Counted from the first letter of the stretch, positions 1 through 64,000 are shown. The stretch: DNA of 64,000 nt from Blastocladiella emersonii ATCC 22665 (GCA_025594325.1 JANHCV010000010.1:1054001-1118000); one strand, 5' to 3'. A program made the numbers and translations. Notes: generated from the letters alone by a model not told the origin.

Positions 1-597
1 AACAGGTCGACGCGCAGGAGGTCGGCGCCACACCAGAACGTGATCCGAGTGCGCCACATTTTCGACACCGGCGACCACCCGGCGAGCCTGAGCCTGACGT
101 GCGCGCCACCGTGCTCGGCTGCACCTCCTCTCACGCCTTATTTTGCCACGTAAGTGCTACGCAACGAAACGATGCCGCGCCGCCGCGCCGCCGTCCGCCC
201 GCCGGACCGCTCGAGACCACGCGCGGGGACGAACGAACGAATGCATGCGCCGCGAACCGCCGTCGCCACCAACAACCATGGAATTTTCGCCGTCGCCGCC
301 GTAACGACCGTCGCTGGGCCCATGCTCGCCGGCCGAACGGCAGTCACCATGCGCGACCATCCGTAGCCGCCATGCGTGCGTGCTGTGCGGCTGGTCGCCA
401 GTGAAACGGCGGATGGACTCTCGTGCTCGCCCCAGCGGCCGACTGCCCGACCGCTCGCTCGCCCCGCGTTTCGCTCGTTCGCTCGTTCCCCGTCGCGCTG
501 GTCTCGAAGATTCGCGCGCGCGCGGCTGCGTCGCGTGCAGAAACGCCGTCCCTCTGAACTGAGCGCTGACGATCCTGTCGCCGCCTCGCTCGCTAGC

Positions 598-1108
598 ATG
601 TCTGCTGTCGAGGCTGTCCAGACCTTCGGTCGCAAGAAGACCGCCACCGCCGTCGCCCACTGCAAGCGCGGCAAGGGCATGATCCGCGTCAACGGCTCGC
701 CCATTGACCTCGTCCAGCCCGAGATCCTCCGCTACAAGATCTACGAGCCTATCCTCGTCATCGGCAAGGACAAGTTCGAGAACGTCGACATCCGCGTCCG
801 CGTCAACGGTGGTGGTCACGTCTCGCAGATCTACGCCATCCGCCAGGCCATCGCCAAGGCCATCGTTGCCTTCTACGCCAAGTTCGTCGACGAGGCCTCG
901 AAGAACGAGATCCGCAAGATGCTCGTCGACTACGACCGCACCCTCCTCGTTGCCGACCCCCGTCGCTGCGAGCCCAAGAAGTTCGGCGGCAAGGGCGCTC
1001 GCGGTACGTTCACTTCACTGACTCGCGTGGTGTGGCGTACTGGGCTGATCGCTGACTCGCGCCCCCCACTCGTCTCCCCTAGCTCGCTTCCAGAAGTCGT
1101 ACCGTTAA
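598..1108 (+). CDS. RPS16: 40S ribosomal protein S16 (uS9), 2 coding exons
   Basis: [25 protein letters not shown]...[16 protein letters not shown]. Intron 1004..1082 (GTACGT..CTAG, branch GCTGAC). Last exon restores the C-terminus ARFQKSYR*. Confidence 0.97.
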
Positions 1109-1750
1109 AGCACTCGCGTGGCGGCGCTTCGTGTCCGCCCAGTGTGCTCTCGGCAGCGTCACTCGAGGAATACATTTTCCATGTTACAGTCGAGTACATC
1201 TCTTTCGTCTCTGTCGTGTTGTGTCGTCGTGTCCCTGGCCGCGTCGACGACCGGTTTCGTGAGTCTCGTCTCGAATGAGTCTTCGACGTCACCGCCGAGC
1301 GGTCCTTTGCTTGATCGCACGAGCCCGGATTGCATGGTCGAGTTACCCGCGTCAACTCGTTGGCGTCCACAGCCAGGACGTGCTCGAGATGAACGTCCCC
1401 TCGACGCCTTGATCGCCGTGAAGATCATCAACCGATGTTGACCGAGTTCGGGCTGGGTGGTGCGGGTCCCTGGTTCAGCAAGCCCGCGTCATGGCGGACC
1501 CGTCCCATGAACCTGCCTCCTCCCCCGCACGGATCCGCAACCCACGGTTCGATCCTTCGCATCTCCCTCCGCTTCCTCTCGCGCCACGCGCACGGAACAG
1601 GGCTCATAACCACCTCTGCTACGCACACTTGACCCCCATCCCTTGTTCCGCGTCCATCGCACAAGCCTGGATGGTGCCCTCCTTGGGAGCAACCACGCGC
1701 TGGTCAAGTGTGTGCCTGCACACCGTACACACTGAGGCAGGGGAGTGGGA

Positions 1751-3150
1751 CCAAGGGAACTAAATGGGGACGTTCGGGTCCCCTCCTCAGCGTCCCAGGG
1801 CAGCTGAAACCGGCCGGGTTTGCCCGCTGCACGGAAACGTGACCTATCACCTGAATTAGACGCGTTTTTGTCTCGCACCCACCAACGCGTCTGTCTCGCG
1901 CGCTGCCTTCAGCGCCGAGTGATCGCCGACCAGAACTCATGCGTTATAACGTTGAAATGCAAAGCGTCGAGCCAGAGTGCGTGCACCGCGTAGAACTTGC
2001 ACGCGGTGCGGCGGCGGGGCTGTGCTCCAGCGAACACTCCTCCAAACACGCGCGCAACTGCGGAAGCCTTGCGCAGTCATGAACGAGGGCCAGTCATTCA
2101 TCGTGACCGTCCGAAAGCACCGCGGGTTGTCCGGTTTGGGAATCGCCCACGACCTACTTTGGGATGAGGTGGTCGCATGGTTCAAGGCGTTGGACATAAA
2201 GTAGCAACGCGGACGTGCTTCCAGCACGACTTACACTGAACTGGATCATACGGCGAGCGAAGTGGAGAGCGATCACACCGACGGCAGGGCTGAGCAGGTA
2301 AGCGAGGTTTGGCGACTAGTCAAGCGAGCGAGGCGACGCAAATGTACGTCCGATGGCTGGCGAGCGAGGCCGTAGACTTGAGCGGCTGGTCAGGCGGCAA
2401 GGTCGGCAAGCCGAGAAGTTCAACGCGCGGGAAGGGGGCGCGGGAGGCGGCGAACGAGCACAACAGCGGCGACGGGGTTGAAGATTATGGGGTGACGAGG
2501 GACCGCAAGTGCAAGGATGTTGCAAGCGAGAGCGCTGCGGGTGCGAGGTGCCCGCGACGTAGGGGAGAAGTGCGGAGGTGGGTGCGGCGACGGCTACTAC
2601 GGTAGCGTACAAGTAGCTGCCGCTCATGGCACGAGGCGTACGAGCAGGGGCGCAGCGTGAGAGCGGGAGGAGAGTGAGGCCGACCGCGAGCCCTGCTGCA
2701 GTTGCTGGGGAAAGAGGAGGAGGCGACGACAAGGATGAGGGCGAAGATGGGGATGAGCGCAAGAGCACGGTACGCGTCCGCGGCGGCAAGCGAGAAGGCA
2801 CACGGGGGATCGCGCGAGGGGCGGGGGCGGATGCGTGCGGCCTGCGACGATCGAGAGCGAGGCCGGTCAGGCAGCACTGCCAGCCGCTGGGTGCTGTGCG
2901 GGACGAGTCTGATGCGGGTGCGTAAGGCAGAGGAGAGAGAGAGCGGTCTGCGACAAGAACTTATATGGGCGCGAGCTCCCCCACGTGGCGAAGAGCGTCA
3001 GCCCGTGCTGCCTCGTGGGTGAGCGCCCGAGGAGCTGGGGCCAATCAGAGCGCTCGGGCGACGCCGCGTCACGTGAATACGCGTATTCTTAGTAACGAGC
3101 CCTGGGACGTCGGTTTGGCTAGCCTGGACTCCCCCATTTAGTCCCCCTGG
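1751..3150. repeat. Imperfect ~50-bp inverted repeat pair (1751..1800 and 3100..3150) flanking 1.3 kb
   Basis: CCAAGGGAACTAAATGGGG (1751-1769) vs reverse complement of 3132-3150 CCAGGGGGACTAAATGGGG (17/19). Then CGTCCCAGGG (1791-1800) vs reverse complement of 3100-3109, at nearly the same spacing. Confidence 0.55.
3069..3088. promoter_or_regulatory. Overlapping palindromes TCACGTGA and GAATACGCGTATTC (E-box and MCB-like cores)
   Basis: 8-bp and 14-bp perfect palindromes seen directly. Regulatory function is inferred only from motif identity. Confidence 0.3.
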
Positions 3151-3321
3151 TGGGACGGGGCTCTTTTTTTTTGGTCAGCAATTTTTCATGGCTTGGTTGC
3201 GGGCTGTGCGGTGAGTCGCCACACGACGCGTCTGTGTCGCGCGTTCGAACGCTGAAGCGGTCGCGGGCGTGCCGAAGACTTGACGTGAGCGAGAGCCACT
3301 GGTCCTGTACACTGATGACGA

Positions 3322-5150
3322 GCACGACGAGCGACGGTGGTCAGCAAAGACAATGGCGTGCGAGTTGTTTGACGAGCTGTGGCGCGTCGCGTCCTGCCGC
3401 CGCGTGAGGGTGGCCGCGCCACACTGATCGGGTTCTCTCCACAGCACCTTCGGTCTCGCTTCTTGCGAAACTGACGTGCTTTACACTGGACGAATCGATC
3501 GTAGCGATGAACTATGCGGGTAAGCGTAAGCGTACTTGATCACCGCGAACTGGCGAGCGATCAGTGTGCGTTCACGTTGCGTTTTCCGACCGCTGGAAAA
3601 CAGCTTGCGCTCATGGCCACCGTGGCCGTGATTCGGGCGCAGCCAAGAGCTGCCCTGGTCCAAGGCGCAGCTGGCCAGAAAACGGAGTATAAGAATCGCG
3701 GAAACGTGGCCCTTGTTCTGAACCGATGTGGCGCGACCAGACCATGGTTGTTTCCTATTCCTCGCCGCGCGGCACAATATTGCTCCGCTCATACTTGCTG
3801 CAGCTAGCCAAGCGTGACGCGCTTGCAGTGTTACTATCACGCGTATTGAACAGGACTGGTCGCATTCGTGGTCATTATGGGCACAGTGGACGATGGCTTT
3901 GGCGACCAACAATGTCGGAGCAGCGTTTTCATCTTTTATTAGGTCGCCGACTCGAGAACTATTTACCGCGTAGTGGCGGACCTGTCCCTACTCACGGCCA
4001 TGTGCATACGTATCGCTGTCCGTGGTTCGATCCTCGGCACTCTTGCTCGTGCAAGATTGCGGACCCCGTGCGTACGCTTACTCGCCTGAGATGGCCCGGG
4101 GTTTTTTTTTTTTTTTGCAAAATTATTGTTTGATATGTGCCGTGTGTGATCGGCTAGGTTTGGGTGCACAACGAACGGCGCTGGACATACTGGCGCGACG
4201 ACACACACATGGACAGGACTCCAAACGCTTCATAGCACACCATCTCAGTGCCGCGATTCCTCGCGTGAGACACGCCTTTGGATCGTCCACTTGATCTCAT
4301 TGCTTGACCTTATTGCTTGTCGCTTTTGGGGTCCTCGTCTACTCAATATGCGGGTCGCGATCACGGCTTGATCGTGCATACGAGCGCTCTGTGCTGCTGT
4401 TCTTTGTTCAGGAACACAACGAGCGACGGCGGTCAGCGTAAGACGCGAGTATGCAAACTTGTTTAACAAGACGTGGCGCGTCACGACGCGTGAGCGTGGC
4501 GGCGGAGAAAGGCTCGCACGCATCGCGGCCATGGCCATGGCCGCGCCATTTGTCGCAGAGGCGCGTCGCTCAAAATGGCCGTGATTTGCAACTTTCGCCG
4601 CGAGTTGTTGTTTCTCGCGGGAAAGACGACGCGCGACAACGTGCTGATAGACGGACCGCGTCAACAATTGTCGCCCGTTTGTAGCTCTAGAGCAAGAAGC
4701 ACGCGAAAGTCTCGCGCGCATCGCGTCCGTTGCTATGGCCGCGGCCATCGTCACGGTTCGCGTGCCGCTGCACGCGAGCTACGTTTGTGCGGCGAGGATG
4801 AGATGCCGCCACCAACAATGCACCGTATCGCGACCACAATCGATCCGCGTCGAGCTCTTGTACCGTAGAACAAGTAGAACAAAAGTCACGCGCTTGAATG
4901 CGATCAAGGTTCGCGCGCAAGTCGCTGCTTGACACACGGCCACCGTGGCCATGGCTTTGGCGCGGCCATGATCCAAGGCGTAGTTGGCCAAAACGGAGTC
5001 TGTGAAGCGCGAAAGCGTGACCCTTAACATGGCCCGCTGTGTCGCGACCTGAGCGACCATGGAGACCGCTGGTTCCCTGACGTGCACGCGGCGCGGTACT
5101 GATTCGCTCATCCTTGTTGCAGCTGGCCCTGCGCGACGCGCTTGTTGCGA
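3322..5150. repeat. Diverged direct duplication (about 3322-3420 = 4416-4510 and 3614-3830 = 4937-5150), probably relics of a paralogous gene pair
   Basis: Shared colinear blocks: ACGAGCGACGG(T/C)GGTCAGC, GGCCACCGTGGCC, TCCAAGGCG(C/T)AG(C/T)TGGCCA, AAACGGAGT, CGCTCAT(A/C)CTTG(C/T)TGCAGCT. No intact shared ORF. Confidence 0.65.
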
Positions 5151-5426
5151 GAGTCGTGACGGCTATCTTTCGTATTGAAGCGGAAGGAAGGGTCGCGATC
5201 GTGGGAAGCGTATACGCCTTGGCCATGCAACAAGCAGGGAGACCGAAGCAATCGCACTCGCGAGCACGCAGGAGCAAACCGTCTTCAGCGTGAGCATGCT
5301 TGCTCGAGAGCAACAACTGAACAGGCGGGGAAGATTTTTTCAACTGTAGTATATACTGAAGGTTGAAAAAACGAGAGCAGCAGACTACCCAACGTTTCCC
5401 AAGACCCTCGACGGAGGTAGGGGGAC

Positions 5427-6308
5427 TTAGGCAGCGGCGGTGGCCTCGGCACCGATGGTGGCGCGAGTGTAGATGAGCTGCGAGTTGTGGGCCGAGACGA
5501 GCTTGATCTCGCCCTGCTTCTCGAGCTCCTTGAGCGCGAGGCGGGCCAGGGAGCCGTTGATGCGGAGGCGGTCAACGAGCACCGAGGGGGTGATGAGGCG
5601 GTACGTGGGCACCTCCTTGAACAGCTTGTCGTAGGTGGCCTTGTCGAAGACGACGGCGTTGTTGGCCTTGTCCTTGACCTTACCCTTAGACCACTTCTTC
5701 TTAGCGGGAGCCTGTGGAGGGGGCGCGAGGGGAGGCGGTTAGCGACGATGGACCAAGGGCGGTAGTGGGGCGAGCGGAAACTCGCTCGACGAGCGCCGCT
5801 GTCGTCGCGGGTGCCACTGCCGCTGCCATGCATCGTCCGCTCGGTCGGTCGCTCGAAATTCCGCGTTTGAGCGTTCCACACGGCGACGTCGCGCGCACCG
5901 GCGCCACGTCGGAACGACGTAACGCCGTAACGGCCATTACGAGGGAACGTAGCCTCCGCACGGCGCCGGACGAAAACCGAGTTCAGCCCAGCCGCAACCA
6001 CCCGGAAAGCACAGGACCATCCAGACGGCGCAGCGTTCTTGGGCTCCTCGTCGTCACGGCGGGCGCGCAGGGATTCGCTGCGACGGCGGATGGTTCGGCG
6101 TTTTCTCCACCGTCCGCGCAGCCGTTTAGTCGGCCGTGCGGCGTGCGAGCGGTCGGCGATTCGAGCGCACGGCGTGGGCGGTCACGGCGAGCCATCCGCG
6201 CAGTGACGTGGCGCAGGCGGGCGAGCGAGCGAGCGAGCGAGTTTGATGCATGGCGGCGGCGACAGCGGCGGTCGAGCGAGTGTTCCATGGTAGGGCGAAG
6301 CATGCCAT
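5427..6308 (-). CDS. RPS25: 40S ribosomal protein S25 (eS25); exon 2 certain, ATG-only exon 1 proposed
   Basis: Exon 5711..5427 reads [24 protein letters not shown]...[19 protein letters not shown], after a CAG acceptor (5714-5712) with a CTAAC branch. Best start is CAAAATG at 6308-6306 followed by a GCATGC donor. The start position is less certain than the product. Confidence 0.9.
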
Positions 6309-6572
6309 TTTGTTTGATAGGGTGACGAAACTGACAACGTCAAGAGACGGAGCAAACCAACGCACGGAGCTTCGGCCTTGGGCCAGCGCGACGGCGGCGG
6401 GCAGCAGCAGCCGCGAAGGTGGCTGAGGAGCGATTCGCACGGCGCCGTGCAGCGAGTGTCACTTCCATCCCCACGCTTTGCGCCACTCGATTCCTCACGC
6501 TCACCCGCGCGCCAACGTCGAGGTCGCGACGCTCAAAACCACCTCAACCCGCAACCCATGTAACCTAGCACG

Positions 6573-7214
6573 ATGCTGTCCGACACGACGACCCCAACTT
6601 CAAGCAACTCGGCCGCGACCGCGACCGCGTCCGCGTCGGCGCCGGCAGCGACGATCGAGGAGATCACGCGCGAGATGCGCGAGCTCGAGGCGTCGGTCAA
6701 GAGCACGGGGATGCTCGACTTTGAGGCCGAGCTGAACGCGGCGCTCGCGGGCGGCTTGAGCAGTGACGACACGGCGTCCTCCGCCTCCGCCCCCGCACCT
6801 TCGGCAACGGCCGGCGGGCTCGCAGACGTGTCGCGCCTGCTCGACATGCTCGGCGCCACCGCTGACGACGAGGACGACGACGCCGAGTACGGCGACGAGT
6901 ACGAGGTGGTCGAAGACGACGGGTTCGACGCGGCGGGCCTGGCGGGCGACGCGGTGACGGCCGACCTGTTCAAGGACATGGAGACGGCGGGCCTGCTGCT
7001 GGGCATGCTCGACGGCAAGTGCGACGACCTCAACGCGCGGCTCGACCAGCTGCTCGCGGCCATGGAGGACCAGGTGCCCGGCGAGGCCGAGGTGCGCGAG
7101 GCGGCAGCGGCGGCAGGCAAGGTCGCGGCGGCGGCGAGCAGTACGGCGGGCGTTCCGCCGACGGCGAGCACGGCGCCCGGCAAGCAGGGCGAGGCCAAGG
7201 CCAAGGCGCCATGA
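6573..7214 (+). CDS. Acidic coiled-coil protein, possible UPF0184/bublin (C9orf16)-like
   Basis: 213-aa ORF with strong GC3 bias. Segment LLGMLDGKCDDLNARLDQLLAAME resembles the UPF0184 coiled-coil as I recall it. Confidence 0.6.
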   Translation: MLSDTTTPTSSNSAATATASASAPAATIEEITREMRELEASVKSTGMLDFEAELNAALAGGLSSDDTASSASAPAPSATAGGLADVSRLLDMLGATADDEDDDAEYGDEYEVVEDDGFDAAGLAGDAVTADLFKDMETAGLLLGMLDGKCDDLNARLDQLLAAMEDQVPGEAEVREAAAAAGKVAAAASSTAGVPPTASTAPGKQGEAKAKAP

Positions 7215-7265
7215 GTCAAGAGGAAACGGGTGGGTGAGTGAGTATATATACAACGAATCAATCGA

Positions 7266-8280
7266 TCATGGCCTGCGGTCAATCTTCTCGGGGAGGTACT
7301 GGGTGACGCTGTTCTTGGGGATGACGCGGTAGGGTGTGCCGTCGTCGTCCTCGAACTGGATGTGGTAGTTGCCGACCTTTTTCGGGGTGGCGACGACGAT
7401 GCCCTTGTAGAAGGCGGTGGTCTCCGGGTAGCAGGCCATGACGATGGAGCCGACGGGGAACTCGGGGTAGTTGCTGGGCGGCAGCGGGATGATGTCCTCC
7501 TCGGTGACGTTTAGGTTGCTATTCAGAGGGGTGCGGGTCAGACGGAGGGGAAAGTGAGAGTGGTGAGCGAGCGAGCGTACCGCTTGTCCTCGACGTCCTC
7601 GACCTCGTAGAAGCCGTCGCGCACGTCGCGCACAATGGCCCAGATCCACGGGTAGGTGACAACGCCCATGTCGTCGACGATACGGGCGCGCACGGTGACC
7701 TGTGTGCGTGGGGGCGGTGGGTCAGCGGTGATGGTGTCGGCGGAGGAAATGGAGCGAACGCACGTTGGAGTTGATGCCAAACTGAATGGGCGGGAATTTT
7801 CTACACCAGCACGGGTGTGAGGGACCGAGCCAGACACGACCGCAGAGAGAGAGCGTACGGCTGCGCGCGCTTGGTGTCGGCCTGAAGCTTTTTGGACGTG
7901 TTCTTGGCCGCAGCACGGTCCCCGCCACCCGCAGCGGCACCGCGGCGGGCAGCGAGGATCGCCTGAGCGTGGGCCGAGTCCGGGTAGACGGCGAGGTACA
8001 GTTTGCCGATCGTGTCCTGGGTGGCCTCGAGGTGGGTGATCTCGTCGCGGACGCATGCGAGCGAGGCGCGGTAGGCGGCGACGAGCTGCTCCCACTTGTC
8101 GAGGTCCGGGTCGTCGCGCGGGTGCTCGACGAGCGAGGCGTGCAGGGCGGCCGCGTCCTGCAGCGCCGCGTCCTTGGCCGCGTGCGCGTCGTCGATCTTG
8201 AGGAACAGCGCGCGCGCGGTGCCCCACAGGGCGTCGGCCGAGTCGGGCGGCGGCGGTGGTGGTGGGTGCGAGGATGACAT
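7266..8280 (-). CDS. SGF29: SAGA-associated factor 29 (tandem Tudor), 4 exons
   Basis: Coiled-coil N-terminus, then Tudor-like FPVGSIVMACYPETTAFYKGIV...YHIQFEDD. Introns 7801..7858, 7700..7763 and 7519..7580 all have GT..AG ends and splice in frame. Confidence 0.85.
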
Positions 8281-8691
8281 GGTGTGGGTGGGTGGGTTTA
8301 ATTCATCGGCTGCATGGTTTACTCGTGAGGGAGAAGCGATCGGCGACGCGGTGCGCGCGCGGGTGAAGGGGCGAGACGCGCTGACAGGTATGGCAGGCGC
8401 GTCGGGTGACGTTCCCCCGTGGCGGGCTTGCCGCGGCTCGGCGCATGCTCGCACCCCGGGCGGAGCGGTCGCATCGCCCGAGACTCTGCGCTGCTGCATC
8501 TGAAGAGAGACCCCGCATCCGTGACTCGGCGCGTCGTTCATCCGCGTCCCTGCAGCCGCGCGCCCGGCCCCTGCCCCCGCGCCGTCCCGGACCGCACCCC
8601 ACCCGCACCCCGGAACCCGCACCACCCACCCCCTTTCGCCGACCCGACCCGACCGAGCGGTCAACCGAATCCCATCTGCCCGCCCGCCACC

Positions 8692-11600
8692 ATGGATCCC
8701 GCGGCCTTTGCTGCCCAACAGCAGCAGCAGATGCTCATGCAGCAGCAGCAGCAGATGCAGGCCGGCAACAACAGCGCCGCGCCCGTCAACGGCAACGTCA
8801 ACGGCAACGTCAACGGCGGGCCCACCATGGCCATGGCCCAGCAGCAGCAGCCGCAGCAGCCTCAGCAGCAACAACAGCCTCAACAGCAGCAGCAGAGCCT
8901 GCTCACCATCGCGCCCGAGAAGATCAACCAGCTCGCCCTGGTACGGACGACTGAATGGACCGCCTCGGAGTCCATCGCTCACACATCACCCTCGCCGACC
9001 CGTCTTCTAGCTGCTCCGCAACAAGCAGGCCCAGGGCCTCAACGAGCAAAACGACGAGGAGGCCGCCCGCATCACCCAGTTCCTGCGCGCCTACCAGCAG
9101 CAGCAGAACCAGTACCACCTCCAGCAGCAGGCCCTGCAGCAGCGCGCCGCCCAGCTCCAGGCCCAGCAGCAGGCCGCGGCCCAGCAGCAGCAGCAGCAGC
9201 AGGCCCAGCAGCTCGCCGCCGCCAACGCCGCCGCCGCCGCGCCGCCGACCCCCATGGGCATCCCGACCGGGCCCGGTCCGCTGCCGCCCGGCATGTCCGA
9301 CGCCAACGCGCAGCAGCTCAACGCCCAGCTGCACGCCTACCGCCACGTCGCCCGCGGCCTGCCCGTCCCGCCCCAGCTGCACGCCGCCGCCGTGGCGCCC
9401 GCCGACCTCGCCGACCAGCACCCGCCGCGCGGGCCCGCCAACCCCGTCGTCGGCCAGGCCGTCACCGCCGCCGCCCACGACCACGCCCAGGCCAATCTCC
9501 AGGACGTGCGCAACGAGGTTGAGCAGCTCCAGTCGCAGTCGCAGCAGCCCGTTGGCGCCGCTGCGGGTTCCACGACCCCGCCGACCGCGACCGCTCCGGC
9601 CGCCGCTGCGCCGCCCGCGCCGCCCAAGGTGCAGCTGCACCCCGACACCAAGATCGCCATCGTCGACCCGTGGGCCGTCACCACGCGCGTCGTCGCGCCG
9701 CAGGGCCAGCGCGCCTTCATCCCGTCCATCCTGCCGCACGGCATCGACCCCGTGCTCCTGCAGGAGGAGCAGGACCGCCGCATCCGCGGCCGCATCGCCA
9801 ACCGCCTCACCGAGCTCGACGCGGTCTCGTCGGCGCTCCCCGACGGTTCGGGCGATCCCGACCAGGCCGAGCGCGCCGCCAACCTCAAGCTCAAGGCCAT
9901 CATCGAGAAAAAGGCGCTCAAGCTGCTCGACTACCAGCAGCTGATGCGCGAGGAGATGGTCCAGACCGTCCGCCACTCGTCGATCCTGTTCACGGGGCCC
10001 GACCGCAACGCCTTCAAGCGCGTCAAGCGCCACAACGTGCGCGAGCCCAAGGCCACCGAGAAGTTTGAGCGCCAGCAGAAGATCGAGCGCGAGAAGAAAG
10101 AAAAGGCCAAGCACGCGTCGTACCTGCAGTCCATCGTCACCCACGGCAACAAGCTCAAGCAGTACCACCAGCGCGCCGCCGAGCGGTGGTCCAAGCTCGG
10201 CCGCGGCATCCAGTCGCTCCACGCCAAGCTCGAAAAGGAGGAGAAGGAGCGCCGCCAGCGCAACGCCCAGGAACGCCTGCGCGCCCTCAAGGCCGGCGAC
10301 GAGGACGCGTACCTCAAGCTCATTGACCAGGCCAAGGATACCCGCATCACCCACCTCCTCCGCCAGACCGACGCCTTCCTCGACTCGCTCGGCCAGGCCG
10401 TCATGCTCCAGAAGGAGTCGATCAGCGGCACCGCCGTGTCGGCGCCCGCGCCCACGCCCGCCGCGATCGCGCCGGCCGTGATCGACGACGCGAACCCCGC
10501 CGACGTTGACGAGGACAACCTGATCGTTACCGAGGACGGCCGCAAGCTCGACTACTACGGCGCCGCGCACCGCGTCCAGGAGAAGATCACGCGGCAGGCG
10601 CCGATCCTCATTGGCGGCACGCTCAAGGAGTACCAGATCAAGGGCCTCGAGTGGATGGTGTCGCTGTTCAACAACCGGCTCAACGGGATCCTCGCCGACG
10701 AGATGGGCCTCGGCAAGACGATCCAGACCATCTCGCTCATCACGTACCTGCTTGACGTCAAGAAGCAGCCCGGCCCGTACCTCGTGATCGTGCCGCTGTC
10801 AACCATCACCAACTGGACCATGGAGTTCGAGAAGTGGGCGCCCTCGGTGCGCACCATCGTGTTCAAGGGCCCGCCCGTCGCCCGCAAGGCACAGGCGGCG
10901 CAGATCCGCGCGGGCAACTTCAGCGTCCTGCTCACCACGTTCGAGTACATTATCCGCGAGCGGCCCACGCTCGCGCGCGTCAAGTGGCTGTACACGATCA
11001 TCGACGAGGGCCACCGCATGAAGAACGCGCAGTCGCGCCTGTCGCAGACGCTGTGCACCTACTACTCGTCGCGGTACCGGCTCATCCTCACGGGCACCCC
11101 GCTCCAGAACAACCTCCCCGAGCTCTGGGCCCTGCTCAACTTCATCCTGCCCAAGGTGTTCAACTCGCAGTCCTCGTTTGACGACTGGTTCTCGGCGCCC
11201 TTTGCCGACGTCGGCGGCGGCGAGGAGAAGCTCACGCTCACCGAGGAGGAGACGCTGCTCGTCATCAAGCGCCTGCACAAGGTGCTGCGGCCGTTCCTGC
11301 TGCGGCGCCTGAAAAAGGACGTCGAGTCGGAGCTCCCCGACAAGGTCGAGAAGGTGGTCAAGACCAAGCTGTCGGCGGTGCAGAAGGTGCTGTACGACCA
11401 GGTGCTGACGCACGGCGCCATCGCGGTCGGGTTCAACGAGAACAAGCGCGGCGGCGGGATCAAGGGGCTCAACAACACGGTGATGCAGCTGCGCAAGATC
11501 TGCAACCACCCGTACGTGTTCGGCGAGGTCGAGGACCTCTTCTCGCCGCCCGGCGACGACCCCTCGGTGCGCGCCGTCGACCGCAACATCTTCCGGGTCT

Positions 11601-13701
11601 CGGGCAAGTTCGAGCTGCTCGACCGCATCCTGCCCAAGCTGTTCAAGACGGGCCACCGCGTCCTCATGTTCTTCCAGATGACCCAGGTCATGGAGATCAT
11701 GTCCGACTACCTCAACTTCCGCGGCTGGCAGCACCTCCGCCTCGACGGATCCACCAAGGCCGACGACCGCCAGGACCAGCTCAAGGCCTTCAACGCCCCC
11801 GACTCGCCCTACCTCATGTTCCTCCTCTCGACGCGCGCCGGCGGGCTCGGGCTCAACCTCCAGACCGCCGATACCGTCATCATCTTCGACTCGGACTGGA
11901 ACCCGCACCAGGATCTGCAGGTACGTCCGTGGGCGTGTGGGATGTGGGGGTGGCGGTCGCTGACTTACCGCTCTCGCTCATGTAGGCGCAAGATCGCGCG
12001 CACCGCATCGGGCAGACCAAGGAGGTGCGCATTTTCCGCCTCATCACCGAGAACTCGATCGAGGAGCGCATCCTCGCGCGCGCGCAGTTCAAGCTCGACA
12101 TGGACGGCAAGGTGATCCAGGCCGGCAAGTTCGACAACAAGTCGACGCCCGAGGAGCGCGAGCAGTTCCTGCGGTCGCTCATCGAGCAGGACAACGACGC
12201 CAAGGACACGACGACGGGCGGCGGCGACGCGGCCGACCCCGACGACCCCGACGAGCTCGGCAACGACGAGCTCAACGAGGTGCTCGCCCGCGGCGACCAC
12301 GAGCTCGCCATCTTCCGCCAAATGGACGCGGAGCTCGCCCGCCACGAGGAGCAGCTCGCCCGCGACCTCGGCCTCGACCGCCCGCCCGAGCGCCTCATGT
12401 CCGACGCCGAGCTCCCCGCCGTCATCCGACGCGATATCGGCGCCCTCCTCAAGGCCCAGGCCGACGCCGACAAGATCACCGAGGGATCGCGCCGCGCTAC
12501 CCGCCGCGGCGGCATCGTCTACGACGACGGGCTCACCGAGGACCAGTACATTGCCGCTATCGAGGCCGAGGCCGATGGGCTCGACGCCGCGTCCGCCGTC
12601 TCGGCGGCCGCCCCCGCCGCCTCCACGCGCCGCGGAGCGCGTAAGGCCGCCGCCAAGGTCCGCGGTAACAGCGACTACGAGGACAATGACCTCGACGGCG
12701 GTGCCGCTTCCGCCGCTGCCGCGGCTGCCCCTCCCGCGCCCGTCGCCGAGGAGGCCCCCGTCAAGCGCAAGCGCGGGCGGCCCAAGAAGGCCGCGGCCGC
12801 CGACTCGGACCTCGACGCGGTCGCGCCGCCGGCGCCCAAGCGGTCCAAGAAGTCGGCCAGCGCCGCGTCGACGCCCGCGCCGTCCTTCTTCGTGCCGCCG
12901 CCGCCGCCCACGGTCCCGCTCGACCAGATGCCCGACTCGGTGCGCGCCGCGTACGGCGTCATGACGCGCGTGCTCGAGGCCATTGACACCGCCGTCGACC
13001 CCGACGACGACAACCGCCTGCGCGCCGATCTGTTCCAGGAGCTCCCCGACCGCACCGTGTACCCGACGTACTACATTGAGATCCGCCGGCCCATCTCGCT
13101 CGAGGAGATTGGCGCCGCGGTCGACGGGTTCCTCTACTCGCGGTCCAGCGCCACCGACGCACTCAACGGGTTCGCCGCCGATATCCGGCTCATGTTCAGC
13201 AACGCGCGCCAGTTCAACCAGGAGGGGTCGTTCGTCTACATCGACGCCGAGGTCCTCGAGGCGCTCGCGCTCGCTAAGATCGCGGAGCTGCGGCACACGA
13301 TCAACCAGGCGCCCGCGCCCGCGCCGGCGGCTCCCGTGGCAGCGGCTCCGGCGCCTGCACCCGCACCCGCACCCGTCGCGCCGAACGCGGGGTACCCGCA
13401 GCAGCAGCAGTACGCGGCCGCCGCGGCCGCCGCGGCCCCGCCCCCGGCCGCGCAGCAGCCGCACCCGCAGTACCACCACGCGCAGCACCCGCAGTACCAG
13501 CAGCCACCGCCGTCGCGGCACCCGCAGCACGCGCACCCGCACCCGCAGCAGCAGTACGCGCCGCCGCCACACCCACAGCAGCAGCAGCAGCACCCGCAGT
13601 ACGACCCGGCCGCGTACGCGGCGTACCAGCAGCAGCAACAGCAGTACCAGCAGCGCCAGCAGCACCAGGGCCAGGGCGGGTATGGCGGGCCAGGGTACTG
13701 A
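8692..13701 (+). CDS. SNF2: SWI/SNF (Snf2/Sth1/BRG1-type) chromatin-remodelling ATPase with QLQ, HSA, SNF2 helicase, AT-hook and bromodomain
   Basis: [10 protein letters not shown] (QLQ-like), [38 protein letters not shown], bromodomain [10 protein letters not shown]. Introns 8941..9010 and 11921..11985. Confidence 0.96.
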
Positions 13702-14223
13702 GGCCGCGGAGAAGACGGAGCGGAGCGAGAGTTGTGATGTGAAGGGAGGAGAGGAGGTTGAGGAGTATAGTTTTATTTGCGTATCCCCGTTGCTGGCCTC
13801 GCCCGCCCCTCTTTCAGTGCGTTCCGCGATGTGGCTCTCGTTCGATGGACCGAGCTGCCTCAAAACGACGCGACACGGCCATGACCATGGTGGTCCGGGG
13901 CGGCGGCGCGGTCGCTCGCAGGCAGGGCGGCAGTTCGAGCCGCTGCTTCCAGCCGTCGTTGAGCCGCAGGATGCTCGCGTCTTCGCGGTCCTCCTATCGT
14001 CACCGCATGGCGCAGACGCGTATGATGTCAAGCGAACGAGTGAATCGCTCCCCATCGCGGCCAGCGAAGCTCAGACTGATGCGGAGCGCGACGCGATCAG
14101 CTGACGGGTCACGCCATTTCCCGACGCGTCTCTCGGCGCCTTCGGAACGCGAGCTGACATCTCTTGGCCATCAATGGAGTCGGCAAAGTAAGACGTGGTA
14201 TATTGATGCGCTGCACGGCGGCG

Positions 14224-15621
14224 CTACGCGTCGTCGCTCAAAACGTAAAAGAACAAGGCGGGGGCCTCGTCGTCAAGCTTCTCGACCCCGCGGCTACGGA
14301 ACTTGAGGCGGCGGACCCGTTTGCGGTTCTTTTTCATACGTCTCTTAGCGTTGTTAAATGTTGTGCCGAGCCAATCGCACACGTTCGCCCAAGCGGAGGG
14401 GCTCCCGACGTGGTCTTCGGTCAGGTATTTGAAATACCATGCCTGCGCGGTTTTGTTGAACCATGTGCTTTTAACTGCTGCCTCCCAAAACCTGGGCTCA
14501 GCTGCGGCGCGGTCAGCGCGAGACTCCACTTCGGAATCCGAGTCGGACAGATAGTTCTTCTTTGAGTTGAAGTACCAGTCGCGGTTCGACATGTTTTTCA
14601 GGAACCAGGCGAGCACGTCAGGATCGTTGAGTTCGAACGCTTGCTTGAGGGCGCGGATCCAGAAGTCGCGCTTCACCTCGTTGCGGTCGATGGCATCGTA
14701 TTCGGGACGAACCCACTTGTCATAGTAGCGCAAGTCGGAAGGCCGGACGCAGTCACCCCAGGGAGGAAGCAAGTCCGACTTTCCGCAGAAATGGAGACAG
14801 TGGACTTCCCACAGGACAAAATCCAAAACGTCAATGTGCTTGCGCTCGATGGCGTGCTCGACGAGGTCGTCCCAGCGGACACGCGGCTTGTAGTCCATGA
14901 ATTCGTCACCCTCGAACATGCGGCCGACATTAAGATTTCCCGCTCGGAGCGCCATCTCCGGGATATCGAGCTTGATGTGGTCTTAGGCTTCTTCGAATGA
15001 CAAAAGCCAGTCAACTGCGCTGGTGTCGTCGCGTTCGACGGCGATCTCGAGCGCCTTGTCTGAAAGAACGGGCTCGATTCGAGAATAGGCCCACCACTCC
15101 AGGACGTCCTTGTGGCCGGCGAAGATTGCGCCCTCAATGGCGCGTTCCGCGTGGTTGTCGCAGTTGATGTGACCGTTGTCCTTGAGCCAATCGAGTGCGT
15201 GAATGTACCCGCGCGCGGAAGCAACGTCGACAAGGTGCGGTACCTCGTTGAAGAACTTTCGCACGTCGTCGGCCTGCTCGATCAAGTCGTTCATAAGGTC
15301 CATTCGCTTCGTAGCGCAGATCAAGCAAAAGTAAAACTCGATTTCGATGGGCTCGAACGGGTAGGGGTCGCGATGCTCGAGTACCAACTTGCAGAGATCC
15401 AAGTGGGACGGTTCCAGAACACGCCAGACCCGATCGTGAGTCGAGTGGCCGAAGACAGCACGGCGCAGACGATCAAGGCGCGGAGCGACCCGCAGGAGCG
15501 GAAGCGGATCCGTGTCGCGCGGGTCGAGAAGCACGACTTCGATGAGAACCTCCTCGATGATCTCATAAGGCAAGAATGGATTGAGCCGTTGCGGCAAGTC
15601 ATTACATGTTTTCTTCTTCAT
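14224..15621 (-). pseudogene. F-box-like/ankyrin-like repeat protein, paralog A, with a single in-frame TAA at 14983-14985
   Basis: LPYEIIEEVL (F-box-like), VDVASARGYIHALDWL and AIFAGHKDVLEWW (ankyrin-like). ORFs 14983..15666 and 14224..14955 are in the same frame, separated only by the stop (EEA*DHIKLDIPEMALRAG). Confidence 0.75.
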
Positions 15622-15695
15622 GGTCGGAGATACATGGACTGGCGAAGAGAGCGAGGGCTGCCTCACTGGGCGGGTGTTTCATGTCCTCAAGTCAG

Positions 15696-15720
15696 TCACA
15701 TGATATTTCGTCGCGTCTCA
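15696..15720 (-). promoter_or_regulatory. Conserved bipartite motif upstream of paralog A
   Basis: Plus-strand TCACATGATAT-N5-CGCGTCTCA, 75 nt upstream of the ATG. Also found upstream of paralogs B and C. Confidence 0.65.
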
Positions 15721-17924
15721 ATTGCCAGTACCTCCACCACTCACTCCGTTCGGGTGTCATCTGTGCGGGGCTTTGCCCAACTGCCCTCTCGCAGCGATCA
15801 CTGAGCGCAACGGACGCGTTGTGGACGCGTGATTCAAGTAACTGCATGATTTATGAAGTGGAACACACGGAATCGCTTCAGGTGTAGTAGCGCTGACTGA
15901 GACCGTGCTTCGGATCCGCGTTACATGGAGGGACACGAGAGAAAGGGTCGCGACGCGTCAGTACCGCGCGTTGGAGCTGTCCCGACATGCCTACTTCTCT
16001 CGCTTTTACTCGCCCTCCTGCTGTTGAGCTGGATTAAGTCGACTACGGACGGGACGGAGCAAACTGAAGGTTGCCAACCGGGTCGCAATTACTTCCTTCA
16101 CTTAGCGCACGCTTCCAGCGACTCAACTTCCCCGTGGTCTCCCGCAACGCGACGAGCTTTCATCTAAGGAACCAGCCAACAATGTGACCGTGTGCATCGC
16201 ATTCCACAATCTAGTTTTAGACCTCGAGCAAGCTTGGTTTCTCAGAAACGGACCAAGAGCGCTCAGATGAAGCGGGCCTACTGTGGAACGGTTGCGCAAG
16301 GTCGACGCGCGATAGGGCGGACCACGGTATGACGTTCGTTGAGACGTGGGACGCGTCAGCGCTAATCAACATCGTGTGCATCATGATGCACGAATGGGCG
16401 GAGCGCTTTGTCTCGTTCGTCCCCACCTGGCAAAACCTGCTCATGCAGCAATACTCACTTCACGCGAAACCTCGAGAACGGGAGGACTGTCAAGCTCGTG
16501 CTGACGCACGCCTGTCGGTGAGAAGCTGGCATCAGCGGCCGCGACGGCCTGCTCAGCCGACTTTCGCTCGCCTTCAGCTGCGCGGTGGTCGACGTGCACA
16601 AATTGCATGGGAAGCATATCAACGATGTCGAACGTCATGATGATTCGCAGCGCGCATCAAATAGAGCTCGCCGACAAGGTGTTCTAGCGAGCCAATAGCG
16701 CGTTCCGCCACCGGCCAGGTTGCAGCGATCATGAACAAAAGCGGTGAGCAGCACAGCCGATGGAGCCGCGCATGCTTGCGCTGGTACGAAGTCAGCTGCG
16801 CGCTCTGCTCAGAACATAGCTCGCACCTCATACCGCCGAGAAGGAGATATCGAGTAGCTACTCGTCGCGAGGGTTCACGCGGCTTCGTCGCTCCGCGTCG
16901 CTCAGCGCAAAGTCCCGCGGCAAGTAACCAGGACGCGACGCGACGCGACGCGACGCTAGGCCTGGCGGGCATAACGGCAGTGTAGTAATAGCGGCGACGG
17001 CGGCGGCGCAGGAAGAGAGAGTCCATCAACAGCAGGGGAAGGATAGGGACACAATGAGCAAGAATTTCGAGCTTGGGTCACCTCAGCAGACAAAGCACTG
17101 CAAGCTCAGGCAACGTGAAGGCATCCAGCGGCATGCTTCTCCGCTCACGAGCTCGCTTAAGCAGCACTCGTGCACCTTGAAGAGGAAAGTGCGAAAGCGA
17201 TGCCAACGGAACACTCAAGCCAACGGTCGAACGAAGCACAGCACAGCACTTCGTTGCGCGGGCTCCACCCAAAACGCTGCAGGAGAGACGGGACCAGCCT
17301 GCCGTCAAGTTCATGATTTATGACATCCATTGCATAGAGTAATTCAGCTTCATTAAATAAGGGGAGTAAATGGGAGGGGAGCAGCGCGGAAGCGGGAGCC
17401 GAAGCGAAGTGGCGCAACGCGACACGGGGAGTGATGTCATTGAGAAAAGTGTGACGGGCACGTGACGAAACGAGAGCAGAAAGTCGCAGCGCCTATGGCT
17501 TGGGCAAAGCCCCGCACTTCGACCCAGCGCGGGTCACGACCGGTAGCTTAGTGCTAGACGTGTAAATGTCGACGGAAACCCAGCGTGACGCGCGACAGGA
17601 CGAATGAGCCCGCGCCTGCAGGAGGGAGAACGAGCGCGTGGGCGAGAATATCTTCCATTAGCTCATCGAGTGCGAGAATTCCATGTTTTGTTGCATGTAA
17701 TGGACTCTAGTAAACTCATGATCCGTTGCGGGAGCGGGAAACCGAGCGGAAGGCAGCGCCCGCAGGCCCAAGAGACTCGGCGCTGGGCACGACCAACTGG
17801 TTGGCATGCCTTTTACCTGCGCGTCTCGCAACCCGGTTGGGACGAAACTGACCTTCCCGGGCCTCATGTTTTGCACCATCCGAGAACACTTACAAGCTTG
17901 TATGTATGATACTCGATTGCGATC

Positions 17925-19331
17925 CTACGCGTCATCGCTCAATTCGTAGGAGAACATGTCAGGGGCTATCTTCTCAAGTTCCTCAACCTCTTGGCCACGG
18001 AACCAGAAACGACGAACTCGACAACGCCACCAGCTCAGGATCTTTTCGCCGGCTTGGTAAAGCAAGGCCAGCTCAATAGCCTTAAAGCGTTGGGGGAGGT
18101 TGGGGCTGCTTTCTTGCCACCAGTTCAAGCGCTTGATCATCGCGTCTTCATACCCGTCCTTGTTCGGATTCGGATCGGCCCATTGGGATGGGACGGCATA
18201 ATGCTCGTCGGACAAGTTGTAATAGAACCACGAGAGCGCTTACGATGTTGTTTGAATCGCTGGCGCGACGAATCGCCTGCTCCCAAAATGGGACCGTGCA
18301 GCCAAAGTCCACTGCAGAAAAGGTTTGATAAAACCAAGACATGACGGTTCCATCGCAGGCAAGATAAGCGTGCTCAAGTGCGCTCAACCAGAAATCGGTA
18401 TCGCAAGCCTTGAGGTCGAGTTTTTGGACTTCGGGGTGCGTGTACCGGTAGTAATAGTCCAGGTCGCGGGGATGGGCATCGTGTCCCGGATGGGCGTAGC
18501 TTGAAAGGCCGCAAAGCGCCAGCGTGTCAACTTCAAGCCTAATCCAGTCGAGGAACTTGATATGCTTGTGGTCAATAACGCTCTTGACGACTTCACTCCA
18601 GGATGTGGTTGTCATCCAGTCGTTGTAGAAATATGTGTCACACTCCATGATCACATTGTAGCTTCCCACCTTGAGCGCGCGCTCGTGGTCGAAGGCGACA
18701 TAAATGTCTCCGGGCAAGCGGTGCTTGTTGTCGACGATCCAGATCAGCAGACATGAACTGTCGATAATGATCGGAATGTCCAGCAGATGGTCGCTCGCAC
18801 GGATTTCGAGCTCCGATTCGGCCCACCAGTCGAGGACATTGAAATGACGGGCACTCGCAGCTCCTGCAACGGCGCGCTCTGTGTACCCGTTCATGAGATC
18901 GTGTTCTAGCAGCCAGTTGAGCACCTGGACGTGACCGTGGGCAGACGCGATGTCGGCAGGATGCGGGCCGTGGTAGTCGTCCCGCTCGTTATCAACCTGC
19001 TGCATGAACTCTTTCAACAGGTCGAAGCGGCCGGCAAGAAACACCAGTCGAAGATAAAACTCGATTTCGCCTGGGTCCGAGGTGGGCTGGCGGTGCTCGA
19101 GCAGCAGGTTTCGGAGTGCGGCGCGAGGAGGTTCCAGGGCAGCCCGGATGCGCGGATGGGTCGAGTGGCGGAAACAGCTCGGCGCAGGCGACTAAGGCCA
19201 GGAGCAACCCGCAAGAGCAGAAGCGGATCCGTGTCGCCAAGGACGAGCTGGACCAGAACACTCTCGATCAGCTCATAAGGCAAGATTGAATTAGGCCGTT
19301 GCGGCAAGTCATTGCATGTTTTTTGCTTCAT
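17925..19331 (-). pseudogene. F-box-like/ankyrin-like repeat protein, paralog B, with two frameshifts
   Basis: MKQKTCNDLPQRPNSILPYELIESVL, DIASAHGHVQVLNWL. C-terminus RVRRFWFRGQEVEELEKIAPDMFSYELSDDA* aligns to A (RVRRLKFRSRGVEKLDDEAPALFFYVLSDDA*). 1-nt loss near 19172 and 1-nt gain near 18240. Confidence 0.75.
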
Positions 19332-19419
19332 GGTTGGAGATACATGTGTTGGCGAGGAGAGCGAGCGGTGTTCGTCCGAAGCTGCGCTGATATTCCAGCC
19401 CCAAAATCCGATCATCAGG

Positions 19420-19444
19420 TCACATGATATCTCGACGCGTCTCA
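19420..19444 (-). promoter_or_regulatory. Conserved bipartite motif upstream of paralog B
   Basis: TCACATGATAT-ctcga-CGCGTCTCA, 89 nt upstream of the ATG. Confidence 0.65.
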
Positions 19445-19559
19445 CACATGGCTCAAGCGGGGCCCGCGAAGGCATTAAACTGCAATCGTTTGGTGTATCG
19501 CGTAACCTCAATTGGCGACTATCAGCTTGCTTCAGAACACGGCAGCCACTTGACACGAG

Positions 19560-20811
19560 CTAAACGGCCTCCTCCAAGCTTTCCGCGTACCACGCCATGG
19601 CTCTCGTATTTTTCGTGAAGCTTGCACGCTTGACCGCGGCCTCCCAGAAAGTTAGCTCAGCCGCAGCGAGCTTGGCACGGGCGAGCGCCCTCGACTTGGA
19701 CACGGGTCCGGAGGAATCCGAGTCGCTTTCCAAGTCAGAGTCCGAATCCGAGTCGCCATCGGACGCATAGTTTGATACAGAATTGAAGTAATCATCCGAC
19801 GCGAACATGGTGCTCAGGAACCAGGAAAGCACCTCAGCGTCGTTGAAGGTGATGGCCTCCTCCAGCGCGCAGATCCAAAAGTCACGCTTCGTAGCGTTTT
19901 GATTGAAAAAGTGCTCCCAAGGACTTAACCAAGTGTCCCGCCAGCGCTCGCGTCGAGGGCGGCGGTCAATGCCGTCAGGCAGCAGCAGACCAGACCGCTT
20001 GACGAGGAATGTAGCATCAATCTTTTGGAGAACCCAGTCAAGAACGTGAAGATGTTTGCGTCGGATCGCCCCCGCGACCAGTTCGTCCCACCGAACGTTG
20101 GTTTCGTATTCGCTGTTTTCGTCTTCCTCAAAGTTACTCGCAATTCCGAGGCTCCCCGCTTCGAGGGCACGCTCGACGATATTGAATTCGCGCTCATGCG
20201 AGGAGCAGTCGTGTTCGAGAACCCAGAACAGCGCGTCGCTGTTGTCGCATTCAATGGCAAGTTCCAACGCGCGAGAAGAGAGTTTCAGCTCGAGTCGCAA
20301 TTTGGACCACCACAGGAGCGTGTCAAATTGGCCGCCGCTGATAGCCTCGTCAATCGCAAGTTTCTTGTCGGTATCTCGCTTGACGTAGCTGCATTTATGA
20401 AGCCCGTCGAGTGCGCAAACCGAGTCCGTGGGCGGAAACGGCGTCCTCGGGATGAGAGTTGCCCGCAAGTGCTCTGACGGATACATCGAGGATGTCGTTG
20501 CGACGCGCGACGCAGGCCAGGCAGATGAAAAGCTCGGCCCCCGCGGGGTCGGACGTTGGACGACAATGGCCAAGCAGCAGCGCACGGAAGGCCGCGCACT
20601 CCGGCTTCAGAGCTCGCCACATCTGAGCGTGGAGCGAATGACGCAGCACGGTGCTCCGAAGTCGGGTGAGTCCGGGAAGGACTCGCAGGAGCGGAAACGG
20701 GTCCGCCCACACATCTTGCCAGACGGCTTGGACGAGAACCAAGTCGACGAGTTCATCAGACAAGCTCGGCTGACGCCAATGCGACAAGTTATTACATGTT
20801 CCGTTATTCAT
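19560..20811 (-). pseudogene. F-box-like/ankyrin-like repeat protein, paralog C, frameshifted and C-terminally short
   Basis: MNNGTCNNLSHW..LSDELVDLVL..DPFPLLRV. Frameshift near 20425 into the frame with AISGGQFDTLLWWS, VRWDELV and KRDFWICALEEA. The stop at 19560 falls before the LSDDA tail seen in A and B. Confidence 0.72.
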
Positions 20812-20891
20812 GGTTGGTGTGTGGGTACCGAGCGGGAGCTGAAACGTTTCTGCTCGGTTTTGATCAAAGTGTCTCACAGCCTGCGCACTGA

Positions 20892-20916
20892 TCACATGAT
20901 ATCCCAACGCGTCTCA
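20892..20916 (-). promoter_or_regulatory. Conserved bipartite motif upstream of paralog C
   Basis: TCACATGATAT-cccaa-CGCGTCTCA, 81 nt upstream of the ATG. Confidence 0.65.
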
Positions 20917-21010
20917 ACGGGCTCCGTCAATGCCCCTAGAAAAAGAGTCTCCCAGCTTACCGCGGGAGACGCGACGAACCCATTTTTCTTGCTTCTCTTC
21001 CGTCCCGCTT

Positions 21011-22903
21011 CTATGACATAGCTATATTTCCGCCACCATTCTCTGGTGGCATCGCAACCGGCGCCAACGAGACCGCCAGCGCGGTCACATCCCCGCCGCC
21101 CTCCTCAATCCTTCTCGCCTTGACTTGTTTGGCGTGGCGCGCCGCGTGATACTGGAGGACGCTCTCAAACGAGCTCTCGACGAGAAGTCCAAGACTGGCA
21201 AGCAAGCTGAGAACCGACGGGAGACGGAGCCACGGCGGCGATTCGAAGGTCGCGACGACGATGAAGGTGGTCCAGAGCATGATTAGGGCCAGCGTAAGCC
21301 ACCGAAAGCTGGCCGTGAGCGGGACCTCGAGCGCGCCTCGCCGCGCGTTGCGGTCGGCCTTCTTGCGCGTGGCGAGGACCGGGAGCGACGTGAGCAGGAG
21401 CTGCGACTTGCCCATGACCTTGGCCGCCAGCTTGGTCGGGCCGGCGCTGCTACTGGCGGCGACAGCTTGACTGTCACTCGTCGAAGCCGACGCGGATGGC
21501 GAGGTCACGACATTGCTTTCCCGCACCGTGTCGCCACCGCTCGGCGAGCTCCTGGTACTGTCCGACCCGGCAGTAGAGAGCTCGTGGCCACTCGACTGGC
21601 GGCGGTCGACGATGATTGAGCTCTGTCGGAACGCGACGTGCAGAGTCCAGAGCGCGCCCGACAGGATCATGAGCGGGAAGAGTCCGAGAAGCACGAATCC
21701 CCACTTCGGGTAGATGGAGCCGACGAGCCAGACGCGCGGCTCCGTCGCCGCGCCGTGGTTCGCGAGCTCGACGATATGCGTCGCGATCACAATCTCCTGG
21801 ACGAGCAGCATCCCAACGCTGAGCGTATCGACGGCCGTGAGAAGCCGCTTGCGCGAGTCAGGGCTTGCGACGAGCAGGACCGCGTGACGGCGGAAAGTGG
21901 CCATGCACTTGATCGGCGCGTAGGGCGCAAAGGTGAGCAGGAAGACGACGCGATAGACGAGGTAGTTGGCGGTGCCCGCGGTCAGGGTCACGGTGAGCAT
22001 GACCATGTTGTTGACCGCATCGATGGCCATCATGACGGCGAGCGCGAAGAGAAGCCGGGTCCGGATGCTCCGTGACGACTGCCCTGCAGCGGCGCCGTGA
22101 CATGAGCGCGACCACGGTAGTCGCGCGGCCACCTCGGGGAACAGCCGCGGAAGCACGGTGTCGATGGTCGCGAGGTTGACGAGAAGGGACACGGCGTAGA
22201 CGGCAATAGAGACCTTGCGTAAAGTCGGGGCCCGACTTTCGGGTGGTCCCGGAAGGCCTCCCGTCACGTGAGTGAGGCAGCGCCACGCGCCACTTCGGGC
22301 ATCCAGCCAGCTCTTGTCGCGGCCGAGCACCGGCCGCTCCCCACCCCCGCTCTCAGAAAACCCTGTGCGCGAGCACTCGCGGCATTGGATGGGTCTTGAG
22401 GTGCACCTCATGAGAGAACACAGCGATGAGAGCAGCCCGCGCGACGTTGCGGGAAGCCAGCCCTCATATACGGCGGAGGCCCTCTCGACGCGACGCGCGG
22501 TGTTGCTCGTCTCCATAAGCTTTCATGCGCTCTCGAAGTCACGATGGACACGGTGTCCAACGCGTTCTGTGCGGTGGCGCAGGCTGCGGTGCGACGACGC
22601 ACTGCAGCTTTGGCCCACGAGGCCTCACTCAGCATCGGAACTTCTCGGAACCCTCCCCTCTCAACAGCTCCCTGTTCTGGCACCCCGAGACTCGGCGAGG
22701 ACCGACCCCGAGAAAAGTCGGGTCCCCCGAGAAAAGTCGGGGCCGGTGCTCGCGCGGGCCTGTGCATTACGCCACACCGCGTGGCTGAATGCATGGGGCC
22801 AGGACGAAAGTCGGGCCCGACTTTTCGCAAGGTCTCTAATCGAGTTGCGCAACTCGGGCACGTGTATGCCGGCCCATGCGCGCGAATCTGGTTCAGCGTC
22901 CAT
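21011..22903 (-). pseudogene. Orphan 7TM (GPCR-like) protein, paralog 1, interrupted by a MITE in codon 22
   Basis: Removing 22208..22837 plus one AAT joins MDAEPDSRAWAGIHVPELRNS-I to AVYAVSLLVNLATIDTVLPRLFP in frame (419 aa). This aligns without gaps to RNSIAIFSLSLVVALTGIAIILPRTFP of the paralog at 24415..25758. Confidence 0.8.
22208..22837. mobile_element. 630-bp non-autonomous DNA transposon (MITE) with 33-34-bp TIRs and a 3-bp AAT target-site duplication
   Basis: Left TIR AGAGACCTTGCGTAAAGTCGGGGCCCGACTTTCG (22208-22241). Right TIR CGAAAGTCGGGCCCGACTTTTCGCAAGGTCTCT (22805-22837). AAT at 22205-22207 and 22838-22840. Internal CCCCGAGAAAAGTCGGG x2 (22706-22722, 22725-22741). No transposase ORF recognised. 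Confidence 0.9.
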
Positions 22904-23250
22904 GGCTATGATACATTGCTTTAAGTCAAGGTCGATGCGGAGCCCGGGAGGCTCGACTAGCAATCAGGGCGAAACGACGCGAAGCGTTGACCGCGAACCG
23001 GATGGGTCAGCCTTGTTCGCGAGTGCCGAGGCCCGGGAGACGCGTGCCTTGTCTCCCACTCTCCTCGCGTCTGTCCATCTCGCGACAGGACGACAAGGCC
23101 GGATCCTTTTGCATCATACTTCGCATCAAAATCAACCGTATAGCCCAACGAAAGCCGTCTCTTATGGCGACGGATCCTGCCGCAAGTACGACAAGCTGCC
23201 GCCGCGACGCGAATCTGTCTCGCACGGTCAACAGGGACGCGTTTTGATGG

Positions 23251-23538
23251 GCAAACAAATATGCGGGGGGCGCAACTCCGTTTGTCGTGGGTTTATCAAT
23301 GACAAGCAAGTCGAACTGCGCATTCTCGCCAATCGAGTCGAGGACGTTGGCCAGCCCGTTCGTGTCGGGCCCGCGTGCCGTCTCGTAGTCGCCGTTGAGG
23401 TCCGTGTCCTTGGACACGTAGTACTGGCCGTCGTCGGCGTTGCGCACCACGCTCGTGTCCAGGATCCCGTCGCGGTTCGTGTCGAGCTCGCCGGCCACAA
23501 GCTGGCCGTTGCGGTACGTCGTGGTCGCGTCGGCCACG
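23251..23538 (-). other. Start-less coding-like fragment with DxN/DxDG repeats, opposite in orientation to the adjacent coding-like DNA
   Basis: GVADATTTYRNGQLVAGELDTNRDGILDTSVVRNADDGQYYVSKDTDLNGDYET in strongly GC3-biased codons. The plus-frame translation over it is a typical V/R/G/H antisense shadow. Confidence 0.5.
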
Positions 23539-24360
23539 CCATCAAGTCCGACTACGGTGCGGGCCAGGTCCAGAACACGCCGCCGCGCTCGGCCAACTTC
23601 ACCATCGACGACAAGGACACGAGCGAGGCCGCCGACAAGGACAGCGGCTACGGCTACGAGTTGGCGCCCGCGCCGTTAAGCAGCAGCCGCAAGTCGTCGG
23701 TGCCAGTGGAGATCCCGCCGGCCCACTGGCAGATGCAGCGCGAACTACGAGCGCGTGTATGGGTTCACGTCCAGGAATACGTCGCCAGATCTTGCGCCCA
23801 TGTTCGCTCGCCCGAATCGTGTCGCTACCAGTCGGACTCGCGTCAAGGCGGGCTGGCCCGCCAGCTCGACCCGCAACAGCACAGCCACGCTCGCCAGCCC
23901 AGCTTGCACCGAGACGGCCGTGCCCGCCCGCCGGGTTAGCGTCGCACCTACCAGCCCTACTCGCACTACCACTTCCACCCCCGCCCGCCCGACTCGCTCC
24001 GCCACAACCGGCGCCTCCGCCATCCCGCCTCGCGTCGCGACGGTCTCGCTCGGCCCGCACGAGTCGTACTCGATCTCCGACTTTGACGCGCCAGGTTGAC
24101 CTTCGCGCTGCAGCTCGAACGGACCCCCGCGGACTACTCGGCAGTCGTGGCGGCGCACGCAGCCGCGCCAGCGCCGCGCGACGCGTGCAACGAGGCGTTG
24201 CGGGTCCGCGGGCCCGACGACCTGTACACGCCGCGGTGGGCGCGGGTCGGGCAAGCACAAGGACGCGCTGTGCCGGCTGTGTCCTCTGGTTCCGGGGCAC
24301 TGGGCCAACGCGGGGTGCGCGGCATACTTGACACACGTACATTTTCTTCCTGCGCGTTGA
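23539..24360 (+). pseudogene. Degraded gene with a Rua1-C/DUF4451-like Cys/His domain
   Basis: GPDDLYTPRW, then after a 2-nt loss near 24240, RGSGKHKDALCRLCPLVPGHWANAGCAAYLTH. This matches the fungal DLYTPRWxRGxG..KEGLCxxC..W..Y..H motif as I recall it. Upstream S/T/P-rich coding-like pieces lie in other frames. Confidence 0.55.
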
Positions 24361-24414
24361 CGGGGTACTGATTCTCCTCATGTCCTCTCTCTCCCTCGCA
24401 CGGCGCATCGATGG

Positions 24415-25758
24415 CTATAGAAACGACGGTGTCTCACTACTCGACTCCAGCCCCATCTTCTTCCCACAACTCTCCTCGGCCTTATGACCACCCAGCGCGC
24501 TGCTCGACCCACCCGCCGCGGCGCGCTTCTTGATCCTCGCCGCCTTCTGCTTGCGCTGATGAAATCTGAGCATCCACTCGAACGACGCCTCGGTGAGCAC
24601 GCTGATCCCCGAAATCAAGCTAAGCACGGCGCTCATGCGGAACGGGACCTCGCCCTGGTACACGGACGCGGCGAGGAACGCGACCCACTCGACCATGATC
24701 AGCGTCGTCAGCAGCTTGAAGGTCGCCGTCAGCGGGTACTTGATCCCGCGCCCGTGCAGCGCGCCGTCGGATGCGGCAGCGCGGCGAGAGAGGCCGCGGA
24801 GGAGGTCGCGGCTCCCCGTGCGATGCACGGGAGATGTGGTGGTGGTGGAGAGTGAGCCTGTGGACCCGAGTTCGGCGGACGCCTTGATACTTCCAGGACC
24901 GGCGCCGGCGGACGCCTTGATATTTCCGGGACCGGCGCCGGCGGGCGAGGCGGGCGGCTCGCTGTCGCGGCGGAACAGGCGCGCAAACAGGTTCCTGCCG
25001 GCAGCGACGACAGGGCTGCCCGGCGGCGGCGGCTGGCCGAGGTTCCCTGAACTCGCCGTGTGTGAATGGAACTCGAGGTCCGTGTCGCCATGCACGACGA
25101 CCGACTCCTTGGCGAACGCGATGCGGAGCGACCACATGGACCCGGCGAGGATCGTCGCGGGCAGCGAGAGGATTGGGTAGACGCACCAGAGCGGGACGAC
25201 CCACGCGTCGAGCCAATCGCGCGACGCCGCGCCCTGGCGGTGCAGGGAGACGAGCGAGATCAGGGTACCGGCCTCGTTGAGGACCAGCGTCACACCGCAC
25301 ACGACGTTGATGGCGCGCATGAACCGGCGGCGCCACGTCGGGTTCAGAACGACGAGGACCGACACGCGGCGCCCGACGCAGTGCGTCAGGATCGACCCGA
25401 TCGGGATAAATGTCACGAGCTTGATCCCGTTGAAGGCGAGGAAGTTGGCGGTGCCCGAGAGCCACACGTGCGACAGCATCGCTGGGTTGTTGATGGCGTC
25501 GGCCGTCAGGAGCACCGAGCATAGCAGCAGCAGGGCCAGGCGGACGTGGACGACGGTGCCGCGGCGGCGGCCGCGACCCGTTGGCCCCGTGGGCGGCGAA
25601 GAAGCGGCGGTTGCATCGCGTTCAAACAATCGTGGGAAGGTGCGCGGCAAGATGATCGCGATGCCCGTGAGCGCGACGACGAGCGAGAGGCTGAAGATCG
25701 CGATGCTGTTGCGGGCGACGACGGGGTCGATGGCGGGCGGCGGTGCATCTGCGTTCAT
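24415..25758 (-). CDS. Orphan 7TM (GPCR-like) protein, paralog 2, intact and intronless
   Basis: 447-aa ORF with seven hydrophobic segments, a long Ser/Gly-rich loop between TM5 and TM6, and a basic segment after TM7. Colinear with paralog 1 (e.g. DAINN/DAVNN, GTAN, PLTA(T/S)F, E(A/S)SFE). Confidence 0.8.
   Translation of the reverse strand: MNADAPPPAIDPVVARNSIAIFSLSLVVALTGIAIILPRTFPRLFERDATAASSPPTGPTGRGRRRGTVVHVRLALLLLCSVLLTADAINNPAMLSHVWLSGTANFLAFNGIKLVTFIPIGSILTHCVGRRVSVLVVLNPTWRRRFMRAINVVCGVTLVLNEAGTLISLVSLHRQGAASRDWLDAWVVPLWCVYPILSLPATILAGSMWSLRIAFAKESVVVHGDTDLEFHSHTASSGNLGQPPPPGSPVVAAGRNLFARLFRRDSEPPASPAGAGPGNIKASAGAGPGSIKASAELGSTGSLSTTTTSPVHRTGSRDLLRGLSRRAAASDGALHGRGIKYPLTATFKLLTTLIMVEWVAFLAASVYQGEVPFRMSAVLSLISGISVLTEASFEWMLRFHQRKQKAARIKKRAAAGGSSSALGGHKAEESCGKKMGLESSSETPSFL
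24873..24944. repeat. 33-bp in-frame tandem duplication inside the 7TM cytoplasmic loop
   Basis: CGGCGGACGCCTTGATA(C/T)TTCC(A/G)GGACCGGCGC x2, encoding AGAGPG(N/S)IKAS. Confidence 0.85.
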
Positions 25759-26028
25759 GGCGTGTTGCAGGTAGGTGGTTCACCGATCAGTTTTCGGGTT
25801 AGCGCATCTCAAGCCATGCGGGAGGTGGCGCGACGCGTTTCAAAGTGCGTGCGAGACATCACGTGCGGGGCTGCAGCCCCGCTGCTCCATTCGCCGATCC
25901 CTTTGTCCTCGCCCTCGCTCCCAAATTAATCACCCGCATCTCGCAACGTATCGCTTAATACCCCCCGACGACTCGGCGCAACGGGCTCATCATCCCATAG
26001 ACTTGCTTGCACACATATCCCACCCCTC

Positions 26029-27259
26029 ATGGCATCAACATCCTCACCGACGGGCCTGCTCGCACACCTCTTCCACCCGGTTGACCGGAAACGAAGCTCA
26101 ACATCCGCCGCTTCACCGTCGCCGTGGCCCGCGCTCCTCGGCACCGCGTCGCTGCTGCAGGCGCTGTTTGTGTTCACGCTCGAGGCGACGGTCGCGTTCC
26201 TGCTGATCCCGCGGCTGTCGCCGTCGGGGAGCGGGTCAGCGACCACGTCGCTCGCGGGCGAACCCGCGCCGCCGTTCAACGTGCGCATGCGCGGCGTGCC
26301 CGTGTACGCGGCGCTGTTCGCGTGCGCGCAGCTGTACTCGGTGTTTCTTTCCTTCAACGCGGTACGCCTAACCACCCACCGTACGCGGCAAGGCCCACAC
26401 ACTCATCCCCCCCTCGTCTAGACGGCGCGCGAGAACTCGATCCAGCTCATCGCGCTGGTCCTGCTGAACCTGTGTACGGTCGGGTACGCCGGGTTCCAGT
26501 CGGTGACGCAGCTGACGCAGCTGGAGCTCGAGCTGCTGATGCGTCCGCCGTGGTCGACCTCGGCCGCCGCGGGTCTGTCGCGGCTGCAGATTGACCTGGT
26601 GCTCGGGATTGCGTGGGCGATGCCCGTGCTCACGGCGTTTTTCGCCGCCGTCACCGCGGTCCTCGCGCTCCGCCTGTACCGCGAGTTCGGGTTCGCCGTG
26701 TACAAGAAGATTGGCGCGGACCGCGCGGTTCAGGACATGTACCGCGTGTACCTGGTGCTGGTGACGGTCGTGAAGCTGGACTTGTTCTTCGCGTTCACGT
26801 TCGCGGTGCAGTACCTCGCGCTCGTGATGCAGGTCGACCTCGTCGATACGCCCGTCACGGTCGCGGCGCTGCTCGGGATGGCCGGGCTGACATGGCTGAT
26901 CCCGTACTCGGTACGCCCCACTCTGTCCCTCCCTCCCCCTCTTCCACCACCACTAACGACCCGCGTAGATCCGCCGCGAACACCGCGGCCTCGTCCTCCT
27001 CTCCCTCCTCGGCCTCGCCGCCGTGGCCGCGGGTCTGGGCTACCGTCTCGTGTACATTGTCGAGCACCGACGTTCGCCCGCGTTCCAGGGGATCCACCGG
27101 TTCCTGACCTTCTTCGCGGGCCTGTCGCTCGCCATGCTGGTGGTCACGGCGGGCCTGATGGTGCAGTGCATGGGCTCGTTCGGGTTCGGGCTGCGTGGCG
27201 CGTTCGAGGCGCTCGAGGCCGCGGCCAAGGGCGGGGACAAGGACTCGGACGACGTGTAA
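26029..27259 (+). CDS. UPF0658-family (Golgi) multi-pass membrane protein, 3 exons
   Basis: ENSIQLIALVLLN and LYREFGFAVYKKIGAD..Y..Y....KLDLFF motifs. Introns 26362..26421 and 26911..26968. Confidence 0.75.
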
Positions 27260-27375
27260 ATAGAAATCGTTTTGCATTCTCCGTTCTTCGCGTTCGTTCC
27301 GCTTTGAGGTGTGGGGTTAGGGAAACGTATATGGTGGTTGGGTTGGGGTAGAGACATCATCAAACAACGATCAAC

Positions 27376-29413
27376 TTAGTAGACGCGCTTGGCGGGGGGC
27401 ACGGGCTTGCACTCGTTGGCGTCGAGCGTAGTCTCGACGACGGCGCGGTACTTGAGCTTGGTCTCGCGGGTCACCTCGTCGTGGTACGAGAGCGTGTGCT
27501 TCATCCACTCGTCGTCGTTGCGGTCCTTGAAGTCCTCGCGGGCGTGCGCGCCGCGCGACTCCTTGCGGGCCGCCGCCGAGTACATGGTCTGGACCGCGTT
27601 CGTGAGGAGGTTCTGCAGCTCGAGCGTCTCGACGAGGTCCGTGTTCCAGATCAGGCCCGTGTCGGTGACGTTCACGTCCGAGAAGGACTTGACGACCTCG
27701 TCGATCTTCTCGACACCCTCGTCGAGCGACTCCTGGGTGCGGAAGACCGCGGCGTCGCGCTGCATCGTCTTCTGCATGTTGAGGCGGATGGCGGCCGTCG
27801 ACAGCGCGCCCTTGGCGTTGCGCAGCTTGTCGAGGTTCTTGAGCGACTCGAGGCCGGCGTCCTTGGCGATGGGCGCGTGCGGCGTGTTGGGCTTGAGCGT
27901 CTCGGCAATGTGCAGGGCGCACGCGCGGCCGAACACGACAATGTCGAGCAGCGAGTTGGCGCCGAGGCGGTTGGCGCCGTGCACCGAGACACAGGCGGCC
28001 TCGCCCGCCGCGTACAGGCCGGGGACGACCACGTCGTTGCCGTTCTCGTCGACCTTGATCACCTCGCCCGTGTACTTGGTCGGGATGCCGCCCATGTTGT
28101 AGTGGACGGTCGGGATGACGGGGATGGGCTCCTTGGTCACGTCGACACCCGCAAAGATGGCGGCCGTCTCCGAGATCCCGGGGAGGCGCTCGCGGAGGAT
28201 CTCCTTGGGCAGGTGCGACAGCTGGAGGTGGCAGTGGTCGGCCTCGGGCCCGACACCGCGGCCGGCGCGGATCTCCATGGTCATGGACCGCGACACGACG
28301 TCGCGCGAGGCGAGGTCCTTGGCGGTGGGCGCGTAGCGGGACATGAAGGGCTCGCCCTTGGAGTTGAGCAGGATACCGCCCTCGCCGCGGGCGCCCTCGG
28401 TGATGAGGCAGCCGGACCCGTAGATGCCCGTCGGGTGGAACTGGACAAACTCGAGGTCCTGGAGCGGCAGCCCGGCGCGCGCGACCATGGCGTTGCCGTC
28501 GCCCGTGCACGTGTGGGCCGAGGTGCACGAGAAGTAGGCGCGGCCGTAGCCGCCCGTGGCGAGCACCGTCTTGTGCGAGAAGAAGCGGTGGATCGAGCCG
28601 TCCTCCATGCACAGGGCCGTGACACCACGGCACGCGCCCGACTCGTCCATGATCAGGTCCAGGGCAAAGTACTCGATGAAGTAGTTGGTGTTGTAGCGGA
28701 GCGACTGCCCGTACAGCGTGTGCAGGATGGCGTGGCCCGTGCGGTCGGCGACGGCGGCGCAGCGGTACGCCTGCCCACCCTTGCCGTACTCGAGCGACTG
28801 CCCGCCAAAGGCGCGCTGGTAGATCTTGCCCTCCTTGGTGCGCGAGAAGGGGACGCCGTACTGCTCGAGCTCGATGACGGTGCGGGGCGCCTCCTTGCAC
28901 ATGTAGTGGATGGCGTCCTGGTCGCCGAGCCAGTCGGACCCCTTGACCGTGTCGTACATGTGCCAGCGCCAGTCGTCCTTGGTCATGTTGCCGAGCGCCG
29001 CGTTGATGCCGCCCTGCGCGGCGACCGTGTGCGAGCGCGTCGGGAACAGCTTGGAGATGCACGCCACGTTGAGGCCGGCCTCGGCGAGACCGAAGGCGGC
29101 GCGCAGACCGGAACCGCCGGCGCCCACGACGATGGCGTCGTAGTGGTGGTCGACGACCTGGTAGGGCAGCGTCGAGGTCGGCGTGTTGTTGTCGACCTTG
29201 ATCTCGGCGTGCTTGGCACGCATCGGCTCCGAGGCAATGACCTGGGCGCGGACGGCCGTCGAGGAGAAGGCGCGGGCGCCTGGACGATACGATGAAGGGG
29301 AGGGTTCGGGGTCAGCGGGGGTGGCGGTGCCGCTGAGGGTCGCAGGAGCGCGTACCGAGGCGCGGCGTGACGCGGGCCGCGGCGGCGACGGCCAGAGTAC
29401 GGATGGCACTCAT
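27376..29413 (-). CDS. SDH1: Succinate dehydrogenase flavoprotein subunit
   Basis: Mitochondrial-type leader, [14 protein letters not shown]-histidine [21 protein letters not shown]. Intron 29280..29355. Confidence 0.98.
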
Positions 29414-30378
29414 GGTGGTGGTTGGTTTACAGTGTAGGGAAGAGCTAGTGGTATACAGAGAGGCGTGAGCGATCCAGGCCCACCAGCGGCGCGCGGGGCA
29501 GCACGGTATTCATACGCTGGCACGCTCGGAGTGCACTGCGCCAAGAGAGGGGAGGCGATCGGGCAGCGAAGGCGTCGTCGGCGAGCAGGCGGGAGCGCGA
29601 AGGCGATGGCGGGCCTCTTACGATCGGGCAGACCGAATATCTCGTGTTGACCCCGCCCGCACGTGCGGCGCCCGCCCGGCCATCGCCGAAGGGTATCGGG
29701 ATAGCCCCCGCGGGTGACATCACCGTATGCGGATAGCGTGAGCGCACGCGACGCGGGGCGCGCCACCGCCTTTTGGCTTCCCTCGCCGCGGGCGGCCGTG
29801 GCGGCGCTCGGCGACTTCTGCACAGCGCAGCGCTTGCCCGCACCTTGGTGCCCGCCGCCCTCCCCTCGACCCGCGCCCGCTCCCGCTGCCACGACGGAAT
29901 CGACTTGGCTGGCTGTCGTCGTCCAGCCCACGGATCTGCTGCTGCTGCCCGCTGTTAGTGCTGCTTGTCACGCCGCACGCACGACGCGAGTACCCCGAGA
30001 GAGCACCTCGCTGCCCTCGACCCCGACTCGCACCCGCTGCACTCGACGCTCGCACGCTCGCCGGCTCCGCCACTGCGCCTGCCGACCGACCCGCCGACCG
30101 ACCCGCCCGCCGACCGACGCGTGTGCCATCCGCTCGGCTTGACGACGCCCGACCGCCGGATCACCCCGTCCGTCCGTGCTCGCGCTTCTGATTCCGGTCC
30201 TGCTCGTGCGCTACGCCGCTGCTCGCCCTCGTCGCCCGATCACTCCGCGGTCCCGCCGGCCTTCTGCATCCTCGCCGCCGCTGCCCGCACGCACTTGATC
30301 CGTCAGCGCCACCGCCACGACGACGCCCAACCGCCGCCCATCCCGTCTCCGCGCACCACCACCACCACCGCCACGACC

Positions 30379-32331
30379 ATGTCCTCGCAGGCCGCCATCC
30401 AGCGCGCCAAGGACGCGGCCAAGAAGAAGGGCATTGCCGCCTCCAAGCCCGCCAAGAACGACGTGCGGTACGCTCCCCCCACCCGTCCCTGATGCCTCAA
30501 CTCGTGCACTGACTCGATCACCGTCCGTCTAGACCCGCCTCGGACCCGTCCTCGGGCGGCAAAAAGGCCAACGGCGGCGCCGCCCCGAGCAAGCAGCACA
30601 ACGACTCGGACGTGACGCTCGCCGGCCTCTCTGGTGCCGCGGGCGCCGACGAGGAGTACTCGGAGGGCACGGCCTACTCGGACGAGGAGGAGGACGCCGA
30701 GGACTACTGCGAGGGCGGCTACCACCCGGTCGCCATCGGCGACGCCTTCAAGCAGGGCCGGTACACGGTGCTGCGCAAGCTCGGGTGGGGCCACTTCTCG
30801 ACCGTGTGGCTGTGCCGCGACAACGCCCAGTACCGGTACGTGGCCCTCAAGATCGTCAAGTCGGCCCCGCACTACACGGAGACGGCGCTCGACGAGATCC
30901 AGCTCCTGCAGCGCGTCGTCGCCGCCGACCCAACCCACCCGGGTCGCAAGTTCGTCGTCGAGCTCTACGACAACTTCATGCACACGGGCCCGCACGGGAA
31001 ACACGTCTGCATGGTCTTCGAGGTGCTCGGCGAGAACCTCCTCTCCCTGATCCGCCGGTACCGCCACCAGGGCATCCCCGCCCACCTCGTTAAGCAGATC
31101 GCCGCCCAGGTCCTGTGCGGCCTCGACTACCTGCACTCCAAGTGCGCCATCATCCACACGGACCTCAAGCCCGAGAACGTGCTCGTCGTCGTCGACGTCG
31201 ACCAGGTCGCCCGCGACCTCGGCCTCGAGTCCGAGTCGTCCATGAAGAGTAGGTTGCTCGAGCGCTCCCTCAGTGACGTGACGCTGGCCGAGGCGGACGC
31301 CGCGTCCGAGTCGCTCGCCGCTGCGGCCGCCGCTACTGCCGCGGCTGCGGCTGCTGGTGCACCGCCCGCGCCGCTGCCCGCCTCGCCAGCGTCCACGGCC
31401 ACGCCGTCCTTTCCCCCTACCCTCCCCACTGCATCCGGTTCGTCTCCTCTCGTCTCGTCCGTGCAGGCCTCGCCAACACCAGTGGCCCCGCCGCGTTCTT
31501 CCTCTCCTCCAGGATCCCTTACCACCGCTGCTGCTGCCGCCCATGCAGGTGATGCGCTGAGCAAGTCCGCAACCGCAGAAGGAGAACAAGATCCCGCGAC
31601 TCAGACGCCACCGCGGCCCGTCGAGCGCAAGCGGTCGTACGCGGCGCGGTCCACGTCCGGGTTCATTGACGTCAAGATCGCCGACCTCGGCAACGCGTGC
31701 TGGGTCGACCACCACTTCACCAACGACATCCAGACGCGCCAGTACCGGTGCCCCGAGGTCATTCTGGGCGCGCCGTGGGGCGCTTCGGCCGACATGTGGT
31801 CCATGGGGTGCATGCTGTTCGAGCTCATCACCGGCGACTACATGTTCGACCCGCAGGCCGGCGAGCGGTTTACCAAGGACGACGGTACGGGTTTTTGGTG
31901 CTTGGACGCGGTGGACCGAGCGACTCACCACCACTCCGCCGTTTGTAGACCACATTGCGCAGATCATCGAGCTGATCGGCCCGTTCCCAAGGCACCTGGC
32001 GCTGCGCGGCAAGTACTCGAACGAGCTGTTCACGCGGCGCGGCGAGCTGCGCAACATCCACCGGCTCAAGATGTGGCCGCTGCCCGCCGTGCTCTACGAC
32101 AAGTACCACTTCTCCAAGGCCGACGCCGAGACCCTCGCGTCCTTCCTGCTCCCCATGATCGACATTGACCCGGAGCGCCGCATCGGGCCCGCCGCCTCGT
32201 TCAAGCACCGGTACCTCGACGGGTTCCGGACAGGCGAGCGCGAGTGCGACCAGCCCGACGCTGCGGGCGCTGGCCCGGGTTCGGGCGAGGCCGACGACGA
32301 TGTCGTCAAGGTCCCTGGCAACAAGATCTAG
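30379..32331 (+). CDS. SRPK1: SR protein kinase (Sky1/Dsk1/SRPK) with spacer insert
   Basis: DYCEGGYHPV, RKLGWGHFSTVWL, HTDLKPEN, KIADLGNACW, IQTRQYRCPEV. Introns 30468..30532 and 31885..31948. Confidence 0.95.
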
Positions 32332-32709
32332 CTCGGTCTCTCTCCCTCCCTCTTCATTTGCCATTATTATCCTCTCGTTTCTATCTTTCTTCGTTGACGC
32401 ATACACAAGATCACCCCACCGTACCCTTTCCCGCCAACCGCACACTCCTGCTCTCTCCCCTCCCCTCTCGCTATAGCCGTCCAGGGCAGCCCTCGAAACC
32501 AAACCGAGGCCGGCCGTTTTTATTCCGTGAATACATGATGAATTGAGGATTTCTGGGTGCTTGGCAACGCGGTCAGCTGACGCGCGACGCGCCACGAGAG
32601 GTGAACATCGCGTCGTTTCGCGAGTGGGGAGTGGCTATCGTCACCTTCCCGACCATTCATACGGAAAACAGTGCGGCTTTGGACGTTTCACACGCGAGCG
32701 CGTGGATGG

Positions 32710-33946
32710 TCAGAATTCTGACCAACTCGCACAGCTCCACGGTCGTTTCGCGCGTAAAGCGTGCCGCTGGCTCGCCCACAACGAGTACAACTTACTCCTG
32801 AATACGCCCTGCTTCGCAGCAACTTTGGCACGAACAACGTTTGTCGCAAGCAGCACCGACGAAATTGGTGCCTTGACCGTGTATTTTCCTCTAGCCGGTC
32901 GGTAAGGACCGATACATGAGCTGTATTGCGAGGAATGGTTGAAATAAACAACCCGGGACCCATTGTAAGATGCAGCACAATCATCGGCGTTACGCAGCGT
33001 TGCGCGCGGGATCAGGGTCAAGTGTACGTGGATGGCATTTGAGCGCGAGAATTGCGGCGCGCTGCGGGGATTCAGGTCGCACAGCTTCCTGAGTGGCTCG
33101 AAGCAGGACTCGAAGGCGCATGCGAAGAAGCCGTGGACGAGACGGACGCAACGAGCTCGTACTGCGCTGAACCATGGAAAGATGCAGGATCATCATCGGC
33201 GTTACGCGTTACGCAGCGTTGTGCGCAGGAGCAGGGTCAAAGTAGGCGGATGGCATTTGGGAGTGAGAAGTTTGGCGCGTCGCGGTGACTCAGGTCGTAC
33301 AGCTTGCTCAGCTGGTCGACGGTTCAAGTGAGGAAACCCTGGACGAGACCGCAGCTGTACTTTGAAGAGGGGACCCGGGAACCAGGTTACCGTCTCTATT
33401 TTGGTGTTGCTCGCCTAAGAGCAGGTCAAGTGGGTCAGCCGCTGGGAGCGCGACCTCGCCGTGGTTGGCCAACGCAACGAAATTGTGCGCGGTCCGATCG
33501 ACGGCGAGCAGTGCGAAGCGGACGGCAGTTGGTTTCCTCTCCAGGTAGTGTATCACGACGGTACGCAGTTGCGCGTGCGCGTCGTCGTCCGAGAGCAATG
33601 TATCGGTTGGTGCCTGGTCTGCCACACAGCACACAAGCAACGTCTCATTCATGCTCGACATCGAGAGCACAGTCAGCACGACCAGCGCCCCGTCAGGCAC
33701 GCGCATGGCCAGTGCCGCGTCGATCCCGCTACTGGCGGCGCCGAGCGAACCGACCATGCACACGACAAGCTTGACGACAGGTTCGAGAACATGCCGCCAC
33801 GTTAGGTACGCCGCGGGGCCGAGTGGCGGCATAACAAGGACGGTGTCAGCACCAAGCGCGCGGCCGGGCAAGGTCTAGGCCAGCGCCCACCTGCCCGCAC
33901 GCGGCGACTCAACGAAGGCCGCGACGCGGACCGATTAGTGCGACAT
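32710..33946 (-). pseudogene. Degraded gene of unknown family with an internally duplicated segment
   Basis: ATG near 33946 is in frame with ORF 33308..33871 via two stops. Downstream repeat units translate QLSKLYDLSHRDAPNFSLPNAIRL and PLRKLCDLNPRSAPQFSRSNAIHV. Confidence 0.4.
32967..33320. repeat. Diverged tandem duplication, period about 212 bp
   Basis: AAGATGCAG..ATCATCGGCGTTACGC..CAGGGTCAA..GGATGGCATTTG..TCAGGTCG(C/T)ACAGCTT at about 32967-33100 and 33179-33320. Confidence 0.8.
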
Positions 33947-34338
33947 AGTCTTCTTGCTCCGAGCACCCGTGGGAAGGAAGGTCGAGCGGCGCAGGCCGAG
34001 CTGAGGCGTGCCCACAAGCGGGCCGTCGGCGGCGGGATCCAAGCGGTTGGAGAGCTCAGTGGATTGACCCGCGCGCTCTACAGTTCATTCGATATCATTT
34101 CATGATGCATGTAGGCATAATTGTGAGAGCGGGAACTCGAACAGAGGTTTGAGGGCGGACAGCAACGCGGCCACACGCGGTCAGCTGACTTGCGACGCAA
34201 CTCGCGCCGCGGGCTGCCGCCACACGGCCGGCCGGGCGCGCCTGCCGATGGCCGTCCCAGCCCGCGTCTAAGCAAGGACGACGACGATCCCGACCTAACC
34301 GGGAAGACGGCAACAGTACCTGCTACGGAATCGACACC

Positions 34339-35043
34339 ATGACGCGCCCCTCAGCCCGCCGGAAAGTGCGCAACCCGTCGCTCAAGGTGACGCGCAAGAC
34401 GCAGCAGAAGCACTACAAGGCCAAGCCCGTGGTGCACCCGATCATCGCCAAGGCGTGGGACAAGAAGAAGACGGTCAAGGAGAACTACGCGGCCATCGGG
34501 CTCGCGCTGTCGGTGAACTCGGACCACGCGGCGCCCAAGCCCGTGCTCGAGGGCGATGCGGCGACCGCGGCGGCGGCGGCCGCGCCGGCGCCCACGCTCA
34601 TCACGGCGGGCGGCAAGAAGATCCCGCTGACGGACATGGCGGCGACGCTCAACCCGGGTGTGGTGGTGCAGGCGGCCAAGGTGCGGCGCGCGGCGGACGG
34701 GTCGGTGGAGGGGTACGACATGGACAACCTCGACGCCATGGACGGCGGGCTCGACGCGGTGCTGCAGCGCGCGGCGGACGCCAAGCCCAAGTCGGCGACG
34801 GTGCAGGAGCTCATCAAGTTTGCGCGGTCGGGCCGCGGGCACTTCAAGCTGCCGTCGACGGGCGAGCTCGACTGGCTGCACGCGCTGACGGAGAAGCACG
34901 GCGAGGACGTGATGGCCATGGTGCGCGACAAGAAGCTCAACCCGTACCAGCACACGCCCGGCCAGCTCCGCCGCAAGCTCAACAAGTACTACAACTTCCT
35001 CCGGACGTACGAGGTCGACGACGTCAAGGCGCTGACGGCGTGA
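34339..35043 (+). CDS. NOP16: Nucleolar protein 16
   Basis: HPIIAKAWDKKKTVKENYAAIGL and EKHGEDVMAMVRDKKLNPYQHTPGQL motifs. Confidence 0.92.
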   Translation: MTRPSARRKVRNPSLKVTRKTQQKHYKAKPVVHPIIAKAWDKKKTVKENYAAIGLALSVNSDHAAPKPVLEGDAATAAAAAAPAPTLITAGGKKIPLTDMAATLNPGVVVQAAKVRRAADGSVEGYDMDNLDAMDGGLDAVLQRAADAKPKSATVQELIKFARSGRGHFKLPSTGELDWLHALTEKHGEDVMAMVRDKKLNPYQHTPGQLRRKLNKYYNFLRTYEVDDVKALTA

Positions 35044-35271
35044 GGAGGGCGAGTGTGTACTGTACCATGTATTATAAACTAGTGATAATTCTCAGCTCTT
35101 GTTGGGTTGGTCGGGGACGCGACGCGCGACGGTGGTGGCGAGCGCGCGAGTTGCAACGGTTTGCCTCGCGCCTGCCAAGTCGGGAGTGAACGACGCCACG
35201 CGCGCCGCTGCTCTCGCTGCTCGCCCCTCAGTCGCCCCCTCCCAGTCCGTGCAACGCATCAACAACCATCC

Positions 35272-38200
35272 ATGGCATCGACTGAATCAACACCGACACC
35301 ACCACCGCTACTGCCGCCAGGCACGGCAACCGACGCACCGCCAGCGCTGGCCGCGACCCCGCCGCCGCTGCGCACGCGCGCCGAGGCCGTGTCGTGGCTC
35401 CACGAGGTGCTCGCGCCGCGGATCGCCATTGCGGCGGCGCCCGACGTGGCCGCGCTGCTCGCCGAGCACGGCATCGCGTCGCTGTCGCATTTTCTCGCCC
35501 CGTTCGCGTCGGCGGCGGTCCAGCTGCGCGACCCGAGCTCGGGCTACACCATGTCGATCCCAGACTTTTGCGTGCGGTTCGTCGAGGTGGCGCGCGTCGA
35601 GGACCCGCGCGTTGTGGCTGCTGCCGACGACCTGCTCGCCGATGTCGTGCGGAACCCCGGCGGGGTCGTTGGCGGGCCCGAGTGGGCGGTGCCGGCTGCT
35701 GGTGCGTTACTGCCTCTGTCCACGCTGTACGATCCATCGTACTGACCTTCACGAGACGTAGAGGGCTACGCGACGCCGTGGTACGACGCGTTCCGGCACT
35801 GGCTGCCGCACACGTTCACGGCGGCCGAGCACGAGGCGCTCGACCACCCGGTCGCCCTCGTCTTTGCCGTGTCGACGCGCAACGCCGACCCCGTCGGCAC
35901 CATCGGCCGCCTGTTCAACCAGGTCGCCGCGCTGCCCGCCTTTGAGCGCGGGTGGATGGACCCCAACGTGTTCCGCCACTTCCTGCTCGTCCACGACGGC
36001 AACCCCGACGACGAGCCGTGCCGCCGCGTCGCCGACGCCGTCCAGCGCACCTTCGGCCCGCACATCTCGGTCATCCCGTTCAAGCCCGTGCCGAGCGGGG
36101 ATACCGTGACCACCGAAAACTACTGGGCCGACGCCGACCGCACCGCCGCCGTCCTCACGCGGTACCTCCCCGACCACTCGGCGACGCCGACCGCGCAGCC
36201 GCAGCAGCAGGTGCGCGTGTACCCGTCGGCGGTCGCCGCGGCGCGCAACTTTGTCCACGGCCTGCTCAACCACTCGGTCGTGCCCTTCATGGAGCGGTCG
36301 AGCGCGCACTGGAACGAGCACGTCGCCGCGCCGCGCCGCGGGATCACCGGCCGCCTCTTCTCGGCGTCGCGCAAGTACTTTGGCTCGCCGTCGCGCACCG
36401 CGACCACCCCGAGCCCGTCGTTCGGGTTCGGCATGGGCTCCGCTTCCTCTTCCTCACCCGTCAACGGCGCCGCCGCCGCCGCCGCGCCATCGTACCCGCA
36501 CAGCGCACAGGAGGCGCTCCTCCGGCGGCTCGCCGACTACGCCTTCATGCTGCGCGACTACAAGCTGGCCCTGCAGGTATACCAGTCCGGGGCGCGCGCG
36601 TTTTCGGGGGACAAGGCGTGGCGGCACCTCGCGGCCGCCAACGAGATGGCCGCCGTGTGCCACGCGCTGCTCGGGCAGTGGAGCGACGTGGACGCCGCGC
36701 ACGAGACGGCCGTCACGACGTACACGACGCGCGCCCGGATGCCGCACGCGGCGGCGCGCGCGACGGTCCTCCTCACGGCGATCGCGGGCGTCGAGTATCC
36801 GATGATCGCGACGGGCGCGCTCGTGCGCGCGGCTACCGTGGATACCGACTCGGCGGCGGTCCGCGTCGCGCTGTTCCTCGAGCAGGCCGCTGCGTTGTAC
36901 GCGGGCCCGCTGCTGCGGTACCGCCGCAAGGCGCTCATTCACCTCGTCCTCGCGGGGAACCGGTTCACCAAGTCGTTGCTCAGAACCCACGCGATCCGGT
37001 GCTATGCGACGGCGCGCGACCTGTTGCCGGAGCGGTGGGACGCCATGTTCGACCACGTCCATCTCGCGCTCGGGCGCCAGTTCTACCAGCTCGGCGCGTA
37101 CCCGAGCGCGATCAAGGAGATGCTCCAGCTCGTGCACCCCGGGCAGACTATGGTCCTCGAGGAGCTCGTGTACCTCTACTCGCAGCACCCGCCGCCGCCC
37201 GAGGAGGAGTGGCAAGACGTCGACCGGCCGGTCCCCGAGATCGAGGTGCTCGGCGCCGACACGATCTGCGTGCACGGTACGTTATTCCACGGTGTCCACG
37301 GGTGTGCGACCGGGCTGACATTTGGCGGAATGTAGAGAGCGCGTCGTGGACCGTGCGGTTCACCAACACGATGCGGATCCCGATCTCCATCTGTTCGCCG
37401 ACCTTCCTCCTCCCCACCTCCGACCCCGCCGTCCTCGCCATCGACGCGGGCGCGAGCGTCGAGTGCGGCCCGCTCGTCGCCACGACCGCGACCTTCACGG
37501 TGCGCGGCCTCGCCCCCGGCACCGCGACCCTCACGCACCTCGTCTACCGCCTGCATGACATGATCCCGCTGCGCGTCCCGCTCGCCAAACCCGTCACGGT
37601 CACGGTGACGCCGCCGCGGCCCAAGCTCGCCGTCGAATGGGAGCTCCCCTCGGTCGTGTTCGCGTCGCAGGTCCAGGCGACGCGGGTGACGCTGACGAAC
37701 ACCGGGTTTGTCGAGACGGGCAAGATCGTGCTCGATGCCGCGCACCCTCCGCTCGGCAACGCGATGGTGACGCCGGGTACTGCGGGCCCCGCGACCGTCG
37801 TCCTGCACGTCGACCCGAGCACTCCGCTTCCCGCGACGCTCCAGCCCGGCGAGTCGGCTGCCGTCACGCTGTGGTGGCACTGGCACGCGGCGAGCGTCAC
37901 GGTACAATGGCGCTACGGCGCCGCAGGCGGGAAACACGTCGAGCAGATCCCCGTGGCCGTGACCGTGGTCCCGCTCGTGCACCAGGCGTGGACCGGGTGG
38001 CGCAACAACGTGCTGGTCGTCGCCGTCGAGGCGCAGCACCAGGCGCTCGCGGGGACCTTCGCGGGGCCCGGGTTCGTCGCGTCCGAGCCCGTCACGGTGC
38101 CCGCGCGGCAGACGCTCACGCACCTGCTCCAGGCCGTCGAGGTGGCGGACGACGTGTCGGCGCTCGGCGGGTGGCCCGCGTGGGACGGGCCCAGCGCGCT

Positions 38201-39077
38201 GCTCCAGGCGAGCGCCGCTGGCGCCACCGCCGCCGGGTCGGGTGGGAAGGCGCTCTGGTTCGCGTGGACGCTCAACACGTGGCGCGGGTTCCTCCCGCTC
38301 GCCCTCGCGCCGCCGGCCCCGCTCGGCCTCTCCCTGACCCACGCCCCCGCGGCCTCCCGCCTCGCGACCGTCCCGCTCACCCTGACCCTGCGCAACCACT
38401 GCGACGGCGACTGGTCCCTCGCCCTCCGCGTCGAGTTCACGTCCGACGCGGCCCTCGTGATCGCCGGCCAGGTCGTCCACTCGCTGACCCTCGCGCGCGG
38501 GAAAAGCGTCACGCTCACCGCGGCCGCGTTCCCCGTCGTCGCGGGCGTCCATGACCTCGCGGCCGCGGTCGTCGTTACCGCCGCGTGGGCCGACCCGCGG
38601 AACGGCGGGCGGGTGCTCGAGGCGTCGCGCTGGCGTGTCCCGATCGATCCGAGTTATCTGCGCGTCGAGGAGGATGGGCGGGCGCGGGATGAGGATGTGG
38701 CGTGGAGTGCCGCCGCGGCGGGAGTGGGGGCAGGGGTGCAGGAGGTCGTCGGGCGGCTCGAGGAGGTGTCGCTCGATGCGAACGAGGAGGTGAAGGTAGA
38801 AGCACCTGTCGCGTCGGCGGTCGACCCCGCACCTGCGTCCGTGGAACCAAGCGCCGAGACGGAGACCAGGACCGACGACAGCGAGCTCGTCGAAGAAGAC
38901 GTAGCCGGCAGCACCGAGTCGATCCAGCTCGGCAACGGCGACGGCGAGCCAGCATCCGAGATCGAGGCGGTGGTCGAAGCACCCGCGCCGCAAGTCCCCG
39001 CGGCCGAGCCGACCGAGCCCAGTGCCGCTGAACCACCAGCCAGCGCAGAAGAAGCGAAGCAGCAGAAGCATGAGTAG
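35272..39077 (+). CDS. TRS85: TRAPP III subunit Trs85/TRAPPC8, 3 exons
   Basis: TPWYDAF..EHEALDHPVALVFAVS, GITGRLFSASRKYF, LRRLADYAFMLRDYKLA. Introns 35702..35761 and 37277..37335. Confidence 0.9.
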
Positions 39078-39358
39078 TGCGAATGAATGAAATAGACGGA
39101 CCCTGCGATTTGTACTGCTTTTCCTCGATGCGACGCGCTGCGCCACACTGGCCCCTGACAACGGGGCAGCGGGGCCCACGTGACGCGCCGGCTTCCGACG
39201 CCTTCGATCGCGGCGCTCGCGTTCCACCAGTGTTTCCCACTCTGCTCGTTGCTGCAACGTATCACCACTAGCTGTTGCTAGACACACACGCAACTCTACG
39301 CATCAAACGCAACCGGACGGAAACGCGCGGCGCGACCGATCGAACCACCACCAGCAAC

Positions 39359-40675
<1,317 letters not shown>

Positions 40676-41251
40676 GCGAGTCGCCGCTCGCACCGTATCA
40701 TCCCCCTTTGCTTGTGCACCGTGTAATATAGAAAAGGTATCAATCAACCATCGTCCAGTGCGTGTGTGTGTGATGGCAGACGTGATCGCGCTCCCGGAAA
40801 TCATGCGCACGAGAGGCCCCATCGCCCTCGCTCGGTGATGTCAGGGCGATGCCACGCTGGCCACCGTGGCGTCTCTCGCTCGCTCGTGCTGGCCGTGGCC
40901 GCCGCGGTCGCTGCCATCACGGACGACGCCCTTGAGCTCGCGGGGATGGTGATGGTCGGTCCCTCGTCGGGCGATCCGTCGCGTCGCGCGCGAGGCCTGA
41001 CAGGCTAAGGAGATGGCGGCGGTGGCGCAAGTTAGGCCAGTTTCAAGCGGCGGGCGGGGAGGGCGGGGGAGGCCCCAGAGAGCCGCCACCGAACCCGACC
41101 CGATCCGCCTCCGCCGACCCCGCCCTCTTGCTTCTCCCTCTCCCTTCGCAACAACAACACGGCCGAGCACGGCTCTCCCTTGATGAAGCTCTGACGGATC
41201 AGGCGAGAAGACATAGACCCTAGACTAGCACCCCCCCCCCCATCATACCCA

Positions 41252-43553
41252 ATGGCCGCCACCCCGCCGCTCATCCAGATCCGCCACGAGGCGGCGCGGG
41301 CGTCGGGCCCGCTCGTCAGCACGCCGACGCTTCTCTTCATGGGCGTCGCATGGGCCGCGTCGCTCGTGGCGTTCCCGCTGCTGACGTGGTACGGCCTGCT
41401 GCTGCCCGCGCTCGGCGCCTCGTTCTTTGCCGTGGCGATCCCGCTTGGCGCGGGCCTCGTCGTGTCCGGCTTCGCGATCCACAGCCGCGTCGCGCACTCG
41501 CTCGACGCCGTGGTCCGGCTGCTGCTCGCCATCTCGTCGCTGCTGACGCCGGTCGCGCGCCGCGTGGCCGCGTCGCCCGTCCTGTCGACGCTCGTCTCGG
41601 GCGCGCTCAAGCTCCAGTTCTTTGCGTGGTTCACGGCGCTCGTCGTCGTCGACCGCGTCATGCGCCGCATGTTCGCCAAGCTCGTCGGCCGCCACGGCGC
41701 GTCGTCGCGGCATTACTCGCTCGTCAACGCCGCCGACCCGAGCTTCCAGCCCGCGGGGATCTTCTCGGACGCGGTCGATGCGGGGCTCGGGCTCGCTCCG
41801 CCCGCCGGCGCCGAGTCCGGGACGACGACGACGAGCGACGCGCTCCTGCGCGAGCAGGGCATCCCGTTCCGGCCCAAGACAGCCTACTCGCTGTCGATGG
41901 CGGCCAAGCTCGCGTACGAGGACCTGGCCATCATCAAGCACGAGCTCGAGGTCGCCGGCTACGACATGGACACGTTCGCGCCCATCCACTACCGCAACAC
42001 GTGCGGGTTCGTCGTCGCCAAGGGCCGCACCGTCATCGTCATCTTCCGCGGGACCAAGCCGCTCAACGCCGCCAACATCGTCACCGATATCCGCCACCAC
42101 ATGGTCCCCGCCGCCGAGCCCGGCAGCGACGTCGATCTGGGTAACGTCCACGAGGGCTTCCTCGAGGCGCTCGGCCCCGTCGAGATGGGCGACGACGACG
42201 ACGACCCGGACCTCGTCCCGCTCGACGTCGGGTCGCCGCCGATCCCCGCCGACACGTACCGACGTCTCGGCGGTGGCTCCAAGTCCGGCACCGGCTCCTC
42301 GCGCCGTGGCCCGCGCACCGCGACTGGCCGCGCCTCGCGCATCACGGCGCGTGGCCTGCCCGTGCCCCCCTCGCGCGTCGTCCGCCTCGAGCTGCACATG
42401 CACTCGCTGACCGCCGCGCTCGTGTCCGCGGTCCGCGCGCTCGCGACCGTCGGCGACGTGGTGGTCCGCGCGATCGCGCGCCACGTCAGCGACCCGATCG
42501 AGCGGTTCACGCACATCGACAACCGCGAGGAGTCGGCGTACGTGCAGGCGCACCGCGGGATCGCCGCGTGTCTGCAGAAGATGCGCATCCAGGAGTCGCT
42601 CAACGGCGTCGTCGCGGCGCACGCGCGTGCCCTGCGGACGCGGCGGCCCACGGCGTCCGGGTTCCATGCGACGGCCGCGCAGCTCGCGGCCGTGGAAGAT
42701 GAGTTGGCGGATGTGGATGACGCCGCGTCGGATCTCCTGGCCGGCGGCGGGCTCCTGTACCGCGCGCCGAGTATGGCCGCGCGCAAGCGCATGGTGCGCC
42801 GGTCGGACTCGGGCGCGTTCGAGCGGAATGTCGATGGCACGTCGCCGCTCACGTCCGACGTGGATCTCGAGTCCGAGAGCGAGGCGGGGGTCAAGCGCGG
42901 CAACAAGGACCGCGGGCTCTTCGGCCGCCGCAGCAGCAGCAGTTCGAGCTCGTCCGAGTCGGCGTCGGACCTGTCCAGCGACGACGACGGCGAGGACGAG
43001 GCGAACCAGCCGATCCGGCTGTACATTGGGTACGCTTCCTTCGGGATATCGCGACCAACCACCGCTAACCACCCTTGCGCGCACCTGTAGCGGCCACTCG
43101 CTCGGCGGCGCCATCGCGCACGTCTTCCTGGCGAAACTGACCGAGTGCGACTCGAGCTTCCTCGAGTACTTTGACGGCCTGTACACGTTCGGCTCGCCGC
43201 GCGTGGGCGACGCCGGGTTCGAGTCGTTCCTGTCCGGCCGCCACGCGAACCTGTTCCGCATCGTGTACAACAAGGACATCGTGCCGCGCGTCCCGCCGCT
43301 CGACCCGTACGCGGAGCTGCCGGGTCACCTCGTCACGCTGTCGCCGCTGGGCAAGATGGTGTTCCGCCCACCGGGCACGGTGACGCGGCCCGTGTCGTTC
43401 CTGTCGCCGTCGGGGCTGCTGAGCCCGACGGTGATTTTCCAGTTGCGCAACGAGTCGTTCTTGCGGTTCGTGTACCGCGTCGTCCTCCCGTTCTACGTCA
43501 ACGACCATATGCCGAGCGATTACGCGCTCGCGCTGCAAAAGTACGCGTACTGA
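41252..43553 (+). CDS. Class 3 lipase-like protein with an N-terminal hydrophobic (TM) region
   Basis: VIVIFRGT, NVHEGFLEAL, GHSLGG after intron 43030..43090, YTFGSPRVGD, DIVPRVP, and C-terminal NDH. Confidence 0.88.
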
Positions 43554-43634
43554 CGAGGAGAGGGGGGAGAAGTGGAATCTACAGTATTAAGAGTATATAT
43601 AAAGAGGGTTGTACTGCGACGTGCTACTGACATA

Positions 43635-45501
43635 CTACTTGCGCTTGCCGCCGCCTCCCTTGCCGCCGCGCTTGCTGCCCTTGGTCGGCAGCGTCGCGCG
43701 CTTGAGCCCGGGCACCGCCTTGGGCGCAGCCGGCGCAGGCACGGCCGGTGGGGATGCGGGCGGCTCGGACTTGACCTCGACCTTGACGACGGCGGGCACG
43801 AGCGGCTTCTTGGCCTTCTTGGCGACGACGGGCACGTTGGGCGTGAGGTTGAACGCGTAGACCGAGTTGCGCGCCTCCTTGACGCGCCACCAGCGGCCGT
43901 CCTTGTGCTCCTGGCCGGCGGCGACGAAGAGGGTGAGCGCGTGGTCGGGGTCGGCCGAGGCGGCGACTTCGGCGCCGAGGACCGCCGGGTCTGCGTCGTC
44001 GCCCGAGAGTGCTGGCGGGAAGTCGGCGGGCTCGAGCAGGGCGAGGGCGTTGACGACGCCCGTGACGGGGAGCGTGGCGACGCAGTCGAAGCGCATGGCG
44101 GCGCGGTTGATCTTCCAGCACTTGACGTCGCCGGACCACGACCCGGAGAAGAAGAGGTCCGAAAACTTGATGCCGGTCAGGGCCGTGATCCAGTACGGCT
44201 TGCGAGCGAGCTTGAAGTCCTTGTCCTGGTCCGACTGCGGCAGGAACCCATGGGCGTGCTGGACGGAGAAGACGGCCTTCTTCTTGGACGTGTGCCACAG
44301 CGACAGGTTGCCGTGGTCGTCGCCCGAGATGAACATGTCCTCGGTGACCTGGTACACGACGTCGAGGGACCCGTGGAACGAGGAGGCGCGGAACAGGAGC
44401 TGCGACTCCTCGACGATCTTCCATAGGCGCATCGTCTTGTCACGCCCACCGGCCGTCACGCAGTGCTCGCGCGCGACCGTGTCGATGGCGGCCACGGGGT
44501 CCTGGTGGCCGAACAGGGACTCGACGTAGGTCATCTCGTCGAGGTTCCACGTCTTGACGGTGCGGTCGCGCGACGACGTGTACAGGGACTGGGAGCCCTT
44601 GCGGAACACGGCGCCCGTGATGGCGTCGCGGTGCCCGTTGAACTGCTTGACGTGGGCGCCGTCGTGCACCGACCACACGTTGAGCCGCGAGTCGTTGCCG
44701 CCCGAGACCAGGTACTGCGACGACGCCGCGAGGCAGTTGACCTCGCGCGTGTGGCCGACGGCCGACGCGGGCGCCTTCTTCTGCAGCCCCAGAATCGCGC
44801 GCACCTTGCCGCGCGTCGCCAGGTCCCACTGCACCACGGCGCCGTCCTTGCCGCCGCTGAACAGGTGCTTGCGGTTCGGCGCCACGGCAAGGCACGTCGG
44901 CGACAGCTGGTGGCACCGCGGGAACTTGCTGAGCTCGGGCACGGGCGACGCCAGGAACTGCGTCGCGAGCTCGCGCCACAGGCGGCCGCGGGCTTCGAGC
45001 TACGTGGTTTTCGGTCGCGGCGGGTCAGAACGGGGATCACGCCGAGTATCCAAAAAGAAAATGCCGTACCGCGCCGTCGCGCAGGCGCTCGGCAATCAGG
45101 TCGCGGTCGAGGTCGGCGGCGTCGTACTCGCCCTTGCCTTTCCTTGCCAGGTCGCCCTTGACCTGGCTGAGGTAGGCCTGGGCGAGCCGCAGCCGCTTGT
45201 CGGCGGCCGACTCGTGCGCGTCGGCCTCGTCGGCGCCCTCGCCGTCGGCCTCATCCGCCGACGAGTACACGGTGCGGTCAATGTCGCTGCCGGCGCCCGC
45301 CTCGTCGTCCGACGACACGTCCGCGGCCACCACCTTGCCCTTGACCTTCATGGGCGCGGCAGATCCCGGGGCGCCGGACGCGCGGCCGCGCTTGGCGGGA
45401 CGCTCCGAGTCGGCGGGCGCGCCGGCGCGCTTCTTGGTTGCCGTGCCGCTAGCAGAGCGGCGCGGGGTCGGCTCCGCGACAAAGAACGAGTCCTTTTTCA
45501 T
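43635..45501 (-). CDS. RRP9: U3 snoRNP WD-repeat protein Rrp9 (U3-55K)
   Basis: ESAADKRLRLAQAYL, WD repeats, YVESLFGHQD..REHCVTAGGRDKT, GQEHKDGRW. Intron 45000..45069. Confidence 0.93.
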
Positions 45502-45968
45502 GGCGAGTGCGTTGCAGTGTGGCTGGGCCGAGTGCTCACGCGTCACCGTGTGCTCTGCCCCTCGGCGGTATCACGGCGGCCACGGCGGCGTGGCGGGGGG
45601 CGGCGAGCGCGGCGACGGCGACGGTGGCGACTCGAGGTCGCGTGGCGTCACGCGGCCCGTTGCTACGCGCGAAAACATTCACGGCGGGCGTGGCATCACC
45701 GGTCACGCGCGCATGGGGTCCGGCAGCTCGGGCCGCGCCCGGTTTGTTCCGCAACGCGTCCCTTCGTTCCGCTCAGCGCAGAATCGGAGCGGCCGCCACT
45801 TTGGATCGCTTTCAGCTTCCTCTCCCCCCCTCTCCCCTTGGTCCCTGCTCCTCGACACTCAGCGAGAGCTGGTGCGTGAGTCTACTATGCATCGCATGCA
45901 TTCATGGAGTTCTGACCGCGCCCTTGGCCGTGTAGCAGCAGCATACACAGACGATTATCACCACCACC

Positions 45969-47885
45969 ATGGCTTCGCTTGCACGGCGCCTCGCCCCCGT
46001 CGGCGCCCGGGCCGCCGCCATCGCCCTGCGCACCGGCGCTCCCGCCCTCGCCTCGGCTGCCCGCCACTCGCTCGCCCGCACCGCTGCCGCGACGCCGACG
46101 CTCGCCCGCGCCCTGCACGCCTCGCGCGCGGTGCGCCAGGCGACGGCCGCCACCGAGGATTTCGAGGTGGAGCGGTTCGTCGACAACACGGACGTGCTGA
46201 TTGTCGGTGCGGGCCCCGCGGGCCTGTCGGCGGCGATCCGGCTCAAGCAGCTGGCCAACGAGGCGGGCAAGGAGCTGCGCGTCATGGTCATCGAGAAGGC
46301 GGCCGAGGTCGGCGCCCACATGCTGTCGGGCAACGTGCTCGAGCCGCGCGCCCTCAACGAGCTGATCCCCGACTGGAAGGCCAAGGGCGCCCCGCTCAAC
46401 ACCCCCGTCACCGAGGACAAAATGTTCCTGCTGACCTCCAAGTCGGCCATCCCGCTCCCCTCGCCGCCCGACATGCACAACGAGGGCAACTACGTCATCT
46501 CGCTCAACCAGTTTGCCAAGTGGCTCGGCGAGCAGGCCGAGGAGCTCGGCGTCGAAATCTACCCGGGCTTTGCCGGCGCCAAGCCGCTCGTCTCGGCCGA
46601 CGGGTCCAAGCTGCTCGGCGTCCAGACCGGCGACATGGGCCTCAACAAGCAGGGCCTGCCCGGCGACAACTTCGAGCCCGGCATGGAGATCCGCGCCGCC
46701 GTCACCCTCCTCGCCGAGGGCTGCCACGGGTCCCTGTCCAAGAAGCTCATCAACCAGTTCAACCTGCGCGCCGACGGCCAGTTCCAGACCTACGGCATCG
46801 GCATCAAGGAGGTGTGGGAGATCCCCAAGGAGCAGCACCAGCCCGGGCTCGCCGTTCACTCGATCGGCTGGCCGCTCGACTACAAGACGTACGGCGGGTC
46901 GTTCCTCTACCACTGGACCGACGCCCCCGAGAACGGCCGCCACCTCGTCTCGGTCGGCCTCGTCACCGGCCTCGACTACTGGAACGTGAACCTCCGCCCC
47001 TACATGGAGTTCCAGCGGTACAAGCACCACCCGGCCATCCGTAAGCACCTCGAGGGCGGCAAGTGCATCTCGTACGGCGCCCGCGCGCTCAACGAGGGCG
47101 GGCTCCAGTCCATCCCCAAGCTCACGTTCCCTGGCGGCGCCCTCGTCGGCTGCGCCGCGGGCTTCCTCAACGTGCCCAAGATCAAGGGCACCCACACCGC
47201 CATGAAGTCGGGCATGCTCGCCGCCGAGGCCGCGTTTGACGCGCTCAAGGATAGCCCGTCCGTGACCGAGTCCGAGGAGCTCGTCGTCCCCGCCCTGCAC
47301 CTGACCGCGTACCAGAAGTCGTTCGAGTCGTCGTGGATCTACCAGGAGCTCAACGAGATCCGCAACGTGCGCCCGTCGTTCCACAACCCACTCGGCATGT
47401 GGGGCGGGCTCCTGTACTCTGGCCTCGACACGCTCTTCTTCCGCGGGCGCGTCCCCTGGACCCTGCAGCACAAGGTGCGCGACCACGAGTCGCTGCTCCC
47501 CAAGGAGCAGTGCCCGCCCATCGAGTACCCGAAGCCCGACGGCGTGCTCTCGTTTGACCTCCTCGACAACGTCGCCCGGTCCGGCACCAACCACAACCAC
47601 GACCAGCCCGCGCACCTCCGCCCGCGCGACCCCGAGGTCCAGGTCCGCCACAACCTCAAGGTCTTTGACGGACCCGAGGCCAAGTTCTGCCCCGCCGGCG
47701 TCTACGAGTACGTCGAGGCCGACCAGCCCTACACGCTCAGCGATGGGACCACCGCCACCCACAAGTTCCAGATCAACTTCCAGAACTGCGTCCACTGCAA
47801 GACCTGCGATATCAAGGACCCGTCCCAGAACATCGACTGGACCACGCCCGAGGGCGCTGGCGGCCCGACGTACGTCCTCACGTAA
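45969..47885 (+). CDS. ETFDH: Electron transfer flavoprotein-ubiquinone oxidoreductase
   Basis: DVLIVGAGPAGLSAAIRLKQ, NVPKIKGTHTAMKSG, 4Fe-4S motif NCVHCKTCDIKDP. Confidence 0.98.
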   Translation: MASLARRLAPVGARAAAIALRTGAPALASAARHSLARTAAATPTLARALHASRAVRQATAATEDFEVERFVDNTDVLIVGAGPAGLSAAIRLKQLANEAGKELRVMVIEKAAEVGAHMLSGNVLEPRALNELIPDWKAKGAPLNTPVTEDKMFLLTSKSAIPLPSPPDMHNEGNYVISLNQFAKWLGEQAEELGVEIYPGFAGAKPLVSADGSKLLGVQTGDMGLNKQGLPGDNFEPGMEIRAAVTLLAEGCHGSLSKKLINQFNLRADGQFQTYGIGIKEVWEIPKEQHQPGLAVHSIGWPLDYKTYGGSFLYHWTDAPENGRHLVSVGLVTGLDYWNVNLRPYMEFQRYKHHPAIRKHLEGGKCISYGARALNEGGLQSIPKLTFPGGALVGCAAGFLNVPKIKGTHTAMKSGMLAAEAAFDALKDSPSVTESEELVVPALHLTAYQKSFESSWIYQELNEIRNVRPSFHNPLGMWGGLLYSGLDTLFFRGRVPWTLQHKVRDHESLLPKEQCPPIEYPKPDGVLSFDLLDNVARSGTNHNHDQPAHLRPRDPEVQVRHNLKVFDGPEAKFCPAGVYEYVEADQPYTLSDGTTATHKFQINFQNCVHCKTCDIKDPSQNIDWTTPEGAGGPTYVLT

Positions 47886-49374
47886 GGAGGCGGAGGTGGA
47901 GATTGGGTTGAGGGAGCGTGTCGTGCGCTATAAACGTTACTATTACTCGATTGATCTAGTGTTAGCGAGCGGGGCGCGGAGCGGCGAGGGTCGAGTGGGT
48001 CGGCCCGCCGTACGCGACGAGCACGGACAAAGGAAGCATTTGCGGACACGTTCGAGTTGCTATCTTCATCGCTCGATGCCTCAGCGACGTCGCGCAAACT
48101 CGCGAACTGATCGATGGCCGCGGCCACGAGCTTGACCATGGCCACAGCGATGCGAGCGATCGACCACGCATCTCACCAGCTCCCCGCGCTCACATGCGCG
48201 GCCTTGAACGTCTCAGGTCGCGTAAGAACGGCAAGCGGGACGTGTTCGAGCTCGCGTACATGAACGGAGAGCGTGAACGGCAGCGCAGGACGAGTTGCCG
48301 TGGTGAAGCGCGACCGTGGCCACGGTCTGCTCACTTCCAAAGACCTCTGACCGACACGCGTATGCCGCTCCCCGAGATTTTCGAGCGGTAGTGGCACCCT
48401 ATGATCTGGGCTACCTGCTCTGCAAGGTAGCCGCGGCGCGCGGATCAAAATCGCGCCAGAATCAGTCACTCGGAACTCACGTGCTCAATGCGAGACGCGT
48501 TTCGTCTCGCGTCGCGCGTGGTTGTGCCTCCCGCGTCCATTTCTTGGCAGTGTCGCACGCGCGACTGACTGGCTGGTTGCGCGAACGAGGCTGGAAACAG
48601 GTTGTATCAAGTGGCTCTCGAGATGGCATATCAGGTTGCCTGTGGTGCCCGCAGCGAACTCAGCCGCTACAAAGCTCGACCCGGGTCCCCGCTTCCCTCC
48701 TCTCTCCTTCCTCACCAACCAACCATCTATCACCATGATCATGATCGCCCAATGCCCTCACCTGCTGCAACGGACCAAGGCTTGATCGAGGAGCACCGCC
48801 GCCTCGTCGCTATGATCGCGATCCACGACCTGCGCCGGCGGAACCACGACGACTAGGCTTCGCCAAGCGCTACCTCATCGGCATCGACATCTTCAAGTAC
48901 CTCGACATGATCCGTTCGCGCTGCTGCCGCTCCTGCTCGTCGACGACCTGATCGACCACACGAAGTCGGCGCGCTGTGTCTCGTCCAAGTCGACGTGCAG
49001 CATCTCGTCCAAGTCGTCGCGCCGCACCTCGTCGGCCCCGCACGCTCGGTCTCGTCGACGGTCGGCATCGCCATGATCATCATCATCAAGGGCTGCTCTC
49101 GCGCGCCGTCATCATCCTCGAGCGCCGCGGCGATCCGACCAAGACTCGGCACGATTGCTCTCGCGCATCGAAGGTACGGATTCGACGCTGATTGCTCCTC
49201 GCTCTCCTCAACTAAACGTATCCCCGAGTGTAGACGCCGCCGCCCGCACGTCCTTCGTTCCTCGTTGGCGTGCTCGCGTGCGTGCGCATCCTACCGGCCG
49301 GCCACGCGCGGGTGGTACCATGGCCGGTCCATGGCCCCGCGCGTGCACGCCAAAGACTCGCGCGCCGCATCGTC

Positions 49375-49530
49375 GCTCGGACCGACAAGATGGAGGGTCC
49401 TCGTAGTCTGACCCCACCTGTGACAAAGAGAAGTACGGTGCCTTTCGGGTGGGTCGGCGGCGCGCTCGAGGTCTAGATGAAGAGGGTAGTAGTTTCTTTG
49501 GCTGGCTCGGACCGACAAGATGGGTCCTCG
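49375..49530. repeat. Direct repeat of about 26 bp, 130 bp apart
   Basis: GCTCGGACCGACAAGATGG(AG)GGTCCTCG at 49375-49403 and 49505-49530. Confidence 0.8.
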
Positions 49531-50407
49531 ATGCCGCGACCGGAAGCGAGGACGGCGGTTCCTTTCGGGTTAGTCCTGATGTGAAGCCTCAGTAGGAGGG
49601 CACGCGATGATGGGGCGTATAGTATCATGTCTATATATCTCGATCGGCTTCTACTCATATGTGTGTGAAGCGTTTCCGTTGCTTGATCCTCAGTCCCGAC
49701 ACGCACTCGCATTGCAGTCGCGACTCGCAAAGAAGCTGACTGAGCGAGTAACGATCAAAGCTCCGCGCGTTATTGAGCATAGCGCGCTCGGCGCTCTGTC
49801 ACAGTCCTGCTCACATAGAGGAGCTGTGTGGACGGTACCGAGATCTCCCCGTTCGTGACGCTCATCGGGTCGTCGCCGTCCGCTGCCTCAGGCGCGCCGT
49901 ATCCGCTCGCGACCGACGGGAAGGTCATGGCCGTGTTGCCCGCCTCGCTGGACCGGTTGCTTGCCGCCGAGGTTGATGGTGCACGCGCGGTGGCCATATT
50001 TCTGAGCAGGGAGCGGCCCGCTTCACGTGAACCGCGATGACCACGCGCGCGCGAGCAATCCATAACGAACCGTAGCCGAGTCGTGCAAGCGGACCCGTCA
50101 CGAGCAAGGTCAATGCGAGCCGCACATCGGGACAGCGCCCGGCGGCGCGGCATGGCGGCTGCTGCCGAACCAGGGCAGCGTGACCGTGAGCAGGCAGCAG
50201 GCTCCCTTGGCGTCAAGCCGCGTTGGGTTGCCGTCGCTGCAGCTAGAGCGAGCGGTCCGAACGAGTCGCTTACAATCGTTCATGCATGCAGAAGAGCGGG
50301 AGCGGAAGCTGTGCCGCGCGCGGCGATGGCGCCAGCGTGCTCCCAGTCCTCGCCGTCACTGGTGTGGCCGGCATCAATGATCTCAGTGTGCTTGCCGCGC
50401 GCCGCGA

Positions 50408-50477
50408 ACGCGGGCGCCGAGCGACGCGGGCGCCGAGCGACGCGGGCGCCGAGCGACGCGGGCGCCGAGCGACGCGG
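50408..50477. repeat. Perfect 16-bp minisatellite, about 4.4 copies
   Basis: ACGCGGGCGCCGAGCG x4 plus ACGCGG, with no spacers. Confidence 0.95.
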
Positions 50478-51106
50478 CTGGCGTTCGCCAGGCAAAACGA
50501 TGATGCGCCCGTGCACCGCGAGCTTCCCACGAAGCTCGGCGGCGAGCGAGGTGACCTGCTCGTCGCGCGCGTGACCGACAGAAACAGGCCAAACGGCACT
50601 TGCGATGTCGAGCAGCACGCGGGAGAGGATTCGTGTCGCTCAGTTGCTCGAAGGCCGTCTCAAGCGCGCGCGCAAGAAGCAGGCGAAAGATGCTTCCGCA
50701 TCGCGTTGGGCTCCTCCAAATCGCGCACTCAGCGAGAGGCCGAGCCAAGTGAGTGCGTAGAGGCATCGCTGTTGCGGGTCGGCGACTCGCGCGCCCCCGT
50801 CGATGACTGCAGCTCGAGTAGGCGCGCGACAGGTTCGAGCTGGCCCGGGGCCCGCGATACGATAGCGAACACGAGGCGTGGAGAAAAGTCGTGCGTATCG
50901 TTGAAGAGACGCGGCAACAAGGTATCACTCGCGCGACGGAATCTGACAAGCTGACTGACGCGACTCGGGACGGTGAGAAGTCCAAGGACGACGCGGTCGC
51001 GCCGACACCGTCAGGCGTAAACGTCCCACCCACTACGGCAGGCCTCTCAACCGAGACGGAACAAGCATCGGCGGACAGAATGGGTTCCACGAGATCTATC
51101 CGAATT

Positions 51107-51286
51107 TTACACCTTCTTGTCGACAATATCCTCGATGCGCGGTCCACGGGGCCGCTGCTGAGCGCCAAAGAAGGTGCGCTCGATAAGGATCTTGGACGAG
51201 ACGATGAAGATCGGGATCGACACGATGACGGTGAGCCAGCGGAACTGGCGGTCCGAGAGCTTGGGGCGCGGCTGCTGGCCGAACAT
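51107..51286 (-). CDS. 59-aa single-pass membrane microprotein (not in the ORF track)
   Basis: MFGQQPRPKLSDRQFRWLTVIVSIPIFIVSSKILIERTFFGAQQRPRGPRIEDIVDKKV*. Strong GC3 bias and one hydrophobic helix. Probable 5'-UTR intron 51299..51361 (GTATGC..CTAG, CTGAT branch). Confidence 0.72.
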   Translation of the reverse strand: MFGQQPRPKLSDRQFRWLTVIVSIPIFIVSSKILIERTFFGAQQRPRGPRIEDIVDKKV

Positions 51287-52016
51287 AATGGATGGTGGCT
51301 AGAGCATTGCCGGTTGCATCAGCGGGTTGCATGTAGTCATTTCATGGTTGGGGCAGCATACATGGCGCGCGGGGGCGGGTTTTGAGGGAACGCCGATGCA
51401 AAGAGGCGCGGCGCGCGAAAAGGCGGGGCGGCGGGCGCGGCGATCTGAGTTCACGTGATGCTCGAGTTGATGCGGTTTCCGGTCGCTCTGCCTCGCCGGC
51501 GGCTGGGCATCGCGAGGTGACCACGACGGCGGCGGCGGCGGCCGCAGAGATCCCTCGGTCACCCTCGCCCTTTGCTCGCGTACGCTTGCCGCACTGGCGA
51601 GCGGGAGCGCCTCGCCACGCACATGCCCATGAATCTCTCGCTATGGAACACACGGACTCGCACGCGGACAGCTCGCTCGGTGGCGGACCGCGCTCACGGC
51701 ATCGGGATCGGGCGCTTCGACGTTGTTGCAGCTTGCGATATCGATTCACACGGCTGCAGCAAGTTCCCGACGGCCCGCGTGCTCGTTCGCGGCAGCGCGA
51801 CACCGTGGGGTCGTCGTGAAGCATGCCGACGGACCGATGCCGTGCGAACCGCTCGCCGAGCGAGCGCTATCGCGACCGCGGGACCGCGATGGACCTCTGG
51901 GCAGGATGACGAGGCCCTCCCGCTCGCGCGCACCCGACCGAGCGCGCCCCGCTGATGTGCCCGCCGCCGTCCGTGTAGGCTCGGTTGCAGACTCCCGCCC
52001 GCCGACCCACATCACC

Positions 52017-52526
52017 ATGAGCAACCCGGACAACACCCCGATCTTCTCGCGCGGCACGTACAACGTGGCGACCGAGACGCCGTTCACCGAGGTGGGCGCG
52101 ACGTCGGCGCCGCTCACGTCGGCGGCCTTCTTCCTGGGCGCCTTCTGCAAGGAGTACAACGAGGACTTCATGCTGTGCAAGCAGGAGAACGCGGACCCGC
52201 GCCACTGCCTGGCCGAGGGCCGCAAGGTGACCCGGTGCACGCTCGACCTGCTCGCCAAGCTCAAGGCCAACTGCGGCGCCGAGTACAAGGCGCACTGGAC
52301 CTGCCTCGACAACGGCAACCACGAGTTCAACAAGTGCCGCCCCGAGGAGCGCGCCCTCAACGACTGCGTGTTCAACAAGCTGGTGCGTTTTTTCTTGGGA
52401 CTGCGCGTCGTCGGGTCGCTTGCGCTAACCACTCTCGACTGCGTGTAGGGTCTGTCCAAGCACATCCCCGACACGCCCAAGACCGAGGACCCGATCCACC
52501 TCAAGAAGAAGCCCATCCACCACTAA
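52017..52526 (+). CDS. NDUFA8: NADH:ubiquinone oxidoreductase subunit NDUFA8 (twin CX9C pairs)
   Basis: SAPLTSAAFFLGAFCKEYNEDFMLCK..DPRHCLAEGRKVTRC..HWTCLDNGN..CR. Intron 52383..52448. Confidence 0.93.
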
Positions 52527-52907
52527 GCGAGTGCTGGTCGTCGCTCCCATCGTCGCCGTCGCAACGCGTACCCGTGCTGCTGCCTCTCCTATTTCCAACT
52601 TCATTCTCGTCCCCCAACAACAATACGATACGTTTTCTTCCTGACTGGCTTGCTACAGCGAGAGTGAGAGTTCGAGCGAGCGGGTCCCGGAACGGGAGAC
52701 GGGCCAGCGTGACGAAAGCGACGCGTCTCCCGCTTCGCCACACGGACGCGCCATGGCGTGCTGCCCTCCGCCGCCACCGACCCAAGTCTCCCCTCCCCTG
52801 CTCCCGCATTCCTGGCTCACCGACCAACCATCAGTTCCCATGTAAACCATTTGTTCCGCGGCTGGACCACGGAACACCCCCTCTACCACCGCCCTTCCGC
52901 GATCGCC

Positions 52908-55172
52908 ATGGCGACGCTCTCCAAGTCGACCGGCGGCGGCAGCGTAAGCGGCAGCGCCGGCCTGACGAGCAGCCAGGCGCTGTTCAAGTCGTTCGAGGCG
53001 CTCGCCGACGACGACTACGTGGCCGCGGCGCGGTTCCTCGCCAGCATCACGGCGGCCGACCCGGGCCGCGTCGCGACCGCGGATCTCGGGCCCGCGCCTG
53101 CGCCGGCTGTCGTGAACCTCGTCTACTCGGTCGTCAAGTGTACGACGACACCTTGGGCGCGTGTGGTAGCATGAGCTGACCCGTCGCGCGCGGGCGTAGA
53201 TATGCCGCACCTCGACAAGATGATCCTAGCGTCGGACCTGCTCGTCGCGCACACGGACCTGGTCGCGCACCTGCCGCTCGTCAAGGTGCTCCTGTTCCAG
53301 TTCATGGCGTGCCACTTTGAGCCCGACGCGATCCTCATCCCGCCCTCCTCCTCTCGCTCAACCCCGAGATCCAAGTCGGGCGACCGGATCCGGTGGATCC
53401 TCGCGGCGCTCGCCGAGCGCAAGACGCGCCTGCACGCGGCGTACGCGCGCGTGCGCATCGAGCTGCGCGCGCACGGCGCGACCGACGCCGAGCGGCTGTC
53501 GACGCTCGTCGACTGGACCGCGGACCAAGAGGTCGAGGCGGTCCCCGTCACGTTCCGCGTGCGCGTGGCACGGCGGGTCTTCGACGCGGCCGCCGCCGAG
53601 TGTCTCGGGTGGGCACCCGACACCGTTGCGTGGGACGAGATGCAGAGCGATATGGTGCACGTCCCCGCGCCGCTCGTACCCGAGCTCCTCGAGTCGCCAC
53701 TCGTTGCTACGCGCGCTGCGGTGCTCCAGGACGCGGTCAGTTTGTTGCCGGTGCAGCTCGTCCATGATAGTCTCCTCCCGCGCGTCCAGCCGCGGCGCAG
53801 GGAGGATGGGTCGGTGGTGCCGCCCGTCGTCCTTGACACGCGTGCGCGTAGCGGTACGTCTCTCTCGTGTGGGATCCGGTCCCACTCACTCGCTCACCCT
53901 CGCGACGCGACGACGTGTAGAAACGCGCCTGCTCCTATACCACGACTACGGCCACGCGGCCGCGCAGTTTCTCCTCGCGGCGCCCGCGTCCGAGTCCGTG
54001 GTGCGCGCCGCGGCCGAGTGCGGGCCGACGATCCGCGTGCTCGACGTTCCCTTCATGCACGTCGACCCGCTCGCGGCATCGGCGACCGAGACCGACGGCG
54101 ACGACGACGAGAGAGTGGTGCGGCCCGACATCATCGTCGTCGAGCCCGACAACTCGCTGGCGGCGGTGCGCGACGCCAAGCACTACATGCTGCAGGAGCG
54201 GCAGGCGGTGCCCGCCGCGGACGCGGTCGACGTCGAGGCGCTCGTCAAGGGCCAGGTCGCGGCGGTCCAGCACGCCATGAAGTGTACGCTCCCCTCACTC
54301 TCACCGACCCTCGCCGTGCCTAACTTTCAGGTTCGTAGTCCCGTCGGCCAAGTACATCGTGTACCTGACGCGGTCGGACCGGCGCGACGAGAACGAGCTG
54401 GTCCTCGCAGCGTGCTTCGAGTCCAAGCTCGCGACGCGCGACTGGCGGCTCGTGTCGCTAGCCGAGCTCGACGGCGAGGTCGACGAGGACCCGACGGCGG
54501 CCGCGGCCATGGACCGCCACGACAGCGGGATGCTGTTCGGCGACGAAACCGCGGGCGCGGCAGCGCGCGGCGACGTGTTCCTGCGCGTCCCGCCCAATCC
54601 GCCGCACCTCGCCAACGGCGTGTGCATGGTCGTCCTCGCGCGCCGCGTGCGCGAACCCGTTCCCGCGGTCCACTTTGCCGACTCCGAGCCCGAGTCGGAC
54701 GGCGAGGACGAGCCCGCCGAGCCCGTCGACGCGTCGGGGTCCGGGTCCGGGTCCGGGTCCAACCTCGACCTGACGGGCGGCAGCGACCCGGGCGCGGCGG
54801 CCGCGGGTGTCGCGGCGGGCATGCGCACCAAGAAGCGTAAGCGCGCGGCCGAGGCGAAGCGCAAGCGGCGGTCGCACCGGTTCTCGCTCAAGGCGTGGCG
54901 CGCGGCCGTGCTGGGTGTCGGGGTCAGCGACTTGACGGTGTTCGGCGAGCCGCTCGCGGTGCCCGCGACGTCGGGGGCGAGGCAACGCGGCGCGACACCG
55001 GCTCCCATGGCGACGACGACGACGGCGGCGGCGGGACCGGTTCCCGGCGGCGCGTCGCCACGCAAGCGCGGGGTCATCTTTCCGATCCCGGTACGTTCAC
55101 GCTCACGCTCACGATGGCGCGAGGGCACGAAGCTGACTTTCTCGGTCGATCGCGTAGGCGCCGTGGAAGTAG
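52908..55172 (+). CDS. NSUN7-like (NOL1/NOP2/Sun family) protein with degenerate catalytic motifs, 5 exons
   Basis: LVYSVVKYMPHLDKMI, RKTRLHAAYARVRI, VLQD, HAMKFPSAKYIVYLTRS..DENELV. Introns 53140..53199, 53854..53920, 54284..54338 and 55091..55157. Confidence 0.68.
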
Positions 55173-55589
55173 CGACGGCGACGCGGACGCGACGCGCCAC
55201 ACGACGAAGACGGCGCGCATGCATTTTAACCATCCATGAATTTTATTCCCCGGTCCGGGTTTCGTGTGTGCGCTGTCCATCGCGCTGGGCGCCGTGCAAG
55301 GCGGCGATGGCCAGCGGGCAAGGCGGCGAAGTGAGCCATCGCCAAGTCAGAGGTGAGGTGAAGAGGGGAGGCGCGTAGCGACGGGGTCACGCGAGCGGGC
55401 GGCGGTGATTGGCGCGGCGATTTGGGCCCAAACACACGTTCGTCGGCGCATTCATCGCGGGGCAACGTGAGCAGCACACGCCGGACGCCAGCAGGCGGGG
55501 CTGGCCGGCCGTCAAAAACCGTGCCGTGCTCGGCACTCCCTTCTGCCTCTCCGGACCCACCTAGTGTAACCCCCGCGCAGTAATTCACC

Positions 55590-57241
55590 ATGTCTGAGGG
55601 CAAGCCCCATCTTTCGATCGTCATCTGCGGCCACGTCGATTCCGGCAAGTCGACCACCACCGGTCGCCTGCTCTTCGAGCTCGGCGGTACGCATCACCTC
55701 GCCGCTCGCTCCCCGCCGCCGTCGCTGCCCGCGCGCATCTCGACTCGACTCGACTCGACCCGCGCGGCGCACCGATCGGCCTTGACGGTCCCGATCCGCC
55801 GCCCGGCACCTCGTCCGAGTGCATGCATGCATGCATTCATCGAGGCCTTCGGGCGGCAGATCGGCGTCCCTCGCCCCACTCGCCCGCACACCCGTACGGT
55901 GGACTCGCACTCACTATCCATCTCCCTCCCCGCCGTCCTCCAGGTATCCCCGAGCGTGAGATGGAGAAGCTCCGCGCTGAGGCCGATGCTCTCGGCAAGT
56001 CGTCGTTCGCCTTCGCCTTCTACATGGATCGCCAGAAGGAGGAGCGCGCTCGCGGTGTCACCATCGCCTGCACCACCAAGGAGTTCTTCACCGAGAAGTG
56101 GCACTACACCATCATCGACGCCCCCGGCCACCGCGACTTCATCAAGAACATGATCTCGGGTGCCGCCCAGGCCGATGTCGCCCTCCTCATGGTCCCCGCC
56201 GACGGTAACTTCACCACGGCTATCCAGAAGGGTGACCACAAGGCCGGTGAGATCCAGGGCCAGACCCGCCAGCACGCTCGCCTGCTCAACCTCCTCGGTG
56301 TCAAGCAGCTCGTCGTCGGTGTCAACAAGATGGACTCGGACCCCGCTGGTCCCTACAAGAAGGAGCGCTACGACGAGATCTCGGCCGAGATGAAGGACAT
56401 GCTCATCAAGACCGGCTGGAAGAAGGACTTCGTCGAGGAGTCGGTCCCCGTCATCCCTATCTCGGGCTGGATGGGCGACAACCTGCTCAAGCAGTCGACC
56501 AACATGACCTGGTGGGCTGGCCAGGAGGTCAAGCACCCCAACGGCAAGAAGGTCAAGATCGTGACCCTCCTCAACGCCCTCAACGACTTCGCTGAGCTCC
56601 CCGCTCGCAAGTCGGGCTCGCCCCTCCGTGTCCCCATCTCGGGCATCTACAAGATCAAGGGTGTCGGAGATGTCCTCGCCGGCCGCGTCGAGCAGGGTAT
56701 CGTCACCCCCAACAAGGATGTCGTCTTCCTGCCCACCCACACCACCGCCACCCCCTGCGCTGGTAAGGTGTTCACGGTCGAGATGCACCACAAGAAGGTC
56801 GAGAAGGGCGAGACTGGCGACAACGTCGGCATGAACATCAAGGGTCTCGACAAGAACAACATGCCCCGCGTCGGTGACGTCATGATCTACAAGGAGGACG
56901 CCACCCTCAAGGCCGTCAAGTCGTTCACCGCCCAGATCCAGACGCTCGACATCCCCTCGGAGGTCAAGCCCGGCTACTCGCCCATCGGCTTCGTCCGCTG
57001 CGGTCGCTCGGCCTGCAAGATCACCAAGATCAACTGGAAGATCGGCAAGGAGACCGGTCGCAAGAAGATGGAGTCCCCCCACTCGCTCAAGGCCAACGAG
57101 GCCGCTGAGGTCGTCTTCGAGCCCATCCAGCCCCTCGTCGTCGACACCTTCGGCAACTGCGAGGGTCTGTCGCGCATTGCCTTCCTCGACGGCAACACCG
57201 CCGTCATGCTGGGCAAGGTCGTCGCTGTTGAGCACAAGTAA
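55590..57241 (+). CDS. EFL: Elongation factor-like GTPase (EFL), not canonical EF-1alpha
   Basis: [77 protein letters not shown]. Intron 55687..55943. Confidence 0.95.
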
Positions 57242-58707
57242 ACCACTCGTCCTCCCGCTGGGCGTGGTTCACTAGTATCCTCGGTAGCGGCGGTCGCGCA
57301 CCTAAAGCGCTCGCCTCCTTCATCTTCCCTATTGCTTTCTTGTCCTCCCTCTGTAACAAGTGGAATCAATGAAGTGAAAATTGTTGGAAAACCGATCCTT
57401 GTCTTTTCTCGCTCTGAGCGTCTCTGAGATTCTTTCTGCTTGCCCACTGTACCCGAGCCGCGTCCTTAACATTGTCGCTGGTTCACACCGCTTGGAAAGA
57501 GCTCTCGGTTTCCGCGCTGCTTGTACAACAACCTTAAAGTGACACGGCTCGGGCGACTCGTTGCGCCACGGGCGAGTGAACCGTCCGGCGATGGTCAAGC
57601 CTGCAGCTCTTGCCCTTCGCTGCTCGCTCCCTCACACAAACCGCGCCGAGAAGATGTTCGCGCATGTCCATGCGCTGCGTGCATGGCTCTCGAGAGGGAA
57701 CTCCGGAGGGGAGCGCGACTTATGGCACCGTTGACGCTCGAACGACCACCGTGGCCCAGCCGCGGTCGTCGCGGCCGTCGCGGCCATTCGCGCGCAATCG
57801 CGGCTTCTGCCTCGAATGAACGGCTCTGCCCGCTTACGAGGATGTGAGTGATCGCGTGGGGAGCGTATTCATGCTCATTGCGGCGCTCTCACCATGCGCA
57901 AGGGTCGCAAAAGTGCCTGCCGAGTGATGGTCGGTGTGACGCGCCGCTGCTTGGTCGCGACTGGCTCACGGCTCGCGGCCGAGGTCAGCTCTCGCCGCTG
58001 GTCGGCACTCAACTCTTTGCCAAGCATGATGAAGGAGTGTACAATTGAGTCAGTCTGTATGTTTAAAGCGAGGTGGTGGGAAAGCCAGCAATGATGAGCG
58101 GTTCCAACGCTAGCGAAACTTCGCTGGAAGTGGTGCTCATCTCACACCCACATCGCGCCGTGCGGGTTGATATTTCGAACGTGTCGGTGGGGCGGGTGAG
58201 CAAATGCGCGCCAGGGTTGTCAGTGCGATGCATTAGTGGTGCCGGGCGGCGAGCGAGATAGCGACGACAGCGCTGAACGTTTAGGTTGCGCGTCGTGCTT
58301 GAAACTAATGCTAGACCTTGAGGAGGATGTCCAACTTGTGAGCTCTCGATTGCCGCAGCCTCCCTTGCTCCTTGATACGACCCCGCCGGCAGTTGGGTGG
58401 TCAGGAAGACACGCGATGGTCATGTGCACGTGAAAGGCTGATCGCGCTGAAGCCACTGCGGCACCGCGATACCTCTCGCGCCCGTCATGCCAACGGCAGA
58501 AGCAAGTGCGCAACAAGCTCAAACGTAGGGTAAGACACAGCTCAGCACAAAGCCTGTGGAACATCAGGCCGGACACGCGACACGCCACATGTCCCGTCCA
58601 GTCTCCCAGCGCGCTTGCACATATGAGGTCCAGTCGTTTCCAACCGCAGACTTGGGCCGTCGCACATCTGGGAACCTCACTGAGCGGCGAGGGGGTTACC
58701 TACACTT

Positions 58708-58890
58708 CTAGGACACACTGAACTTCCAAGCGCACTTGATGTGAATGCGGGTGCCCTTATCATGGCTCGCTATATCTCGCGGGGGCTCAGGGAGCTCAAG
58801 CTATCCGAGTGCGAGATCGGCGAGACGGGCAACGATGCCCTGCAGCTCGCCGTGCGGCGGCAGAAGACTCCGTTGTACTTCGATCCGTGA
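58708..58890 (+). pseudogene. RNI-like leucine-rich-repeat fragment, likely the 3' end of a decayed gene extending upstream
   Basis: AGALIMARYISRGLRELKLSECEIGETGNDALQLAV*-type LxxLxLxxCxIGxxG pattern. Upstream sequence is broken by stops. Confidence 0.45.
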
Positions 58891-59137
58891 CTCTTGTCGC
58901 CCGTGATGGCTGTCAGGTCCGCGCTGGTACACAGTAAATAATTAACATGTGGTCAAGCCGTGGGAGATTAGTGTTATCCGAAGGTGATCGCGCAATACAA
59001 GTTAACTTAACTTTGGGCCGCGACCGGCCATCATGGCCATGGCCATGGTGACAGCGACACGTCCCCCGCGCAGTCGCCGCCCTTCCGCCTTCGCTCTTGT
59101 TCTCGCAACGACCAGATCCGTCTACATGTAATATATC

Positions 59138-61564
59138 TCACCCTCTTCTCCCCAGCTCGTCTCGAATCTCGCGCACCCTCGCGACAAACCGTTCCCTCGC
59201 CGCGCCGACTTGCATCGGCGGCCGCTGCAAGCGCTCGGCAAACTCACGCCACGATCGCACGTCGGGTTCTTGGCCCGGATCCACCGCCGCCTCCTCTTCT
59301 CCATCGTCGTCGCCGTGGCCGAGCGACTCGCTCGACTCGGACGCGGCGGGGGTCGGCGAGGCGAGCCGAGCGAGGCGCGCGTCGTGGGCGGCAGCGCCGC
59401 GGTGTCTTCGCAGCTCGGCGAGCGCGGCGGCGAGGAGCTCGTCGTAGGCTTCGACGAGGGGCAGGTCGAGGTCTGGTTCGGACACGGGCGCAGAAGTGGA
59501 TGGATTTGGTGGTGGCGGTGCGGGGCTGGTAATCGTCTCGGTCAACGGCGCGTCGTGCAGGGGGACCGGATCCGACAGCGTGGCGACAACGGCAGCTGGG
59601 CCGACTGGCGGTGCGTCGGGCGAGAGCAGCGGCGAGGGAGGCAATGGCGGCGGGATCCACGTCTCGCTCATCTCGTCGTCCGCGACCGATTCGGCAAGCA
59701 GCGCTTGCTCGCGCTGTTCCGCGATCGAGCTGCCGAGCGTCACCACATCCCGCCGCACCTCGAGCACCTCCGACCCCGCGTCATCCCGCGGCACCGGCGA
59801 CGCAGGCAGCGGCGGCATCCACGGCGCGACCGCGTCGCCGACGCGCGCGAGGACGTCTGCGACCCCCGCGTCAGCCGCATCGACGTGCGCGAGCAGCACC
59901 GCGCGCGCGGCCCGCGCCACGTCCGTCTCCTGTACCCCCGCCGCCGTCGCAGCAGCGTCACCGACGTACTCGCGCGCCCACGCCAGCACACCAGGAGTTG
60001 GCGGCGGGTCCGCAGCAGCAAGTTGCGCGGGAAGGTACGCCGCGATCTGCTTGTCGACCTCGTCACGCCGCGCTTGCTCCTCGGCCTCGGCGGCATCGAG
60101 TGCGGCGCGGACAGCCGCGACGGACGCGTCGAACTGGGCACGTCGGTCCCGCTCGGCGAGCCACGCGAGCGCCGCGGGGAGCGCGCGGTAGGCGAGGCTG
60201 GCGAGGGTAGCGCGCGCGTTGGCGAGATCTAACGACGCGGTCTCGTGGACGAGCGAGGCGAGGCGCGCGGCGGCGGGGATGGCGCGGGCGAGGCGGTGGG
60301 CTGAGGCGGCGAGCGACGCGAGGGCGGTGGTGTTGGTGTCGAGGGCGGCGGGGAGGTCTAGGTCAGGTGCGGCGCGGAGCTGGGCGCGGGTGTGTGGGAG
60401 CTCGGGTGGCGGGGTGGAGGGGCCGTGCGGGGCGAGGAGCGCGGTGCGTTGGCGGGTGTAGTTGTGCATGCGCTCTACAAGGAGGTCGAGGGTGAGTCTC
60501 TCGCGGCGCAAATTCAGTGAAGGAACGGCGTACCAATACACTCGCGAAACCTCGCGACCGCCGTGCTCGTCTCGCCGAGCACATCCATCCCACCGCCGCC
60601 GCCGCCGCGTATTCCGGGCCACGCTGCGAGCCGGTCGAGATCACGCGCGTACCGGTCGCCGTCCTCGCGCGCGCCCGCGACGAGCGCCTCAAGCTGCGCC
60701 TGCTCGTCGGGCGGCGGGAGCTTGTCGACGAGCGCGTCGAACCGGCGCCTGAGCGTAGCCCACGCGCGTTCCTGGACGCGGAGGCGGTCCCAGTTCTCGG
60801 CGTCGTCGACGTCGATGGGGCTGGTAACCGCGGGTTGCCCATCGCCGAGGACGAGCGAGGACGCGGACGGGCCCGCACTCGCGCTGGTGACGCTGCTGGT
60901 GCCGCTGCTGCTGTCGCGGCGGAACAGGATGGCGGGGTTGAAGGCGACGGGGGTGTCGACGCGCAGCGGGACGGACCCGGGCGAGGATGAGCCGGCCGCG
61001 AGTGGCGGTGGCAGGTGGCCCGACATGGCGAGCGGGGTCAGGGTGCCCGCGCGCGGCGACGAGGTGGCGGCCGACGACGACGAGCGGTTACCCGCAGTGT
61101 ACTCGGCGGGCGGGAAGGCAAAGATGGGCAAGTCGGGCTACACCACCACCTCCTATTCGTCAGTCGCGGGTGAGACCGCATCACGCGGCGGCGCTTGAGA
61201 CGCACCCTACCATGGATCGGTCGCGGAGCGCGGCGGCCGTGTAGGCTGCCCAGGCGGTGGGCGAGAGCGACGAGCCGTCGGGGAGCAGCCACAGCGTGCG
61301 CTGGGCGAGCGCCGCGAGGGCGTGCGGCGGCAGCGACGACGGGCCCGCCGCGGGTGTGAACAGGACGGCGGCGAGGCGCGGCGGGAGCGCATCGGCCGTC
61401 GCGGAGAGCGGGACCGCGGTGCGGTGCACGGTGCCTGACGGAAGGTGCACGCGCAGGTGGCACAGGTCCGTCGCGACGGGGACCGGCATGGTGCGGCGGG
61501 CCGCCGGGTCCGACTCGGGCGTCGGGGTCCGCGTTCGCGCGGTGAGGGTTGCATTGGATGCCAT
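59138..61564 (-). CDS. Atg11/Atg17(FIP200)-like autophagy scaffold, 3 exons
   Basis: Ubiquitin-like-looking N-terminus (LRVHLPSGTVHR), then LAERDRRAQF..AEEQARRDE..AYLP resembling the Atg17-type helical domain. Introns 61138..61210 and 60475..60533 splice in frame. The start could be 61564 or a later ATG. Confidence 0.55.
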
Positions 61565-62037
61565 GGCCCAGGTCTCAGTTACATTCCGCCGCCAGTCGTG
61601 TGATGGGAGAGCGAAAGCGACGCGGCGACAACGACACGGTGTCCAGCGTGGCGGCGCGGCACACGTGATGCGCCACTCTCACGCGGGTCGGTGCAGCGAA
61701 GCGAGCGGCTTTGCGGGTCGCACGGCCGCGCGGCGACGCTCCCCTCGCCGATGCCATCGAATGCAGACTGCCGCGACGCTGGAGGGCCAAGAATTTGCCA
61801 CGCAACGCCCACGAGTGTCCCCTATAACGCCCGACCGCCACGTTGCACCAAGCTAGAGCGCCGCGCAGAACTGAGAGAGGTGCGGCCGCCGTCGCTCGCC
61901 AATCACCGCGCTGCGCTGCTCGGAACCCTTTGACTCACTGCGTGCCCCGCCACCCGGCCACCGCCACCCGGCCATCGCCACCCGGCCACGGTCCATGGCC
62001 ATCGCTGAACAGACACCACCACCACATCGAGTGAGCA

Positions 62038-64000
62038 ATGGGCATCACCGGCCTGCTGCCCGTGCTCGAGCCGGCGGTGCGCAAGACGCACCTGTCAGCG
62101 TTCCAAGGGCAGACGGTGGGCGTCGACGGGCACGTGTGGCTGCACCGCGGCGCGTACGCGTGCGCGGCCGAGCTCGCGCGGGGCGAGCCGACGTCGCGCT
62201 TCCTCAACTACGCGCGCCGCCGCCTGGCGCTCCTCCAAAACCTCGGCGTCACGCCGTACGTGGTGCTCGACGGCGCCCCGCTGCCCGTCAAGCGCGGGAC
62301 CAACGCGTCGCGCGCCGAGCGCCGCGCCGAGAACCTGGCGCGCGCGCACGCGCTCGAGGCGCAGGGCGACGCCGCCGCCGCCGACAAGCACTTCAAGGCG
62401 TGCATCCGCGTCACGCCCACCATGGTCCGCGCGCTCGTCGCCATGCTGCGCGCCGCCGGCGTCGCGTACCTCGTGGCGCCGTACGAGGCCGACGCGCAGC
62501 TCGCGTACCTCGAGCGGTCGGGGCTCGTCGACGCGATCCTCACCGAGGACTCGGACCTGCTCGTGTTCGGGTCGCGCCGCGTGCTGATGCGGCTCGAGGA
62601 CGACGGCGGGTGCCAGCTGCTCGAGCGCCGCGCCGTGCGGTCCGCCGTCGCCGAGCCCTACGACCTGCGCCGGTGGCCGCTGCAGCGGTTCGTCGACTGG
62701 TGCGTGCTGTCCGGGTGCGACTACCTGTCGTCGGCGCGCGGCGTCGGGCTCGCCAAGGCTCACAAGTACATTTCGTCGGTGTGCTCGCGCGACCAGTGGG
62801 ACTGGGACCGCGGCATCTACCACGACCTCGAGCGGTCCGCCGGCGAGCCGTACGTCTACCACGACGACTCGGACCCCGAGGATGACCACGGCCACGCTCC
62901 CGCCGCCTCGTCCGCGTCGCCGGGCTACCGCTCCGATACCCTTTCGCGGTGCATCAAGTCCATGGTATTCAAATCCCAATCCATCCCCGACGGCTACACC
63001 AAGGACGCGCTCCGCGCGCGCCTGACCTTCCGCCACCAGCGCGTCTTCTGCCCGCGCACCCGCGAACTCGTCCTGCTGCGCCCGTGGCCCGACCTCGCCC
63101 ACCCGGCGCGCCTGCACGCCAACTCGGACTACGTCGAGCTCGGCCTCGCCGACACCCACCCGGACCACATCCGGTTCCTGGGCCCGTGGTGCGCCCCCGA
63201 GATCGCCCGCGCGATCGCCGCGGGTGACCTCGACCCCGTCACCCTGCGCCCGTACCCGGACGTGGAACCCAGCGCGACACCGGATCTCGCCACGCTCGAG
63301 CTCGCGTCCAGTCTTTCGGCTGCGCAGGAGGAAGAGGAGGAGCCTGTCTCGTCCCCGCCGTCGGCCCCGCCGCGCCTCCTCCGCCCGCCGAGCAACGCGC
63401 CCCGGTCGTCGTTCAACCCGCAGCCGCGGTCCGCCAGGGCGCCCGCGTGGCGCGTGCCCGCCACGGCGGGGCCGGCGCAGCAGCAGACGAGCCGGTTCTT
63501 CACACCCGCCCCACCCTCGGCACCAGCACCCGCGCTTCCCCCGATCGTCTCGCCCGTCATGGACGTGTTCCCGGCGTCGGACCCGGACGTGTTCGACGTG
63601 GGCTCGGACCCGATCTACGACGAGGACTACTACAGCGACGACGGCGAGGCGTACTCGGACGAGATCGCCGTGTTCACCGAGTTTGAGGACGAGGTCGCGC
63701 CCGCTGTGGGCGAGGAGGAGCGTGCTGCCGCGACGCTACCCACGCCCGCGCTCTCGCCGCCGCCACTACCGCCGGCCGTGATACCACCCAAGCCGGCGCC
63801 CGTATCGCCCCCTCGGCCACGCCCCGCCACGGCTGCGGCGGCGGTCGTGGTCAACGTCGACTCGCCTTCCCCACCACCCGCCGCGGCCGTCCCACCACCA
63901 GCAGCAGCACCCGTCGTCGCGGCACCGCGCAACCCGTTCCGGTGGTCGCCCGCGCGGCCCGCGTCCAAGCCTGCGGCGTCGGCGGCGCAGAACGAGGCCC
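62038..64000 (+). CDS. EXO1: Exonuclease 1 (XPG/FEN1 family), truncated by the window end
   Basis: MGITGLLPVL, VGVDGHVWLHRGAYACA, YVVLDGAPLPVK, VAPYEADAQLAYLE, ILTEDSDLLVFG, CVLSGCDYL. Confidence 0.95.
   Translation, partial: MGITGLLPVLEPAVRKTHLSAFQGQTVGVDGHVWLHRGAYACAAELARGEPTSRFLNYARRRLALLQNLGVTPYVVLDGAPLPVKRGTNASRAERRAENLARAHALEAQGDAAAADKHFKACIRVTPTMVRALVAMLRAAGVAYLVAPYEADAQLAYLERSGLVDAILTEDSDLLVFGSRRVLMRLEDDGGCQLLERRAVRSAVAEPYDLRRWPLQRFVDWCVLSGCDYLSSARGVGLAKAHKYISSVCSRDQWDWDRGIYHDLERSAGEPYVYHDDSDPEDDHGHAPAASSASPGYRSDTLSRCIKSMVFKSQSIPDGYTKDALRARLTFRHQRVFCPRTRELVLLRPWPDLAHPARLHANSDYVELGLADTHPDHIRFLGPWCAPEIARAIAAGDLDPVTLRPYPDVEPSATPDLATLELASSLSAAQEEEEEPVSSPPSAPPRLLRPPSNAPRSSFNPQPRSARAPAWRVPATAGPAQQQTSRFFTPAPPSAPAPALPPIVSPVMDVFPASDPDVFDVGSDPIYDEDYYSDDGEAYSDEIAVFTEFEDEVAPAVGEEERAAATLPTPALSPPPLPPAVIPPKPAPVSPPRPRPATAAAAVVVNVDSPSPPPAAAVPPPAAAPVVAAPRNPFRWSPARPASKPAASAAQNEA

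Follow-up and report, generated by a model that had tools for sequence, protein, structure and literature searches.

For the PHIS superfamily of DNA transposons (PIF/Harbinger-ISL2EU-Spy), a split into groups by the type of target-site duplication (TSD) has been reported (Han et al., 2015, PMC4482050). Here, the Pangu group displays a 3-bp TSD of the form 5'-ANT-3', which was confirmed via empty sites, as well as TIRs of 11–40 bp, the first two bases of which are usually AG or GG (Han et al., 2015, PMC4482050). Pangu elements are hosted by fungi, plants and animals, and the group is nearest to bacterial IS5, with which it has the ANT target in common (PMC4482050). In Repbase, Pangu corresponds to Harbinger2 (Kojima, 2025, PMC12730594). 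For ISL2EU, the target A-AT-T with a 2-bp duplication of AT has been described (PMC4482050), and a TA-duplicating PHIS lineage, PHISTA, is present in rust fungi (Kojima, 2025, PMC12730594).

Pangu has been reported from ascomycetes and basidiomycetes, not from Blastocladiomycota. For this phylum, a fungal survey revealed very few cut-and-paste elements in Allomyces, the one genome sampled (PMC5751038), and the genome paper of Blastocladiella emersonii ATCC 22665 does not discuss transposons in its text (PMC9730499).

Here, the window, which is the whole 64,000-nucleotide stretch of DNA of this strain that was analysed, contains a TIR element of 630 bp inside a gene for a predicted membrane protein. 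This element is a non-autonomous TIR cut-and-paste DNA transposon (MITE), which was recently inserted and belongs to a low-copy family. The coordinates of the element, of the interrupted gene and of its intact paralog are given in Table 1.

Table 1. Features of the element, its target-site duplication and the host gene, in window coordinates.
Feature	Position	Strand	Remark
TIR element (MITE), 630 bp	22208-22837		without recognisable coding capacity
Left TIR, 34 nt, AGAGACC start	22208-22241	+	palindrome within at 22221-22239
Right TIR, 33 nt	22805-22837	-	palindrome within at 22807-22824
Two direct subterminal copies of CCCCGAGAAAAGTCGGG	22706-22722 and 22725-22741	+	spacing 19 bp
Imperfect nested foldback	22731-22826		second subterminal core pairs with right TIR palindrome
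TSD left copy AAT (gene strand ATT = Ile codon 22)	22205-22207		abuts AGAGACC terminus
TSD right copy AAT	22838-22840		abuts right terminus
Interrupted gene, codons 1-21 (MDAEPDSRAWAGIHVPELRNS)	22841-22903	-	ATG at 22903-22901
Interrupted gene, remainder, 397 codons + stop	21011-22204	-	all seven hydrophobic segments
Intact paralog, 447 aa	24415-25758	-	reference for colinearity
First in-frame stop from native ATG	22661-22663	-	59 codons into element
In-frame ATG inside element	22514-22516	-	opens 501-codon ORF (21011-22516)

A T/A substitution at position 13 and an indel of one G are all that distinguishes the two TIRs. The outer 22 nt of the TIR occur only twice in the 64-kb window, where shuffles expect 0. 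Each TIR harbors a palindrome, AAAGTCGGG-G-CCCGACTTT on the left and AAAGTCGGGCCCGACTTT on the right. All of the 6 AAAGTCGGG sites in the window lie inside the element, compared to 0.35 expected, and a count of 6 was reached in 0 of 100 shuffles. These cores are arranged as one inverted (head-to-head) pair per TIR and as two direct copies near the right end. Folded as single-stranded DNA, the hairpin of the left TIR has an energy of -7.9 kcal/mol, and the right-hand 138 nt (22700-22837) form a nested hairpin with a z-score of -4.75. The arms of the foldback at 22731-22826 are 30 nt long and 73% complementary, and the corresponding alignment, in inverted orientation, covers 97 nt at 70% identity. 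A preliminary description of this DNA had claimed a MITE with near-identical TIRs, a palindrome in each of them and two internal repeats of the same core. Its account of the architecture was confirmed on every one of these points: the TIRs lie at both extreme ends, next to an AAT duplication, and the palindromes and both CCCCGAGAAAAGTCGGG copies are present.

Since hairpins are located near both ends of the element and a T precedes its left end, a non-autonomous rolling-circle element of the Helitron2/Helentron type was considered as well. For Helitron2, short asymmetric inverted repeats of 8–15 bp, a 3' repeat that lies upstream of the terminal hairpin, at 20–30 bp from the end, as well as insertion without duplication in the described families have been reported (PMC3627910). 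The element in B. emersonii, in contrast, has symmetric TIRs of 33–34 nt, which reach both extreme ends and contain the hairpin within them, and it is flanked by a direct 3-bp repeat. A rolling-circle origin was rejected on these grounds and is regarded as very improbable.

Within the element itself, no transposase gene is apparent. A Pfam search with the five element ORFs at E<=1 matched no family, and an Rfam search of the element gave no match. By phmmer against 1.8 billion representatives, just three unrelated repeat proteins were retrieved with an open frame from the right arm, a word-based protein search with another element frame (within a 555-aa ORF) found nothing, and two element ORFs submitted to an exact protein look-up were both absent from the record. 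On the nucleotide level, a comparison of the element with the 64-kb window by sensitive BLASTN yielded no further copy. Exact scans for the TIR gave 0 matches in bacterial and archaeal genome contigs and 0 matches in JGI metagenome contigs, both of which are collections that do not contain this fungus.

The element resides in a gene on the minus strand. Read in this direction, 21 codons (...LRNS) are followed by the ATT codon 22, the element, a second ATT and then AVYAVSLL.... Deletion of the element together with one AAT restores an ORF of 419 codons. The 397-codon piece downstream of the element is 29% identical to the intact paralog over its whole length (E 4e-34), and seven hydrophobic segments are present in both paralogs, where a long loop separates segments five and six. 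In the interrupted gene, the first of these segments starts exactly at the junction, i.e., at the insertion point. A Pfam search of the host gene matched no family, and no homolog of the 397-aa piece was found among 5.8 billion proteins. A language-model search of the host protein gave weak leads toward serpentine receptors only, and the AlphaFold model built from a two-sequence alignment had a pLDDT of 38, which is too poor for a structure search. The initial assignment of the host as a 7TM gene is thus based on the seven hydrophobic segments of both paralogs and on the weak receptor leads, and the receptor label is unsupported beyond these. The placement of the insertion in codon 22 by the preliminary description agrees exactly with the duplicated ATT and the frame that resumes behind it.

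From the native ATG of the interrupted gene, the reading frame runs into the element and meets three in-frame stops there. Furthermore, an ATG inside the element opens a 501-codon ORF, which consists of 104 element-derived codons and 397 host codons. Judged from the reading frame, this internal ATG could give rise to a protein that starts with 104 foreign residues and retains all seven hydrophobic segments.

Evidence for the insertion and for further copies came from the strain's own sequencing runs. Three public runs contain the locus, all of them from one sample and available as contigs, and these were aligned to 20500-24500 at 80% likeness. Both junctions are spanned by independent contigs (20500-22236 and 22809-23529), which shows that the insertion does not stem from an assembly error. 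An empty-site form was not seen, as no contig of the three runs from this one sample of the strain skips the element. The possibility that no mobile insertion took place, and that the segment is intron-like, a locally generated inverted repeat or an assembly artefact, might draw on this lack of an empty site in a single strain, and also on the length of 630 + 3 bp, which is a multiple of three. Against this stand the contigs over both junctions, the same ends at at least four other, unrelated flanks, an element body that is present about twice in the genome, the three stops in the host frame and the paralog, which lacks such a segment. Taken together, an origin other than by insertion is hardly credible.

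In run X1, the summed depth is ~155 on both flanks and 288 over the element body (22207-22727), i.e., ~1.9 times the flanks, and the left TIR reaches a depth of ~530, as estimated from bin means; copy number can be judged only poorly from summed contig depth, as the tool itself warns, and all copy figures are therefore rough. For the core of the right TIR, depths of ~3300–3580 in run X1 and of ~607 versus 39 on the flank in run X2 were obtained. This amounts to roughly 15–23 times the single-copy depth, which indicates that many family ends map there. Over 583 positions, the body contig of run X2 and the window show 2 differences. Read loosely, these data point to one further near-identical full-length copy in the genome and to very roughly ten elements with these ends, some of which also carry the right 140 bp in a diverged form. 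The earlier suggestion that the element is young appears reasonable in light of at least one other copy with so few differences. Other copies of the family are present, both in the body at about twice the flank depth and as TIR ends next to at least four other flanks.

The duplication that accompanied the insertion can be read as three bases or as two. At this copy, AAT is present on both sides as a direct and not as an inverted repeat; due to this orientation, the triplets are a duplication and not a part of the inverted repeat. If the element is removed with one AAT, the alignment to the paralog runs gap-free through the junction, with RNSIA identical in both and an alignment score of 62. 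A TA-duplicating element with the termini GAGACC...GGTCTC, which would be either a Stowaway-like MITE (Tc1/mariner/pogo) or a member of PHISTA, also has to be weighed here. TA is indeed found on both sides (22207-22208 and 22837-22838) and is common to every copy at the contig junctions, the reading frame likewise survives excision according to this model, and PHIS relatives are able to make TA duplications (PMC12730594). The excision product, however, would contain an extra Ile and force a one-residue gap against the paralog, which lowers the score to 51, and the direct AAT/AAT repeat fits a 3-bp duplication. Taken from the paralog alignment alone, the preference for three bases over TA would be suggestive and not decisive.

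More information is provided by the flanks of the other copies. Beside the GGTCTCT terminus, the flanks ATT, AATC, AATCG and AATCG were recovered at at least four other sites; these are single ends taken from loose contig ends of one sample, and both flanks can be paired for the copy in the window only. A-W-T stands next to the terminus in all six flanks, i.e., the two of this copy and the four others listed, in a genome of ~65% G+C. One low-depth flank in run X3, after 22836, is not A-N-T. At the junction at 22207, the sister copy has the same T and differs at 22206, as predicted for A-N-T, and at 22838 the copies have the A in common and diverge at 22839. The contig overlaps end at these two positions, which means that the copies share the T and the A adjacent to the termini and differ one base further outward. 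Such an A-W-T constraint is predicted by a 3-bp A-N-T target, but not by a TA target with free flanks: the positions beyond TA are constrained, since a T is found two positions past TA in 6 of 6 listed flanks of this GC-rich genome. The 3-bp AAT duplication is therefore supported as the better reading, and a TA-duplicating element is considered quite unlikely. This bears out the preference for three bases over TA in the preliminary description, as well as its statement that precise excision would return the host gene to colinearity with the intact paralog.

Given that the middle base is either A or T so far, AWT may be the actual target instead of ANT. Furthermore, a C follows AAT in three of the four other listed flanks, as in the right flank of the window's own copy. 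This C could reflect a longer target preference or be an artefact of alignment extension.

With AAT as an ANT site and a TIR of 33–34 nt that starts with AG, both structural features of the Pangu group are found at this locus. On the side of the duplication, AAT/AAT at this copy is accompanied by ATT, AAT, AAT and AAT at the other listed single-end flanks, and on the side of the termini, AGAGACC and the TIR length fall within the published range. The occurrence in a fungus and a cut-and-paste mode with non-autonomous derivatives are further likenesses to Pangu/Harbinger2. We therefore regard it as probable that the element is a recently inserted MITE, which would be moved in trans by a PHIS transposase of the Pangu/Harbinger2 lineage, a superfamily placement for which the duplication and the termini are the evidence. 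The element also differs from the described group: a DDE transposase and a second ORF are not linked to it, the middle base of its TSD is only A or T, and the palindrome in the TIR together with the repeated AAAGTCGGG core is absent from the published description of the group (PMC4482050).

These differences leave some room for another superfamily that duplicates 3 bp, such as Zator, AcademX or a CACTA/EnSpm-Plavaka-like one, or for an undescribed superfamily with an AWT-specific target. A 3-bp duplication is not unique to PHIS, since other superfamilies make it too, and the protein searches with element frames led to no transposase for these TIRs. Likewise, TIRs with palindromes and subterminal repeats are not mentioned for Pangu (PMC4482050). 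However, the termini are not CAC.../CACTA, as they are in EnSpm (PMC12730594), Zator was found in just a handful of isolates in fungal surveys (PMC5751038), and the combination of an A-N-T site with a TIR of 11–40 bp starting with AG is the one reported for Pangu (PMC4482050). A different 3-bp-duplicating superfamily is thus judged unlikely.

Within PHIS, canonical PIF/Harbinger elements and the related Tourist MITEs such as mPing are the better-known comparison. Like Tourist MITEs, the element is small, non-coding and bounded by TIRs, it has a 3-bp TSD, it resides in a gene and is presumably mobilised in trans, and its precise excision would bring back the reading frame. In contrast, the TSD of Tourist and canonical PIF/Harbinger elements is TWA (TAA/TTA), whereas AAT is present here. 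Shifting the termini does not help: with GAGACC termini the flanks become ATA and TAA, and with AGAGACC termini both are AAT, so that the canonical type was rejected. The initial proposal of a PIF/Harbinger-type element consequently stands for the broad superfamily, which is the best fit, but not for the canonical TWA duplication. The accompanying idea that this may be an undescribed family has to be narrowed in a similar way. The family is apparently unrecorded in this species, but the AGAGACC terminus fits the described Pangu kind and does not call for a new class.

ISL2EU resembles the element in its A/T-only target, which is close to AAT/ATT, and belongs to the same superfamily. Nevertheless, an AT duplication would demand unequal termini in this element, and ISL2EU was rejected since a C, not a T, follows the right-hand AT here and in three of the four other listed flanks. 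Bacterial insertion sequences of the IS5 family with an ANT target make the same duplication, and they are neighbours of the Pangu transposases (via Han et al., 2015). In contrast to the eukaryotic non-autonomous derivative described here, they are prokaryotic autonomous elements of ~1–1.5 kb.

Outside PHIS, the hAT superfamily was also tried and rejected. Elements of this superfamily create an 8-bp duplication, and TAGAG would suit their YARNG terminus. The octamers that adjoin TAGAGACC...GGTCTCTA on the outside, GACGGCAA and ATCGAGTT, do not form a repeat.

For the mobility of the element, the following mechanism is proposed. A PHIS-type DDE transposase of the Pangu/Harbinger2 lineage, encoded elsewhere in the genome, would move the element in trans. 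This transposase, perhaps together with an accessory DNA-binding protein of the kind commonly encoded by such elements, would recognise the TIRs of 33–34 nt, with the AAAGTCGGG cores as probable binding sites. An A-N-T target would be cut with a stagger of 3 nt, and the repair of the resulting gaps would duplicate the target, which is AAT in this case. In En/Spm and Ac/Ds, a short motif is reiterated in the TIR and the subterminal region, partly as inverted pairs. By analogy, the reiterated motif of the B. emersonii element would suggest multiple candidate sites for protein binding, although En/Spm and Ac/Ds have other termini and other duplication lengths and belong to superfamilies other than that of this element.

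A more far-reaching alternative can be formulated from the same features. Here, the family would have no PHIS transposase, and early-diverging fungi would harbor a cut-and-paste lineage not yet described, for which AWT is the strict target and whose enzyme or accessory protein reads the dimeric palindrome (AAAGTCGGG/CCCGACTTT) as well as the subterminal half-sites; or else the ATG of the element would keep the receptor gene alive with a transposon-derived N-terminus. We consider an outcome of this kind unlikely.

Under the Pangu/Harbinger2 reading, the established understanding of how such elements work is unchanged by this case. What appears to be new is the family in this species, as the kind of element has already been described. 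A recently mobile DNA transposon family is thereby documented in the Blastocladiomycota, a phylum whose DNA transposons have received little study, and, if the Pangu reading is true, the ANT-duplicating Pangu/Harbinger2 lineage extends to an early-diverging fungus. For the host, the insertion would represent a natural knockout, or a replacement of the N-terminus, of one of two paralogs of a predicted orphan seven-helix membrane protein, in a species which is a model for sensory biology. Should the family still be active, insertional mutagenesis in B. emersonii could make use of it.

The window also contains an intronless gene for ETF-ubiquinone oxidoreductase, which is present in identical form on contig JANHCV010000010.1 of GCA_025594325.1; the prefix JANHCV is the one listed for the assembly in the genome paper of the strain (PMC9730499). 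The nearest homologs of this gene are those of Catenaria and Allomyces.

The stretch lying about 400 bp upstream of the ATG of the interrupted seven-segment gene is present in further copies elsewhere in the genome, since the summed contig depth over it, which is a rough guide only to copy number, reaches 2–4 times the single-copy level and since other contigs, one of 4105 nt among them, align to it with an identity of about 89%. A short shared sequence lies upstream of the F-box/ankyrin paralog region. Here, a 33-nt sequence is matched by another contig with unrelated sequence on both sides, and is a short motif common to a second locus. A slight increase in contig depth spans this match.

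Positions of the features in the window
Feature	Position	Length
Neighbouring ORF	11968-14055	696 aa
Slight depth increase	20634-21035	
Short shared motif	20883-20915	33 nt
Region of the seven-segment paralogs	21011-25758	
MITE	22208-22837	630 bp
Repeated upstream stretch	23314-23581	
Match to the 4105-nt contig	23346-23447	
Bases joined in the X1 contig	24096-24181	

The MITE together with one copy of its target site duplication comprises 633 bp, which corresponds to exactly 211 codons. Within the element, long open stretches are found in several of the six reading frames, and such long open frames are typical of GC-rich DNA.

For this genome, approximately 40,000 proteins have been deposited. 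Neither of the seven-segment paralogs was found in the protein collection, and an exact look-up of the 447-aa ORF of the intact paralog as well as of the neighbouring ORF returned no record. These ORFs may be absent from the public annotation or may have been modelled otherwise.

In a GC-rich region adjoining the intact paralog, one contig (depth 145) of X1, one of the three runs of the same strain, lacks 84 bases that are present in the window. Tandem Repeats Finder detected no repeat at this position. The stretch may vary in length, or the contig may come from a paralogous copy without 28 codons.
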